64,000 bases of DNA from a bacterium (lineage in GTDB: Bacteria > Patescibacteriota > SICC01). The notes beneath the pieces are model-generated. The model saw nothing but the letters and a program-made list of their open reading frames with translations. It was not told the DNA's origin and made no database searches. Position 1 is the stretch's first letter; each line of letters opens with the position of its first letter. A program made the translations under genes and the position numbers. Shown one piece after another: positions 1 to 64,000 of the stretch. The stretch covers positions 18,970 to 82,969 of the forward strand of contig JAUYKS010000022.1 of NCBI GenBank assembly GCA_030699935.1, given 5' to 3'.

Positions 1-874
1 CGCCGGAGTCGACGGTATTCTCACCGTAATACTGCGCCAGTTGCTGCTTCACGAAGAAGACGAAGTGCGGCGCGTCGAAGACCTGCTCCTCCTGGGTGTA
101 GGCTAGCTTCTGGGCGTAGGCCTCCTTCGCCTGCGGAGCGCTGATGTAGCCGAGGTCCTGCATCCGGTCCAGCACGTACTTCTGGCGCTGTTTGGCCAGG
201 TCCGCCCGGCCGCCAAGTGGCGAATAGACCGACGGGGCGCTCGGCAGCCCTGCCAGCATCGCGGACTCGCCGAGAGTCAGTTCCTTCACGTCCTTGCCGA
301 AGAACGTCCGGGCCGCGTCGCCGATCCCGTAGCTCTGCTGACCGTAGTAGACCTCGTTGAGGTACCGCTCGAGGATCTCGTCCTTGCTGAACCGATTCTC
401 GAGGATGATCGCGTAGGTCATCTCGCGGAGCTTGCGGCTGGCGGTGCGTTCCGGCGAGAGATACGTGTTCTTGATCAGCTGCTGGGTGATCGTCGATCCG
501 CCCTGCGGTTCCTTGGAGACGTAGGTCTTGTAGAGGGCGCGGCCGAGCGAGTTCGGGTCGATGCCGCGGTGCTCGTAGAAGTCGGCGTCCTCGGAGGCCA
601 GCGTCGCCAGGACCACGCTGCGCGGGACTTCGGAGAGTTTCAGAGGCACCGGCTGGTGGGCGCCGGCGGTCTCGTACAGCTTCTGGCCATGCCGATCGTA
701 GAAGACGGTCTGGGTCGGATGGAAGTTCTCCTTGGTCGGGAGCTTGAACAGCGGCCCGACTGCGTCCGCCAGGCCGGCGAAGGTCAGGATCGGCACCAGG
801 ACGCACATCCCGACGAACGCCAGGATCAGCCAAGCCCGGCCGGTCTTCTTATGGTACGAGACGACTTTGCGCAT
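1..874 (-). CDS. Class A penicillin-binding protein (transglycosylase part; runs off window start)
   Basis: Manual translation from ATG at 874: MRKVVSY..., N-terminal TM, transglycosylase motifs EDADFYEHRGID, GGSTITQQLIKN, RKLRE, KDEILERYLN. Not in the ORF track because it is truncated. Confidence 0.93.
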   Translation of the reverse strand, partial: MRKVVSYHKKTGRAWLILAFVGMCVLVPILTFAGLADAVGPLFKLPTKENFHPTQTVFYDRHGQKLYETAGAHQPVPLKLSEVPRSVVLATLASEDADFYEHRGIDPNSLGRALYKTYVSKEPQGGSTITQQLIKNTYLSPERTASRKLREMTYAIILENRFSKDEILERYLNEVYYGQQSYGIGDAARTFFGKDVKELTLGESAMLAGLPSAPSVYSPLGGRADLAKQRQKYVLDRMQDLGYISAPQAKEAYAQKLAYTQEEQVFDAPHFVFFVKQQLAQYYGENTVDSG

Positions 875-926
875 ACCCGATTATCATACCCGGAACCATC
901 GGGAGATTACTTGTCTTATTGCCTGT

Positions 927-3257
927 TCACGCCGCGGCTTCCACCGGCTCGCCGGTCCAGCCGCACTCGGTGCAAGTCGGGATATGGTCCCGGCCCTTGA
1001 TCACGACCAGCTTGCCGCATTCCTTGCACGGTTCCTTGAGCGGCTTCTGGCCGACCAGGAATTTGCAGTCCGGGTACTTGGTGCAGCCGTAGAACGTCCG
1101 ACCTTGCTTGGACTTTCGTTCGGCCAGCTCGCCCTTGCCGCACTCCGGGCACTGCACACCGGTCGACTTCACGAACGGCTTGGTGCCCTTGCAGTCCGGG
1201 TACTTGGTGCAGCCGAAGAAGACGCCGAACCGGCCGCGCTTGACGGTCATCGGCGATCCGCACTTGTCGCACTTCTCGCCCTTGGCCTGCTCCTCGGCTT
1301 CCTTCGTCTCGGCCTGCTCCTCCTCGAGGGGCGCCGTGAACTTGCACTCCGGATACCGGCTGCAGGCGTAGAATTGCCCGCCGAACCGCGAGAGTTTCTT
1401 CATCAGATGCCCGCCATGCGCCTCGCCGCACTCCGGGCACGGCTTGTCCGTCTTCTCGTGGGCGACGTCGTCTTTCTTGAGCTCCTTGTCCTTCTTGTCG
1501 ACGAGTGCCTTGAACGGGCCCCACCACTGCTTGAGTAGCGGCTCGCGGGCCTCCTTGCCCTCGGCGACCTCGTCGAGCTCGTTCTCCAGTTCGGATGTGA
1601 ACTGGTAGTCAACGTACTTGGAGAAGTGGTTGGTGAGCAGGTCGCTGACGATCATGCCGACCGCTTCCGGGAAGAATCGGCGCTGGTCGACCCGCGCGTA
1701 CTTCCGGTCCTGCAGCGTCGAGATGATGCTGGCGTAGGTGGACGGTCGCCCGATGCCGTATTCCTCGAGCGTCTTCACCAGCGTCGCCTCGGTGAAGCGC
1801 GGCGGCGGTTGGGTCTCGTGCCGTTCGCTGCCGGCCTTGAGCAGTTCCAGCGGATCGCCTTCGGCCAGCGCCGGAAGCAGGTTGTCACCGGATGGGTCGG
1901 CGGAGGCGCCGTTCGCGCCGCTGCCGTTGCCATTGCTGTCGTCGGTCCCTTCTAGGTACAGCTTGATGAATCCCGGGAACTTCACCTGCGATCCGGTCGC
2001 CTTGAGAATCGCCTCGCCGTCTCGGCCCGCCTTGATCCGGGCGGCGGTCTGCAGGAAGATCGCTTCCTCCATTTGCGAGGCCATCGCCCGCTTGTAGATC
2101 AGGCTGTAGAGCTTGAGCTGGTCGGTCGTCAGTTTCGCCTTCAGTCCGTCCGGGGTCCGCGTGAAGCTGGTCGGCCGGATCGCCTCGTGCGCTTCCTGAG
2201 CGCCCTTCGACTTCACCTTGTAACGGCGCGGCTCCGGCGGCAGGTACTCCTCGCCGTAACTGTCCTCGATCACTTTCCGCGCCTCCGCCAGCGCGCTATT
2301 CGCCATGTTCACCGAGTCGGTTCGCATGTAGGTGATCAGACCGGTGCGGTCACCGCCGCCCGTGTCGATGCCTTCGTAGAGCTGCTGGGCGGTGCGCATC
2401 GTGCGCCGGGCCGCGAAGCCGAGCTTGCGCGAGGCCTCCTGCTGGAGCGTCGAGGTCGTGAACGGCGGCGCCGGGCGGCGCTTCCGTTCCTTCTCCTCGA
2501 CCGACTCGACGACGACCGGATGTTGAGGCAGCTGCTCGGCCAGCTCCTTCGCCCGCTCGTCGGTCAGGTCGAACTGCTTGAGTTTTTCGCCGCGGTCCTC
2601 GGCCAGCTGCGCCCCGAACGTCGCCAGCTTCTCGTCCGATTCCTTCGGCTGCTTGAGCTCGACGTCCAGCGTCCAGTACGGCTTCGGCTTGAACGCATCG
2701 ATCTCCCGCTCGCGCTCGACGATCAGCCGCAGCGCCACGGACTGCACGCGCCCCGCGGAAAGTCCGTAGCGGATCTTCCGCCAGAGCAGCGGCGACAGCG
2801 TGAACCCATACAGATAGTCGAGACTCTGGCGCGCTTCCTGCGCGGACACGAGTTGACGGTCGATCTGGCGCGGCTCCTTGATCGCGTCTTGGATCGCGCC
2901 CTTGGTGATCTCGTCGAAGGTGATCCGCCCGACCTCCTTGGCCTTGAGATCCTTGCCAATCAGTTCGGTAAGGTGCCAGGCGATCGACTCCCCTTCGCGG
3001 TCAAGGTCGGTGGCGAGCAGGAGCGCGTCGGAATCCTTGAGCGCCTTCTTGATCGCGGCGACGTGCTTCTTGCTGTCCGGAATCGGCTCGTATTTCGGCT
3101 CGAAGTCGTTATCGACGTCGACGCTGCCGTCCTTGCGCGGGAGTTGGCGGACGTGCCCGTAACTGGCCAGGACTTTATAGCCCGGACCGAGATAGCGCTC
3201 GATGGTGCGAGCTTTGGCCGGCGACTCGACGATGACTAGTGTTTTCGTATTCGGCAT
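927..3257 (-). CDS. topA: DNA topoisomerase I
   Basis: LVIVESPAKA TOPRIM, DLDREGE, SAGRVQS, ITYMRTDS catalytic Tyr, C-terminal zinc ribbons. Confidence 0.98.
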   Translation of the reverse strand: MPNTKTLVIVESPAKARTIERYLGPGYKVLASYGHVRQLPRKDGSVDVDNDFEPKYEPIPDSKKHVAAIKKALKDSDALLLATDLDREGESIAWHLTELIGKDLKAKEVGRITFDEITKGAIQDAIKEPRQIDRQLVSAQEARQSLDYLYGFTLSPLLWRKIRYGLSAGRVQSVALRLIVEREREIDAFKPKPYWTLDVELKQPKESDEKLATFGAQLAEDRGEKLKQFDLTDERAKELAEQLPQHPVVVESVEEKERKRRPAPPFTTSTLQQEASRKLGFAARRTMRTAQQLYEGIDTGGGDRTGLITYMRTDSVNMANSALAEARKVIEDSYGEEYLPPEPRRYKVKSKGAQEAHEAIRPTSFTRTPDGLKAKLTTDQLKLYSLIYKRAMASQMEEAIFLQTAARIKAGRDGEAILKATGSQVKFPGFIKLYLEGTDDSNGNGSGANGASADPSGDNLLPALAEGDPLELLKAGSERHETQPPPRFTEATLVKTLEEYGIGRPSTYASIISTLQDRKYARVDQRRFFPEAVGMIVSDLLTNHFSKYVDYQFTSELENELDEVAEGKEAREPLLKQWWGPFKALVDKKDKELKKDDVAHEKTDKPCPECGEAHGGHLMKKLSRFGGQFYACSRYPECKFTAPLEEEQAETKEAEEQAKGEKCDKCGSPMTVKRGRFGVFFGCTKYPDCKGTKPFVKSTGVQCPECGKGELAERKSKQGRTFYGCTKYPDCKFLVGQKPLKEPCKECGKLVVIKGRDHIPTCTECGWTGEPVEAAA

Positions 3258-3346
3258 ACGTTGCCTAGGTATACGCTACCGGACGCTGGTTTGTCCAGTA
3301 GGGCGCCAGGCTACCAACATACCAGCAAGCTAGTATACTATTCAAG

Positions 3347-4048
3347 CTATACGACAGACCTGCGAATGCTAGACGAGACGGGTTCGCTATATTGCTCTGC
3401 GAATCGAGCGGCTAGTTTTGCACGAGCTTCGTCACCTGCCGCGGCAAAATCCAGTTCCTCTGGATACAGCACGGTCACGGAAACGACGGATACATCCCCA
3501 AGCGATAGCTCTAAGCGATCGGGTACTGTTTTTGATTTGACTCCAACCAGCGCACCAGATTGGCCCTCGGCGTACTTATAACCAACCGGGGTCCGCACTC
3601 CCCGCTGATCCATGGAGATAAGTGTGAGTTCGTCAAGAAGTTGCCGGAAATCACCGCGATGAGCAGCCTGTTCAGCAACGATACTGAGAGAATCAAATAC
3701 CCAGCTTCGAAAAGGGTTCTCGAAGTCTTCGTCCGTTTCAATATAAAACTCAAGACCAAATCCACTTCCTTCTGTCTTCAATGGGTGTGTGGTCGAAAAA
3801 GGATCGCTCAACCCATCCGTTGCTATGACAGTATTGCCATTAGGTAGCTTTATTTTTCGATATGCTTGTCTCAGATTTGGCCATTCGGGACCTCCTGCGA
3901 GAGTCGGGTTGAGGGCCGGAGCAAAATAATCCGGATCGACATCCCCGACGCCCTGCCAAAATTCAGTACGCAAACGGAAAGATTCCTGGAGTATTTTCTC
4001 CTCGTCGGACGGGACGGGGTCATTTCGATCATTCGGACTATCAATCAT
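3347..4048 (-). CDS. Suppressor-of-fused (SUFU)-like protein
   Basis: ATDGLSDPF...GFGLEFY motif resembles bacterial SUFU domains; lower GC than flanks. Confidence 0.6.
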   Translation of the reverse strand: MIDSPNDRNDPVPSDEEKILQESFRLRTEFWQGVGDVDPDYFAPALNPTLAGGPEWPNLRQAYRKIKLPNGNTVIATDGLSDPFSTTHPLKTEGSGFGLEFYIETDEDFENPFRSWVFDSLSIVAEQAAHRGDFRQLLDELTLISMDQRGVRTPVGYKYAEGQSGALVGVKSKTVPDRLELSLGDVSVVSVTVLYPEELDFAAAGDEARAKLAARFAEQYSEPVSSSIRRSVV

Positions 4049-4101
4049 AGTGAGACATCATATTCAATAAAATTGCCTTAGTCAAGGACTTTTTTGTTCT
4101 G

Positions 4102-4130
4102 TTGACAACGTGTATACATATGTATACTAT
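4102..4130 (+). promoter_or_regulatory. sigma70 promoter of lexA with overlapping palindromic operator
   Basis: TTGACA (4102-4107), 17 bp spacer, TACTAT (4125-4130); perfect palindrome GTATACATATGTATAC at 4112-4127. Confidence 0.75.
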
Positions 4131-4251
4131 CTAACTGCGCTCCCTCCTCCGAGCACCTTGGCAGTCAAAAAAGACACAAACGGCTCCCCTGCCGGCCAGG
4201 GTGCTCGGCGCGCTCCCTCCTCATCATTAGAACTACAACTACATACTCATC

Positions 4252-4884
4252 ATGAGCAACGAAGCACTTTCCCCGCGGCAGAAACAGACGTTCGACATCA
4301 TCCAGAAGCACATCAAGGACCAGGGCCTGCCGCCGACGATCCGCGAGATCATGGCGGCGCTGAAGGTGAACTACCCGCGCGGCGTGCAGCGTCACCTTGA
4401 GGCACTTGAGAAGAAAGGCTACATCACCCGCGACTCCCGCAGTCGCGGCATCACGATCGCGGATAAGTTCCGCCAGGTAGCCGCGGACGTTTCCGACGCC
4501 ATCGCGCGCATTCCGATCCTCGGCCGGATCCCGGCTGGCGGGCCGATGCTGGCCGAAGAGAACATCGAGGAGTGGGTGACTCTCCCGACCGACCTTACCA
4601 AGGGCAAGCGGGACGTATTCATCCTGCGAGCCCAGGGCGACTCGATGATCGGCGCCGGCATCTTCGACGGCGACCTGCTGATCTGCCAGCCGACGGACCA
4701 CGCCGAGAACGGCGACATCGTGGCCGCGTTGATCGGCGACGACGCTACGGTAAAGCGGCTGGTCAAACGGCGCGACGCGACCTACCTGCAGCCGGAGAAC
4801 CCCAAGTACGAGAACATCTACCCGGACCAGGATTGGAAAGTGCAAGGCAAGGTAATGGCGGTCGTCCGCCAACAGGTCCGCTGA
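4252..4884 (+). CDS. lexA: SOS repressor LexA
   Basis: wHTH PPTIREI, Ala-Gly cleavage site (IPAG), catalytic GDSM Ser and TVKR Lys. Confidence 0.96.
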   Translation: MSNEALSPRQKQTFDIIQKHIKDQGLPPTIREIMAALKVNYPRGVQRHLEALEKKGYITRDSRSRGITIADKFRQVAADVSDAIARIPILGRIPAGGPMLAEENIEEWVTLPTDLTKGKRDVFILRAQGDSMIGAGIFDGDLLICQPTDHAENGDIVAALIGDDATVKRLVKRRDATYLQPENPKYENIYPDQDWKVQGKVMAVVRQQVR

Positions 4885-4885
4885 G

Positions 4886-5083
4886 ATGATGCGATCGCAC
4901 ACTCCCCTGCCCGTCCCGATCGACGAACGTGCCGCCCTCGTCGCCAGGCGAAGCCGAAGCCTCGGCGTAGGCGAGCAACGTCCGGCGTATCGCGGCCCGG
5001 CGCGCGAACTCGACACCACCTTGTGGGCGGGCGTGCTGTTCTGGCTGGGCTTCGCGATGCTTGCGGTCGTCGCCGGCTTCTAG
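4886..5083 (+). CDS. Small membrane protein co-transcribed with lexA
   Basis: 65 aa, starts 1 nt after the lexA stop, single C-terminal hydrophobic helix. Confidence 0.6.
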   Translation: MMRSHTPLPVPIDERAALVARRSRSLGVGEQRPAYRGPARELDTTLWAGVLFWLGFAMLAVVAGF

Positions 5084-5920
5084 TCAAACGAGCACGTAGT
5101 GCCGGTCACCGACGTCCCGCACCACGCCGGTCAGTTCCAATTTGACGAGTTCCGCTTCCACCTCGGCGGCGGGTTTGCCCGATTTTGAGACGAGCTCATC
5201 GAAATGCACGGCCGTATCGGAAAGCAGACCGATCATGCCCGGCCTCCCTGTTGCCGGACCTTCGGTGCCGTAGCGGTTCAGAAACCCGTCAATGAACCAG
5301 TCGATGGAAACGAGCGGATGGGCAAGCTGGTCGATCAGCCAGTTCGTACCCAGGCTCTGCTCCGAGTCAATCGGTCCGGGAACCGCCCAGACGTCGCGGC
5401 TCTGATCACCAGCGTGACGAGCGGTAATCAATGTGCCCGACGGACGGCTAGCCTCGACGACCACGACCACATCCGCCAGGCCGGAAATCATACGGTTCCG
5501 GGCTTCGTAGTGGTACTTCCGGACCGGAGTCCCCTCAGGGTACTCCGATAGCAGGGCGCCCCGGGACGCGATCCGCAGCGCCAACCGCCGGTTCGTTTGC
5601 GGCGAAAGGTCGTCATCGCCCAGTCCGTCCGGCAGGATCGCGACGCTACGGCCGCCCGCTTCGAGTGCAGCCGTATGTGCGATCGTGTCCACCCCGAAGG
5701 CCAGCCCGGAAACCACCGTCACCCCCGCAGCGCCGAGCCGGCCGGCGATCTGCGTGGCGATCCGGCGACCGTAAGCGGTCGGGCGGCGGCTGCCGACGAT
5801 CGCGACGGCAGCCGCGGTATCCGGCGGCAGGCTGCCCCTTATCCAAAGCTGATCGGGTGGACTCGGAATGTTCCGCAGCCGCTCCGGGATCGGCCGCAGC
5901 ACTCTAACGCTAGCTTGCAT
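5084..5920 (-). CDS. dprA: DNA-processing protein DprA
   Basis: VAIVGSR, VSGLAFGVD, RNRMISGL, VVEA..SGT motifs, C-terminal wHTH. Confidence 0.96.
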   Translation of the reverse strand: MQASVRVLRPIPERLRNIPSPPDQLWIRGSLPPDTAAAVAIVGSRRPTAYGRRIATQIAGRLGAAGVTVVSGLAFGVDTIAHTAALEAGGRSVAILPDGLGDDDLSPQTNRRLALRIASRGALLSEYPEGTPVRKYHYEARNRMISGLADVVVVVEASRPSGTLITARHAGDQSRDVWAVPGPIDSEQSLGTNWLIDQLAHPLVSIDWFIDGFLNRYGTEGPATGRPGMIGLLSDTAVHFDELVSKSGKPAAEVEAELVKLELTGVVRDVGDRHYVLV

Positions 5921-5952
5921 ACGTTCCAGTATACCAAGCTAGCTTGCTTAAT

Positions 5953-8900
5953 TCACGCGCTGGCGTTGGCGTCCGACGTTTTCGCAGCTTCCTGAGCATC
6001 CGTCGGGGCGGGTGCCTTGAGCTCTTCAACTAACTGCTCGACCGCACCAAGCATCTCGCCGACTTCGAGCGCCCGGCTGAGCCGGTTCACGGACACCTGC
6101 CATCCCAGCTCCTTGGCCTTGGCCACCTGCCAGTCCCGCGGCTGGTGCGCCAGTTCGGCGGCCACTACCTTGGCGCTCCGGTTGGTCCCCGGCAGCGACG
6201 TGTAGCGCAGCGCGATGATCCCCGCCTGCGCGCCGGACAGCCGGATCGCCTGCAGGCGGAACAGGTTATCGACTTCCTCGGGCCAGTTGCCGCCCAATTT
6301 CTGCTTCAGTCGTTCCGCCAGCTCGTCTAGTTCCGCCTGGCTGGCCGCGTTACTGACCGACTGGTAGACCTGGAGTCGCTCGGTCTCGTCCGCCATAACG
6401 TCGGGCGGGACCGAAGCCACCAGCGGCAGGTCGACCTCCGTCTCCAGGAAGCGTTCGCCGCTCTCCAGCTCCTCGACCGCGCGCGACAGCACCTTCGAAT
6501 ACAAAGTCAGGCCGATCGCCCGGACGTTGCCGGACTGTTCCTTGCCGATCACGTTCCCCGCCCCACGGAGCTCGAGGTCGGCCAAGGCGATCTGGAACCC
6601 CGCGCCGAGTTCCTTGGCCTCCTTGAGGCTGCGCAGCCGTTCCCGCGCGATCGCGGACAGCGAACCCGGCTTGTAGAAGAAGAAGGCGCGGCCCTGCCGG
6701 CTGCCCCGCCCGATCCGGCCGCGCAACTGGTAGCTTTGCGCCAGGCCGAGCGTCGAGACGTCGTCCACGATCATCGTGTTGGCGTTCGGCAGGTCCAGGC
6801 CGTTCTCGACGATCGTCGTACTGACCAGGATGTCGATCTCCCCCGCCGCGAACCGGGCCATCACGTCGGCCAGGCCCTCCTCGGTCATCTGGCCGTGGCC
6901 GAAGTCGATCTTCACGCCGGGGTGCCGGGCCTCCAGCTCCTTGCACGCCGCCTTGATCGTCGCGACGCGGTTATGCAGGAAGTACACCTGCCCGCCGCGG
7001 GACAGTTCCTCCTTGACCACTTTGTCGATCAATTGGGGGTTGTACTCGCCGATGGTGGTCTCCACGGCGCGGCGGCCGGATGGCGGGGTTTGGATCGTCG
7101 AGATCTCGCGGAGGCCGGACAGCGCCAGATTGAGCGTCCGCGGAATCGGCGTCGCCGACAGGCTCAGCACGTCGACCTGCGAGCGCAGTTTCTTGAGCTG
7201 CTCTTTGTGCCGCACCCCGAACCGCTGCTCCTCATCGATAACCAAAAGACCCAAGTCCTTGAACTGGACGTCGGGGCTGAGCAGGCGGTGCGTCCCGATC
7301 ACGATATCCACCTTCCCGTCGCTGAGGCCTTTGAGCGTCTGGCTCTGTTCGCGCTGACTCTTGAACCGCGACAGTCCGCCGAGCTTGAATCCGAACTCCT
7401 TGAGCCGCTTGCCGAAGGTCGCCAGGTGCTGCTCGGCCAGGATGGTCGTCGGCGCCAGGACGGCCACTTGCTTGCCGGAGGCGGCCGCCTTGGCCGCGGC
7501 CCGGACGGCCACCTCGGTCTTGCCGAAGCCGACGTCGCCGGAGACCAGCCGGTCCATCGGACGGTTGTCCTCCATGTCCGCGTAGACGTGGCTGATCGCC
7601 CGCTCCTGGTCTTCCGTCTCGTCGTAGTTGAATCCGGCCTGCAGGCGCTGTTCGACGTCCGGCTGCCCCGGGAAGGAGATTCCGGTGACGATCTCGCGGC
7701 GGGCGGAGACGGTCAGCAGCTCGCGGGCCAGCTTCTCGGCCGATTCCTTGACCTTGTCGCGGACGTGCTCCCAGCTTGCCGAGGACAGCCGCGTCAACGT
7801 CACTTCCTTCGGACCGACATAGAGGTCGACCTTGTCGGCTTCCGCTACCGGCACGTAGAGTTTGTCGCCCTTGGCGTACTCCAGGAATAGGTACTCGCGT
7901 TCTACCTCGCCGACCTTCCGCCGGACCAAACCGCGGAACTTACCGATGCCGTGGTCGCGATGGGTGATCAGCTGGCCCGGTTCGAGGCGCAGTCGGAGCT
8001 TGTCGGAATGGCGCTTCTTCGGTTTGGCGACCTGGTGGATGATCTCGGCCGGCGTGAAGACGATCCACTTCATCTCCGGAATCGCGATGCCTTCGGTGAT
8101 CGGTAGCCGTACGTCCTCGACGCCTTCCGGCAGCCCGGTCGGCGGGCTTTCCCAGCGGGCCAGGCCGACATGCCAGCCGTCATTCTGGTACCGCTTGATC
8201 GTGTCGTGCAGTTCGCCTCGGTTGTGCGACACGTCGGCGCGCCGCCACGGCAGCTGCACCACGGATTCCTCACGCTTGAACGAGAACGAGACCTGGGACA
8301 GACCCCGGAGGTCCTCCGCGGCGTCGAGCAGATACTCTTCGCCGGCGATGTAGGCGCCGGCCAGCTTGACGTAGTCCCGGAGCCGGGCCGCCCCTTTCGG
8401 ATCGGTGACGGACGCCGGGAACAGCCGGAGGCTCGGCAGGTCGATGGCGTGCGAAGACTCCTGGCGCTTGATCGACTCGATCGAATCGCCGAACCATTCC
8501 ATTTGGTGCGGGTACCGGTCGCCGACCCCCCATACCTTTACCGTGCCGCCGACGCGATGGAAGGTGCCGGTCCGGTCCAGGTCGGGATCGGGATCGTAGC
8601 CGGCGGTGACCAGGGCTTTGGCCATCTCATCCGGGCTGACATCCTGACCCTTGCTGTACGTCTTGGTCAGGGTGTCGTAACGGCGGACACCGACCAGCGG
8701 TACCGAGAGCAGGTCCGGCGGTACCAAGTGCAAGCCCGACTTGTTGCCGAGGATCTGCGCGACGCCGACGGCCACCTCCAGAGAATCGCCGGATACCTCG
8801 CGGGGCCACGGCACCGCGATCCCCGGCGCGAACAAGTGCTCGGAAGTGATCACCACGAACGGGCGGCCGGCCTTCCGGGCCAGCGCCAAGAGCAGGAACT

Positions 8901-9015
8901 CCCGGACGCCGCGGCTGGTATCCGAGATCCGGAGCTGACCCGCGTCCAGCCGTCGGGCGTACTCTTCGATCTCCGGCAGCTCGAGCGCCTTAGAGAAAAA
9001 ACTGCCGTTAGACAT
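5953..9015 (-). CDS. mfd: Transcription-repair coupling factor
   Basis: CarD/RID domain, GDVGFGKTEVA, DEEQRFG, SATPIPRT, QLRGRIGR, TRCF C-terminus. Confidence 0.96.
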   Translation of the reverse strand: MSNGSFFSKALELPEIEEYARRLDAGQLRISDTSRGVREFLLLALARKAGRPFVVITSEHLFAPGIAVPWPREVSGDSLEVAVGVAQILGNKSGLHLVPPDLLSVPLVGVRRYDTLTKTYSKGQDVSPDEMAKALVTAGYDPDPDLDRTGTFHRVGGTVKVWGVGDRYPHQMEWFGDSIESIKRQESSHAIDLPSLRLFPASVTDPKGAARLRDYVKLAGAYIAGEEYLLDAAEDLRGLSQVSFSFKREESVVQLPWRRADVSHNRGELHDTIKRYQNDGWHVGLARWESPPTGLPEGVEDVRLPITEGIAIPEMKWIVFTPAEIIHQVAKPKKRHSDKLRLRLEPGQLITHRDHGIGKFRGLVRRKVGEVEREYLFLEYAKGDKLYVPVAEADKVDLYVGPKEVTLTRLSSASWEHVRDKVKESAEKLARELLTVSARREIVTGISFPGQPDVEQRLQAGFNYDETEDQERAISHVYADMEDNRPMDRLVSGDVGFGKTEVAVRAAAKAAASGKQVAVLAPTTILAEQHLATFGKRLKEFGFKLGGLSRFKSQREQSQTLKGLSDGKVDIVIGTHRLLSPDVQFKDLGLLVIDEEQRFGVRHKEQLKKLRSQVDVLSLSATPIPRTLNLALSGLREISTIQTPPSGRRAVETTIGEYNPQLIDKVVKEELSRGGQVYFLHNRVATIKAACKELEARHPGVKIDFGHGQMTEEGLADVMARFAAGEIDILVSTTIVENGLDLPNANTMIVDDVSTLGLAQSYQLRGRIGRGSRQGRAFFFYKPGSLSAIARERLRSLKEAKELGAGFQIALADLELRGAGNVIGKEQSGNVRAIGLTLYSKVLSRAVEELESGERFLETEVDLPLVASVPPDVMADETERLQVYQSVSNAASQAELDELAERLKQKLGGNWPEEVDNLFRLQAIRLSGAQAGIIALRYTSLPGTNRSAKVVAAELAHQPRDWQVAKAKELGWQVSVNRLSRALEVGEMLGAVEQLVEELKAPAPTDAQEAAKTSDANASA

Positions 9016-9544
9016 CGAGCCACTCCTTGGCTTTGTCGGACGCCTCGGTCACGATCCGGGCCAGTTCCTTGGTTTCGTCCTTGTCGAACGGCGCCAGTAC
9101 GAAATCGGTGGGGTCCATGCCTTCCGGCGGCCGGCCGATGCCGAGACGCAGGCGGGCGAAGTCGCCGCTTCCGAGTACGTCCATGACGCTGGCGATCCCC
9201 TGGTGTCCGGCGGAGCCGCCGCCAGGCTTGAGCTGCACCGTCCCGAACGGCAGGTCCAGCTCGTCGGCGATGACGAGCAGACGGTCGGTCGGGATCTTGT
9301 AGTAATCCATCACGCGGCGCACTTCCGGCCCCGACGCGTTCATGAAAGTGGTCGGCTTGATCAGGAGGACGTCGCCGCTCCTCCACTGGTCGGATGGCTC
9401 GTTGTCACCGGCTTTCCGCGCCGGCTCCGCGTCGAGCGAGCGAACCAGGGCATCCAAGACCAGCCAACCGAAGTTGTGCCGGGTGCCCTCGTATTTCTTT
9501 CCGGGATTCCCCAACCCCGCGACCAGCGTCCGCGGCGCGCTCAT
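9008..9544 (-). CDS. pth: Peptidyl-tRNA hydrolase
   Basis: GLGNPG..Y..TRHNFG, KPTTFMNASG, GGSAGHQG, RLRLGIGRP. Confidence 0.97.
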   Translation of the reverse strand: MSAPRTLVAGLGNPGKKYEGTRHNFGWLVLDALVRSLDAEPARKAGDNEPSDQWRSGDVLLIKPTTFMNASGPEVRRVMDYYKIPTDRLLVIADELDLPFGTVQLKPGGGSAGHQGIASVMDVLGSGDFARLRLGIGRPPEGMDPTDFVLAPFDKDETKELARIVTEASDKAKEWLDV

Positions 9545-10896
9545 GCGGCCTCCTTCTTCGGCTTGCCTTCGCTCTTCCGGAATTCCAGCTTGGGGGCGAC
9601 GCCGTACAGTTCGAACTCGTCACGGAGGACGCCGGCCAGATGGCGCCGTTGGTCCTCGCCCCACAGCGTCGGCTGGTTCACGAACACGACGAAGGTCGGC
9701 GGCAGCGTGCTTACCTGGGTGAGGTAATACAGGCGCGCTTTGCGCCGACCGCCCGCGTATTCGCCCAGCCGGGTCCGGACCAGGGTGTTCAGCTGGGCCG
9801 TCCCGACCCTGGTTTCCGCGGCTTCGTAGACGTCCTCGACCGCCCGCAAGATCCGGTCGGCTTTCTCACCGGTCAGCGCCGAAACGAATACGACCGGCGG
9901 TGACGGCAGGAACGGCAGGCGCTTCCGCAACTTCGCGAAGAACCTCTCTTGGACGTCGGGTCCCTTGTCGACCAGGTCCCATTTGTTCACCGCCAATACC
10001 AAGCCGGTCCCGGAGTCCAGGATGTGCGCCGCGATGTGGGCGTCCTGGAGCGTCGGTCCCTCCTCGGCGTCGATCAGCAGGACCGCTACCGCCGAATCGG
10101 CGATCGCCCGCAGCGTCCGCAGCAGGCTCCAGTACGGGATCCCCGAACTGCGTTTGCCGCGCTTGGCCATGCCGGCCGTGTCGATCAACCGCCAGGTCCG
10201 CTGCGGCGTCTTGAGCAAACGCTCCGTGGTATCACGGGTCGTATGCGGTACCTCGCTGGTCAGGGCGGTCCGGCCGTCGCTCAGCCGGTTGACCAGCGTG
10301 GACTTGCCGGCGTTCGGCCGCCCGACGATCGTGAAGGCGGGCGGGCGCCCTTCGCCCGACGCCTTGACCTTGCCGATCTGCGAAGTGATTTCGTCCATCA
10401 GGTCGCCGGTCCCCTTTCCGTGCAATGCCGAGATCGCGATCGACTCGAAGCCGAGGCGGTGGAACTCGTCGGCCGGCTCCGCTCCACCCGGCCCCGTGCC
10501 GTCGTCAACCTTGTTCACCACGAGCAATACCGGACGGGAACGTTTCCGCACCAACGCCGCGGCTTCCCGATCCTCGCCGGTCAGGCCGTCCCGGGCGGAC
10601 ACGACCAGCAGTACCAGGTCGCTTTCCTCGATCGCGTTGACCACCTGCTCTTTGACCGCCTTGCCGAGGTGTCCGTCCTCGCTATCCTTGCCGCCGTCGC
10701 CCGCGGTCAGCCCTCCCGTATCGATCACGGTGAACGCCTGGCCCTGCCACTCCGCTTCGCCGTAGATGCGATCACGGGTAGTGCCGGGCAGGTCGGCAGT
10801 GATCGCCCGGCGTTGGCCGACCAATCGGTTATACAGCGTCGACTTACCGACGTTCGGTCGGCCGACGATAGCTACGATGGGTTGTGATTTAGACAT
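9541..10896 (-). CDS. der: Ribosome biogenesis GTPase Der/EngA
   Basis: Two tandem G domains (GRPNVGKS, GRPNAGKS) plus KH-like C-terminus. Confidence 0.97.
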   Translation of the reverse strand: MSKSQPIVAIVGRPNVGKSTLYNRLVGQRRAITADLPGTTRDRIYGEAEWQGQAFTVIDTGGLTAGDGGKDSEDGHLGKAVKEQVVNAIEESDLVLLVVSARDGLTGEDREAAALVRKRSRPVLLVVNKVDDGTGPGGAEPADEFHRLGFESIAISALHGKGTGDLMDEITSQIGKVKASGEGRPPAFTIVGRPNAGKSTLVNRLSDGRTALTSEVPHTTRDTTERLLKTPQRTWRLIDTAGMAKRGKRSSGIPYWSLLRTLRAIADSAVAVLLIDAEEGPTLQDAHIAAHILDSGTGLVLAVNKWDLVDKGPDVQERFFAKLRKRLPFLPSPPVVFVSALTGEKADRILRAVEDVYEAAETRVGTAQLNTLVRTRLGEYAGGRRKARLYYLTQVSTLPPTFVVFVNQPTLWGEDQRRHLAGVLRDEFELYGVAPKLEFRKSEGKPKKEAA

Positions 10897-11000
10897 CGAA
10901 ATACGGACAGGACAGACACATGCCGAGCGAAGCCATGAGCGGCCCGCGAGTATGCACGGTCTGACGCGTCGGGCGGCCTTCCATGCCGTCTGACAGCGTC

Positions 11001-11029
11001 ATTTTACGGCCGGATAGTCCCGTAGGCAA
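11001..11029 (-). promoter_or_regulatory. Putative sigma70 promoter of the der-pth-mfd unit
   Basis: Minus strand TTGCCT-N17-TAAAAT, about 100 nt upstream of der. Confidence 0.55.
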
Positions 11030-11038
11030 GCCGGTTTT

Positions 11039-11968
11039 CTACCAGCGAAAGGACCGCAGGGACCAGTCCAGCATCGCCTTGTTCTCCTGGAACCGGTCCG
11101 GAGAATTCAGCACCACCGCGACCAGGCGGCGCTTGCCGTCATCCAACACGCTGACCAGGGACGGCCCGGCGGCATCGGAAGTTCCCGTTTTCAGGCCGGC
11201 GATCGGCAGGTAGGAGTCCAACAAGAGGTCCGTCGTGAACAAGCGGTACTCGGTCCGTTCCGGGTCCGGATTCTCGGGAGTCGGCTTACGCTTATTGAGG
11301 GCCTTCACCGTGCGCTCCGGATCCTTCGCCAGATTGCGGATCTCGCGTTTCTCCAGGGCGGCGCGGGTCAGGACCACCAGGTCACGGGCCGAACTGACGT
11401 TCTCGCCCTTCCCGTAGCCACTCGCGTTATCGAAGTGGGTATCGCCCATGCCGAGCTCTTCCGCCCGGCGGTTCATCAAGTCCACGAATTTCTTCTCGGA
11501 CCCCGATACCGCGATTGCCAGCGTCTCCGCCGCGTCGTTGCCGGAGACGATCAGCGTCCCGGCTAACAGGTCGACCGCATACACCCGGTCGTCTTCCTCG
11601 AGTCCCATCAGGGATTCCTCAGGGCCGTTGTTTAACTTCGGTACGACGATCTCCCGGTCGGACGGCAGTTCTTCGACCGCCAGCAGTGCCGTCATCAGCT
11701 TGGTGATACTGGCGATCGGACGCTTCGTGGAAGCGTCCTTCTCGAACAGTTCGGCCCCGCTGGCCAGGTCGGTGACCAAGGCGCTCTTGGCCCCGACGAC
11801 CGGCGCCACGGCGGACGACCGCTTCTCAGGGAAAGGATAGACGGGAGGCGCTTCGATGCCCGCGTGTACCGCGTCGACACTCGGGGCGCTCTCGGGAACT
11901 ACTCCCGGCACCACGCTGCCGGCCAGGACCAGGATCGCCAGGACCGCCTGGGTCAGCCAGTCCATCAC
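11039..11968 (-). CDS. D-alanyl-D-alanine carboxypeptidase (peptidase S11)
   Basis: SxxK (ASITK), SGN and KTG motifs; N-terminal signal/TM. Confidence 0.93.
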   Translation of the reverse strand: MMDWLTQAVLAILVLAGSVVPGVVPESAPSVDAVHAGIEAPPVYPFPEKRSSAVAPVVGAKSALVTDLASGAELFEKDASTKRPIASITKLMTALLAVEELPSDREIVVPKLNNGPEESLMGLEEDDRVYAVDLLAGTLIVSGNDAAETLAIAVSGSEKKFVDLMNRRAEELGMGDTHFDNASGYGKGENVSSARDLVVLTRAALEKREIRNLAKDPERTVKALNKRKPTPENPDPERTEYRLFTTDLLLDSYLPIAGLKTGTSDAAGPSLVSVLDDGKRRLVAVVLNSPDRFQENKAMLDWSLRSFRW

Positions 11969-12573
11969 TCCTCCGTCTTGGTCGCGGTCGTCTGGGTCGC
12001 AGCGGCCGGACGGGTCGCGGCGGCCAGACGTTCCTCGAGCTCTTCGGGCACGGCGGGCAGCTCGTCCTTGCCGCCGACCCCGAGGTGCTTGAGCAATTCG
12101 ATCGTGGTGTCGTAGAGGATCGGACGGCCGGGTTCCTGTTTGCGTCCGACTTCCCCGATCAGGCCGCGGATCGCCAGGGTCCGCAGCGGCGCGGTCGATT
12201 GGACGCCGCGGATGGATTCCACTTCGGGACGCGTCACCGGTCCGCGATAGGCGATGATCGCCAGCGTCTCGAGCGCGCCCTTGGACAACCGGCCGCGGAG
12301 CTCCTGCTTGAGGAATCGCCCGACGACTGCTTCCGTCTCGGGAGCCGTTACCAACTGGGCCTCCTGCTCGCCGATCACCAGGCGGATACCGCGGTCGACG
12401 TAAGACGCTTGAATCTCCGCCAGGAGTTTTTTGACTTCCGGTCGCGGCAACTCCACCAGTGACCCGAGATCACTGAGCCGGACCGGTTCGCCGGCGGCGA
12501 AGAGAATGCTCTCGAGTGCTAATCGAGGGTCCACGTCGGGCCGGTTCGATTCGGACTCGTTCACGCCGGACAT
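11965..12573 (-). CDS. scpB: SMC-Scp complex subunit ScpB
   Basis: LESILFAAGEP, LSKGALETLAIIAYRGPVTR, GRPILY; start reassigned to ATG at 12573. Confidence 0.95.
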   Translation of the reverse strand: MSGVNESESNRPDVDPRLALESILFAAGEPVRLSDLGSLVELPRPEVKKLLAEIQASYVDRGIRLVIGEQEAQLVTAPETEAVVGRFLKQELRGRLSKGALETLAIIAYRGPVTRPEVESIRGVQSTAPLRTLAIRGLIGEVGRKQEPGRPILYDTTIELLKHLGVGGKDELPAVPEELEERLAAATRPAAATQTTATKTEE

Positions 12574-13241
12574 AAGGTCAACTCCTTTTCCTGTTTGACG
12601 GTCAACGCGCTCTGCTTGATCAGCTCTAGGATCGCCAGGAAAGTCACGATCATCCGGACGCGGCTGCGTACGTCGGTGAACAGCGACGCGAAGCCGACCG
12701 GTCCTTCCGTCAGCTGGCGGCGGACTTCGCCGATACACTCATCGATGGTGATCTTGTCCTCGAGCGTCTCTTCCGGCAGTTGCTGCGGCTTCGGCAGTTC
12801 CGCCAAGGTGGCTTGGAAGGCGTCGGTCAACGCAGCCAAGGTGACACCGTCGGCGACCATCTCCTGCGGCGGCTCGATCGGGAACGAGGGACCCCCGACG
12901 CTGGTTCCCCGCTCGTCCATATGCTCGCGGAGCCCCGCCGCCAGCTCCTTGTAGAGCTTATACTCGGCCAATCGGGCGGCCAGGTCGTCCGGCTCTTCTT
13001 CCGCTTCCGCCTCGCCCGGCAACAGTGCCCGCGACTTCAGCACTACTAGCCGGGCCGCAATCACGAGGTAATCGGAAATCTCCGTCAGGTTCTCCCGGGT
13101 CAGCTCCCGTACCCGCGCCAGGTATTGGTCGGTCACTTCCGCCAGCGAGATCGTGGTGATCTCAAGTTCGTGCTCCTCGATCAGCTGGAGCAGAAGGTCC
13201 AGCGGCCCTTCGAATTCCTGTTGTTTGATAGTGAAGCTCAT
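12561..13241 (-). CDS. scpA: Segregation/condensation protein ScpA
   Basis: FEGPLDLLL N-terminus, VTFLAILEL C-terminus, adjacent to scpB. Confidence 0.95.
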   Translation of the reverse strand: MSFTIKQQEFEGPLDLLLQLIEEHELEITTISLAEVTDQYLARVRELTRENLTEISDYLVIAARLVVLKSRALLPGEAEAEEEPDDLAARLAEYKLYKELAAGLREHMDERGTSVGGPSFPIEPPQEMVADGVTLAALTDAFQATLAELPKPQQLPEETLEDKITIDECIGEVRRQLTEGPVGFASLFTDVRSRVRMIVTFLAILELIKQSALTVKQEKELTLCPA

Positions 13242-13251
13242 GGTGTGATTC

Positions 13252-14586
13252 CTATGGCGTGATCCGGCTGACGGAACGATGCAGGAAAGTAACCTCCCTG
13301 ATGTTGGCGACGTCGAACAGCTTCATCAGGATGCGGCCGGCACCCATGCCCATGCCGCCGTGCGGCGGACAGCCGTACCGGAAGAAGTTCAGGTAGAAGT
13401 CGAGGTGCTTCAGGTCGACCCCGGATTCCTTGGCCTGCTTTTCCAGGACGTCCACCCGGTGTTCACGTTGCGCCCCGGTGACGATCTCGACCCCGTTCCA
13501 GAGCAGGTCGTATCCCTTGGTCAGTTTCGGGTCGTCATCGTGACGCATGTGATAGAACGCGCGGCGCTCGACCGGATAGTCGATCACGAAGACGAACTCG
13601 TGTCCCGTCTCCTGCTTGATGATTTCCGACAGCTTGCGTTCCTCCTCCGGAGTAAGGTCGCCGGGGTGGTCGCTCTTCACCTTGGCGGCGGCCAGTTTTT
13701 GCTTCGCCTCGGCCATCGTGACCTTCGGGAACGGCAGCTTCGGCACCGCCAGCTTGCGTCCGAATTCCCGTTCGATCTCTTTGTCGTACTTCTTGACGAC
13801 GCCCTCGAGCATCGCTACGACCATCCGCTCGTTCTCCGCCATCACGTCGTGATGCGATTCGATGAACGAAAGCTCCGCGTCGAACCCGGTGAACTCGGTG
13901 GCGTGCCGGCTGGTGAATGACGGTTCGGCGCGAAAGACCGGCCCGACTTCAAATACGCGCTCGAATCCGGCGGCCATCGCCATCTGCTTGTAGAACTGCG
14001 GCGATTGCGCCAGGAAGGCCTCGCCATCGAAGTACTCTATCTTGAAGACTTCCGACCCGGACTCGCTGGCCGTGCTGATGATCTTCGGCGAATGGATCTC
14101 GAGGTAGCCGTTCGTGGTCCAGTATTCGCGCAGCGATTCCTCTAGCTCGGTCGCGGCCTTGAAGACCAGCTGATTGTGCGGTTTGCGCAGGTCCAGCCAG
14201 CGCCAGTCCAGGCGCTTCTCCTGGCTGGTCTCCCCCGCTTTCTCGTGTACCGGGATCGCCAGTTCGGGATGCGATGCGGAAAGCACCTCATACGATTGCA
14301 CCTCGATCTCGACCCCGTCCGGCGCCTGTTTGGCCTCCTTCACCAAGCCGGTCACCGAGACGACGGACTCGGGCGTAAGTTCGTTCAGCTTTTCTACCAA
14401 CGCCTTGTCGAAGGCGACGGCCTGCATCGTCCCCGAGATATCGCGCAAGACCAGGAAGACGATCTTGCCCTGGTGGCGGATTACCGCCGCCCAGGCGTCC
14501 AACTGGACGGTCTTGCCGACCTGCCCTTTGGCATCGGCGACCATCGTCCGTGGCAACGGTTTTTGTGTTTTCTCAGCCGAATTCAT
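13252..14586 (-). CDS. aspS: Aspartyl-tRNA synthetase, short archaeal-like (probably non-discriminating) type
   Basis: OB fold, LAQSPQFYKQ, FRAE, GAQR, PPHGG; no GAD insertion. Confidence 0.93.
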   Translation of the reverse strand: MNSAEKTQKPLPRTMVADAKGQVGKTVQLDAWAAVIRHQGKIVFLVLRDISGTMQAVAFDKALVEKLNELTPESVVSVTGLVKEAKQAPDGVEIEVQSYEVLSASHPELAIPVHEKAGETSQEKRLDWRWLDLRKPHNQLVFKAATELEESLREYWTTNGYLEIHSPKIISTASESGSEVFKIEYFDGEAFLAQSPQFYKQMAMAAGFERVFEVGPVFRAEPSFTSRHATEFTGFDAELSFIESHHDVMAENERMVVAMLEGVVKKYDKEIEREFGRKLAVPKLPFPKVTMAEAKQKLAAAKVKSDHPGDLTPEEERKLSEIIKQETGHEFVFVIDYPVERRAFYHMRHDDDPKLTKGYDLLWNGVEIVTGAQREHRVDVLEKQAKESGVDLKHLDFYLNFFRYGCPPHGGMGMGAGRILMKLFDVANIREVTFLHRSVSRITP

Positions 14587-14601
14587 TGCTTATATGATAC
14601 C

Positions 14602-15951
14602 TCAGGCGACTAGGCTCTGGGCAGCTTCCAGGCGTGAGACTGCCTCCGCCTGGCCGAGCACCTCGAACACGTCCCAGAGCGGCGGCGTGCGGTCGGCGTC
14701 GGTGACTGCGATCCGCAGCGGCGGGAACAGCTGCTTCGGCTCCAGGTCGAGTTCGTTCCGCAGGTCGGTCAGGAGTTTCTCGATCCGTTCCGCGTTCCAT
14801 TCGTTTTCCGGCAGTTTGATGAGGTCGCGCAGGGTTCGCTCCAGCCAGACGCCGACGGTCTCCGGATTCTCCTTACCGACCAGGCGCTTCGAAGTGACCT
14901 TCGGGGCCTTGTAGAAGTAGCCTTTCCGGATGTCGGCCAACTCGGCCAAGGTCCGGATACGCTCGGTCGCCAGGGCCAGAACCTTCTCGTCGTAGGCCCG
15001 GTCGCCATCCATTTTTTTCGCGGCCTTCTTCCAAAATCCTCCGGCGATCGCCCGGTCCAGCAGCTCGCCGACGTCCAGCGCCTTGATGTGCTCGCCGTTC
15101 AACCAGGCCAGCTTCTCCGGGTCGAACACACCCGGCGACCGCTGGATCCGGTCCAGACCGAACGCCTCAGCCAGTTCATCCAGCGAGCCGAAGAACTCGC
15201 GATCGTCACCTGGGTTCCAACCGATCAGCGCGACGAAGTTCGTGAGCGCCTCGGGAAGGTAGCCCGCCTCCCGATATTCCAGCACATCCTGCGCGCCGTG
15301 CCGCTTCGACAACTTCGTCTTATCCGACCCGAGGATAGGCGGCATGTGGTAGAACCGCGGCATCGCGTCCGCCTTGCCGAGCGCCTGGTACAGCGCGTAG
15401 TACTTGTGCAGGCTCGAGGTGAACTCGTCGCCGCGGATGACGTCCGTCACGCCAGTCTCCAGGTCATCGATTATGTGCGCGAAGTTGTATGTTGGATAAC
15501 CGTCCGACTTGATCAATACGAAATCCTCGAACGCCGATGCGACGGTTTGCGGGTCGACAGTGATCGTTGACCGGCCACTGAACGGCTCGACCGTCACCGG
15601 CTGCTTCGGTTCCGGCCATTTGAAGCGGATCACCTTCCCGGCCTCCTCGTCCGATTCCCGGGCGAAGCCCTTTTCGACGAGATAATCCGCGTACTCCTTG
15701 TAGGTATCCAGCCGCTCCGACTGATGCAGGACCTCGCCGCTCCATTCGAGCCCGAGCCACTGCAGCGACTCCTTGATCTGCGCCTCCGCATCTTCGACCA
15801 GCCGTTTACGGTCCGTATCTTCTATCCGCAGATGGAACTCACCGCCGCTTTTCTGCGCGCAAAGCCAGGCGAACAGCGCCGTGCGGACTCCGCCGACGTG
15901 AAGGTACCCCGTCGGCGACGGCGCGAAACGGGTGATGACTTTTTCCGTCAT
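14602..15951 (-). CDS. gltX: Glutamyl-tRNA synthetase
   Basis: RFAPSPTGYLHVGG (HIGH-type) and KLSKR; start ATG at 15951. Confidence 0.96.
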   Translation of the reverse strand: MTEKVITRFAPSPTGYLHVGGVRTALFAWLCAQKSGGEFHLRIEDTDRKRLVEDAEAQIKESLQWLGLEWSGEVLHQSERLDTYKEYADYLVEKGFARESDEEAGKVIRFKWPEPKQPVTVEPFSGRSTITVDPQTVASAFEDFVLIKSDGYPTYNFAHIIDDLETGVTDVIRGDEFTSSLHKYYALYQALGKADAMPRFYHMPPILGSDKTKLSKRHGAQDVLEYREAGYLPEALTNFVALIGWNPGDDREFFGSLDELAEAFGLDRIQRSPGVFDPEKLAWLNGEHIKALDVGELLDRAIAGGFWKKAAKKMDGDRAYDEKVLALATERIRTLAELADIRKGYFYKAPKVTSKRLVGKENPETVGVWLERTLRDLIKLPENEWNAERIEKLLTDLRNELDLEPKQLFPPLRIAVTDADRTPPLWDVFEVLGQAEAVSRLEAAQSLVA

Positions 15952-15968
15952 GCACCCAGTATACGGAC

Positions 15969-16700
15969 TCAAGCGGCCGGGGTGTCGTCTTCCCGGACTG
16001 CTTCGAGCGCCTTGGCGAACAGGCCGGGCGCGTCTATCGGACCATGCCGACGGCTGTCATAGATCTCGATACCCCTTTTTTGCCTGTTGAACCTGACCGG
16101 CTCGCCAGTGACCGGATGGACAGGCATGTGCTTTTCCAATTCCTCTGTGATCCGTTCGGCGAGTTCGGGAGTATCAACGTCCGGCAGGAGTAATGCGAAC
16201 TCATCTGCCCCACCACCAAGCCGGTACGCTTCGTTGCCCGGCCGCATGCCTTCGATCATTCCGGCTCCGGCTTCCTTGAGAACTTGATTGCCTCGCTCCT
16301 GACCGAATTTCTGGTTGATGGATTTAAAACCCTCCAGGTCCAGTACGACGATAGCGAACTGTTTCCCCTTGGCCTCACCCACTTTGTCCGGAGAAAGCTC
16401 GTCCGTCTCAAGTAGGTATGCTCGTTCACATTCACGGGCAAGCTTGCTGATTTCTCCGCGCTTGCCGCCGGACCCCAACAACGCCACTTCGTTCTTCAAA
16501 CCGGTTCTCCCATCGACCGCGGAACGGCGTATCAGTTCTTCGAAGGTCGCGGCACCGCGTTCCGGTGCGATCTAGCCGGACTGTACTTTTTCCATAAACG
16601 CCAGGGCGTATTCAGGGTTCTCTTGGCAATAGTCGGCCTCCTCTTCGACGGAGCCGAACTGGGATGCCTCCAGGCCCTGTTCAGTGGGTTCGCTAGCCAT
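15969..16700 (-). pseudogene. GGDEF-domain protein interrupted by an in-frame TAG (16572-16574)
   Basis: Single frame from ATG 16700 with one amber; DGRTGLKN, DLEGFKSIN..FG...GNQVL and RLGGGADEF motifs. Confidence 0.7.
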
Positions 16701-16726
16701 AATTAGTGGCTAAGTATAGCCTAAAA

Positions 16727-17590
16727 TCAGCGTTTTGTCGAGCCCTGTTTAGCCCGGACCACCGCCCACACGAATGCCGGCAACGCCGACATGATCCGGC
16801 GCCAGCGCGACGGCTGCGTGAAAAGGCGCCAGAGCCACTCGAGACCGTGCCCGCGCACCGCCCGTGGCGGCGGTTTGGCGACTTCCCCGCCGCCGGTTAG
16901 TGAACGCCCCCCACCGAGATAGTCGAGAGTGCCGCCGACGCCGACCGCGATCAGTGGCTTCGGCAACTTCGGCAGATTGCGGCGAATCCATTCCTCCTGG
17001 ACCGGCGCGCCGTAGGCCACCAGTAGGATCTGAGACTTGGACTGCTTGATGCGGCGCCTGACCGCCGCTTCCTGATCCGCCGTCGGGTCGGCCCCGTCCG
17101 CGGTCACTTTCAGTTCGGGAAACCTCTGCCGCAGCTCCGCCGCAGCCGCTTCCGCCACGCCGCGGGCCCCGCCGAGCAGGTACAGTCCGTGGCCGAACTC
17201 CTCGCACATCCCGGCAAGATCGACCGTCAACTCCGATCCCGGCACGGTATCCGGGAGCGTCTTTTTGACCGTGCGCGGCATCAGGAACGCTCCGAATCCG
17301 GTGCGCAACGCGCGCAGATAAAGCCGTGGTGTTTTCAACGGTCCGCGCAGCGGCCGGCTCAGAAAACTGGCGCCCCAGACCACGCCGATCGCATCCGCCA
17401 GTCGCCAGTCCGCCTGATTGATCAGGCGGCGGTGTTCCGGATGCCGGCGCGAGCGCATGATCATTTCCGTCGTCACCGTCACGATTTGCTGACGTTTACC
17501 CGCTTCGATCGCCTGCCGCAGCGCGACCAAAAGCTCTGGCGCGGTCACCGCATCGACTTCCACGCCGAGAACCGAAACCGAATCCTTCAT
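16727..17590 (-). CDS. WecB/TagA/CpsF family glycosyltransferase
   Basis: ADAIGVVW, GSELT..L, YLLGG, VAYGAPVQE.WI, GVGG..D, GLEWLWRL. Confidence 0.92.
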   Translation of the reverse strand: MKDSVSVLGVEVDAVTAPELLVALRQAIEAGKRQQIVTVTTEMIMRSRRHPEHRRLINQADWRLADAIGVVWGASFLSRPLRGPLKTPRLYLRALRTGFGAFLMPRTVKKTLPDTVPGSELTVDLAGMCEEFGHGLYLLGGARGVAEAAAAELRQRFPELKVTADGADPTADQEAAVRRRIKQSKSQILLVAYGAPVQEEWIRRNLPKLPKPLIAVGVGGTLDYLGGGRSLTGGGEVAKPPPRAVRGHGLEWLWRLFTQPSRWRRIMSALPAFVWAVVRAKQGSTKR

Positions 17591-17600
17591 GCGATCACCT

Positions 17601-18701
17601 TCATGCTGACAATATCTCCAGGACCGCCCGGGCCGTCTTCGCCCAACCGAACTGTTTGACCCGCTCCCGTCCGGCCGCGGTCAGCCGGTCCGTCAACTTC
17701 CGGTCGGCCAAGATCCGCTCCATGCCGTGGTGGATGGCCGTAACGCTTTCCGGATCGACCAGCAGCGCCGCCCCGCCGGCCACCTCCTTGGTGGCGGCGC
17801 GGTTCGCGGTCACGACCGGAGTTTCCGCCGCGAAGGCTTCAAGAACCGGAATCCCGAACCCTTCGTGCAGCGACGGAAAGACCAGCGCCCGGGCGCCCCG
17901 CAGCAGCGCCGACCGCTCGGCGTCGTCGACGTATCCGGTGTGGACCACGTATTCCGGCGACGGGCGCTTGCCGATCATCCGGCGGATGTCCTCGTAGCCG
18001 GCGCCGGGATTGCCGACCAGTACCAGCTGGCCGCCGAAAAGTCCTGAGTCCCGCAATCGGTAAAACGCTTCGACCACCCGGCTGACGTTCTTCCGCGTCT
18101 CGAGCCGGCCGGTGTAAATCAGGTACGGGTCGTCGATCCGGTACTTCCGCATCACGGCCATCACGCTTTTGGGCGTCAGGCCGGAGAACGGCTTCGGGTC
18201 GAACCCGTTCGGGATGACCTGCATCTTGTTGGCCGGGATGCCGTAGTCCCGGCCGACTTCGAGCGCGACCGCGCGGCTCGGCGTTATCACCGTGCTGGCC
18301 CAGCGGATCGAGAGCTTCGTCCCCAGCAGCAGGCTGAGGTAATGATAGGACGTGTAGTTTTGGCGGAATCGCTTGAACCCGACGTCGTGCACGGTGACGA
18401 CAGTCCGTTTCGGATGGACCGGCGGTACCGTGTGCGACGGCACGAACAAGGCGTCGACCGGATGCTTGCGCAGCTCCCGGCTCAGCGCCCAGTATGTCCA
18501 GAACCGCTTGCCCGGCACGACGACCGACTCGAAGTTCCCCGGCAGTTTCTGCAAGTCCTCGACCAACGGCTCACGGGTATAGAGCCGGTACTCGTTCTTC
18601 CGGTCGATCCGGGCCAGCTCGCGGATGATGTTGTACCCGTATGTCTCGACGCCGGTCCGTTCCGTGATATTGGCGCGCGAGGCGTCTATTCCGATGACCA
18701 T
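17601..18701 (-). CDS. Glycosyltransferase family 4 (GT-B)
   Basis: FPSLHEGFGIPVLEA motif, TVHD, GRLETRKN. Confidence 0.93.
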   Translation of the reverse strand: MVIGIDASRANITERTGVETYGYNIIRELARIDRKNEYRLYTREPLVEDLQKLPGNFESVVVPGKRFWTYWALSRELRKHPVDALFVPSHTVPPVHPKRTVVTVHDVGFKRFRQNYTSYHYLSLLLGTKLSIRWASTVITPSRAVALEVGRDYGIPANKMQVIPNGFDPKPFSGLTPKSVMAVMRKYRIDDPYLIYTGRLETRKNVSRVVEAFYRLRDSGLFGGQLVLVGNPGAGYEDIRRMIGKRPSPEYVVHTGYVDDAERSALLRGARALVFPSLHEGFGIPVLEAFAAETPVVTANRAATKEVAGGAALLVDPESVTAIHHGMERILADRKLTDRLTAAGRERVKQFGWAKTARAVLEILSA

Positions 18702-18745
18702 ACTGATAGCCTAGCTGCCTTATGCATTCGGCGCACGGCGGCCGT

Positions 18746-19756
18746 TCAACGGACCGCGACGGCGCGCTTGTACGAATCGAGGTTCTCGACGGCGACGCCG
18801 GTGCCGCGCACCACGCAGAACAGCGGGTCCTCGGCGACATGACAAGGCACGCTTGTCGCGTGCGTGATCACCCGATCGATATTCCGCAGCAGCGATCCGC
18901 CCCCGGCCATCACCATGCCGCGGTCGATCACGTCCGCCGACAGCTCGGGCGGCGTCTGGCGGAGCACGCCCTTGACCGAGTTGATCACTTCGGCCAGCTG
19001 GCTTTGGATCGCCTGGACGACCTCGTTGGTCTTGAGGTTGATCGTCTTCGGCATCTCGGCGACCATGTCGCGGCCGCGCACTTCCATGCTCATCTCCTCG
19101 CCTTCCGGCAGCGCCATGGCGGAGCCTATCTGGATCTTGATCTGCTCGGCCGTGACGTCGCCGATCGCCAGATTGTGCCGGCGTCGGATGAAGGCGGCGA
19201 TCGCTTGGTCGAACTTGTCGCCGCCGACCCGGGCGGATTCCACCGCCACGATCCCGCCGAGCGAGATCACCGCGACTTCGGAGGTGCCGCCGCCGATGTC
19301 GATGACCATGTTTCCCGACGGCGAACCGATCGGGATGTCGGCACCGATCGCGGCCGCCAACGGTTCACGAATGATGTAGGCGTTCTTGGCTCCGGACGCC
19401 GTGGCTGCGTCAATCACCGCGCGTCGCTCGGTCGAGGTGACGCCGGCGGGTACGCAGACCATCACGTCCGGCCGGAAGAAGCGTACGCTGCCGACCGCCT
19501 TGTTGATGAAGTAGCGTAACATCGCTTCGGTGACGCGGTAATCGGCGATCACGCCGTCCGCCAGCGGGCGATGTGCAACGATTTGTTCAGGGGTTCGGCC
19601 GACCATGTCCTTGGCCTCCTGGCCGACCGCCATCACGCGGTTGTCCTCGGTCGAAACCGCCACTACCGACGGTTCGTTGATAACCACGCCCTTATCCTCC
19701 ACATACACGAGGATGTTCGAAGTGCCGAGGTCGATGCCGATGCGTTTACTGAACAA
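18746..19756 (-). CDS. mreB: Rod shape-determining protein MreB
   Basis: IGIDLGTSN, EPSVVA, DIGGGTSE, AGGGSLL. Confidence 0.97.
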   Translation of the reverse strand: MFSKRIGIDLGTSNILVYVEDKGVVINEPSVVAVSTEDNRVMAVGQEAKDMVGRTPEQIVAHRPLADGVIADYRVTEAMLRYFINKAVGSVRFFRPDVMVCVPAGVTSTERRAVIDAATASGAKNAYIIREPLAAAIGADIPIGSPSGNMVIDIGGGTSEVAVISLGGIVAVESARVGGDKFDQAIAAFIRRRHNLAIGDVTAEQIKIQIGSAMALPEGEEMSMEVRGRDMVAEMPKTINLKTNEVVQAIQSQLAEVINSVKGVLRQTPPELSADVIDRGMVMAGGGSLLRNIDRVITHATSVPCHVAEDPLFCVVRGTGVAVENLDSYKRAVAVR

Positions 19757-19865
19757 GATATTTAACTATAAAACCGATGATTTTGCGCAGAATCCCGAAA
19801 GGGAGCGCACCGCTCATGCTACCATGCCGGCTTCGGGTGAGGCTACCGCCCGGGCCGTAGTCGCC

Positions 19866-21116
19866 TTAGCCTACGCGCCGGATCTTGGCACCCAGGGACC
19901 GCAGCCTGCTTTCGATATCCGAATAACCGCGGTCGATCCACTCGGCGTGATCGACTTCCGTCTCGCCTTCGGCGATCATCGCCGCCACGACCATCGTCAT
20001 CCCCGCTCGTAGGTCGGGACTGCCGATCTTCGTACCTCGAAGTTTCGTCGGTCCCGTCACCCGGATGCGGTGCGGGTCTTCTACCTTGATGTTCGCCCCG
20101 AGCGCCTGGAGACCTTTCACGTACCCGAAACGCTCCTCATACATCCAGTCGTGGATCAGGCTGGTTCCCTGCGCCTGGGTGCAGAGTGTCGCGAGTGGCG
20201 CCTGCAGGTCCGACGGAAAAGCCGGCCAGAGGTTCGTCTTTATCTCCACCGCCTTGAGCGCGTGCGGGGGTTTGACCGTGGCCGAATCCCCTTTCGTCAT
20301 GAAGTTGATCCCGGCTTCCCGCAGTTTGATCGGAATCACCGCGAAGTTGTCGGAATCGATCCCTTCGATCGTGAGTTCGCCGCCGGTCACCGCGGCCGCG
20401 ATCATCCAGGTCCCCGCCTCTATCTCGTCGCAGCGGATCGTGTGTTCGGCGCCGCCAAGCTGCTCCACGCCTTCGATGCGGAGGCGGTTCGTCCCCGCGC
20501 CGTCGATCTTCGCGCCCAGCTTGATCAGAAACTCCATAAGGTCGGTGACGTGGAGTTCCGAGGCGGCGTTCCGGATCTCCGTCCGTCCGGACGCGAGTAC
20601 CGCTGCCATCGCCGTGCTTTCCGTACCGGTCACCGAGGCTTCCTCCTGGAAAATTTCCGCGGCGGCGAGTTTCCCGGACAGTTCGTAGTGGCCGTCGTAG
20701 CGCTTCAGCTTCGCGCCGAGCGCTTGGAGGCCGCCGAGGTGGACGTCGATCGGGCGTTTCCCAATGATGTCGCCGCCCGGATGGACCATCCGGACCGTGC
20801 CGAAGCGGGCCAGGACCGGACCGAGCATGGTGATCGATGCCCGCAGCCGGACCGCGAGATCGTCCTCGATTGTCGCCGGCCGGAGCTCGGACGGGTCGAG
20901 CCGGACCGTCCCCGAATCGCCTTCAATCTTCATGCCGAAGCCCCGTAGGATCTCCAGCATCACGGCCACGTCGCTGATCTTCGGCACGTTGTGAAGCGTC
21001 ACCGGTTCGGTGGCCAGGAGGCAGGCCGGCAGAACCGCCAGGACCGCGTTCTTGCTACCTCCGACACGGACCGTTCCGGAAAGCCGCGTCGGTCCGGTGA
21101 TGACGAACTTGCTCAT
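19866..21116 (-). CDS. murA: UDP-N-acetylglucosamine 1-carboxyvinyltransferase
   Basis: GSKNA, LRAS, PGGDIIGKRPID (Asp at the usual Cys position), DLRAG, IDRGY. Confidence 0.95.
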   Translation of the reverse strand: MSKFVITGPTRLSGTVRVGGSKNAVLAVLPACLLATEPVTLHNVPKISDVAVMLEILRGFGMKIEGDSGTVRLDPSELRPATIEDDLAVRLRASITMLGPVLARFGTVRMVHPGGDIIGKRPIDVHLGGLQALGAKLKRYDGHYELSGKLAAAEIFQEEASVTGTESTAMAAVLASGRTEIRNAASELHVTDLMEFLIKLGAKIDGAGTNRLRIEGVEQLGGAEHTIRCDEIEAGTWMIAAAVTGGELTIEGIDSDNFAVIPIKLREAGINFMTKGDSATVKPPHALKAVEIKTNLWPAFPSDLQAPLATLCTQAQGTSLIHDWMYEERFGYVKGLQALGANIKVEDPHRIRVTGPTKLRGTKIGSPDLRAGMTMVVAAMIAEGETEVDHAEWIDRGYSDIESRLRSLGAKIRRVG

Positions 21117-21580
21117 GATCCCGGCGTTTGCGAACGTCCGCCGCGGCCGCGCCGCCGCGTGCCGGCCAGTTCGACCGCCCGCAAACGGGCGAGGTGTTTC
21201 TGGAGTTCCGCTTGCGCCTCGGCCAGTTCCTCGCGCTCGAGCTTGCCGGCCATCGCTTGTTCGGCGCGTTTGCGGGCCTGCTCGGCTCGTTGCCGGTCGA
21301 TGTCGTCCGCCCGTTCGGCCGTATCGGCCAGTACGGAGATCGAATCGCCGGAGACCTTCAGGAATCCGCCGGAGACCGCCAGATGCTGTTCGTCTGCGCC
21401 GTCCTTGCCCGTGCGGATCGTCAGCACGCCCGGCCGGATCACGGAGACCAACGGCACGTGGTCAGGTAGCACGGTGATCTCGCCGTCGGTGGTCGGGATG
21501 GTCACCGACCGCACGGGACCGTCCGCGACCGTGCCGGTCGCCGTCACAACGCTGAGTTCGGTGGTCTTGGCGTCTGCCAT
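21113..21580 (-). CDS. atpC: F1 ATP synthase epsilon subunit
   Basis: GEITVLPDHVP, AVSGGF, C-terminal helical hairpin. Confidence 0.95.
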   Translation of the reverse strand: MADAKTTELSVVTATGTVADGPVRSVTIPTTDGEITVLPDHVPLVSVIRPGVLTIRTGKDGADEQHLAVSGGFLKVSGDSISVLADTAERADDIDRQRAEQARKRAEQAMAGKLEREELAEAQAELQKHLARLRAVELAGTRRRGRGGRSQTPGS

Positions 21581-21590
21581 GTCATATATG

Positions 21591-23048
<1,458 letters not shown>

Positions 23049-23087
23049 CTACCGCACCCGATTGTTCCATGCAGTATCCTGTAAGCC

Positions 23088-24371
23088 ATGTCCCCCAAAC
23101 CCCGTAACCGCGATCGTCTCTGGGTCTACCTGCTTTCGATCGGGCTCTTCGTGGGTATCGCGCTGCTCGCCCTGCTCGTAACCCGAGGCTATGCCGTCGA
23201 TTGGGATTCCTTCGCCATCCAGAAGCGCGGCGTGATCGTTCTGAAATCGGATCCCGACGCAGCGGTGATCACCCTCGACGGCAAGCGGCTCGACAAACGC
23301 ACCAACGCGCGGCTGTCGCTGGCCGCTAACACGTACCAAGTCACGGTCCAGGCCCCGGGTCGGATTCCTTGGCAACGGGAAATCGGGCTGGACCCCGGCG
23401 AGGCGGTGATCGAAGAGATCGTCCTCTTCCCCGAATCGCCGCCGCGGACCGCCGTGACCAAGCGTCCCGTCGAGCGGTTCGCCATCTCGCCGGACGGCCA
23501 TCGGGCCGCCGCGGTGGTGCGGGAAAGCAAAGCGCCCCGGCGGCAGTTGCAAATGCTCGACATCGGCGGTAGTGGCAGTGGCAGCGAGCGCTTCGGGATC
23601 CGGCTGAACGCGGTGCCAAGCCGGATCGCCGTCAACGACGAAGGGTTCGTGCTGGCCGAGAACGCGGGCCGGATCGCCGTCTATGCGCCGTCCGGAAAAC
23701 GGGTCGCACGGATCTCCGGCGGCGCCGGCGGCCTGGTCGGCGACAAGCTCGTCTTCCAGCGGAAAAGCCGTGTCATCGAGACGGACCGCTCCGGCGGAAA
23801 CGCCCGGACGCTGGCCTCTTCCCCGCGCCGCTGGACCTCGACCGACCGGCGTACCTACGTACTGGATCGTTCCGGCAAGGTAATCGGTATCGCTCCCGGA
23901 GCAAAGGGCGTGCCGGTCGGCGGAACCGATGCGATTGCCGCGATCACTGCGATCGGACCCGACGTCGTCCAGACGGCCGGGCGTGACGGTTCGTTCGGGA
24001 TTATCCGGGGAGATACGTTCAAATCGATAGCGGCGGAAGGCGGAAGCGGCGTGCGGGCGACCTTGTCGCCGGACGGCGCTTTCGTCGCGTACCGTACCAG
24101 TCGCGAACTGCGCCTGTTCGAGTGGCGGACCGGTGCGGACCGGTTGATTACCAGTCTGACCACACCGCCGGATCGGATCGTCGCCCTGCCCGGCGGGCGC
24201 TATGTGCTTTACCGCCGCGGCGTGGAACTGCACGCCATGGCCCGGGACGGCAGCAATGATCGGACGGTCACGAGCCGGATCGGCAGCGAACCGGCCATGT
24301 TCGCGCTGGACCGCATCTTCGCCAAGGACAGCCGGACCGGACGGTTGGTACGAATCGATCTCGCGAAGTAA
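23088..24371 (+). CDS. Membrane-anchored PEGA-domain protein with beta-propeller-like C-terminus
   Basis: N-terminal TM then RGY..D, SDPDAAVITLDG (PEGA-like), SPDG repeats. Confidence 0.7.
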   Translation: MSPKPRNRDRLWVYLLSIGLFVGIALLALLVTRGYAVDWDSFAIQKRGVIVLKSDPDAAVITLDGKRLDKRTNARLSLAANTYQVTVQAPGRIPWQREIGLDPGEAVIEEIVLFPESPPRTAVTKRPVERFAISPDGHRAAAVVRESKAPRRQLQMLDIGGSGSGSERFGIRLNAVPSRIAVNDEGFVLAENAGRIAVYAPSGKRVARISGGAGGLVGDKLVFQRKSRVIETDRSGGNARTLASSPRRWTSTDRRTYVLDRSGKVIGIAPGAKGVPVGGTDAIAAITAIGPDVVQTAGRDGSFGIIRGDTFKSIAAEGGSGVRATLSPDGAFVAYRTSRELRLFEWRTGADRLITSLTTPPDRIVALPGGRYVLYRRGVELHAMARDGSNDRTVTSRIGSEPAMFALDRIFAKDSRTGRLVRIDLAK

Positions 24372-24393
24372 CCGGCTCTACCGGATCCGCGGA

Positions 24394-25203
24394 TTACCGG
24401 ACGCCGGGAATCTTGTCGGGTTCGGCCGCCTGGCCGCTCGTCGGACGGGCGGTGCTCGGATCCGGCCCGGTCTGGAGGGCCTGGACGATCTTCCGGCGGT
24501 AGCTGGTACCGACCGGTACGCAAGTCGACAACGTCAGAGTCGCGACCGGCGTCGGCTTGAGCACCCCGGTCTGGCTGGGAGAGACTTCGAAGATCGCGTG
24601 TACGCGATAGGAGTACTTCCGGCCCTGCGCATAGATGACGATCTCGTCGTTCCGGCGCAGCTGCGGCACCAGCGCAAAGACGTTCCGGAAGTCGGTCTTG
24701 ACCCACCAATAGTACGAGCTGTGTCCGGTCAGGAAGACGTTCCCCCGCTCTCCCGGCTCGGCGGTGCCGGGATACTTGATCACGCCCCTGAGCAACGCGT
24801 CGTTGATGACCGCCTCGGCCGTGGAGCGCGGCCGCACGATCGGTGCCGCTACCCGGATGCGCGGAATATAGAGATAGTCGTCGCAGATCGCACGCGGCCG
24901 TCCTTCGCGGTCGTACGGGATATTGCCCCGGCACGGGACGCTGCCGCCGGCTCCTCCGCCGGCACCGCCGAGCTCGCCGGCCGACCTTACCGTCTCCGGC
25001 AACGTCGCGGTGGAAGCCGTCTGCGGGTTGCTCAGAAGGAAGCTCAGCCGTGTCCATAACGCCGGGAAATTGAATACCAGATACACCGCCACGGCGATCA
25101 GCAGCAGTGGCACCACCCCCATCAGGATCCGCCGAAACAAGCCGCGCGACGGTTCTTCCGCGTACGGCGATGAGGCTTGATAGGTGGTCGGCTGCGAATC
25201 CAT
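24394..25203 (-). CDS. Sortase
   Basis: TM anchor, LYIPRI, GNVFLTGHSS (His), TLSTC (Cys), downstream Arg; start reassigned to ATG 25203 because the longer ORF runs through a tRNA. Confidence 0.92.
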   Translation of the reverse strand: MDSQPTTYQASSPYAEEPSRGLFRRILMGVVPLLLIAVAVYLVFNFPALWTRLSFLLSNPQTASTATLPETVRSAGELGGAGGGAGGSVPCRGNIPYDREGRPRAICDDYLYIPRIRVAAPIVRPRSTAEAVINDALLRGVIKYPGTAEPGERGNVFLTGHSSYYWWVKTDFRNVFALVPQLRRNDEIVIYAQGRKYSYRVHAIFEVSPSQTGVLKPTPVATLTLSTCVPVGTSYRRKIVQALQTGPDPSTARPTSGQAAEPDKIPGVR

Positions 25204-25250
25204 AAGGACGTATGGGCGATTGCTAGGCTTACAGTACCAGGTTAACGCGG

Positions 25251-25334
25251 TGCCGGGGGTGGGATTCGAACCCACAAGCCCTTGCGGGCAACGGATTTTG
25301 AGTCCGTCGCGTATGCCAGTTCCGCCACCCCGGC
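25251..25334 (-). tRNA. tRNA-Leu(CAA)
   Basis: Cloverleaf GCCGGGG...CCCCGGCA, anticodon arm ACGGA-CTCAAAA-TCCGT, long variable arm, GGTTCGAATCC. Confidence 0.97.
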
Positions 25335-25408
25335 GCACGACCATTATCCCACAGACGACGCACCCGCCTACAGCAGCGCGCGGCGGCCGGCGCTGGTAAA
25401 CTGGTCGC

Positions 25409-26629
25409 GTGACCCTGACAATCGTCTTCGCGTCCGCCTTCCTGATCACGCTGGTCCTGCTGGTCCGTTCGCTGTTCCGGCAAGCCGGTGTCCAGGACGC
25501 AATCAAGCAGACCACCGAGCAGGCGGCCAGCCAGTTGCACCTTTGGGAGGAATTCGGCGAGCACCTCGAGGAAGGCGTGGCGTTGGTCTCTCCCGACGGG
25601 ACGATCCAATACTTGAACCGGGCGTTCGCGGAACTGGCCGGCTGGCAAGGACGCTCGGCGCAGAGCCAGCAATTGGAAGCCGTGCTGGACCTCCGGGACG
25701 GCGATAAACGGGTGACAGCGAACGAAAAGAAGCGGAAAACCACTGTCCGGTCGCGTGACGGCGGCGGCACGCCGGCTTATGTGACGAAGCGTAAACTGCA
25801 CCAGCCGGACGGGTTCGAGGTGGTCATCCTGATCGATGCCACAGCCGAGGAGGCGGAGAAGGCCCTGCGGCGGCGGCTGGGGAACCTTTCCTCTTTCGAA
25901 CTGCGGGCGCCAATCACCGCGATCAAAGGGTACGCCGACCTGCTGCTTTCCGGCGACGCCGGCAAGATCGGCAAGGACGCCTCGTCCAAGGTCCGGACCA
26001 TCTTGGAAAGCTCCGACAAGCTGCTGCGGATAATCGAGAACATGGCCCAGGTGGAAGTGCTGTCGGAAAAGAAATCCACCGTCGCCAAGGAGCGGGTCAA
26101 GATAGCCGTCATGGCCCGGGCCTGCGCCGCTCCGTTGCAAAAAGTGAGCGCCGAATCCGGCCGGAAGTTCGCCCTGGATCCGGCACTCCCCGACGTCGAG
26201 ATCGAAGTGGCCCGGACCGACATCGAGCGGCTGCTCGGCATGGTCGTGAACACGGCCGCCCGGACGGCCAAACCGAAAAGCACGGTCAATATGCGGGTCG
26301 ACGGGGACGGCAGCGAGGTCAACTTCCGGATCGAAAACGAGGGGCCGCCGCTGGCTCGTGACCAGCAGCGCAACATCTTCGATTACGTCGGCGCCCAGGG
26401 ATTCGAGGAAGGCATCGGGTACTACGTCGCCCAACAGATCATCTCCGCGCACCAAGCCCGCTTCTCGATGAGCCAGACCAGCTCGGGCAACGCCTTCGTA
26501 CTCAGCCTGCCCCGGGCCGGCAAGCGCGAGGATACGGGCAAGCCGGCGGCCGCCGCCTCCTCGTCCACCGCCAAGCGCGCGGACGAGCCGAAAAAGCGCG
26601 CCGGCAAGAGAGCCGACATCACGAAGTAA
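25409..26629 (+). CDS. PAS-domain histidine-kinase-like protein lacking the phosphoacceptor His
   Basis: TM, PAS (EGVALVSPDGTIQYLNRAF), HisKA-like SFELRAPITAIKGY, degenerate HATPase. Confidence 0.8.
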   Translation: MTLTIVFASAFLITLVLLVRSLFRQAGVQDAIKQTTEQAASQLHLWEEFGEHLEEGVALVSPDGTIQYLNRAFAELAGWQGRSAQSQQLEAVLDLRDGDKRVTANEKKRKTTVRSRDGGGTPAYVTKRKLHQPDGFEVVILIDATAEEAEKALRRRLGNLSSFELRAPITAIKGYADLLLSGDAGKIGKDASSKVRTILESSDKLLRIIENMAQVEVLSEKKSTVAKERVKIAVMARACAAPLQKVSAESGRKFALDPALPDVEIEVARTDIERLLGMVVNTAARTAKPKSTVNMRVDGDGSEVNFRIENEGPPLARDQQRNIFDYVGAQGFEEGIGYYVAQQIISAHQARFSMSQTSSGNAFVLSLPRAGKREDTGKPAAAASSSTAKRADEPKKRAGKRADITK

Positions 26630-26642
26630 CCCGCGGAGCAGC

Positions 26643-28094
26643 TCACTCGCTCAGGACGGCGGTCGGGGTCTTCGGTACCGCGCTTTTCGTAGTGACCCGG
26701 ATTTGCTTGAGCGGCAGACGGAACCCGAACGTGCTTCCCTTGCCTAGCTCGCTTCGCACGATCACCGATCCCTGGTGCTCGTCGATGACCCGCTTGGCGA
26801 CGTACAGTCCCAATCCGGTACCGGACGACAGGACGTCCCGCGCGTTGTCGGCTCGGAAGAACTTGGTGAACATCTTCTTCTGGTCGGCATCGGCGATACC
26901 GATGCCGCGGTCTACGACCTCGAGCATGGCATCCCTATCCTCTTCGCGGACGCTGACCCGGATAGTGCCTCGCTTGCTGTACTTGATCGCGTTGTCGACG
27001 AAGTTCACGACAGCTTGCCTGACCCGCAGCGCGTCGATGTTCAATATGCCGAGCGGCCGCTCCGGCATCTGAAGTTCGATTCGAAGTCCCTTCTTCCGGG
27101 CCAACGACTCGAACTCGCCGACCACGTCCCGCGCGATGTCCTCGAGCCGCGCCACCCCCTTGGTCAGCTCGAACCGTTCCGCGTTGATTCGCGAGACCGA
27201 AAGCATGTCGTTCAGGATGTTGATGACTTCGTTGGTACTTTCCGCGATCTGCTCGACGATCGGCTGCTGCCGCTTCGGCAAGATGCCGAAGTCCTTGTCG
27301 AGCAACATCGCCAGGTAGCCCCGCACCGCGGTAAGCGGACCGCGCAGCTGGTGGGACGCGATCGAGACGAACTCATCTTTGCTGCGATCGGCTTTTCGAA
27401 GGTTCTGATTGGCTTCGCTGAGACGCCGGTTGGTCAAGTCGAGTTCGTCCAGCAGTCCGGCGTTGACCATCGCGACGGCCAGGCCGTCCGTGAGCGCCTG
27501 GAGCGTGTCGCGCTCCGTGTCCGAAAGTTCGTCGTACGGTTTCCGAAGGTAGTACGTCACCACGCCATGGACCTGTTCGTTGGCGATCACGGGATATGCC
27601 ACCAGTCCGGCGATGCCGAGCCGCTTCTGCAGGCGCTTCGCTTCGGCGGCGGCAATCGAGTCCTCGAATTCCTCCAGCGCCCCGCCGGACAGCACCTGTC
27701 GCTGGTTCAACGCTTGGACGATCCGGGGCATTCCCCGGTCCGTCTTCAGGCTCTCCGGCGAAGTGTCCGCCAGGTGGCCCAGGCCCTTGCCGCCGCGGCG
27801 CAGCGCTTCCGAAACCGCCAGCACCGCCAACGACCCGTCCGGCTTGGCTTGGCGGACCGTCCCACCGAGGACCATCTTCTGGTCGGGAATCACGTCGGCG
27901 ATTTCCTGGGCGATGTACCCGAGGGAGAGGTTGGCCAACAGCATCCGGTTAAGCTGCCGGCTGCGGGAAAGGTCGCGATACCTCGCCTCGCAGCGGACGG
28001 ACGCCCGGCGCCTCACCAGGCGGATGCGCATCGACTGGGCCGCCAGCATCACCAGCGACACGGCCAGCAGCGAACTGAGCACGATAACTAACAT
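26643..28094 (-). CDS. GAF-domain sensor histidine kinase
   Basis: SHQLRGPL H-box, NFVDNAIKYS, DRGIGI, GTGLGL. Confidence 0.93.
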   Translation of the reverse strand: MLVIVLSSLLAVSLVMLAAQSMRIRLVRRRASVRCEARYRDLSRSRQLNRMLLANLSLGYIAQEIADVIPDQKMVLGGTVRQAKPDGSLAVLAVSEALRRGGKGLGHLADTSPESLKTDRGMPRIVQALNQRQVLSGGALEEFEDSIAAAEAKRLQKRLGIAGLVAYPVIANEQVHGVVTYYLRKPYDELSDTERDTLQALTDGLAVAMVNAGLLDELDLTNRRLSEANQNLRKADRSKDEFVSIASHQLRGPLTAVRGYLAMLLDKDFGILPKRQQPIVEQIAESTNEVINILNDMLSVSRINAERFELTKGVARLEDIARDVVGEFESLARKKGLRIELQMPERPLGILNIDALRVRQAVVNFVDNAIKYSKRGTIRVSVREEDRDAMLEVVDRGIGIADADQKKMFTKFFRADNARDVLSSGTGLGLYVAKRVIDEHQGSVIVRSELGKGSTFGFRLPLKQIRVTTKSAVPKTPTAVLSE

Positions 28095-28165
28095 GAAAAT
28101 TGGTTAACCATAGCACTTTTTGCCCGGTTTGTCAACCCGCAGGAAGGCATGGGACAATGTGCCTG

Positions 28166-28549
28166 ATGGCAAAAACAAAGATTATCCTGATCGAAGACGA
28201 CGCCGTACTCGCGGACATGTACGTCCAGAAGTTCACGCGTGACGGTTACGACATCTCGCACGCGCTGGACGGCGACGAAGGCATCCGGCTGGTTCGCCAG
28301 AAGCGCCCGGACCTCGTGCTGCTGGATATCATGATGCCGAAGAAAAGCGGGATCGAGGTGCTCGAGGAACTTCGCCACAGCGAGGAGACCAAGGACCTCA
28401 CCGTGGTACTGCTTTCGAACGTCGGGGATCAAGAATACATCGACAAAGGCATGGCGCTCGGCGCGGCCGGGTATCTCCTGAAATCGAACTACACCCCTAG
28501 CGAGGTCGTCGAGAAAGTCGCCGAGATCCTCGTCGGCAAGAAGGCGTGA
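28166..28549 (+). CDS. Single-domain response regulator (receiver)
   Basis: IEDD, LLDIMMP..SG, LSN, YLLK; start MAK at 28166. Confidence 0.93.
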   Translation: MAKTKIILIEDDAVLADMYVQKFTRDGYDISHALDGDEGIRLVRQKRPDLVLLDIMMPKKSGIEVLEELRHSEETKDLTVVLLSNVGDQEYIDKGMALGAAGYLLKSNYTPSEVVEKVAEILVGKKA

Positions 28550-28552
28550 CGT

Positions 28553-29657
28553 TTACGACCGCGGTTCCGGGCCATCGCGCTTGAGCCGGAGCTCCGCTTC
28601 CACGAAGTCGTCGAGGTCGCCGTCCAGGACGGTGTCCGGATCCTTGCGCTCCACATTGGTGCGGAGGTCCTTCACCTGCTTGTACGGATGCAGAACGTAG
28701 GAACGGATCTGGTGACCCCAGGCCGCGGTGTCCCCTTTCTCCAGCTTGCGCAGGTCCGCTTTGTGCTGGGCTTCCGCCAAGGCGAGCAGCTTCCCGTAGA
28801 GGATCTTCGTGGCGGCAGCCTTGTTCTGGGCCTGGGAGCGCTCGTTCTGGGCCTGGGCGACTAATCCGGTCGGCCGGTGCGTGACGCGAACCGCCGAATC
28901 GGTCTTGTTCACGTGCTGGCCGCCCGCCCCGGACGCACGATAAGTGTCGATGCGCAGTTCCTTCTCGTCGAGCTCCACGTCCTTGTCCGGCAGGTCCGGC
29001 AGGACTTCGACCCGGGCGAACGAAGTCTGGCGCAAGCTCTTTGCATTAAACGGCGATTGCCGCACCAGCCGATGCACCCCGGACTCGCCGCGCAGATATC
29101 CGTAGACGTACGGACCCTCGACCCGGATCGTCACGCTCTTGATGCCGGCTTCCTCCCCGCTCGAACGTTCCTCGATCTCCGTCGGCCAACCGCGCCGTTC
29201 CGCGAACCGCAGGAACATCCGCTCCAGCATCTCCGCCCAGTCCTGGGCGTCGGTGCCGCCGGCGCCGGCTTGGATCGTCAGGTGGGCGCTGCGGGCGTCA
29301 TGCTCGCCGGAAAGCAGCGCTTTCGATTCGTGCTCGGTGAACGTCCGCTCCAGCCGGTCCAGGTTCTCCGACAGCTCCCGGGTGGTAGCATCGTCCTGCG
29401 CCGACAATTCGAGCAATTCCCGCAGGTCGCCGAGATCATGCTCGAACCGCTGCCAGAAGCCGACCTGCTCCTCGAGGCTGCTCAGGCGCTGCAATACCGC
29501 ACGCGCTTCCTCCCGATCTTTCCAGATGTCTTCCCGCTCGGACTGTTTCTTCAGGTCCGCCAGTTCGGTTTCCTTGCCGGCGAGGTCAAAGAAACTCCTT
29601 CACCTGGGCAAAACGCTTCGCCAGGTTGTCGATCCGTTCTTGTAGTTCACGTTCCAT
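28553..29657 (-). CDS. prfB: Peptide chain release factor 2 with programmed +1 frameshift
   Basis: 23 codons from ATG 29657 end in AGGAG-TTT-CTT-TGA-C (TGA at 29586-29588); the +1 frame carries SPF and GGQ motifs. Confidence 0.97.
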
Positions 29658-29719
29658 GTCGCCATTATACGAGCCGAAGACGCCACGGCGCGAGGACCGC
29701 GCTGACCTAACGCCAAATG

Positions 29720-29746
29720 AAAAAGGCCCCCTTTCGGGGACCTTTC
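29720..29746 (-). terminator. Intrinsic terminator after the LPXTG gene
   Basis: AAAGGTCCCC-GAAA-GGGGGCC followed by TTTTT on the minus strand. Confidence 0.8.
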
Positions 29747-29769
29747 TCGTTACCGGCAAGCGGGTGGCC

Positions 29770-31488
29770 TTAGCCCTTTACCGATCGGTTACGGATCGTC
29801 TTCTTGAGAGCGTTCCGTTCCCGGCGATACAGGTAGGTGCTACCTGCGATCGCGCTCAGCGCCAGCATCGCGGCGCTCGGGGCACCGGTGACCGGCAGTG
29901 CGCCCTTCACTTGGGCCTGCGGCGGCACCGGCTTCGGCACGACCTTCTTCTGGAACCGCTGGTTGCCGAACTTCAGCACGGCGGTGCCGTCGTCAGTCAC
30001 GTCCGCCTGTTGGACGGTCTGGGTGGTCGGGTTGAATCCGCTCGGAACCTGCTCCTCGGCACGATAGGTGCCGGGATCGAGGTCGCTGAGCAGGATCTCG
30101 CCGTTGTTGTCGGTGGCGTGTTCCGAAGCGGCTCCCGGCCCGGTCGGGCCGTCGCCGTCAACGGATGCCGTGGCGGACGGCTCCGGGGTCGGAGTGTCGT
30201 CGCCGAGGTCCGTTCCCAGGATACCTACGAAGAACGTCACGCCGCCGAGGCGCGGTTCGCCCGCGTCTTCCTGGCCGTTACCGTTCACGTCCTCGAACTT
30301 CACGATCAGGAGGTTACCCTGCTTCGGTCCGGGGGTGGGCGGAGGTGTGGGAGTGGGGGTCGGAGTGGGAGTTGGCGTGGGGGTCGGAGGCGGGGTCGCC
30401 TGGCAGACCAGGTCGGTCCGCACTGAGTCGAAGAATTCCGAACCCTCGGTCTGGTCGGACTTCACCAAGGCGAAGTTCTTGAACCAGTGCGGGCAGGTGG
30501 TCAGCCCGGAACTGATCTGGGCGTTGAAGTAGACCTGCACCCAGGCACCTGCTCCGAAGCTCGGATAGGACAGACCGCCGTTAACGAAGTTGTCCGTCCC
30601 CGGCTGCAGGGTCGGGTTGGCGGATGTCCGCACTTGGACGGATCCCGGGATCAGCGTCACGTTCGCCGGAAGCGCGTCCCGCAGGATCACGTTCGTGGCA
30701 TTCGCCTGGCTGATGTTCTTCAGCTCGACGAAGTACTGCAGTTTCTTGCCTGCCTCGGCCTGGTTGGCGTCGACGAAGTTCGTCTGGCCCGTCATGCGGA
30801 CCTTCTTCTCGAGTTGCAGCTGGGGTCCGGGTACCTCGCCGGTGACGTCCACCAGATAGGTGACCTTGAACGCTTCGCAGAAGCTCGGCTTCAGCGAGTC
30901 CGTGCCGTACGGATCGACCGTAACGACGAACTGGTTGGCCTGCTCTTGGACGGTGTAGCGGCTGGCCGCAAGTTCGGTCGGAGCCTTCCAGTCCAGCGTG
31001 GGCTCGTTACATTTGTCGTTGGCCAGGTTGTTCCGGTACAGCTGGAAGAAACGCGGCCGGTTCAGCGTCAGCGAGGAACCGTCCTTGGAGTTGATCGTGG
31101 ACGTGTCCATGGTCCGGAAGATCGGATTGGACTGGGCGTTCGTAGCGCTGACCTCGGCCTTGTTCTGCAGGCTGGTCGACGGTCCCTTCGGGATCGTCAG
31201 GCGCAGCTTGAAGTTCTGGGCGTTCGGCCCGGTGTACGCGTCCTCGGTGTTGTGGACGATCGTGGAAACCTGGGCTACGTTGCCGTGTCCGGCAGCGACT
31301 TGGTTCATGTAGGCGGTCGGTGAATCCGGTCCGCCGACCAGTCGGAGTTGTTGGTCAACGTCGAGGTTGACCGGTTCGGCCGCAACGGCCTGGAATATGG
31401 TTGCGCCGGCCATCAGGAATGCCAGGGCGACTGAAAAGGTCGCCACCAGCTTCCGGCGGCGGAAGCGCAATCCGAAGATATTCTTCAT
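29770..31488 (-). CDS. Sortase-anchored surface protein (DUF11-like and SpaA/CnaB-like domains, PT linker)
   Basis: Signal peptide, LEKKV..GKKLQY..KN..ATNVILRDALP, (PT)n linker, KFEDVNGNGQEDAGEP, LPVTG + TM + basic tail; strong SD AGGAGGT. Confidence 0.85.
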   Translation of the reverse strand: MKNIFGLRFRRRKLVATFSVALAFLMAGATIFQAVAAEPVNLDVDQQLRLVGGPDSPTAYMNQVAAGHGNVAQVSTIVHNTEDAYTGPNAQNFKLRLTIPKGPSTSLQNKAEVSATNAQSNPIFRTMDTSTINSKDGSSLTLNRPRFFQLYRNNLANDKCNEPTLDWKAPTELAASRYTVQEQANQFVVTVDPYGTDSLKPSFCEAFKVTYLVDVTGEVPGPQLQLEKKVRMTGQTNFVDANQAEAGKKLQYFVELKNISQANATNVILRDALPANVTLIPGSVQVRTSANPTLQPGTDNFVNGGLSYPSFGAGAWVQVYFNAQISSGLTTCPHWFKNFALVKSDQTEGSEFFDSVRTDLVCQATPPPTPTPTPTPTPTPTPPPTPGPKQGNLLIVKFEDVNGNGQEDAGEPRLGGVTFFVGILGTDLGDDTPTPEPSATASVDGDGPTGPGAASEHATDNNGEILLSDLDPGTYRAEEQVPSGFNPTTQTVQQADVTDDGTAVLKFGNQRFQKKVVPKPVPPQAQVKGALPVTGAPSAAMLALSAIAGSTYLYRRERNALKKTIRNRSVKG

Positions 31489-31820
31489 ATAGATACCTCC
31501 TTCTTATGGTTTAAAAAGTTGAGTGAGATTAGAGTGTGTAAATCCAACACGTGGAGCCTGGTTGTGAATGTGCGAACCTGACCGATCAACCGTCATCGAA
31601 GTGTGGGGGCAGGAGTGAAAGAAATCGGTCGGTGTTCGGATGAACATGATGAAATCTTCCACTCCCGCGAGCCACCATCGTTAGAAGGTTTGTGGATGTA
31701 ATGAGCGTGAGCGGACCAGCCGGTCCGGCGAATAAAAATTGCCGGACCGGCTGAATCTGCTCTGGAGCGACCCAAGGTACTGCGTATTGCGTTCCTAGCG
31801 GCGAACCGCTAAGTCTTGGG

Positions 31821-32918
31821 TCATCCGGGTGGGGGTGGTGCTCCCTGCTCGGGCGGTGGGGGCGGTGACGTGCTTGGCGGCAACGACGGCTGTGGCGTCG
31901 GCGGTGCCGTCGGTTGCGTTACCGTCCCTCCCGCACTGTCGTTCTGCGGAGGCGAGCTTCCCGGTGGGATTTTGCCTCCCGTCCCTGGTGGAGTGACGAC
32001 CGGCGGATTGGCCGGCACGTGCCGGGGCGGCGGTCCCTGGTAATCCGACTCCGATTTCGGAGGCAGATCCGCTCCATGGCCCGCACTATGCGGGTCATCG
32101 AACGACCAGATCGGCACCTGGGGCTTGCCCGGTACCTCCTTTTCCGTAGGAGGATGCCGGGTGATGCCGGGCGGCGGTACCGTCACCGGCGGAGCCGGGG
32201 GTCCCGACACGGGGACCGGAACCGCTCCCCCGTTGCCACACTGGCAGCGAGTGTTGCCCATTTCCCTAACTTCAGAGACAGGCTCCGTCCGTCCGTTCTC
32301 GAGCTTCCGCTCGACCGGCTTGCTCGTGTAAAGAAACACGATGTCGCCAGCCTCGACTGAACGGTCCGCTGTCGTGGCTACCACGCGTCCCTCCGTGAAA
32401 TACGAGTTCTTCGTATACTCGGACGGGACGAGCAGCTGCACTCGGACGAACCCTTCGCCGCGCCGGACTCGATCGTAATCGACCTCCGGCAGGTTTTCCT
32501 TGGCGTACTGGAGATAGGCCTTGGCCCGCTCCGATCCGCTTTGTATCCAGCGCTTGAGCTTCGCTACCGTGCATACTGGCTCTTCCGAGACAGATGCCGC
32601 ACCGCGATCCGTATTCATCGGCTTCTCGACCGTGAACGAGAACTGGCCCACTTGGTAGCCCTTCTCAATCAGGTAATTCGTTGCCGCCGTGCGCTCTGTC
32701 TGAGTGCCCGACGGTTCGTCTGATCCGGGGACGTCGCCGGGCTGGATAGCCTGGCTTTCCTCTCCGGTCACGCTGGCCTCGATAGCCTCACCTCCGCCGT
32801 TGACGGCGAAGATGGCGGCGATCAGCAGGACCACGACCAGCAGGGCGGACCCTGCGATCACGTACTTGCGCATGTCGCTGTGTGACTTTCCTCCTTTCGG
32901 AGGTTCACCTTTTGGCAT
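31821..32918 (-). CDS. Hypothetical membrane-anchored protein with Pro-rich C-terminus
   Basis: 365 aa, SD AAGGAG, single N-terminal TM, RCQCGN motif, Pro-rich tail. Confidence 0.75.
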   Translation of the reverse strand: MPKGEPPKGGKSHSDMRKYVIAGSALLVVVLLIAAIFAVNGGGEAIEASVTGEESQAIQPGDVPGSDEPSGTQTERTAATNYLIEKGYQVGQFSFTVEKPMNTDRGAASVSEEPVCTVAKLKRWIQSGSERAKAYLQYAKENLPEVDYDRVRRGEGFVRVQLLVPSEYTKNSYFTEGRVVATTADRSVEAGDIVFLYTSKPVERKLENGRTEPVSEVREMGNTRCQCGNGGAVPVPVSGPPAPPVTVPPPGITRHPPTEKEVPGKPQVPIWSFDDPHSAGHGADLPPKSESDYQGPPPRHVPANPPVVTPPGTGGKIPPGSSPPQNDSAGGTVTQPTAPPTPQPSLPPSTSPPPPPEQGAPPPPG

Positions 32919-33015
32919 TTACATCACTACTCCTTGGGTCGCTTCCCATACGGGACCATCCCGTGCGGGGGTCCTGCCCACGAACGAATCATGCGCACGA
33001 TCCCCACACCGGATA

Positions 33016-33062
33016 AACAAAAAACCAACTTAACGGCACCGAAGTGCGTTTTGGTTGGTTTG
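33016..33062 (-). terminator. Terminator-like hairpin inside the leader of the 31821-32918 gene
   Basis: AACCAAC...GCACTTCGGTGC...GTTGGTT followed by TTTTGTTT. Confidence 0.6.
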
Positions 33063-33158
33063 TATTCGTTTTTCGACCAAGGAGGTATAAACCTTCTTGC
33101 AATGATGGTTGATCAGTCAGGTTGTTAACGTACTGCCCCGATTCGCTCGAAGCCTGCT

Positions 33159-33187
33159 ACCATATACCGAAAAGATAGCTCTGTCAA
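33159..33187 (-). promoter_or_regulatory. Putative sigma70 promoter
   Basis: TTGACA-N17-TATGGT on the minus strand. Confidence 0.6.
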
Positions 33188-33281
33188 GCGCTTTTTTCAC
33201 TATCGGCGACCTGCCGCGCTACGGCGGCAGGGATTCATAGTAACAAGCTTTCGAGCATACACAATGACAGATGGAACGGAT

Positions 33282-33312
33282 AAAAAGACAAGCCCGAGAG
33301 GGGCTTGTCTTT
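33282..33312 (-). terminator. Intrinsic terminator after rplL
   Basis: AAAGACAAGCCC...GGGCTTGTC followed by TTTTT. Confidence 0.85.
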
Positions 33313-33334
33313 ACGTTAGCGCCTGCGCCTGAAT

Positions 33335-33889
33335 CTACTTCAGTTCGACGGTCGCGCCGGCGGCCTCGAGCTTCTTCTTGGCCTCTTCGGCCTCGTCCTT
33401 CGGAACGTCGGCCTTGACGTCCTTCGGGGCGCCTTCGACCAGGTCCTTGGCCTCGCCGAGGCCGAGGTCGGTCACCTCACGGACGGCCTTGATCACGTCG
33501 ATCTTCTTGTCGCCCATCGCGGCCAGGTGGACGGTGTATGAAGACTTCTCGTCTTCCCCGCCGTCACCGCCTTCGCCGCCCGCGGCCGGCGCGGCGCCGG
33601 CTACGGCCACCGGAGCGGCCGAGACGCCGAACTTGTCTTCGATCGCGGAGACCAGGTCGGCCACCTCGAGTACGGTCATCTTTTCGACCTGTTCGACGAT
33701 CTTGGTCACTTCCTTCGAGTACTCCTTGGAGGGCTTGTCGGCCTTTTCCTCGGGCTTGTCGCCCTCGGCCGGCTTCTCGTCCTTCTTCTCCTCGGCCGGA
33801 GCCTCGGGAGCTTCTTTCTTCTCTTCAGCAGCGTCGCCCTGCTGGTTGTTCTGGTCCTTCTGTTCGTCCTTGGCTTGTTCGTCTGCCAT
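33335..33889 (-). CDS. rplL: 50S ribosomal protein L7/L12 with acidic N-terminal extension
   Basis: [37 protein letters not shown]. Confidence 0.96.
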
Positions 33890-33960
33890 GTGAACCTCCT
33901 TGGTTAATTCGTTGGTAATTCCTCACGGGTCCCGGCGAAGCGGGGCGCCTGAGCAAGTAC

Positions 33961-34476
33961 CTACGCCTTCTTCTCCTTTACCGCGGTCAAGGCGTACACC
34001 AGGTTGCGCGACACTCCCGACAGCCCGCTGGCCAGGTTACGCACCGGCGCGCTGATGCTGCCCATCAGCTTGGCGAGCAGTTCGTCGCGGCTCGGCAGGC
34101 TGGCCAGCTTGTCAATCACGCTGACCTCGACCGCTTCCCCGTCCACGAACCCGCCGGTCACCTCCAGCGCCTCGTGGTCTTTGGCGAAGGTGTGCACCGC
34201 CTTGGCGACGGCGACCGGATCCTCGAAGCCGAACGCCACCGCGACCGGACCGGTCGGCCGGTCCAGCTTCAGGCCCGCCTCGTTCGCGGCCTTGGTGAAC
34301 AGCGTGTTCTTCACGACCTCGAACCGCATGCCGGATTCCCGTAGGCTCCCCTGCAGTTCTTGCTGTTCGCGCACGCCCAGCCCCTGGTAGTCGGCGAAGA
34401 CGACCGCCTTCGCGTCCTGCAGTGCCTCGGTGAGCGCCTTGAGTACGACTTCCTTCTGTTCACGTGTCTTGGGCAT
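33961..34476 (-). CDS. rplJ: 50S ribosomal protein L10
   Basis: DYQGL, VVKNTL, LPSRDELLA. Confidence 0.96.
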   Translation of the reverse strand: MPKTREQKEVVLKALTEALQDAKAVVFADYQGLGVREQQELQGSLRESGMRFEVVKNTLFTKAANEAGLKLDRPTGPVAVAFGFEDPVAVAKAVHTFAKDHEALEVTGGFVDGEAVEVSVIDKLASLPSRDELLAKLMGSISAPVRNLASGLSGVSRNLVYALTAVKEKKA

Positions 34477-34489
34477 ATATCGTGGGTCT

Positions 34490-34592
34490 AAAAAATCCTT
34501 CGGTCGTCACCGAAGGCATACGTCAACACGAAGTGTTTCAGTATCTCCTGCGCAGCGCTTATTGGCGTTGGCCACGGTCTTCGGCGACAAGA
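34490..34592 (-). promoter_or_regulatory. L10-leader-like autoregulatory RNA
   Basis: CCGAAGACCGTGG...CTGCGCAGG followed by hairpin CCTTCGGT..ACCGAAGG and a U-tract, directly upstream of rplJ. Confidence 0.65.
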
Positions 34593-34620
34593 TTCAGTCT
34601 ACGGAGCGATCGGGGCGCCG

Positions 34621-35127
34621 TCAACGCTCAGCGATCCGTTCGTAATCGACGTATTTGATCTTGTGGCCACCATCCTCGGCCGCTTCCGAGCGGACTTCCC
34701 TGAACGCGTCCTCGAACTCCGGGAAGAACGTGTCTGCGTCATGCGTGCCGGAGACTTGGGTCATGAGGATCCGGTCGGCGGACGGCAATACCAGCCCGTA
34801 AATCTCCGCCCCGCCGATGACGTAGGCTTCCGTGTCACGCTTGGCGGCCTCGGCGAGCGCTTCCTCGAGCGTCCCGACCACCACGGCGCCCTCGGCCCGG
34901 TAACCGTCCTGCCGCGTGATCACGATGCTCGTCCGACCGGGCAGCGGTATCCCGATCGACTCCCAGGTCTTGCGACCCATTACGATCGGGTGCTCTATCG
35001 TCAAAGCTTTGAACCGCTTGAGATCGGCCGGGACATGCCAAGGAATATTCCCTTCCTTGCCGATGCCGCGACCTTCGTCCATGGCCACGATCAGGTTGAC
35101 GGTCAGGTTGTCGGGTTTGGCGATCAA
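34621..35127 (-). CDS. folA: Dihydrofolate reductase
   Basis: IG..G.IPW..P.DLKRFK, MGRKTWESI..PLPGR, IGGAEIY, DTFFP. Confidence 0.96.
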   Translation of the reverse strand: MIAKPDNLTVNLIVAMDEGRGIGKEGNIPWHVPADLKRFKALTIEHPIVMGRKTWESIGIPLPGRTSIVITRQDGYRAEGAVVVGTLEEALAEAAKRDTEAYVIGGAEIYGLVLPSADRILMTQVSGTHDADTFFPEFEDAFREVRSEAAEDGGHKIKYVDYERIAER

Positions 35128-36137
35128 GACTTCTTCGCGAACTGACGTCGGTCCTTTTCTTGGAAGCCGCCGGCGACGGTCAGCTCGCCTTTAATGATCG
35201 GATGCGGATCGTAGCCTTCCAGCGTGAAGTGTTCGGCCTTGACGTCGTCGAGTTCCTTGAGCTTCGGGTCGATTTCCAGACGCGGGAATGCCCGCGGTTT
35301 CCGCGACAGTTGCTCCTTCACCTGATCGACGTGATTCGAGTAGACGTGCGCATCACCGAAGGTATGGATGAAATCGCCCGGCTCGAGCCCGGCCAGGTGT
35401 GCCATCACTTGCGTGAGCATCGCGTAGCTGGCGATGTTGAACGGCACGCCGAGAAACATGTCGGCGCTGCGTTGGTAGAGCTGGCAGGACAACTTACCGT
35501 CCGCCACGTTGAAGTGGAAGAAGATGTGGCAGAGCGGGAAGCTGAGCGCCTCGCCCGGCAATGCCATCGAGTATAGATGTTCCGGATTCCAGACGGTGAT
35601 CACCGAGTGCTTGCGCTGCGGAAAGTTGCGGATGTTGTCGAGCGCCCAGGCGATCTGGTCGATCGAACCGCCCCCCTTGCCATCGGGTCGTTGGCGCGGC
35701 CAGCGCCGCCACTGCTGACCGTAGATGTGCGGCAGCTCGCCGTACTTCTCGGCAAACTTGGCGTCGTCCGCGATCTTCTGGATGAAATCTTCCTTGTTGA
35801 GTTCCGGGACCTTCCCCGCTTCGGACAACTTCACGTAATCCTTGTACGGATAGTCGTCCCAGATGTGGACTTTGTTGTCGACCAGGTACTTGATGTTCGA
35901 CTGGCCGGTCAGGAACCAGACCAGCTCGTGCAGGACGCCGTTCCAGTAGACCTTCTTGGTGGTCAGCAGCGGAAACCCCTCGCTGAGATCGAACCGGATC
36001 TGCCGCCCGAACACGCTGGTCAGGCCGGTGCCGGTGTTGTGGTCCTTCTTTTCCGAGCCGTTCTGCAGGATATCCTTCAGGAGATCCAGATACTGGTATT
36101 CGGGATGACGCAGGTTTTGGATACTTCCTTTGGCCAT
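35124..36137 (-). CDS. thyA: Thymidylate synthase
   Basis: FPLLTTKK, PLCH, QRSADMFLGVPFN, HVYSNH. Confidence 0.97.
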   Translation of the reverse strand: MAKGSIQNLRHPEYQYLDLLKDILQNGSEKKDHNTGTGLTSVFGRQIRFDLSEGFPLLTTKKVYWNGVLHELVWFLTGQSNIKYLVDNKVHIWDDYPYKDYVKLSEAGKVPELNKEDFIQKIADDAKFAEKYGELPHIYGQQWRRWPRQRPDGKGGGSIDQIAWALDNIRNFPQRKHSVITVWNPEHLYSMALPGEALSFPLCHIFFHFNVADGKLSCQLYQRSADMFLGVPFNIASYAMLTQVMAHLAGLEPGDFIHTFGDAHVYSNHVDQVKEQLSRKPRAFPRLEIDPKLKELDDVKAEHFTLEGYDPHPIIKGELTVAGGFQEKDRRQFAKKS

Positions 36138-36143
36138 GGCTGG

Positions 36144-36251
36144 TTACCCGAGTGAGCCGACCAATAGATACGCGCCGAAGCCAACCGCCAAAAAGACGAT
36201 GAGCTTGATGATCGTCTGATGCTGTTTCGGTAAGTCATTGAATGACTTCAT
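36144..36251 (-). CDS. 35-aa single-TM small protein (below ORF-track cutoff)
   Basis: MKSFNDLPKQHQTIIKLIVFLAVGFGAYLLVGSLG; SD-like AAGGAAAGG; fills the gap between the CYTH gene and thyA. Confidence 0.6.
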   Translation of the reverse strand: MKSFNDLPKQHQTIIKLIVFLAVGFGAYLLVGSLG

Positions 36252-36266
36252 GAGGTGCCTTTCCTT

Positions 36267-36956
36267 TTATTCGATCGTGAACGTCTTCTCAGTTCGATAA
36301 TACTCCGGCCAATGTTCGTTGTAATACTCGAACATCCGGCCGACGCGCTCCTGGGAGAGCTCCTCCATGCCGAGCTTTTCCAGCTCCGCGACGATCGCTT
36401 TCCGCGCCTGCGTCGCCTGGTCTGAATCGGGCACGAGCTTCTCGATCTCCGCGACGTACCCGTAGCCAGCGTTCCGGTCGATGCAGACGGTGTAACCCTT
36501 GTAGGCGTACTCCACGCGTTCGCGCGACCACTTGGAGAGGAAGCCGTACCCTGCGGAACGGATCGCTTCGTCCAGTGTGTCGATGTCGGGAGCGGTAGTC
36601 TCGTACTCGCCCTCCAGGCGCTCGAGGGCGTGCTGGTCATCACCGTCGCCCTTGGCCGCCTTGATCACGAGCAGGATCCGGCCGTCCGCGTCGCGGGTCC
36701 GGAGTGCGTACGATTGGGTTTGGTCAAGGATCTGCTTGAACGCGGCCAAGTCGCCGTCGCTCAGGAATCCGCTCACGGCATCCGTGACCTTGTCCGGGTC
36801 CGCGTCCGAGTCGAAATAGTGGTTGAGCTGGTTCGACCGCGCCGTCTCCTTGAATTTGGCGTCCGCCCGTCGCAGCTTGGCGACGAAACCCTCGGCCGCG
36901 TCCTTGCTGCCCAGCAGCGTCTTCACCTCGACCTCGAAGAGGTTCGCGGTCGGCAT
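36267..36956 (-). CDS. CYTH (triphosphate tunnel metalloenzyme) domain protein
   Basis: N-terminal EVEVK (ExExK), QLNHYF, LRTR, CID...GYVAEIE. Confidence 0.8.
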   Translation of the reverse strand: MPTANLFEVEVKTLLGSKDAAEGFVAKLRRADAKFKETARSNQLNHYFDSDADPDKVTDAVSGFLSDGDLAAFKQILDQTQSYALRTRDADGRILLVIKAAKGDGDDQHALERLEGEYETTAPDIDTLDEAIRSAGYGFLSKWSRERVEYAYKGYTVCIDRNAGYGYVAEIEKLVPDSDQATQARKAIVAELEKLGMEELSQERVGRMFEYYNEHWPEYYRTEKTFTIE

Positions 36957-37645
36957 CAGCGCAAGGTCGCTTTCTTGGGTTTGCGGGTCGCGAGTTTCTT
37001 CAGGCCTTTCTTGGCGGCCTTCGGTGCGACGGTCTCCATGTCCCGTCCAATCTGGCTTCCCTTTGGTTCTCGCTGCCGGACGTACTTCGCGCTGGCCTTA
37101 CGGCTGTACTCGACTTCCACGGCGCTCGAGACCTTCTCGAACACCATCTGGCAGAACCGCATCCCAGGATAGAGGAGAATCGGGATCACGCCGATGTTGG
37201 TGATCTCCAGCACGACGTTGCCTTGGAAGCCGGGGTCGAAGTGTCCGGCCGTGGAGTGGATCACGATGCCGAGGCGGCCCAGCGAGGAGCGTCCCTCGAG
37301 CCGGCCGGCGATGTCATCCGGCAGCTCGATGTATTCCTCCGTGACGCCAAGCACGAATTCGCCCGGATGGAGCACGAAACCGCGGGGCCCGTTCGGTGAG
37401 TGCGGCAGGAGCGGTTGCTGCTCCTCCTTCGAGTTGAGGTCCACGACGGTGGTGTGCGTATTCTGGGTCTTCGGGTCCTGAGGGTCGATGAACGGCGTCG
37501 ACGTCGGCTTGAAAACGCGGAACTGGGCACCGAGCTTCAGGTCCAGGCTGGTCGATCCGAGCTGGACGTCGAAATCCGGTTCGGGCTTCACCGTGATCCG
37601 ACCGTCTGCGAGCTGCTTCTTGATGTCTCGGTCGGAGAGGATCAT
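36956..37645 (-). CDS. dcd: dCTP deaminase
   Basis: ILSDRDI, SLDLKLG, GRSSLGRLG..IHSTAG..DPGF, LEI.N. Confidence 0.95.
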   Translation of the reverse strand: MILSDRDIKKQLADGRITVKPEPDFDVQLGSTSLDLKLGAQFRVFKPTSTPFIDPQDPKTQNTHTTVVDLNSKEEQQPLLPHSPNGPRGFVLHPGEFVLGVTEEYIELPDDIAGRLEGRSSLGRLGIVIHSTAGHFDPGFQGNVVLEITNIGVIPILLYPGMRFCQMVFEKVSSAVEVEYSRKASAKYVRQREPKGSQIGRDMETVAPKAAKKGLKKLATRKPKKATLR

Positions 37646-37658
37646 TGCGCCGCTTCCC

Positions 37659-38513
37659 CTACGCCGCCGCGGTTATCGTGTCGGGATTCACCCGCACCCC
37701 CGGCCCCATCGTCGAGGCCAGGGTGACGCTACGGATGTACGTGCCTTTGGCGTCGGACGGCTTGGCGTCCCGGACGGCTCCGAAATAGGTCGCGACGTTC
37801 TTGGCGAGGTCCTCGGCCTTGAACGAGGTCTTCCCGACGCCGGCGTGGATGGTCGCGTCCTTGGCGACCCGGAACTCGATGCTGCCGGCCTTCACTTTCT
37901 TGATCGCACCCTCGACGTCTTCGGCCACGGTGCCGCTCTTCGGGTTCGGCATCAGGCCCTTCGGCCCGAGTACCTTGCCGAGCTTGCCGACCTCGGCCAT
38001 CTGGTCCGGCGACGCCACGGCAACGTCGAACCCGGTCCAGCCGTCCTTGAGCTTCTTGAGGGTATCTTCGTCCGAGACGAAATCGGCGCCGGCCTTCTTC
38101 GCCGCGGCGGCCTTGGCGGACGCCACGAACGCCATCACCTTGAGCTTCTTGCCGGTGCCGGCCGGTAGCTGCACGGTGCCGCGGACACTCTGCTCCGCTT
38201 CCCGCGCGTCGATGCCGAGCCGGATGTGTATCTCGACCGTGCCGTCGAACTTGGTCGTGCTGGTCTTCTGGACGAGCGCGACCGCCTCGTCGAGACCGTA
38301 TTGCTTGCCGTCCTCGACCTGCTCGGCGGCGGCGCGGTACCGCTTGCCGCGGAACTGCTCACCGGGATGGCGGGCGGGGGCGGCCACGGCCTGGGTGGCC
38401 GCTGTCTTGGCCGGTGCGCTCTTGGCAACCGGATTCTTCGGCGCAGCCTTGGGAGCCGCGGCCTTCGTTGCAGCCGGCTTCGCCGCTGCGGATGTCTTCT
38501 TTGCTTCTGCCAT
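37659..38513 (-). CDS. rplA: 50S ribosomal protein L1 with Ala/Lys-rich N-terminal extension
   Basis: KFDGTVE, VRGTVQLP.GTG, LGPKGLMPNPKSGTV, STMGPG. Confidence 0.97.
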   Translation of the reverse strand: MAEAKKTSAAAKPAATKAAAPKAAPKNPVAKSAPAKTAATQAVAAPARHPGEQFRGKRYRAAAEQVEDGKQYGLDEAVALVQKTSTTKFDGTVEIHIRLGIDAREAEQSVRGTVQLPAGTGKKLKVMAFVASAKAAAAKKAGADFVSDEDTLKKLKDGWTGFDVAVASPDQMAEVGKLGKVLGPKGLMPNPKSGTVAEDVEGAIKKVKAGSIEFRVAKDATIHAGVGKTSFKAEDLAKNVATYFGAVRDAKPSDAKGTYIRSVTLASTMGPGVRVNPDTITAAA

Positions 38514-38519
38514 GATGAT

Positions 38520-38555
38520 TTGCGGTGCCAGCGCCCCTGCTGCGGAGCTCCCGCG
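38520..38555 (-). promoter_or_regulatory. Possible L1-binding autoregulatory element between rplK and rplA
   Basis: GCGGGAG...ACCGC stem with internal loop just upstream of rplA. Confidence 0.4.
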
Positions 38556-38610
38556 ATTACTTATTCAGTCTACCCGAATCCGGCGCCCGGGTTCTCCTCA
38601 GCTGGGGATG

Positions 38611-39036
38611 CTACTTCTCGACCGTCACGCCCATCGAACGGGCGGTACCGGCGATGATCTTCTTGGCCGCCTCGAGATCGTTCGCCGAGAGGTCTTCCAT
38701 CTTCTCCTTGGCGATTTCCTCGAGCTGCGACTCCTTGATCTTGGCGACCTTGTTCTTGAGCGCGTTATCGCTGCCCTTGCCGAGCCCGATCGCCTTCTTG
38801 ATCAGGATCGCGGCCGGCGGCGTCTTGGTGATGAACGTAAACGTCCGGTCCTCGAAGATGGTCATCTCGACCGGGACGATCGTGTCGCCCATCTGCTTAG
38901 TCTGTTCGTTGAACGCCTTGCAGAAATCCATGATCTGGATGCCGTGCGGCCCCAGGGCGGTACCGACCGGCGGGGCGGGATTCGCCTTCCCGGCCGGGAT
39001 CTGCAACTTAACGACGGTCATTACTTTCTTAGCCAT
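38611..39036 (-). CDS. rplK: 50S ribosomal protein L11
   Basis: [28 protein letters not shown]. Confidence 0.98.
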
Positions 39037-39041
39037 ATCTC

Positions 39042-39308
39042 TTACTTACCTTTCAAAGTCACTTCAAGTTTAGCGATTTCCGAGTCACGCAATACTTTCA
39101 AAGGATTTTCTCCGTCATCAATCCGACGCGAAAGTTCTTCTAATGTCGATTCCGGCATCGAACCAATCAAGGTTTTCAAGGCTTCCCGATCTTCTTCGGG
39201 AAACTCGACGCCATACCGATTCGTCACCTCCTCATAGGCCTCAACGGCGCGTGCGGCCATCAGCTCTACGGCCATTTGTTGACCGGCAGTACGAGTCTCG
39301 GCACTCAT
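39042..39308 (-). CDS. Hypothetical protein (insert 3 between nusG and rplK)
   Basis: 88 aa, lower GC, TAATG coupling to the upstream ORF. Confidence 0.7.
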
Positions 39309-39607
39309 TAGAAATTCCTCGCTTCCGAGCTATAGTCTACGCCGGGTCCCATGCCTCGGAATTCGTCATCCACGGACGTTCGAGATGCTTCACGGATCCG
39401 ATGCGGCGGATCGACCGGTTCGCCTGCCGCGATGGCACGGGCTCGTTCCAAGCGTTCCCCTTGCGGGCCAGCCAGCGCTTCATCTAGATCCGCCTGATGC
39501 AGGACCGGAACTTCGGTGGCCTCCTGCCCGCGGCGCACCTCGGCCCGGGCCTCTTCCATTGTGACCCGCAGCAGCGTGTCATCCATATGCCGATCCATGT
39601 CGTTCAT
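39308..39607 (-). CDS. Hypothetical protein (insert 2)
   Basis: 99 aa; SD and ATG come from a copy of the nusG 3' end. Confidence 0.7.
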   Translation of the reverse strand: MNDMDRHMDDTLLRVTMEEARAEVRRGQEATEVPVLHQADLDEALAGPQGERLERARAIAAGEPVDPPHRIREASRTSVDDEFRGMGPGVDYSSEARNF

Positions 39608-39844
39608 ATCTTCCTCACTTGCTTAGCCATCAGTGCCTCCTCCTGACTGTTTCATACGTCCTTCTGCAGGATCGTAGCCGTACCGTTCTTGCCAAGACTT
39701 GCGCGACCTCTGAATCAACTGCTGGATTTTGGGATCGGCTGACGCGCGCTCATAGTCACCTCTATCGATAACGCCAACAAATCTAGGCTCAGACGCCTCA
39801 TGACCAATTCGCTTGTCAATCTCGCTCATATCTTCCTCACTTGC
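39604..39844. repeat. 19-bp perfect direct repeat TCATATCTTCCTCACTTGC (39604-39622 and 39826-39844)
   Basis: Read directly; the second copy is the last codons of nusG. Confidence 0.95.
39623..39829 (-). CDS. Hypothetical protein (insert 1)
   Basis: 68 aa, ATGA overlap with the nusG stop. Confidence 0.7.
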   Translation of the reverse strand: MSEIDKRIGHEASEPRFVGVIDRGDYERASADPKIQQLIQRSRKSWQERYGYDPAEGRMKQSGGGTDG

Positions 39845-40368
39845 AGGAAGTCGAGCTCGACCGGAGTCTCGCGGCCGAACATGTTCACGAGTACCTTGAT
39901 CTTGCCCTTCGACTTGTCGACCTCGTCCACCTGTCCGTCGAAGTCCTTGAACGGCCCGTCGACGATGTTCACCGCCTCGCCCTTCTCCAAGTCGACCTCG
40001 TAGGTCGGCTCCTCGACGCCCATCCGTTGCTTGATCGTCTTGACCTCATCGTCACTCATCGGAGTCGGCGTGGTGCCGGTGCCGATGAAGCCGGTCACGT
40101 TCGGCGTGTTCCGGACCACGAACCAGGAATCCTCGGTGACGATCATGTCGACCAGGACGTAGCCCGGGAAGATCTTCTTGTCGACCGTCTTGCGTTTGCC
40201 GTGCTTGATCTCGATCTGCTTCTCGGTCGGCACGATCACGTCGAAGATCTTGTCGGCCATGTCCATCGACTCGATCCGCTGGCGGAGGTTTTCCGCCACC
40301 CGGTCTTCGTAACCGGAGTAAGTGTGGATCGCGTACCAGGATCGGTCTGTGGCTGGTTGTCTGGGCAT
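39826..40368 (-). CDS. nusG: Transcription termination/antitermination factor NusG
   Basis: WYAIHTYSGYE, FPGYVLV, KOW GPFKDFDG, MFGRETPVEL; start ATG 40368. Confidence 0.97.
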   Translation of the reverse strand: MPRQPATDRSWYAIHTYSGYEDRVAENLRQRIESMDMADKIFDVIVPTEKQIEIKHGKRKTVDKKIFPGYVLVDMIVTEDSWFVVRNTPNVTGFIGTGTTPTPMSDDEVKTIKQRMGVEEPTYEVDLEKGEAVNIVDGPFKDFDGQVDEVDKSKGKIKVLVNMFGRETPVELDFLQVRKI

Positions 40369-40369
40369 G

Positions 40370-40639
40370 TTATTTCGTAGGTTGGGGTACTTGTACGGGT
40401 TGCTCGCCGGGCGGGATCTGGGCCGGCGGGACGTTCTGGGCGCCGCCGCCATCGGTCGCGTCCAGCACGGACTCGAGGCCTTGGTTGAGGCCGTAGTCCA
40501 CCACTCCCATGAACGCTCCGAACAGGATCGTCACGATCACGACGACCGTGGTGAGCCGGACCGTCCGGCGCCGCGTGGGCCAGACGACTTTGCTAAGCTC
40601 TACCCGCGCTTCTTTAAGAAACGAAAAAATCTTTCGCAC
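40370..40639 (-). CDS. secE: Preprotein translocase subunit SecE
   Basis: FLKEARVELSKVVWPT plus TM; directly upstream of nusG. Confidence 0.95.
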   Translation of the reverse strand: MRKIFSFLKEARVELSKVVWPTRRRTVRLTTVVVIVTILFGAFMGVVDYGLNQGLESVLDATDGGGAQNVPPAQIPPGEQPVQVPQPTK

Positions 40640-40706
40640 GGGCTAATCATACCCCATTGTTCCGCGGCTTCGCCAGGGTTTCGGCCGGGGCTGGTACGAT
40701 GTCGGC

Positions 40707-41405
40707 GTGACGCCGTACGACGAAATCTCATTCGGGAGCCATCCCGACCGGCCGTATACGTTCATCAACATGGTGGCGACGGTCGATGGCAAGGCGGTCG
40801 ATCCCGGCACGCGGCAAGCGCCGTCCGGCGGACCGCACGACCGGCAGGCATTCCTGGCTTTGCGCGCCCATGCCGACGTGCTGATCTACGGCGCGACCAC
40901 CGGCAAGGACGTGCCGCCGGAAGAGTTCTTGGACGCCGACTTCCAAGCCGCGCGGAAGAAGGCGGGCCGGGATCCTCTGATGAAGTTCGTCCTGCTCTCG
41001 CACGGTGGACACCTTTCGACCGCCGACAAGATCTTCGGCAATCCGGACTTCACGCCGATCGTCTACGTACCCGAAGGCGTCGAGCTGGAACTGAAGAACG
41101 CGGACGTCCGGCACGCCGGACGCGGTGGCGGGCTCGACGTCGCCGCCATTGTGCAAGAGCTCAAACGGGACGGAGCCGACATCGCGATCTGCGAAGGTGG
41201 CCCGACCACCAACGAACCGTTCCTGCGGGACGGCCTGATCGACGAGTTCTTCCTGACCGTCTCACCGCGGATCCTCGGCGGCAACGCGGTCCTGACCGCG
41301 GTGGAAGGCGAGGTGCTCCCGCCGGAACGCGGCAAGCTGGAACTGGTTTCCGCGGAGCCCGCGGGTGACGAAGTATTTCTGCGGTACCGCGTGAGCGTTA
41401 AATGA
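40707..41405 (+). CDS. RibD C-terminal-like reductase (DHFR fold)
   Basis: NMVATVDGK, LRAHAD..IYGATT, CEGGPT, LIDEFFLTVSP.ILGG. Confidence 0.88.
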   Translation: MTPYDEISFGSHPDRPYTFINMVATVDGKAVDPGTRQAPSGGPHDRQAFLALRAHADVLIYGATTGKDVPPEEFLDADFQAARKKAGRDPLMKFVLLSHGGHLSTADKIFGNPDFTPIVYVPEGVELELKNADVRHAGRGGGLDVAAIVQELKRDGADIAICEGGPTTNEPFLRDGLIDEFFLTVSPRILGGNAVLTAVEGEVLPPERGKLELVSAEPAGDEVFLRYRVSVK

Positions 41406-41416
41406 CGATGAGTTTT

Positions 41417-42160
41417 TTAACTGCGCTCTGGAAGGGATCGATCCGTCAGAGTGTCACTGATTCGCAACAGTAGGGCTTCCTTTTTTTCTCCATCAGGAAG
41501 ACTTTGGGTCCTCCTTAGGGCCTGGCCAAGTAAATCAAGGTTGCCCGTGCGAGCTGCGTCTTCGACAAATAAATCGACTGATGTCTTGCCCTGGATTTGC
41601 GCGGCTTCTCGAGCACTGACAGCAAGCGCTCTATTCACGGGCTCGACTGCATCCGCAAATTGCTGCAGACGAGTGCGTCTACCACGAACATCCATTTGCA
41701 GGATTAAAGACAGCGATTCTTCTAGCGCTTCCTCTGAACCGGAACTAATTCCCGCTTTCCTCAAGGCGACAGAGCGACAGCCGTGAGATTCTATTTGCCA
41801 AGCTGTCTCAAGGGCGAATTCGGGTACGACAGGTGCAGACACTCCCACCAATCGGCATAAACGGGCTTGCTGATTTGATCGATCAGAATGCTCGTTGATG
41901 GTTTCACGGATCCCTTCAAAGAACTCAATCCTACCGCTGGCGGTTGCGACTTCGAGTGCAAGATCAAGTTTCTGAGAAAATGCCTCTTCTTGCGACCCCT
42001 GCCCTAAAGGAAGTTCTTTAATGAGGTCGAACGCCTTGTCGGCGTCAACCTCGGCAAACCCACGAATGAGTTCACGGGCACTATTGGGGCCTGCACCCTC
42101 GAGCTCCTTTCTCCAGGCACCTGGTCCTTCCGTGTCGAGCTCGATAAACTTTCTACCCAT
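41417..42160 (-). CDS. Hypothetical helical protein (low-GC ORFan)
   Basis: About 247 aa open frame, lower GC, no recognised motif. Confidence 0.65.
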   Translation of the reverse strand: MGRKFIELDTEGPGAWRKELEGAGPNSARELIRGFAEVDADKAFDLIKELPLGQGSQEEAFSQKLDLALEVATASGRIEFFEGIRETINEHSDRSNQQARLCRLVGVSAPVVPEFALETAWQIESHGCRSVALRKAGISSGSEEALEESLSLILQMDVRGRRTRLQQFADAVEPVNRALAVSAREAAQIQGKTSVDLFVEDAARTGNLDLLGQALRRTQSLPDGEKKEALLLRISDTLTDRSLPERS

Positions 42161-42207
42161 AACAAAGAAGAGTAGCAAAAAGTAACTTAGTCACGCAACT
42201 TTTCTTT

Positions 42208-43101
42208 CTAGAAGTCCCCGACGAAACTGATCTCCGGCTCCAGCGCGTAGCCGGTCTTTTCCTTCACGACCTTCTGGACATGTTCGATCAGCTTCCGGAC
42301 GTCCTCAGCCGTGGCGTTCTCGACGTTGAGGATGTAGTTGGCGTGGTGGTCCGAGACCTCCGCCCCGCCGATCCGGTGCCCCTTCAGGCCGCATTGGTCG
42401 ATCAGCCGTCCGGCCCCGACCCCCTTGATCTTCCGGAAGATGCTGCCGGCGCTCATCTGAACCGCGTTCGCCGGATGGACGCGCCTCCGCCAGGCCAGGT
42501 TCTCGACGGCGACCTCTTCGACGTCCTCCGGCGTGGACTCCTCGAGCGTGAACGTCACTTCCAACACGATGTGGTCGTTGTCGTGCAGGACGCTGGTGTC
42601 GTACCCGAACCGGAAGTACTCCTTGGTGACGTGACGCCGCTCGCCGTCGGCCAGGATCGTCGCGCCCTCGACGATTTCCGAGATAAAGCGGGTCTGCTCG
42701 TGAGGATATGAGAGGAAGTGCAGGTTCTGCCACATCGCGCCGCCGACGGTGCTCGGGATGCCTTTGTAGTGCTCGAGTCCGGAAAGGCCGCGCTTGGTGG
42801 TGGCGTCGATCAGCTCCGCGATCGTCGCGCCGGACTCCGCTTTGAGCAGACGCTCCTTGAACTCGAAATGCTTCGCCTCGTTCTTGATCACTACGCCGCG
42901 GAACCCGCCGTCGCCGAACAGGATGTTCGCTCCGCTGCCGAGCACGAACCACTCGTAATCCTCGGACTCGGCCCACTCGATCGCCTGCTGCAGCTCGTTC
43001 GCCGACTTCGGCACGACGAAGTAGTCCGCCGAGCCGCCGATCCCGAAGGTCGTGAACCGGGCCAGGTTGACATCGCGTTGGACTTTCGGTGTTTCTTCCA
43101 T
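42208..43101 (-). CDS. murB: UDP-N-acetylenolpyruvoylglucosamine reductase
   Basis: TTFGIGGSA, LGSGANIL, GIPSTVGGA, SAGSIF, HANYILN, LEPEI. Confidence 0.94.
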   Translation of the reverse strand: MEETPKVQRDVNLARFTTFGIGGSADYFVVPKSANELQQAIEWAESEDYEWFVLGSGANILFGDGGFRGVVIKNEAKHFEFKERLLKAESGATIAELIDATTKRGLSGLEHYKGIPSTVGGAMWQNLHFLSYPHEQTRFISEIVEGATILADGERRHVTKEYFRFGYDTSVLHDNDHIVLEVTFTLEESTPEDVEEVAVENLAWRRRVHPANAVQMSAGSIFRKIKGVGAGRLIDQCGLKGHRIGGAEVSDHHANYILNVENATAEDVRKLIEHVQKVVKEKTGYALEPEISFVGDF

Positions 43102-43119
43102 CAACTAGATGGTACCGGA

Positions 43120-43815
43120 CTATGCTTGCTCGAGCAGGAACGAGACCAGGAAACCCAGCGTCGTCGCGAAGGCAACCCAGCGGCCGCCGTCCTCATATGC
43201 CTGCGGCAACATGTTGTCCACCACCAACCCGAGCACCGCTCCGGCGGCAAAAGATTGGATCGCGGCCAGCGTGGCCGGGTTCATGTCTCCCAGCGCCGCC
43301 CCCAGCGGTACGAACCATACCAACCCTGCGGCGACCGCCAACCAGGTAAGGAAGATCCGTTTGCTCGACTCCTTTCCCTGCCGCAAGTCCTCGGATCCCA
43401 CCAGGGCTTCCGGGAAGTTCGAGATCATGATCGCCAGCAAAAGCGGCGCGGAGGCGGTGCCGAGCGCCAAGGTCGTGCCGAGGGCGACGTTCTCGGGGAC
43501 GCCGTCGATCGCGGCGCCGGCCAGCAACAAGGTCCCTCCCCTCCGTCCGCGCTGCCGGACTTCCCGGAAGACCAGTTGGTTGAGCAAGATGTACCCTGCC
43601 GCCCCGAGCAACATCCCGATGGACGCGGCGGCGGCTCCGCCGTATTCGAACGCCGTGCCGAACAGGTCGAAGGTCAGGGCGGCGATGAACGTCCCGGCCG
43701 CGAAGGCCAGGATCGCTGCGGTGGTCCGCTTATGCAGACGTACCCTGGTGCCGATCAACGGAGCGATCACCAAAGGCGCGACCGCCGCGACGCCTAGTAA
43801 TATTGCTTTTTCCAT
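43120..43815 (-). CDS. ZIP-family metal transporter
   Basis: Multi-TM, AFAAG, DGVPEN, SNFPEA, MLPQAY. Confidence 0.8.
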   Translation of the reverse strand: MEKAILLGVAAVAPLVIAPLIGTRVRLHKRTTAAILAFAAGTFIAALTFDLFGTAFEYGGAAAASIGMLLGAAGYILLNQLVFREVRQRGRRGGTLLLAGAAIDGVPENVALGTTLALGTASAPLLLAIMISNFPEALVGSEDLRQGKESSKRIFLTWLAVAAGLVWFVPLGAALGDMNPATLAAIQSFAAGAVLGLVVDNMLPQAYEDGGRWVAFATTLGFLVSFLLEQA

Positions 43816-43820
43816 GCCCG

Positions 43821-44588
43821 CTACTCCGCGATCTGTCCGCCGTCCACGACGAGGATCGCGCCGTTGACGAAGTCGGACTCATCTGCAGCCAGGTAGGTCG
43901 CGGCATAGGCGATGTCGTCCGGCTCGCCGAGCCGCGGGTACGGAATCGCCGCCTTGAACTGCGCGGTGGCCTTGGGATCTTTCAGGAACGGGTCGGTCAT
44001 CTTGGTCTTGATCACGCCGGGCGCGATCGCGTTGACGTTGATCCGCTTGGGCGCATACTCTAACGCCGCTTCCTTGGTCAGCGTCACCACGCCGCCCTTG
44101 GCCGCACAGTACGCCGCGATCTGCGGGAAGCCGATGATGCCGGCGATCGAGGTGATGTTGATCACCTTGCCCTGGCTCTTGTCTTTGCCCTTGCCGGCCT
44201 TTTCCATTTCCGGGATCGCGTACTTCATGCCGAGGAACGTCCCCTTGAGGTCGACCGCCAGCACCTGGTCCCACTGCGCTTCGGTCATCTCCTCCAGCGG
44301 ATGCATCTCGACCACGCCGGCGTTGTTGACGAGGATGTCGAGCTGGCCGAATTTCTTGACCGTCTCGGCGACCATCCGCTTGTTGTCGGCGGCGCTGCTG
44401 ACGTCGGCTTGGATCGCCAGTGCCTTGCCGCCATCCTTCTCGATCTCCTTCACGGTCTCCTCGCAGCTCTCGACGTGATGCCCCGCGCAAACCACGGCGG
44501 CGCCTTCCTTCGCGTACATCTTGGCGATCGCTTTGCCGATGCCGCTGCCGGCTCCGGTGACGATCGCTACTTTGTCTTTCAGTCTCAT
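43821..44588 (-). CDS. Short-chain dehydrogenase/reductase
   Basis: [17 protein letters not shown]. Confidence 0.95.
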
Positions 44589-44618
44589 TTCAACCTCATG
44601 GTGTATTTCCGTTAGATG

Positions 44619-45236
44619 CTACCGTGCAGATTCTGTGATGTTCTTCACGATCTGTTCGAAGTCCCCCGAGACCTTGTCGTACGCCCGCGCGTCCGTCTGA
44701 AAGTCGAGCGTATACGTGTGGTCGGGAGTCGGAACGACGACATGGAGGTTTTCAAAGACAGCGGCACCCGGCTCGCCTTGCTCGGTATAGCGGATCTTCA
44801 CGACGTCGTATCCGCCAACCTTGGCAATCTCCTGTTTTACGAGCTTGAATCCGACGATCTTCTTTCGATAGGCGGCGATGATCGGCTTAGACAACGTCTT
44901 GATGTCGAAGTCCTTGACGAGCTTGCCTTCGAGCACGGTTACCACCACTCGCGCACTGGGATCGTCCCGTTTGGCCCGCAGGACGAAGCTCGGCGCACGG
45001 AGGTCGTTCTGGAACGTCTGTCGTTGCCATCCCTCGGGAAGCGACAGGTCTTCCCGAACCTGCTGCACGTCGGAAGAAATCGTTACTTGTTCGGGCTGCG
45101 CGACCGAATCGCCACCAGTACCGTCGCGGCCAAACAGCATGAATATGCCGGTCGCCAATAGCAACCCGATCGCCACGGCAACCAGATATCGGAATACCGG
45201 ACTCTGGAAAACGGATGTGGAGTGTGAGTTTGGCAT
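44619..45236 (-). CDS. Membrane-anchored PsbP/DcrB-like protein
   Basis: N-terminal TM, LSLPEGW, C-terminal YTLDF...FEQIV pattern. Confidence 0.55.
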   Translation of the reverse strand: MPNSHSTSVFQSPVFRYLVAVAIGLLLATGIFMLFGRDGTGGDSVAQPEQVTISSDVQQVREDLSLPEGWQRQTFQNDLRAPSFVLRAKRDDPSARVVVTVLEGKLVKDFDIKTLSKPIIAAYRKKIVGFKLVKQEIAKVGGYDVVKIRYTEQGEPGAAVFENLHVVVPTPDHTYTLDFQTDARAYDKVSGDFEQIVKNITESAR

Positions 45237-45238
45237 GG

Positions 45239-45826
45239 TCAATCGAACGGCCTCAGCGTAAGCGAAGAAAAGAAAACCGTAAAGTTTTCCTGATAGTCCG
45301 CCAGCCGATCCCGCGGCGCATCACAAAACGCAAAAGTTGTCGCGGTATCCGTCGTTACCACGAGTTCGGATCGGGCGATGACCTGTTGTTGCTCCTGGTA
45401 GCTGATGTCCATCAGCACTCCCTGGTGATCCACTTCGACCTCGACGGTTTCCGAGCCGATCAGTTTGGCGTCGGGATTATTCCGCCTAATGGCCTTCATC
45501 GTGCCTTCTTCCAGATATTCCGTCGCGACTTGGCCGCCGGTGGTCCGTGGCGTCTGTGAAATATAGCATCCGCTAGAGGTATCGCCGGCCGGCCGATATC
45601 CGTATATGAAGCTCGGGTTCTGGCGGGCCAGTTCGCTGCGCCCAATCGGGACGAACCGCTTGTCGATATCGAAGGAGATGCCAAGTGATTCGTCCTGGAC
45701 ATGGTTGACCGAATCGTCGCGCAGTACCAGGTACAGCACGACGGCCACCACCAACAATCCGGCCACTCCGGCGGTGATCAGTAATCTGGTGCGGATGCGG
45801 TTGCGGTTTCGCTGCTGAGCGGCCAT
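45239..45826 (-). CDS. Membrane-anchored hypothetical protein (possibly PsbP-like)
   Basis: N-terminal TM, GISFDI, C-terminal F..FFSSL; start ATG 45826 follows a -10-like hexamer. Confidence 0.55.
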   Translation of the reverse strand: MAAQQRNRNRIRTRLLITAGVAGLLVVAVVLYLVLRDDSVNHVQDESLGISFDIDKRFVPIGRSELARQNPSFIYGYRPAGDTSSGCYISQTPRTTGGQVATEYLEEGTMKAIRRNNPDAKLIGSETVEVEVDHQGVLMDISYQEQQQVIARSELVVTTDTATTFAFCDAPRDRLADYQENFTVFFSSLTLRPFD

Positions 45827-45859
45827 GTCCCCATTGTGCACAAAAAACCAACCAATACT

Positions 45860-45892
45860 AAAACTAAAGCACCTCCCGCGAGGGAGGCACCT
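45860..45892 (-). terminator. Probable intrinsic terminator
   Basis: GCCTCCC-TCGC-GGGAGGT followed by a T-rich run. Confidence 0.55.
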
Positions 45893-45918
45893 TAGACTAC
45901 TTTCCGGTGGAGTACGGA

Positions 45919-46845
45919 TTAGTTGTTGAGCTGCTGCCAGTCCGTGCCGTCACAACCGAAGAAGTTGTTCGCGACATCGATCCGCAGGTCGCCCTTGTTG
46001 CTCGCGCTGCAGGTACCGCTGGCGTCCGCGCCGTCTACCAGCGTGGAACCGTGGGCCGGAGCCTGCAAGCTTGTCGCTCCCGAGAAGTCGACGTCGCCGA
46101 TCACGGTAAGGTTCTTACCGCTGGCCAGAGTGAGGCCGGTGCTGGCAATCGTACCCACCAGGGCGTCCGTCTCGGCCGCACCGCCGACGTGGAACTGAAT
46201 CTGGTCCTCAGCCGCCAAACGGATGCGTCCCGTGCCGACATTGCTGTCGACAGCCGTGATCCGGATGTGGTTGGAGCCTTGGAATTCCAAGTCCATATCC
46301 TCATTGGAGCCCCAAATCGCGCGGGTCGTTTTGGCACCCGTGCCGCCGGTATCGTCGAAGACGGCATTGTAGAAGACGCCGGCATACGACTCGGATGTCG
46401 AATCCGCCGTGCCGTCGCCGGTGGTGTCAGACGGACCACGCAGTCGGAACGACGTGGCGTTATCCTTGATCGCCCGAATGACGCCGTTTACGTCGAGACC
46501 AGCCATCGTGAAGCTATCGGTGTTGCGAAGCTCCGAGTCAGAAACGGCGTTGGCGCCGATGTCAATCGAGCCGATGGACTGATCAGAGATTTCCGAAGTG
46601 CCAACCGCGTTGGCCCCGATGTCGATCTTTTGGATCGATTGGTCACGGATCTCCGAAGTACCGACCGCCTGTGCGGCGATATCAATCGATTGGATCGACT
46701 GATTAACGATCTTGGCGCTGTTAACCGTGTTGTTATAAAGGTGGGCTGGGTGGTTAGCGTGGCCATAAGCGGAAGGTACGGCCACGACCGCTGCCGCCGC
46801 CAGACCCAAGCCCACGCTTGCTCCTAGTTTTTTAATACTTTTCAT
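45919..46845 (-). CDS. Secreted fibre/adhesin-like protein with three 20-aa repeats
   Basis: Signal peptide, (D/N)QSIxxIDIxAxAVxxSE x3, C-terminal CS...G.LR......CDG..W module; strong SD. Confidence 0.75.
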   Translation of the reverse strand: MKSIKKLGASVGLGLAAAAVVAVPSAYGHANHPAHLYNNTVNSAKIVNQSIQSIDIAAQAVGTSEIRDQSIQKIDIGANAVGTSEISDQSIGSIDIGANAVSDSELRNTDSFTMAGLDVNGVIRAIKDNATSFRLRGPSDTTGDGTADSTSESYAGVFYNAVFDDTGGTGAKTTRAIWGSNEDMDLEFQGSNHIRITAVDSNVGTGRIRLAAEDQIQFHVGGAAETDALVGTIASTGLTLASGKNLTVIGDVDFSGATSLQAPAHGSTLVDGADASGTCSASNKGDLRIDVANNFFGCDGTDWQQLNN

Positions 46846-47041
46846 CTATATATCACCCCCTTCCTGTTGAAATTGTCAGATAAATAAAGCAACTAGGGCA
46901 GCCCAACATCACCACGTTAACCGGCCGTTGCGTCATTCCAATGATCCTGCGTCCGCGCGATTCGATCCGAGTGACATTACTTTTTCGAACTGAATCTTAC
47001 CCCACTCGATGGTTAGTAGCTTGATGAGTGAATCATACGTC

Positions 47042-47068
47042 ACATTTGTTTATGTTGTAAACAAATGT
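47042..47068. promoter_or_regulatory. Palindromic operator ACATTTGTTTA-N5-TAAACAAATGT between divergent genes
   Basis: Perfect 11-bp inverted repeat about 20 nt upstream of the XRE gene. Confidence 0.7.
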
Positions 47069-47087
47069 ATAGCCATACGGTTAGCGT

Positions 47088-47312
47088 ATGGCTATCGATG
47101 AAGAGCGGTTCTTCAATGAATTAAGTCGGCGCATAGCGAAAGCTCGCAAGAGCCAATCGCTTTCCCAGGAGGCCCTTGAAGCCAAGTCTAACGTAGACAG
47201 GGTCGCGATAGCCTACATCGAGCAAGGGCACCGCAAGCCGACCGTCACGACCGTCTATCGGCTGTCAAAGGGGTTAGGCATCAAGCTCGAGAACCTTTTC
47301 AAAGGCTACTGA
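47088..47312 (+). CDS. XRE-family HTH regulator
   Basis: RK...LSQEAL.......IAYIEQG.RKPT..T..RL. Confidence 0.9.
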   Translation: MAIDEERFFNELSRRIAKARKSQSLSQEALEAKSNVDRVAIAYIEQGHRKPTVTTVYRLSKGLGIKLENLFKGY

Positions 47313-47707
47313 AGATTATGTTGCAGGGGCGTCACCACGACCTCGCGTTCGCGCGGTCCGCTGAACTCGAACAGGACGACCCGCTGCCACGTCCCGAGCT
47401 GGAGTTTGCCCCGGGCGACCGGCACCGTCACCGACGGCCCGACCAGCGAAGCGAGGATGTGGTCCGGCATATGCGACGGATCGTGCGGGTGGCGGAAATC
47501 GAGCCGCGGCACCATCTGTGTCAGCGCGTCGAGGTAATCAAGGTCGGTGCCGCCCGGGTCGAGATCGGCGGTACTGAGCCCGACCGTCGTGTGCTTCACG
47601 AACGCGTGCACCGTGCCGGCATGACCTTTGGGAATTTCTGCAGCCAACCGATCGGTAATGTCGATCACTTGCTTCGATTCCTGACTGGAAATCTTGAATA
47701 AACTCAT
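47306..47707 (-). CDS. YjbQ/UPF0047 family protein
   Basis: HTT, HILASLVGPS, LGTWQRV.LFE. Confidence 0.9.
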   Translation of the reverse strand: MSLFKISSQESKQVIDITDRLAAEIPKGHAGTVHAFVKHTTVGLSTADLDPGGTDLDYLDALTQMVPRLDFRHPHDPSHMPDHILASLVGPSVTVPVARGKLQLGTWQRVVLFEFSGPREREVVVTPLQHNLQ

Positions 47708-47824
47708 TGGAGAAGATTGCATCGGTAGTATACGACTTACCCCCGCTTCCTTTTTGGAGATTTGCACGAATCGCCGGCAGCGGCTGGCGAGTACCATGCG
47801 GACACTTAAGCCAAGGGGGCGTAC

Positions 47825-48217
47825 ATGTTCAAAGACTCAAAAGCGTTCAGCAGTTTCTCGGTAAACGACCTGGCCAAAGCCGAGGAATTTTACGGGAAGA
47901 CGCTCGGCCTAAACGTCAGCAAAGACGACAAGATGGGAATTCTCAACCTGAACTTCCCGGGCGGTGGACAGACGGTGATTTATCCCAAGGGCGACCACGC
48001 CCCGGCGACGTTTACGGTGCTCAACTTTCCGGTCGGTGACATCGAAAAAACGATCGATGAGCTCGCCGCCAAGGGCGTGCAGCTCGAGCATTACGACGAG
48101 GGTCCGGCTAAGACTAATCAGAAAGGGATTGCCGGCGGCGACGAGGGGTTCGGCCCGAAAATCGCCTGGTTCAAAGACCCGGCCGGGAATATCCTGGCGG
48201 TAATGACCGAAGGCTGA
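47825..48217 (+). CDS. VOC/glyoxalase family protein
   Basis: [28 protein letters not shown]. Confidence 0.9.
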
Positions 48218-48235
48218 TTCAAATCGCGGGATGAC

Positions 48236-48874
48236 ATGCGATTCCGGGACCGAATCGACGCCGGAAAGCAGCTCAGCGCAAAGCTCACGCAGAAGCTGAA
48301 AAGTTACGCCGGGCAGCCGGTGGTGGTCTACGCGCTGCCGCGCGGCGGTGTGCCGGTGGCGGCGGAAGTGGCGCGGGCACTCAGCGCGCCGCTCGACTTG
48401 GTGATCCCGCGGAAGGTCGGCCACCCGCTGTCGCCGGAGTATGCGATCGCGGCGGTCACCGAAGCCGGCAAGGCAATCGAAAACGAGTCGGAAGTGGCGA
48501 TGATCGATCCGGTCTGGTACCGAAGGGCGGTTCGGAACGAACGCGCCGAGGCGAAGCGCCGGCGCGAGGCGTATCTCGGGAAACGGAAGCCGGTGTCGCC
48601 GCGAGGCAAGGTGGCGATTCTGGTCGATGACGGGATCGCGACCAGCCTGACGATGCGCGCCGCGGTCGCGGATTTGCAGACCCGCGGTCCGAACGCGATC
48701 GTAATCGCGGTGCCGGTCGCGCCGGCCGATGCGGTCGCCAATCTCGCCGCCGCGGTTCAGGACGTAGTGGTCTGCGAGCAGCCGATCCAATTCCTCGGTT
48801 CAATCGGCGCATACTATGACAAATTCGACCAGACTACGGACAAGGAAGTCGTTCGGTTGCTTACCCCAACTTGA
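48236..48874 (+). CDS. Phosphoribosyltransferase family protein
   Basis: FRDRIDAG, LPRGGVPVA, LVDDGIAT. Confidence 0.9.
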   Translation: MRFRDRIDAGKQLSAKLTQKLKSYAGQPVVVYALPRGGVPVAAEVARALSAPLDLVIPRKVGHPLSPEYAIAAVTEAGKAIENESEVAMIDPVWYRRAVRNERAEAKRRREAYLGKRKPVSPRGKVAILVDDGIATSLTMRAAVADLQTRGPNAIVIAVPVAPADAVANLAAAVQDVVVCEQPIQFLGSIGAYYDKFDQTTDKEVVRLLTPT

Positions 48875-50081
48875 CCGTCTCGCCTTCGAGCAATTCCTTG
48901 GCATCGTTGACGCCGTCCTTCTGTATTACCAGATCGACCTCGACCCCGTCGACTTGCGCCAATTCCGCGATCGCGTTCTGCAAACCGATTTGGCCGCTTT
49001 TGATCCGCTGCTGGGTCTCGCGAAGTTCCTCCTCGAGCTGCCAGCGCGCCCGCTCCAACGGTGACGGCTCCTCGATCAACGACATGAAGTTTTCGAGTGA
49101 TTTCTGCTCTGTCGGATCTTCTTCAAACACCGACCGGAACCCTTTGACCCGCACCCGGATTTCCTGCCTGGCCGCAGTCCGGTGTTGCTTCCGCAAGTAG
49201 CAAGTCGCCAACCGCAAGAGTTCGGTCCTGACTAACTCATCCGCGTTGTCCGGATCCACAACCTTGGCATACTTTTTGACGGGCGTGATCGCCCGGCCGA
49301 CTTCCTTGGCCACGCTGAACGGCAAAAGCTGATCATCCGTGAGTTCCCGAATTTCAACCGGCAGGTCAACGAAATTCAGAGCATCGCGTAACGCATCCAC
49401 GCCGATACAATGTTTGCTCGCGAATTCTTTCCGGGACATTCGCGGCACCGTGCCTTTCGCTTCCTCCTCTTTCTGCCAAAACCAGGCCTCGGCCATTAAT
49501 ATCGCGGTGTTTTGTGGCGCGGGCGCGGCGTGAAGATTCTCTTCGGTCTGGCGCGTAACAATTTCGTCGACCGTCGTGACTCCGTCAAGAATGCGCGCCC
49601 ACTCGTAGTAATTGCTCGGTTTACAACCGATGCTTTCGGCATCGGCCTGGCAAGCCTTAAGACGTGAATGTCCGGCAACCAGCAGCGCGAACATTTCGCC
49701 GGACTCGCCGGACTCGTCCACTGGTACGAACTCATCGATACGGGCCCCGCTTCGCCAGGCCCGGTTCGTGAAGTCGATGTAGTCTTGGATTTGCTCCCGC
49801 GTCAGGATCGTGACCAGCAAGGCGTTGTCCAAGCTGCGTCGGGAGATGGAAGCGTTGAGTTCCCGCTGGACCGGATTGGACCCGTTCCGATGTTGGGCGC
49901 AAATGTTGATTTTGTCGACCGGTAGCTGGACGACATGATAATCGTCCGGGCGGTAGATGAACTCCGGTGCTTCCTCGGCCGAATCGTCGGCACTTTCGTG
50001 TAAACCCTCACCGCCGTTGAAGTCGAAATCATAAAAATCACCGATTCCTTCCCCCTGATCGACTTGTCTGTCCTGTTTCAT
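48861..50081 (-). CDS. Divergent ParB/Spo0J-like protein
   Basis: LVAGHSRLKA (box-II-like), EENL, downstream HTH-like segment and DLP.EI pattern. Confidence 0.6.
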   Translation of the reverse strand: MKQDRQVDQGEGIGDFYDFDFNGGEGLHESADDSAEEAPEFIYRPDDYHVVQLPVDKINICAQHRNGSNPVQRELNASISRRSLDNALLVTILTREQIQDYIDFTNRAWRSGARIDEFVPVDESGESGEMFALLVAGHSRLKACQADAESIGCKPSNYYEWARILDGVTTVDEIVTRQTEENLHAAPAPQNTAILMAEAWFWQKEEEAKGTVPRMSRKEFASKHCIGVDALRDALNFVDLPVEIRELTDDQLLPFSVAKEVGRAITPVKKYAKVVDPDNADELVRTELLRLATCYLRKQHRTAARQEIRVRVKGFRSVFEEDPTEQKSLENFMSLIEEPSPLERARWQLEEELRETQQRIKSGQIGLQNAIAELAQVDGVEVDLVIQKDGVNDAKELLEGETVKLG

Positions 50082-50186
50082 CTGGTTGTTGGTATCCGCG
50101 GTTTACCTGTTCTGAATATAACAGGATGCGAACCCACCGGTTTTCCCGATGTGGATACGTGGGTTTTATCTTGTTGTCTGCCTTTG

Positions 50187-50260
50187 CAGGGGCGGAGGGA
50201 TTCGAACCCCCGACACCGGGTTTTGGAGACCCGTGCTCTGCCAGACTGAGCTACGCCCCT
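50187..50260 (-). tRNA. tRNA-Trp(CCA)
   Basis: AGGGGCG acceptor, CGGGT-CTCCAAA-ACCCG anticodon arm, GGTTCGAATCC. Confidence 0.97.
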
Positions 50261-50374
50261 AGGAGTGAGGGAAATGCAAAGTTTACTTTAGCATTTCCGA
50301 GCGACGACGGAGCGTATGCAATACGCCCCTGGGTACTCAAATAATACAGGCTGCGCGGCCGGACTGCCGAGCAG

Positions 50375-50536
50375 CTACTTCGTCTCTTTGTGCAGCATGT
50401 GCTTCTTGCAGCGCTTGCAGAACTTCTTGATCTCCAAGCGCTCCTGCGTGTTCCGCCGGTTCTTGGTGGTGTGATAGTTGTGCTCCTTGCACTCCGTGCA
50501 TTCGAGCGTGATCACCGGTCTGATGTCCTTAGCCAT
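50375..50536 (-). CDS. rpmG: 50S ribosomal protein L33 (zinc-binding form)
   Basis: Manual translation [53 protein letters not shown]. Confidence 0.97.
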
Positions 50537-50596
50537 ACCGAATTACGATATCATGAATCCGCGTCATCCCGCGCCCTTAGGACGCCGGACGGCCAA

Positions 50597-50670
50597 GCCG
50601 CCTTAGCTCAGCTGGCCAGAGCAACTGTTTTGTAAACAGTAGGTCCTCGGTTCGAATCCGAGAGGCGGCT
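50597..50670 (+). tRNA. tRNA-Thr(TGT)
   Basis: GCCGCCT acceptor, ACTGT-TTTGTAA-ACAGT anticodon arm. Confidence 0.97.
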
Positions 50671-50673
50671 CAT

Positions 50674-51201
50674 TCAGCCGTAGAATTGCTCCGGATCAAT
50701 ACCGGCTTCTCTCATCTTTTCGGCAGCTTCTTCAAGCAGGGGATTCAGTCGATCCCATACGTGGTACTCAACTGCCATCAACCCAAGCGGATGTCCCGTA
50801 GCTTCGTCCAGGAGATCGGCGGCTGCGCCGCTTCGATCTACCTTGAGTAAACGAACGTACTCACGGTTCAGTGGCCCTACTTGATCCTTCTCAGCCAGAG
50901 CCTCTTTAATCTGTCCAACGAACTCTTCATTATCATCCAAGAACTTCACCCACACATCGCCAAGATCTTCAGCCTTCCCTAAGTAAACTTCGTAGAATTC
51001 GTTCCTTTCGCCGCCCACTTCTAGATGCCGCAGTTGCGAAAACAACAAATAGAAGTTGTTTCCGAACTGGATGGTACGCTCCCGGGTTTCCACTCGCGGA
51101 TCATCCATTGGAACTTTAGGAGCGTTCGCCGCTAACTCCCGCATTTCCGCGGAGGGTTCCAGCGGCTCGGCTCCGTCATGACCAGATTCAGGCGCATGCA
51201 T
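50674..51201 (-). CDS. Hypothetical protein between tRNAs
   Basis: 175 aa, lower GC, -10-like TAAAGT just before ATG. Confidence 0.7.
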   Translation of the reverse strand: MHAPESGHDGAEPLEPSAEMRELAANAPKVPMDDPRVETRERTIQFGNNFYLLFSQLRHLEVGGERNEFYEVYLGKAEDLGDVWVKFLDDNEEFVGQIKEALAEKDQVGPLNREYVRLLKVDRSGAAADLLDEATGHPLGLMAVEYHVWDRLNPLLEEAAEKMREAGIDPEQFYG

Positions 51202-51243
51202 AGCTAGTAACTTTACCGTAATAAAGCCATTTTTTCAAGATTG

Positions 51244-51326
51244 TGCTGGGAGAGGGATTCGAACCCCCGAAGACATAAGTCGCCTGGTTTACAGCCAGGT
51301 GCGTTTGGCCGCTTCGCTATCCCAGC
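51244..51326 (-). tRNA. tRNA-Tyr(GTA)
   Basis: CCTGG-CTGTAAA-CCAGG anticodon arm, long variable arm. Confidence 0.97.
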
Positions 51327-51346
51327 GTGTTGTTAATACTACCCTG

Positions 51347-51420
51347 AGCCGAGAGGCGGATTCGAACCGCCGGCCTCCCGCTTACCATGCGGACGCTCTA
51401 ACCAACTGAGCTACCTCGGC
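51347..51420 (-). tRNA. tRNA-Thr(GGT)
   Basis: GCCGAGG acceptor, TCCGC-ATGGTAA-GCGGG anticodon arm. Confidence 0.96.
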
Positions 51421-51992
51421 AATTGCTTCAGAATCCATTGTTGCAGATTACGGTTGAAATAGTACACACTCAGAACTCCGTATAAGCACCTTCTTTTGTA
51501 AGTGCCGGTGGATTGGGATGGCGAAACACGCGGGGGATAGAACTGCTCAGGCTTCATTCCTAGTTCATTAACCCAATATGAAAGCGCTACGTCTGGATCA
51601 AGGTCATTGAAAATCTGGATATTGAAGCATAAGTCGTCCGGGTTAACACCACAGATCCTAGTGAGAAACTTGAGAAATACCCGAATCAAGTAGGGGTCAG
51701 TATTTCCTAAGCGAACTTGGTTTTTGCTAGCCTTGTTTCCTTCACCCCAATACAGCCCGACCCCTAAACCATACAATCGCCACTCTTCCTTGGTCCGTGG
51801 CATCTTGACAGTAAATGGGTCTCCGTTCGGGTTATTTTTAAGATAAATCGCGTCGCTGATGGAACGCCGCTTGATGCCATACTTGTCCATCCAGTAGACG
51901 ACCTTATGTTCCGAGCATCCCAAAGCCAGCGATATATCGCGCATCGACGCCCCTCCTCTGTAGCGCTCCCGAAGGTCCTTTTCGGGAAGCAT
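51411..51992 (-). CDS. HTH + LAGLIDADG-like protein
   Basis: N-terminal HTH (S.RDI...LG.S...V.YW), GVGLYWGEGNK, LGNTDP.LI..FL; low GC. Confidence 0.7.
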   Translation of the reverse strand: MLPEKDLRERYRGGASMRDISLALGCSEHKVVYWMDKYGIKRRSISDAIYLKNNPNGDPFTVKMPRTKEEWRLYGLGVGLYWGEGNKASKNQVRLGNTDPYLIRVFLKFLTRICGVNPDDLCFNIQIFNDLDPDVALSYWVNELGMKPEQFYPPRVSPSQSTGTYKRRCLYGVLSVYYFNRNLQQWILKQLPR

Positions 51993-52036
51993 ACAAGCAT
52001 TATATCACAAGCAGGCTAGTTTTGCGTGCGAGTGTT

Positions 52037-52339
52037 TTACTCGATCCCAAACCGCGCGCTCAACGCCCGGTACTCCTCGCCGTATCTGCCGGCCAGCGCG
52101 TTACAAAGATCCATCCGGCAACGCACGACTTCCCGCAAGGTTTCGTCCTCCGGTATGGATTCCGGATCAAGGCCCGCTGTTCTCTGATCGATATATTTTT
52201 CAAGAATGCGCCGCTGCATCTCCAGCTCTTCTCGCGATTCCGGCAAATGCCCTTCCTGAGCCATCACGAATTCCGCGGCCCGCTCTAACTTCTGGGGATC
52301 CAAATCCCCAAGCACGGACTCGAAGTATCGCTCCGACAT
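52037..52339 (-). CDS. Hypothetical protein
   Basis: 100 aa, TAATG-coupled to the upstream gene. Confidence 0.65.
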   Translation of the reverse strand: MSERYFESVLGDLDPQKLERAAEFVMAQEGHLPESREELEMQRRILEKYIDQRTAGLDPESIPEDETLREVVRCRMDLCNALAGRYGEEYRALSARFGIE

Positions 52340-53226
52340 TACTTCTTCAGGACTTTGTTGAGCTGGGTCCGGCCCTTTTTGTCGGACAGCAGCCGTTCGA
52401 CCTCGGTCAGCCGGTTGAGGACGAAGAAGTTCCGCGGGTCGAGCTTCTTGGCGGCCTCGAACGCCTCCTTGGCGTCGTCGAGCTGGCCGAGCTGCTGGTA
52501 GACCTGGCCGATCCGCGTCATGTACTTGATGTTCTTCGGCTGCTGGACGAGGATCTTCAGGCAGGCTTCCTCGCAGCGCTCGTATTCGCGGTCCCGCCAG
52601 GCCTGGTCGGCCTCGGAGGAAAGTTGCTCGAACGTGCCGGACTGGTGCCGGGTGGCGTCGACGTAAGCCGGCTGGCTCGGCCGGGCCGGGACGCTGGTGA
52701 CCCGTTCGCCGGGCGCGCGGACCGCGGCCGGTTGGGCCGACCGGGCCGGCGTTTCGTCCGGCTGGGACGGCGCGGCTTCGGCTCCGATTTCGGCTCCGGT
52801 GTCGGAATCGACGTCGGTATCGGTGCCGGCAGCGTCGCCTTGCGCCGCGTCGCCCGCGAAGATCGGACTGTCGTCTTCTTCGTCCCCTCCGCCGGTGTCC
52901 GCCACCGTCGGCTCGTCGGAAATCGGTTTCTTCTTGAACAGGCCGCCGGCCATCTCGGTCACGCGGCCCACGGTCCGGTCGGCCACCCGGCCGGCGTTGC
53001 GCGCGTGTTCTTTGACGCTTTCGGCCGTACTGCTCGCGGGACTGGTCGCCGCGTCAGCCGCATCGGATTTCGCAGTTCCGGACTGGGCCGGGGTCGGTTC
53101 CGCCGTCTCGGACTTCGGGACGTCGACCTTGTCCACGCCGAACAGCCGCGCCTCGACATCAGGCCAGCGCCGGGCGGCATACACGATGCCGGCGACGAAG
53201 GCGATGAGGATTAGGGCGGTAAGCAT
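52339..53226 (-). CDS. Membrane-anchored protein with disordered linker and C-terminal TPR
   Basis: N-terminal TM; IGQVYQQLGQLDDAKEAFEAAKKLDP. Confidence 0.8.
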   Translation of the reverse strand: MLTALILIAFVAGIVYAARRWPDVEARLFGVDKVDVPKSETAEPTPAQSGTAKSDAADAATSPASSTAESVKEHARNAGRVADRTVGRVTEMAGGLFKKKPISDEPTVADTGGGDEEDDSPIFAGDAAQGDAAGTDTDVDSDTGAEIGAEAAPSQPDETPARSAQPAAVRAPGERVTSVPARPSQPAYVDATRHQSGTFEQLSSEADQAWRDREYERCEEACLKILVQQPKNIKYMTRIGQVYQQLGQLDDAKEAFEAAKKLDPRNFFVLNRLTEVERLLSDKKGRTQLNKVLKK

Positions 53227-54201
53227 CTAAGTGCCGAGGTTGAGGAATAATTGCTCCAGAAGAAGCTGAGTGTTGGGATTGTAGCGCAGCTTCCTGCGGG
53301 CAGCAAATAAACGTACCAGACTATCTATGCGTTTGGCTAGTGGTACGGCCTCGGCCAGGCGTTCCGCGGTATGCCCCTGTCCCGCTCCGCCTCGGGCTCC
53401 GCCCGGGGTCCCGCCTCGGAGCGAGTCACGATAGAGGCCGATCCAAGTGTCCAAGCGTTCCGGCAGCGCGTCCGGCTCGTCCGCCAAACGTTTGGCCAGC
53501 GCCAGACGCTGCGGCACCGGCTCCCTGACGATATCCAGCAACGCCGATTCGGTTTCCCGGATCGCGGCGTCCGCCGCCGGATCGTCCGCCAGCCGGATCG
53601 CCGTGCCGGGCCGTTGCCCGGCCCGTGCCCCGATCCCCTCGGCATCCTCGACCCCCCGCTGCGCCAGCGCCTTGGTCAGCTCACCGGCCGGGACCGGTCC
53701 CAGCGGCACTCGTTGGCAGCGCGAGACCGTCGTCGGCAGGAGGCTCGCCGGAGATTGCGCCGTCAGGATCAGGATCGCGCGGCGCGGCGGCTCCTCGAGC
53801 AGCTTGAGCAGCGCATTCTGGGCGGGTATGCCGAGCCGGTGGGCGTCCGGGATCAGGCCGACCTGGTGACGCGCGGAATGCGGAGCCAACGTGAGCGCTC
53901 GGGACAAATCCCGGACTTGGGCGATCGTCAGGTTTCCTTCGTCGGGCAGCCGATGGTAGTCCGGATGGTTCCCCGCTTCCCTCAAAAGGCAGGAGGTGCA
54001 GGTTCCGCACGGACCGTCCGGTTTCTCGCAGAGCAGCGCCGCCGCGAACCGTTCGGACAGCGTGTGCTTGCCGATGCCGGACGGACCGGTCAGGAGATAT
54101 GCATGACCGCCGCCGCCTTGCCCGGCCGCTCGTTTGGACAACCGCGCCGCCGCCGCCGCGTTCCCGATGAACCCGTTCCCGATCAATTCCTTAGCTTCCA
54201 T
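53227..54201 (-). CDS. holB: DNA polymerase III delta-prime subunit
   Basis: HAYLLTGPSGIGK, C..PCGTC.SC, HPD, NALLKLLEEPP, LLPTTVSRC. Confidence 0.93.
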   Translation of the reverse strand: MEAKELIGNGFIGNAAAAARLSKRAAGQGGGGHAYLLTGPSGIGKHTLSERFAAALLCEKPDGPCGTCTSCLLREAGNHPDYHRLPDEGNLTIAQVRDLSRALTLAPHSARHQVGLIPDAHRLGIPAQNALLKLLEEPPRRAILILTAQSPASLLPTTVSRCQRVPLGPVPAGELTKALAQRGVEDAEGIGARAGQRPGTAIRLADDPAADAAIRETESALLDIVREPVPQRLALAKRLADEPDALPERLDTWIGLYRDSLRGGTPGGARGGAGQGHTAERLAEAVPLAKRIDSLVRLFAARRKLRYNPNTQLLLEQLFLNLGT

Positions 54202-54315
54202 TCCGTTACATTGTAGACCAAGCGGCAGACCAGGCGTTCCCGGCCACGGAGTTTTTACCCTTGGTTATCGATAAAACCATTGATTCCGCGGGCGATCCGT
54301 GCTAAAATCCGGTCG

Positions 54316-54630
54316 ATGATTGAAGTGAAGGACCACCAGCTCGAATGCACCAAATGCGGCAACGCGTTCGTCTTCGCGGCGAAGGAGGCGGCGCGTTTCA
54401 ACGAGAAAGGGCTGACCAACATCCCGAAGAAGTGCCCGGATTGCCGCGCCAAAGAACGCGCCAAGCAGGAACAGAAGCTGCGCGTCGCGGTGAATTGCGC
54501 CGAGTGCGGCGTCGCCTTCGAGATCCCCTTCGAGCCCGCCCGCAACGCCGACGGTACGCTGGCCCGCCCGGTGTACTGTGTCGAGCACTTCGAGCGGCCC
54601 GATTCTCCCGCTACTCCCGCTACTTCTTGA
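54316..54630 (+). CDS. Zinc-ribbon (CxxC-x17-CxxC type) protein
   Basis: CTKCG..FVF...E..F..KG..N.PKKCPDCR and CAECG..PF.P..RPVYC. Confidence 0.85.
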   Translation: MIEVKDHQLECTKCGNAFVFAAKEAARFNEKGLTNIPKKCPDCRAKERAKQEQKLRVAVNCAECGVAFEIPFEPARNADGTLARPVYCVEHFERPDSPATPATS

Positions 54631-55150
54631 ACGCCGTCAGGATCCGCTCCGCGACTTCCTTGGCGGGCACTTTCGTGGTGTCGATGACCAGGTCCTGGGT
54701 GCCGAGATCCGACAAGGATATTGAGTAGAGCGCCTTGTAGCGTTCGCTTTCGAGCCGTTCGCGCGTCTTGATGTCCTCGGTCGTGCCCGGTTCCCGCTCG
54801 CGGATGCGGCGCAGACGTTCGTCTTCGGCGCAGGTCAGCCAGACTTTGAAGCCCGGGGTGCCGGGCGGCAGGATCCAGGCCAGGACCCGGCTTTCGACGA
54901 TGACGTTTCCCTGCCGGGCCCGCTCGACCAGGCCGTCGTCGACCTTCCGCTCCAGTTCCGGATGCCGTTTGAGCGTCTCGTTGTACTGCTCGATCGTCTC
55001 GCCGGACGCGGCCGCATGTTCGCGGAAAATGCCGCCGGCGTAGACATGTTCAAGCCCGAGCTGTTCCGCGACCAGCCGGCTGGCAGTCGTGGATCCGGTT
55101 CCGGAGAGACCGCCGATGATCAGGACCGGTCCCGTCGGACGGTCAGGCAC
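54620..55150 (-). CDS. cmk: Cytidylate kinase, short archaeal-like type
   Basis: GLSGTGSTT (Ser at the usual P-loop Lys position), AGGIFRE, ESR, R..RI..RE, Y..LY.I, DLVIDTT. Confidence 0.75.
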   Translation of the reverse strand: MPDRPTGPVLIIGGLSGTGSTTASRLVAEQLGLEHVYAGGIFREHAAASGETIEQYNETLKRHPELERKVDDGLVERARQGNVIVESRVLAWILPPGTPGFKVWLTCAEDERLRRIREREPGTTEDIKTRERLESERYKALYSISLSDLGTQDLVIDTTKVPAKEVAERILTAFKK

Positions 55151-55826
55151 CGCGGGCCTCCCCGGATCGGATCTTTTCGAGGAACCGTCGCAGGTCGTCC
55201 GGCAGCAGCGACTCCACCGTGACGGACTTGCCCGTCCGCGGATGTACGAACTTCAGTTTCGCGGCGTGCAGGAACTGCCGGCCGGGACTGCGCTCCGTGG
55301 ATCCATACGTCGCATCCCCGACGATCGGATTGCCGAGCGCGGACAGGTGGACGCGGATCTGGTGCGTCCGGCCGGTCTTCGGCCGGACCTCGAGCAGGGC
55401 GTATCCCGGCAGCGACTCGATTACTTTGTACCGGGTCACCGACGCCTTGCCGTCCGGCCGGACCGCGAACTTCTTGCGGTCGGCGTGGTGCCGCGCGATC
55501 GGCGCGTCCAACTCGGCCTCGGGTTCCGTCGGATTGCCGCGGACCAATGCCAGGTAGGTCTTCGTCACGGTCCGGTCCTTGAATTGCTTCGACAGCACGG
55601 CGGCGGCTTCCGCGGTCTTCGCGGCCAGCAGGACGCCGGACGTATCCTTGTCTAACCGGTGCACCAGACCGTGGCGTTCCAGCTTGCCGGTCTCGGGAAC
55701 GTTCGCTGCCAACCAGTCCAGCAAGGTGCCGTCGCTGCGGCCGGCGCCGGGGTGTACGGCCAAGCCGGCCGGCTTGTCGACGGCCACGAAATCGGAATCG
55801 TCCAGCAACACGGCCGGTTCAGTCAT
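55143..55826 (-). CDS. RluA/RluD-family pseudouridine synthase (no S4 domain)
   Basis: DKPAGL.VHP, HRLDKDTSG, TGRTHQIRVH. Confidence 0.95.
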   Translation of the reverse strand: MTEPAVLLDDSDFVAVDKPAGLAVHPGAGRSDGTLLDWLAANVPETGKLERHGLVHRLDKDTSGVLLAAKTAEAAAVLSKQFKDRTVTKTYLALVRGNPTEPEAELDAPIARHHADRKKFAVRPDGKASVTRYKVIESLPGYALLEVRPKTGRTHQIRVHLSALGNPIVGDATYGSTERSPGRQFLHAAKLKFVHPRTGKSVTVESLLPDDLRRFLEKIRSGEARGA

Positions 55827-56292
55827 CCTGTCCCCGCCGCCAGAGGATCGTGACCAGGATTCCCGCCCCGGTGATGATCGCCAGGTCGGCCACGTTGAAG
55901 TGGGCCGTCGGGCCGATTGCCACGATATCGAGTACGCCGTCGTACTGGATGCGGTCGAGCGTGTTGGACGCGGCGCCGGCCAGCAGCAGCCAGAACCCGG
56001 CCCGGACCTCGGGACGGAAGCTCCGCGTCAGCCAGTAGCCCAGGCACGCGGAGATCGTGACGCCGGCGATCAACAGGATGCCGTTGTCGATCGGCAGGCC
56101 CAGCACGCCCTCGCGGTTGTAGACGGCGCCGATCCGGAGCGGTCCCGCGGTCAGGATCGTGCCGCCGTTCACGACGAGCCACTTCGTCAGCTGGTCGACC
56201 AGGACGATGCCAAGGGCGACCACGCCGAATCCGCGCGGCGGGTTCAAACGCGGCGGACTGAAGCGGAACGTACTGAAACGCGACAGGTTCAC
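55819..56292 (-). CDS. lspA: Lipoprotein signal peptidase
   Basis: DQLTK, N.G, GAASNTLDR, V.D, FNVAD; GTG start overlaps the lgt stop. Confidence 0.88.
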   Translation of the reverse strand: MNLSRFSTFRFSPPRLNPPRGFGVVALGIVLVDQLTKWLVVNGGTILTAGPLRIGAVYNREGVLGLPIDNGILLIAGVTISACLGYWLTRSFRPEVRAGFWLLLAGAASNTLDRIQYDGVLDIVAIGPTAHFNVADLAIITGAGILVTILWRRGQDD

Positions 56293-57089
56293 TTCGCCAG
56301 CCCCACCCGGTATCGGCGGACCAGTACGTACAAGCTGATTCCCATCAATATCAGGCCGGTGGCCACGGCGGCCCGGATCCCTCCCACGAAGAGCGCTTCC
56401 TCGGACTGATGCCACGCCTCCAGGGTTACCTGCACGATCCCGAGCAGGAAGACGGTCACCCAGAAGACCAATCCCGGCTTGGCTTTACCGGCGGCGCCGA
56501 GTTTCCAAAGCCGGTAACCGTAGACGGCGATCGCGGCGTAGAGCACGGCGGCGTAGAGTGCCAGCGGATGGACGCGCACGCCCTCCACCAACGACGCCAA
56601 CTGATCCGCGTAACCGATCGACCAAGGCAATGACGTCTGCGTGCCGAGGAAGTCGCCGTTGAGAAGGCTGCCGATCCGGCCGGCCGCCAGTCCGGCCAAC
56701 GCGGCGATCGCGGCGATGTCCAGCCAACGCCAAGTGGAGCCGGTCCGATCGCCCGTGCCCTGGACGCCCCGTTGCCAGCGGATCACCGCCAGCAGTCCGG
56801 CCAATCCCCCGGCGACCCCGCCGGCCAACGCCAGCCGCCCGCCGCCGATCGCGAACCAGTTCCAGAACGAACCGGCGTCTTCCGGCCGGAGCGCCAGGTA
56901 CCACAGCCGCGCCCCGAGCAATCCGCCGAAGGCGGTCGCCAGCAAGTAGTCACTGATCCGCCGGCTCGGCAATCCGGCCTGCTTGGCCAGAAGGTACGCT
57001 ACCGCCGCCGCGACCCCGAATCCGAACACCACGAAGACACCGTAACTGTAGACGGTCAGGGGTCCGAGCTCGAAGAGGATCGGCTGCAT
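56289..57089 (-). CDS. lgt: Prolipoprotein diacylglyceryl transferase
   Basis: P.LFELGP..VYSYG, LGARL.Y, GRIG..LNG..G..T.LPW, HP..LY. Confidence 0.88.
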   Translation of the reverse strand: MQPILFELGPLTVYSYGVFVVFGFGVAAAVAYLLAKQAGLPSRRISDYLLATAFGGLLGARLWYLALRPEDAGSFWNWFAIGGGRLALAGGVAGGLAGLLAVIRWQRGVQGTGDRTGSTWRWLDIAAIAALAGLAAGRIGSLLNGDFLGTQTSLPWSIGYADQLASLVEGVRVHPLALYAAVLYAAIAVYGYRLWKLGAAGKAKPGLVFWVTVFLLGIVQVTLEAWHQSEEALFVGGIRAAVATGLILMGISLYVLVRRYRVGLAK

Positions 57090-57119
57090 GCCCTTCATTG
57101 TATGGTCGGCCCGCGTGAA

Positions 57120-57737
57120 AATGAAAAAGGCGCCGAACTAAGGCCACCCGTAATGAATTAACTTGGTGCTTGCCGGCGCCGATTTCCTAAAAAAGGTTTG
57201 GGGCTCCCCGAGCGATCCGGGAGCCCCGGCCCGTGCCATCTTGGGATGTGCCGGGCAGCAGGCTTGGCGCCACCGGTCTGAGTCTGACCTAGTCGAGCAT
57301 TTGTTTTGATTTTTTCTCGCAGGGAGACTCAGAACGGTGAAGCTAAGGGTTGCTGCCCGGCACGGGTAGGGACAAACGTGAATGGTCTTGAAACGTTGTG
57401 TTTCGGTTTTGGGAGGGTTGAGGGCGCACCGTGATGCGGCCTCTTTGGTTTTTGTTTGTCCGTTCGTCCGCTGTGGGTGGGTGGGATCGGCACCCGCTCG
57501 AACAGCAGGGCGGCGAGCACCTTCTGGCTAGCGATATGCGGTCATGAAGGTGTTGTTTCTTTTTGATTTTCCTTCGCAGAGGACGCTGCGTCTTAAGGGA
57601 AAGTGCTCGACTCCCCGCCGTTCGGCTGCGGTTCCGGCTTGGAACCGTGCGTGGCATGGGCCTTATTTTGAATGTGCTTGGGGGACTAAAAACCCCGATG
57701 TCGCGGGCCTTTTGCGGCCACCGCTCAATCGGGATTA
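57120..57737 (-). ncRNA. Candidate large structured non-coding RNA of about 615 nt, family not recognised
   Basis: Dedicated promoter and terminator, several nested 8-15 bp helices with G-U pairs favouring the minus strand, repeated A/C-rich loops, no credible CDS. Confidence 0.7.
57122..57181 (-). terminator. Terminator-like hairpin closing the candidate ncRNA
   Basis: GGCGCCG...CGGCGCC followed by TTTTTCATTTT. Confidence 0.6.
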
Positions 57738-57741
57738 AGTC

Positions 57742-57770
57742 AACGTAGCACCGTGAACAAGACTTGTCAA
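57742..57770 (-). promoter_or_regulatory. sigma70 promoter for the candidate ncRNA
   Basis: TTGACA-N17-TACGTT with an extended -10 TG. Confidence 0.65.
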
Positions 57771-57854
57771 CACTTATGCATAATATTTGTTCAATCAGGC
57801 ACGGTAAGGCATGGGCCAGGCACAAATAAACATGATTTAGGCAAAAACAGTTAC

Positions 57855-57892
57855 GAAGAAAGCAGCGGATTTGGGTTTGAAACCCGCTGCTT
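57855..57892 (-). terminator. Terminator-like hairpin downstream of the 58111-58533 gene
   Basis: AAGCAGCGG...CCGCTGCTT followed by TCTT. Confidence 0.55.
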
Positions 57893-58110
57893 GTGTGTCG
57901 GTCCATACCTTTGAATCCATACCCTTGGATCATCTTCTGTAAAGCCTCGTCAAATGCCTGACGGCACCTCCCCTGACGAGACCTCGGACGGATGGCGGGG
58001 AGCCGGATGCGGCGCATCCGGAGATAGATGGATCACCTCCTCAGTCGTCGACGCCGATCAGGACGGCAGGCGCAGGCAAATTACATCACCACCTTTCGAC
58101 AACTTGGAGG

Positions 58111-58533
58111 TTAGCGGACCATCGCCACGCGCGGCGCGAGACGAGGCGGGCGCAAGGCGCTTCGCCGGGACCGCTTCCGCGTGCGCGCGGGTCTTTCCGA
58201 GAGGGCCGTAACGGGCTCGTCGGTCGGAACTACATAGGGCGGATGGAGTAACGTCTTCTCCCTCAGTCCCTCTTGTTGCAACTCCTCGCACATCTGGCAT
58301 TCGCCGCGCAGGTGCCGGTGGTGATCCTCATCCATGATCTCGTACGAGGGCATGGAGGGCGGATCGCCATGGTTGATCAGCTTGTGCTGCTCGATCGGCA
58401 TCCGCACTTTCCGGCACGGACGGTTCCGGAAGGCCCTGGTGATCTCCTGATCCATTCCGGATCGCGGAAACTTATACCAAGGCTCCGGAAATACCTCGTG
58501 ATGAACGTTGGTACCATCTCTGTCGCGAGCCAA
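58111..58533 (-). CDS. Small His/Cys-rich hypothetical protein, possibly HNH-like
   Basis: TTG start with SD AAGGGA; NVHHEVFP...FRN.PC...EQH..INH, later H.H...CQMC, Arg-rich tail. Confidence 0.55.
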   Translation of the reverse strand: MARDRDGTNVHHEVFPEPWYKFPRSGMDQEITRAFRNRPCRKVRMPIEQHKLINHGDPPSMPSYEIMDEDHHRHLRGECQMCEELQQEGLREKTLLHPPYVVPTDEPVTALSERPARTRKRSRRSALRPPRLAPRVAMVR

Positions 58534-58696
58534 CAGATACGTCCCTTCGTCGTCGGTTTGCAGGTATGGATTGTGTTTTTGAGGTACGAAAAAACCGCCC
58601 TAGAGCGGTCGCGAAAGAAGCCCTTGTCCTTCGCTTTTGTTTTGACGGCCTGAATGAACCATCGCTCTTAATTGTACGGCCTGCGCGAGGCACCCG

Positions 58697-59779
58697 CTAG
58701 GACTTCTTGGATGGGGATGGGGATTGGGATGAGGATGGGGACGGCGTCTCGGTCACCGGCTCCTCCGGCAGCTCTGTGAACTGCTCCAGCTTCTCCGCGA
58801 CCTTCGCTTGCGTGCCGGTCAGGGCGCCCGCCTTCTCGATCTTCCCTTTCATGTGGTCGTAATCTTTCTCCACCGACGGCACCGTCTTCTGCGCGTTGCC
58901 GAGGTGCTTGAACAGCAGCTCCAAACTCCCTCCAAGCTTTCCGGAATCCTGCTGGATCGCGCGAAGCTCGTTGAGCACTTCTTTCGCCCGCACCTCGATC
59001 TGCTCTCCTTCGAAGCTCTTCAGGACCAGCTGAAGGAACAGGTAGAAGTTGTTCGGCGAGACCAGGATCACGTGCTTGTCCGCCGCGAAGTCGAACAGGT
59101 TGGTGTCGTTGTAAATCTCCTGGAAGACCGCCTCGCCCGGCACGTACATGAAGGCGTAGTCGACCGTGTCCTCGCCCGGCAGGATGTACTTCTTGGCGAT
59201 GTCGGTGACGTGCTTCTTCACCTGCTGATGGAAGTCGCGGAGCAGCGCGGTCCGCTCGGTTTCGCCCTTCACCTTCTGCGCCGCCAGCCACTTCTCCAGC
59301 GGGAACTTCGAATCGATCGGGATCATGCCGCTCGAGGTCAGCACGACCGCGTCCACCTTCTCACCGCTCTTGAACGTATGTTGCAGCTTGAACTTGGCCT
59401 TCGGCAGGCATTCGGAAAGGATGTCCTTCATCAGCGACTCACCGATGTTGCCGCGGAGCTTCGGTGAACGGAAGACCTCGCGCATCTCTTCGATCGATTG
59501 GCCCATCTTCTGGATCCGCCCGACTTCCTTGTTGAGCTCGGCGATCACCCCGGCCGCCTTGTCGAGGCGCTGCCCGATCTCCTTGCTGGTCTCCTGCGAG
59601 CTCCGGCTGGCATGACGTTGGTCTTCCTTGAAGTCCTTTAGCCACTGCATCAGGGCCGAGTCGTCGTCGCCGGCCTGCTCGGCCAGCTCCCGCGCCTTCC
59701 GCTGCTTGAGCAGCTCGTAGTAGACGGCGGCGATCATCACGATCAGCACGACGGCGGCGATTACCAAGATAGTAGTCAT
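58697..59779 (-). CDS. rmuC: DNA recombination protein RmuC
   Basis: TM + coiled coil, RGNIGE, IDSKFP, I.KKYI.P..T.D.A.MYVP.E. Confidence 0.92.
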   Translation of the reverse strand: MTTILVIAAVVLIVMIAAVYYELLKQRKARELAEQAGDDDSALMQWLKDFKEDQRHASRSSQETSKEIGQRLDKAAGVIAELNKEVGRIQKMGQSIEEMREVFRSPKLRGNIGESLMKDILSECLPKAKFKLQHTFKSGEKVDAVVLTSSGMIPIDSKFPLEKWLAAQKVKGETERTALLRDFHQQVKKHVTDIAKKYILPGEDTVDYAFMYVPGEAVFQEIYNDTNLFDFAADKHVILVSPNNFYLFLQLVLKSFEGEQIEVRAKEVLNELRAIQQDSGKLGGSLELLFKHLGNAQKTVPSVEKDYDHMKGKIEKAGALTGTQAKVAEKLEQFTELPEEPVTETPSPSSSQSPSPSKKS

Positions 59780-59788
59780 ATATCCACT

Positions 59789-60550
59789 CTACAGCACGTC
59801 GTCCGGCGAGCCGATGATCCGCGGTTCGGAGAGGTCGTACACGACGTCCTTACGCTCCAGCACCACCCGCCAGCCGGCCTCCTTTGCCTTGGTCAGCAGC
59901 CGCTGGTTCGGATTGAACGCGATCGGGTTCTCGATCATCTCAAGGAAACCGATATCGCCTTCCGTGTCGCCGATCCCGACGGACCCGTCCAACGTCACCT
60001 CGGCGTGCTCGGCCAGGAAATACTTCACGACTTTTTCCTTGCCGTCCATCGGATGCAACCCCGCCGGCTTGCCGGTGAACTTCCCGCCTTTGACCTCCTG
60101 TTCCCAGCCGAAGACGTAATCGAACTTCAGGAACCGGTTGTACTTCTTGAGCGCGCCTTGCAGCATGCCGGAGACCGCCATCAGGACGTAGCCTTTCTGC
60201 TGGAGCCGCTCCAATAGCTCGTGCGTGAACCGGTACTGCCGGTTCTTCAATTCGCCGATCACCGCTTCCGCGAAGTGGTTGAATTCCCGCTCGTTGATAC
60301 CGGTAAAGTGCCGTTCGATCACCCGGACTAATTGCTCGTTATATTCCTCGAAGCTCCCCTGACGGTCCTTCCACGCGTTCTTGGCGGCCACCAGGTCGGC
60401 GTAGGCGGATTCCGGAATCATCTTCACCGCGATCATCCGGTCGACGATCTCGATCATCACCGCGGAGCGGAACAGGGTGCCGTCGATGTCGAAGACGGCC
60501 AGCGGCTTGGTGTCGTGCGTGTGTTCCTTCACCGCCAAACCCTTGCGCAT
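59789..60550 (-). CDS. HAD-superfamily hydrolase (IB, SerB-like)
   Basis: FDIDGTL, VSG, K, GDTEGD, NPN. Confidence 0.9.
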   Translation of the reverse strand: MRKGLAVKEHTHDTKPLAVFDIDGTLFRSAVMIEIVDRMIAVKMIPESAYADLVAAKNAWKDRQGSFEEYNEQLVRVIERHFTGINEREFNHFAEAVIGELKNRQYRFTHELLERLQQKGYVLMAVSGMLQGALKKYNRFLKFDYVFGWEQEVKGGKFTGKPAGLHPMDGKEKVVKYFLAEHAEVTLDGSVGIGDTEGDIGFLEMIENPIAFNPNQRLLTKAKEAGWRVVLERKDVVYDLSEPRIIGSPDDVL

Positions 60551-60781
60551 CTACTTGCTGCGTAGCGTGTTAATCAGCCAGACAACCTCGACGACTATCG
60601 CTATGGCTCCAGCAATGAGGTAATTCACCGGAGTAAAGATCACGGATTCGCTTCCCCACGCCATCGCAACGTCTGTCGACCAAGCCAGTCCAAGCGATAA
60701 CGCAGCCGTCAAAGGCAATGCCAGCAAGATTAGAATTGCTTTGGTGGTCTTGCTAATGCCATTGGATGATTGCTGGGTCAC
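60551..60781 (-). CDS. Small two-TM membrane protein
   Basis: 76 aa, two hydrophobic segments, lower GC, TACACT 6 nt before GTG. Confidence 0.65.
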   Translation of the reverse strand: MTQQSSNGISKTTKAILILLALPLTAALSLGLAWSTDVAMAWGSESVIFTPVNYLIAGAIAIVVEVVWLINTLRSK

Positions 60782-60819
60782 GGCTCCAGTGTACCGCGAT
60801 GCGACGTACCAGGACCGAC

Positions 60820-63753
60820 CTACTGCGTACGATGTTTAGGCATATCGCCCGGGCAATCCGCGAACGGGCTGCACTGGTGCGGCGCGGGGTTCGGCGCGAA
60901 GTTGCCGGCCCGGATCGCTTCCGCCGTCTCGACGATCTTCTCGCGCATGTTCTTGAGTTGCCGGTCGGTCGGCGACGCGGCCGCGGACACCCCCGTCTCC
61001 ACGAAGTTAAGGACGATCCGCTCCGGCCGTTGTCCGGTCTCCTCTTCGTACGCCAGCGCGTAGATCTGGAGCTGTTTCGACTGGTCGCTCTCCTTGATCT
61101 TCTTCTCCGCCTGCGCCGCGGTGCCGACCGACTCGGTGGTCTTGTAATCGACGATGGTCGGCTTGCCGTGGTAGGTGTCGATCCGGTCGAGCCGCCCTAT
61201 CACCAGGCAGCCGTCCAGCGACATCTTGAACTGATGCTCGACCTTGGTCGGCGCCGGGCGCTTGGCCTCCTCGGCCAGGAACCGCTTGATCGTCGCCGGG
61301 CCGCGCTGGCGGGCGGCGGCGATCTGGCCGGCGCGTTCCTCGGGCAGCGTCCTGACTCCCCGTTCGAACCAGTCCAGCGCTTCCTTCAGCTTCGGTTCGC
61401 GGCCTTCCAGCTTGTCGCGGTTGATCCGTTCGATCACGCGGTGCATCAGGTTGCCGTATTCGGTGACGAACCGCCGCTCCTCCGGGAACCGGGCGACGTG
61501 CTTCCAGTAGTAGCGGAGCGGGCAGGTCCAGTAGTCGCTGAGTCGCGAGTACGACAATCGGATGATCTCGTCGGGCGGCCGGGCCGCGGCGGCGGCTTGC
61601 ATCGGCATCGACTGCTTGAGGATCCGCCAAGCGTCCTTGGCCGCGTTTTCGTCGACCGGCAGCGTGGTGGCGACGTCCGGCCCCAGCGCTTCCGCCACGA
61701 ACTGGCTCGGCCGCCAGATCTTCTTCGACTGGTAGTCGCTGGAGGCGGACAGGTAGCAGAACCGTTTGGCCCGGGTCAGCGCCACGTAACAGAGCCGCCG
61801 TTCCTCGCGGAGATGGGCGGCGGTGTCGGCCGGGTTCCCCACCACCGGATCGATCGAGAGCTGGTTGCCGCGGCGTGACTGCGGGAATTTGTTCTGGACC
61901 AGGCCGGCCACCGCGACCACGTCGAACTCTAGTCCCTTGGCACCGTGGGCGGTGAGGATCCGGACGGCGTCGTGCTCGGTGTCGAATTCCGCCGCCACCG
62001 GCTCGTCGGAGAGCGCCACGATATCGCGGTAATGCTTCGCCCAACCGCTGACGCTGGGGTCCTCGGCGGTGGCGGCGTATTGTCGGAGCCGCGCGAAGAG
62101 GCGGCCCAGGTTCTCGACGGGCTGCTCCTCGCCGGACTGCCGGAGCCGGTCGGCGTAGCCGGCTTCCGCCAGCCATTCGTAGAGCAGTTCGTCGACCGGT
62201 TTCTGCCGGGCACGTTTGGCATATTCGCGGATGTCGTCCTGAAGACGCTTGATGCGCTCGTCGCTGTCGGCGCGCTTTGTAATGCCGGGCAGTTCCTTCG
62301 ACGGATCCGACTTGCTCCAACTCAGCACTTCCCAGAGCGGCTTATGGTAGCGCTTCATCTTGCTGGCCGCGTCGAACAACGAATCCATCGGCACGGCGTA
62401 GTGTTCGCTGGCCGCCAAGTGCTTGAGCGATGGCGAATCGTGCGGATCGGCCACGGTCAGCAGGAAGCTCACGCAAAGCTTCACCTCGGGCTGATCGTAG
62501 AGCCGGCCGCTGCCTTCGGCCAGAAACGGAATGCCGGCGGCGGACAGCGCCCGGGTGAAGTGGTCCCCGAGCTTCCGCTGCCGGACCAAGATCGCCATGT
62601 CCTGCCACGGGATGCCGTGTTCCTTGTGATGGTGCTTGAGCTTTGCGGCGATGCCGTCGGCCTCATCTGAGACCGTCGCGAACGTCAGGAATTGCGGCGG
62701 CGATTCCTCCTTCACCACTTCCGCGACCAGACGCTTATCGAACTTGTCCTTGGCCTCCAGCCGGTCGGGGTTCTTCTCGATCAGCCGGTGCGCGGCGTCG
62801 AGGATCGGCTGCGAGCTGCGGTAGTTCTTGGTGAGCACGACTCGCGCCGGCTTCTGGTACGTCTCCTCGAACTTCTGGATGTTCTCGATCGACGCGCCTT
62901 GGAAGGCGTAGATGCTCTGGTCGTCGTCGCCGACCACGGTCAGGTTGCCGGACTTGCCGGCGGCCTCGCGGACCAGCGCCGCCTGGGCCGCGTTGGTGTC
63001 CTGGTATTCGTCGACCAGTACCCATTTGAAAGTCTTCCGGAGGCGGGCCGCGATGTCCGGCTTCTCGCGGAGCAGCCGCAGCGGCTTCTGGATCTGGTCG
63101 CCGTAATCTATGTAGTAGTGCTGGTCCTTGAGCCGCTCGTACGCCGCGTACGCGCCGGCGACTTCCTCGTGGCGCTTCAGCTGGCGCTGCGCCTCGGCCT
63201 TCTCGTCCGGGTCGGTCAGCGCCTTCACGCGCGCGGCCTCGGCCTTGGTCCACTTCTGATAATCCTCCGGCCGCAGGTCGAACGCCTTGGCTTTGTTGAT
63301 CGCGTCGCGGATCTCGGAGAGGAACCGGGCCGGCCGGCCCTTCGGCTTGAGCACGTCCAACGGCAACTCGTCGAGATGGTCCTCGAGGAAGATCACCTGC
63401 TCGGCGTCGGCCAGGAGTTGGTAGGTCGGCGGCAGCCCGACCTCGAACGAGTATTCGCGCAGCAGCTCGTCGCCGAACGCGTGGAAGGTCTGGATGTGTT
63501 CGGGCAGCGCCGAAAGCCCGAGTCCGATCAGCCGATCGAGCATCTCGCCGGCCGCCTTCTCGGTGAACGTGATCGCCAGGATCTCGGACGCCGGCACCTT
63601 TTGCTCCTCGATCAGGTGCGCGATCCGCCGCGTGATCACGCTGGTCTTGCCCGTCCCCGCCCCGGCGACGATCAGCAGCGGCCCGTCGCCGTGGGTCACG
63701 GCCGCGGTCTGCTCGCCGTTCAGGTCGGCGGTGAATTTCGACTTCGGAGCCAC
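60820..63753 (-). CDS. UvrD/PcrA-type SF1 helicase fused to a PD-(D/E)xK nuclease
   Basis: AGAGTGKT, DEYQD, GDDDQSIY, NYRS, KGLEF, EERRLCYVALTRA; C-terminal SYSRL...CP, GRLDRID, IVDYKT, QLQIY. Confidence 0.93.
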   Translation of the reverse strand: MAPKSKFTADLNGEQTAAVTHGDGPLLIVAGAGTGKTSVITRRIAHLIEEQKVPASEILAITFTEKAAGEMLDRLIGLGLSALPEHIQTFHAFGDELLREYSFEVGLPPTYQLLADAEQVIFLEDHLDELPLDVLKPKGRPARFLSEIRDAINKAKAFDLRPEDYQKWTKAEAARVKALTDPDEKAEAQRQLKRHEEVAGAYAAYERLKDQHYYIDYGDQIQKPLRLLREKPDIAARLRKTFKWVLVDEYQDTNAAQAALVREAAGKSGNLTVVGDDDQSIYAFQGASIENIQKFEETYQKPARVVLTKNYRSSQPILDAAHRLIEKNPDRLEAKDKFDKRLVAEVVKEESPPQFLTFATVSDEADGIAAKLKHHHKEHGIPWQDMAILVRQRKLGDHFTRALSAAGIPFLAEGSGRLYDQPEVKLCVSFLLTVADPHDSPSLKHLAASEHYAVPMDSLFDAASKMKRYHKPLWEVLSWSKSDPSKELPGITKRADSDERIKRLQDDIREYAKRARQKPVDELLYEWLAEAGYADRLRQSGEEQPVENLGRLFARLRQYAATAEDPSVSGWAKHYRDIVALSDEPVAAEFDTEHDAVRILTAHGAKGLEFDVVAVAGLVQNKFPQSRRGNQLSIDPVVGNPADTAAHLREERRLCYVALTRAKRFCYLSASSDYQSKKIWRPSQFVAEALGPDVATTLPVDENAAKDAWRILKQSMPMQAAAAARPPDEIIRLSYSRLSDYWTCPLRYYWKHVARFPEERRFVTEYGNLMHRVIERINRDKLEGREPKLKEALDWFERGVRTLPEERAGQIAAARQRGPATIKRFLAEEAKRPAPTKVEHQFKMSLDGCLVIGRLDRIDTYHGKPTIVDYKTTESVGTAAQAEKKIKESDQSKQLQIYALAYEEETGQRPERIVLNFVETGVSAAASPTDRQLKNMREKIVETAEAIRAGNFAPNPAPHQCSPFADCPGDMPKHRTQ

Positions 63754-63813
63754 GGATCCATTGTACCGTGCTGCAGTAGGTTGAACCCCTGTGGGCTTAT
63801 GCTCTATTCATTT

Positions 63814-64000
63814 TCAGCGCGATGGCTTTTTTTGATTAAGAGGCAACCCAGCTTCGGTCAGTGCGTTATTATATGTACCGAAAAGTTTTTGCAGCGCGGT
63901 TACCGGAGGACCTTCTCCTCTGCGATACGCTGCTGTTACTTCCTCAATGGTAGGTGTTTTGCCGATGACGCCCCGGAACCTACGAAGATACTCTAGAACT
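63814..64000 (-). CDS. C-terminal end of a protein with a homing-endonuclease-associated repeat (partial)
   Basis: Manual translation VLEYLRRFRGVIGKTPTIEE...GPPVTALQKLFGTYNNALTEAGL...*. Confidence 0.65.
   Translation of the reverse strand, partial: VLEYLRRFRGVIGKTPTIEEVTAAYRRGEGPPVTALQKLFGTYNNALTEAGLPLNQKKPSR

Follow-up and report, generated by a model that had tools for sequence, protein, structure and literature searches.

A predicted structured RNA gene recurring across many Patescibacteria families

Described large RNAs and the present locus

The described bacterial RNAs closest to the one reported here are CrcZ and CrcY, the large RNAs ROOL, GOLLD, and OLE, and the RNAs 6S and Ms1. In Pseudomonas, CrcZ and CrcY are stand-alone RNAs of approximately 400 nt with several A-rich, initiation-like stretches and a decoy logic; CrcZ (407 nt) has six A-rich stretches and titrates Hfq, a protein that attaches to ribosome-binding sites rich in A (PMC4063720). 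ROOL, GOLLD, and OLE are large, highly structured RNAs of unknown function with covariation-supported kissing loops, and the loop contacts of GOLLD and ROOL, which were first found via covariation, proved to be intermolecular, with bridges formed by conserved adenines (PMC12286853). The raiA-motif RNA is likewise large, highly structured, and of unknown function. The 6S RNA (RF00013) and Ms1 are single-copy RNAs with strong promoters, long irregular helices, and conserved synteny; Ms1 binds to core RNA polymerase (RNAP) and was traced via synteny (PMC9130861).

The RNA gene described here lies on the minus strand of the window (i.e., the whole 64,000-nucleotide stretch of DNA analyzed), on contig C18 of a 762-kb Patescibacteria genome (G000; 62% GC; completeness of 93%). 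A search of positions 55000 to 60000 of the window against Rfam 15, with E values up to 10, returned no match over the RNA, and 4 further loci of the same genus and two sets of 3 and 18 distant loci gave only chance matches far below the cut-off. No catalogued family therefore matches this RNA, as the first-pass annotation had supposed. The literature searched, mostly open-access papers, holds no description of it, and none of the terms CPR, Saccharibacteria, and Berkelbacteria turned up when the text of PMC11109978 was searched. The RNA thus appears to be a real structured RNA gene of an undescribed family within that literature, with a fold shown by comparison and a probable transcript. The earlier proposal of a new class of large noncoding RNA stands as regards a stand-alone structured RNA with its own promoter and terminator and no Rfam family; the molecular switch proposed along with it lacks support.

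Like CrcZ, this RNA displays repeated single-stranded A-rich motifs, and like ROOL, GOLLD, and OLE, it has a covarying loop-loop pairing. It differs from CrcZ and CrcY in being far more helical, in having no Rfam match, and in belonging to a family in which the kissing loop covaries and DnaA-box-like sites accompany a promoter of the sigma-70 type. Hfq was over the cut-off in none of 28 carrier genomes, and a search of the source genome for Sm/LSM domains gave no match; the RNA is consequently CrcZ-like in its logic but not a member of that group. In contrast to ROOL, GOLLD, and OLE, it is chromosomal and single copy, has one loop contact, and is known so far only from Patescibacteria, a range probed outside the phylum by exact-pattern scans. 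Unlike 6S and Ms1, it is multibranched rather than one bubbled hairpin.

Several known classes were tried and rejected. The source genome carries its tmRNA on contig C10 (143.9 bits) and its RNase P RNA (RF00010) on contig C19 (244.7 bits), so that, as annotated earlier, the RNA is neither of these; ARAGORN called no tRNA or tmRNA gene at the locus. It is not a signal recognition particle (SRP) RNA either, again as first thought: such an RNA would have a helix-8 motif and an Ffh/FtsY partner, and RF00169, RF01854, and PF00448 were not detected in the source genome, which is 93% complete. A 6S identity was dropped because neither RF00013 nor a CPR-6S profile matched and there is no single hairpin with a central bubble. 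Resemblances to group II introns, SAM-I, HDV-like ribozymes, and T-boxes were dropped for lack of an Rfam match. A noncoding RNA associated with a reverse transcriptase (RT; i.e., a retron, DRT, or group II intron) was rejected since no adjacent, co-occurring RT was found. Two of the nine genomes in the class-level sample have RT genes, namely, the source genome (C14:2168-2860 and C1:4152-4568) and G003 (two matches); none lies beside the RNA, and none was found in the other seven, including the single-contig G002. Short 6S matches of approximately 150 nt were observed in 16 of 121 Patescibacteria genomes, and most of the 12 such loci read (L052-L063) lie downstream of a protein with what we take to be a site-2-protease-like motif.

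Architecture of the RNA gene

The gene sits between rmuC with a variable insert on one side and lgt-lspA-rluD on the other. The features are as follows (7/7 denotes all seven members of the genus).

57754-57793 (57793-57788 and 57759-57754), no strand: inverted 6-bp repeat with a 28-nt spacer flanking the -35 element, candidate operator; invariant in 7/7
57742-57770, minus: sigma-70-type promoter (-35 at 57770-57765, 17-nt spacer, extended -10 at 57747-57742), probable start near 57735
57687-57736, minus: 5' hairpin plus a U-run of 5 to 6 nt; first 21 nt invariant and U-run in 7/7, seen only in this genus
57228-57662, minus: closing helix P1 (57662-57652 with 57238-57228) around a multiway junction; adjacent compensatory changes between two subclades
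57499-57624, minus: arm 1, long irregular helix; apical loop with A-rich copy 1 (starts at 57569)
57479-57495, minus: small hairpin, first partner in the kissing loop; stem of 5 bp, loop of 7 nt (57490-57484)
57370-57469, minus: arm 2; the family-wide A-rich motif of 14 nt (57458-57445) lies single stranded here, and a tetraloop hairpin (57443-57420) covaries
57248-57363, minus: arm 3, long helix; apical loop with A-rich copy 3 (57313-57300)
57200-57227, minus: hairpin right after P1; loop 57218-57213 complements the small-hairpin loop (5/6 pairs in 7/7)
57124-57180, minus: 3' terminator hairpin (57180-57129), inner helix conserved, AU-rich loop, then U-run; conserved in 7/7
56289-57089, minus: lgt (then lspA and rluD), downstream of the RNA; -10-like element 6 to 7 nt ahead of the start codon

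The promoter proposed at first (TTGACA-N17-TACGTT) is present as described. Its -35 element is invariant, and the TG, TA, and final T of the -10 element are kept, in all seven genus members. A consensus promoter scanner found 0 promoter-like sites at the locus and did not call the terminator, and the promoter's form is common among perfect -35 sites of the source genome. The inverted repeat is the sole site of that genome at such spacing, even with up to 1 mismatch allowed. The 5' hairpin with its U-run and the terminator, both annotated at the outset, are borne out by their conservation; a pause, an attenuator, and a 5' protector are possible roles for the hairpin. In the Kazan and Andersenbacteria copies folded, the leaders differ from it. 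The same terminator module closes most of the distant members folded, and the hairpin that precedes it there is lost in the source genome. A boxA-like motif, presumably for antitermination, occurs in the 5' leaders of many family members (L301-L306, L321, L325, and L326). As a side observation, many strong promoters of the source genome have an extended -10 followed a few nucleotides later by a common short A/T-rich motif, and Kazan members carry the same motif after the promoter of this RNA.

The copy in the window, at 618 nt, is an expanded variant of the family. Its minimum free energy (MFE) of -273.7 kcal/mol corresponds to a z score of -8.87, and none of 20 shuffled sequences folded equally well. 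The minus strand had the better z score in 4/4 homologues tested (-7.5 to -10.6 versus -5.7 to -9.3), and the raw MFE was lower for the opposite strand in 7/7 genus members. The arm helices lie where the first-pass annotation had placed them, and the closing helix was recovered in computed folds; an equivalent of P1 appears in many distant members. The base of arm 1 is conserved family-wide while its length varies, with two-sided changes in 3 of its 12 basal pairs. The hairpin of arm 2 (57443-57420) shows two-sided changes in 4 of 9 pairs; its YACG tetraloop is closed by a U-G pair in 7/7 genus members. RNA identity to G003 is 81%, compared with only 66% for the adjoining lgt DNA, which indicates stronger conservation of the RNA than of the neighboring gene. 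An overlapping 224-amino-acid open reading frame (ORF) was rejected as a gene (coding score of -96.9, no Pfam match, and frame-breaking indels in 2/2 relatives tested).

Covariation within the genus agrees with this fold. Across the seven sequences, pairing holds in 94.8% of cells, and two-sided changes occur in 8 of 127 pairs; 0 of 500 shuffles reached the covariation score, and slid controls paired at 39 to 46%. The two-sided change seen in the partner hairpin after P1 comes from the unpublished G001, and P1, extracted separately, shows adjacent compensatory changes. Since the sequences fall into just two subclades, one of which supplied the structure, covariation in the genus alone is moderate evidence. 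A pairing of arm 1 with the arm-3 loop had also been put forward as a pseudoknot or switch. The 9-bp complement does exist in the source genome; only 5 to 6 pairs form in the other six members, where the outer pairs break, and the local helices of both arms stay paired through sequence changes, so the switch is not supported. In a systematic scan between unpaired regions, a single fully Watson-Crick 5-bp pairing was left, between the small-hairpin loop and the loop of the hairpin that follows P1. The comparison thus identifies 57490-57484 and 57218-57213, a kissing loop absent from the earlier reading, as the predicted true tertiary contact.

Distribution, shared core, and kissing loop

The RNA is present in all 6 other genomes of the genus. 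Matches to a model of arm 3 (R1) were confined to this genus (6 of 149 genomes), and a model of arm 1 (R2) matched three genomes outside the class, in each case in an intergenic region behind a promoter, with the small hairpin, A-rich linker, and 3' module in common. A covariance model rebuilt from 10 diverse rows (R3) detected the RNA in 12/13 genomes of one family and 1/13 of the other in the Kazan class (E < 1e-4), in 8/9 genomes of the class including Andersenbacteria (E up to 0.0014), and in 23 of 150 genomes phylum-wide (E up to 0.05), 2 of which were judged false on inspection. The family thereby reaches into Kazan, Andersenbacteria, and other Patescibacteria (taxon names as in the record titles), for a total of at least 11 families (11 in the phylum sample, plus one through a strong Kazan-class match and one through inspection), and each genome has a single strong match. 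Rows removed as false or unsupported were G013, G067, G309, G030, G296, and the first G034 match; G056 and the second G034 match were retained on inspection despite weak scores. Under strict filters, 127 of the 150 phylum-wide genomes had no match, which may reflect loss or divergence. Two genomes of the same class, G007 and G008, also had no match for the RNA; this carries little weight because contigs of G008 break after the rmuC cassette and inside lgt and neither rmuC nor rluD was detected in G007.

Pattern scans were less specific. A hairpin pattern occurred in 20 of 401 genomes, with 6 true and 7 chance matches among the 13 outside the genus on inspection, and the 3'-module pattern gave at least 119 matches, almost all of them in records whose titles place them outside the phylum and which were therefore regarded as chance. 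All 12 matches of a 20-mer scan of metagenomes were chance matches; three viral scans gave 0 matches, and a fourth gave 16, all by chance. BLAST searches found no match in phages and 2 chance matches in plasmids. Three more divergent candidates (L336, L338, and L339) lie upstream of DksA/TraR-like genes; their R3 scores are weak (12.9 to 19.1 bits), yet a promoter, an arm, and the A-rich motif are present.

Members folded are mostly approximately 340 to 460 nt long (one of 602 nt) and mostly share one order, which runs within a closing helix from arm 1 through the small hairpin and the A-rich strand to arm 3, followed by the partner hairpin, a further hairpin, and a terminator with an inner helix. 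The RNA in the window is, on this comparison, one of a family recurring across many Patescibacteria families, more widely than was first seen, with a predicted core of closing helix, long arm, small hairpin, and near-invariant single-stranded A-rich motif. That motif, overlooked by the first-pass annotation, is evidently among the most conserved parts of the RNA. In a matrix built from 31 distant members, most of its 14 positions are kept in 25 to 31 of them, and it persists in the 3 of 31 without a detected small hairpin. Twelve RNAs (7/7 in this genus and 5/31 distant) have 2 to 4 copies, and the source genome has three, on arms 1, 2, and 3; these account for 3 of the 7 sites of at least 15 bits in that genome. 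UUG, AUG, or GUG occurs within -1 to +7 nt of the motif in 27/31 distant members, against 10.7 expected, and AUG directly follows copy 3 on arm 3 in 6/7 genus members. The start triplet would fit a mimic of an initiation region; the UUG may simply be the first bases of the next stem. No start triplet follows the family-wide copy (57458) in the source genome, and the peptides read from motif-linked triplets (1 to 53 amino acids) show no conservation.

The small hairpin is invariant in 10/10 alignment rows except at two loop positions; its stem and loop vary among wider members. It was found in 35/38 members, each with a 5- to 9-bp downstream complement, mostly in the loop after P1. In 23 of 28 distant members, no more than 6% of randomly drawn loops scored as well as the real one; the complement was not significant singly in the 5 others or in any of the 7 members of this genus, and the top-scoring complement in G102 is a paired region rather than a loop. 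Among 19 distinct loops, the cognate site was best or tied for best for 13 (mean score of 16.5 versus 10.5). Where the loop is strongly divergent (G120, G110, G091, G092, G070, G021, and G322), its partner has changed correspondingly. Compensatory changes across 19 loop types show, at the level of sequence comparison, a loop-loop contact that may form within or between molecules.

The surroundings of the RNA vary across the family. The commonest gene order is a DinG-like helicase gene, the RNA, a DksA/TraR-like gene, and lspA; helicase domains were found in 8/18 upstream proteins scanned and zinc fingers in 10/24 downstream proteins, and neither the helicase nor the DksA/TraR-like gene was found in the source genome. 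Downstream neighbors include lgt, dksA/traR-like genes, gmk, UPF0047, and unknown genes, with dksA/traR-like genes, lspA, and lgt being frequent and the Kazan family and others differing. Upstream of family members, 9-mers that we take to be DnaA-box-like number 35 in 10,141 nt (22/32 loci), approximately 17-fold denser than in the flanks (14 in 70,300 nt); there is 1 in 10,230 nt downstream, and 2 lie upstream of the 12 6S genes. No such site was found upstream of the RNA in 6/6 members of the present genus checked.

Possible roles of the RNA

We favor, at a probability of roughly 45%, a decoy that acts in trans on some reader of A-rich initiation regions. A single-copy, independently transcribed RNA would act in trans in Patescibacteria; the closing helix and loop-loop pseudoknot shown by comparison hold the A-rich motif single stranded, usually just before UUG, AUG, or GUG, and the RNA would bind and titrate a factor recognizing A-rich, translation-initiation-like RNA, analogously to CrcZ acting on Hfq. 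The factor could be a non-Hfq repressor or a small-subunit/S1-type site. This genus would have multiplied the site onto three arms, raising its valency. In most lineages, DnaA may set the RNA level through the upstream boxes, coupling it to the replication state, and in this genus the inverted repeat around the -35 element may replace them. This decoy reading is supported by the near-invariance and recurrence of the motif, the start triplets, the upstream boxes, the CrcZ precedent, the position of the best-scoring site among gene starts of the source genome (C12:3203) directly before a predicted start codon, and the changing downstream neighbors, which favor action in trans. It is weakened by the lack of Hfq and Sm/LSM matches, the missing triplet at 57458, the lack of DnaA boxes in the genus, and the few obvious targets: start regions of the source genome are only mildly A-rich (22 to 38% A in the 15 nt ahead of starts) and seldom contain a motif match with a high score. 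A bolder and rather doubtful version makes the RNA a DnaA-controlled core RNA, in which the pseudoknot-scaffolded mimic captures ribosomes or small subunits. If true, such an RNA would couple protein synthesis to the replication state in Hfq-less, ultrasmall symbionts and would be a ribosome-side counterpart of 6S RNA.

The alternatives explain parts of the same evidence. The long irregular helices, single copy, and strong promoter would also suit a 6S- or Ms1-like RNA that binds RNAP together with the neighboring DksA/TraR-like protein, whose zinc-finger gene follows the RNA in 10 members according to Pfam (with 2 of these scoring under the curated cut-off) and, according to alignment, in 2 others, and Ms1 offers a precedent in its core binding and its tracing through synteny (PMC9130861). 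We consider this unlikely, given that five carriers (G070, G078, G099, G100, and G110) have a separate 6S match, that the core is no bubble in a hairpin, and that the source genome retains the RNA, yet the DksA-like gene was not found there. Somewhat harder to sustain is a cis-acting leader, either a riboswitch or an attenuator that senses ribosomes, with its 3' terminator controlling the dksA-lspA-rluD or lgt operon. The RNA is usually co-oriented with a gene a short distance ahead of it, its junction-plus-kissing-loop topology recalls cobalamin and lysine riboswitches, its terminator has a conserved inner motif, and a 10-bp alternative pairing with arm 1 could form in 7/7; that pairing, however, shows zero variation, at least five unrelated families are represented among the downstream genes, the ORFs downstream of some members are all distant or on the opposite strand, and no riboswitch or T-box in Rfam matches. 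In addition, lgt has its own -10-like element, from which a separate and leaderless transcript is predicted, and approximately 240 nt separate the terminator from lgt in G002.

A self-assembling "ornate" RNA akin to ROOL, GOLLD, and OLE, with an intermolecular kissing loop and the adenines as A-minor bridges, is improbable. Both kissing loops hold a 4-nt palindrome in this genus, and GOLLD and ROOL set a precedent for intermolecular loop pairing and adenine bridges (PMC12286853), but a single covarying loop pair was found, arm lengths vary widely, some members have no detectable small hairpin, and the viral and phage scans made turned up no true phage copy. We give very little credence to a base-pairing small RNA that applies its A-rich strand to U-rich targets, or to an RT template: the motif is conserved and single stranded, but so low-complexity a seed offers little specificity, and RT genes, found in only two of nine class genomes, are not beside the RNA and were not found in the single-contig G002.

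To our knowledge, few large structured RNAs of bacteria are single copy and retained across many families, and those of known function belong to the core machinery. That genomes of 0.5 to 1.1 Mb keep this one suggests that it serves Patescibacteria in a regulatory or housekeeping function not yet described. Now that a tertiary contact is backed by covariation, an invariant motif is defined, and a regulator has been proposed, partner capture and structure determination become direct tests, and the short members (approximately 340 to 400 nt) are suitable for cryo-electron microscopy.

Two further elements were observed near the locus. At 58040-58028 there is a long match to what we take to be the anti-Shine-Dalgarno complement; no start codon follows it, and a similar element occurs at the equivalent place in G003 and G004. 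At 58662-58590 (minus strand), a leaderless upstream ORF of 20 to 22 codons has its stop codon at the start of a U-tailed hairpin, an arrangement that looks like a ribosome-dependent attenuator. Counterparts lie at L086:2584-2652 and L087:2624-2689, the position is downstream of rmuC in the source genome, G003, and G008, and a basic ORF of 140 to 180 amino acids, whose copy in the window has no Pfam match, follows the hairpin. The short peptides have a common Asn..Glu-Gly..Arg pattern.
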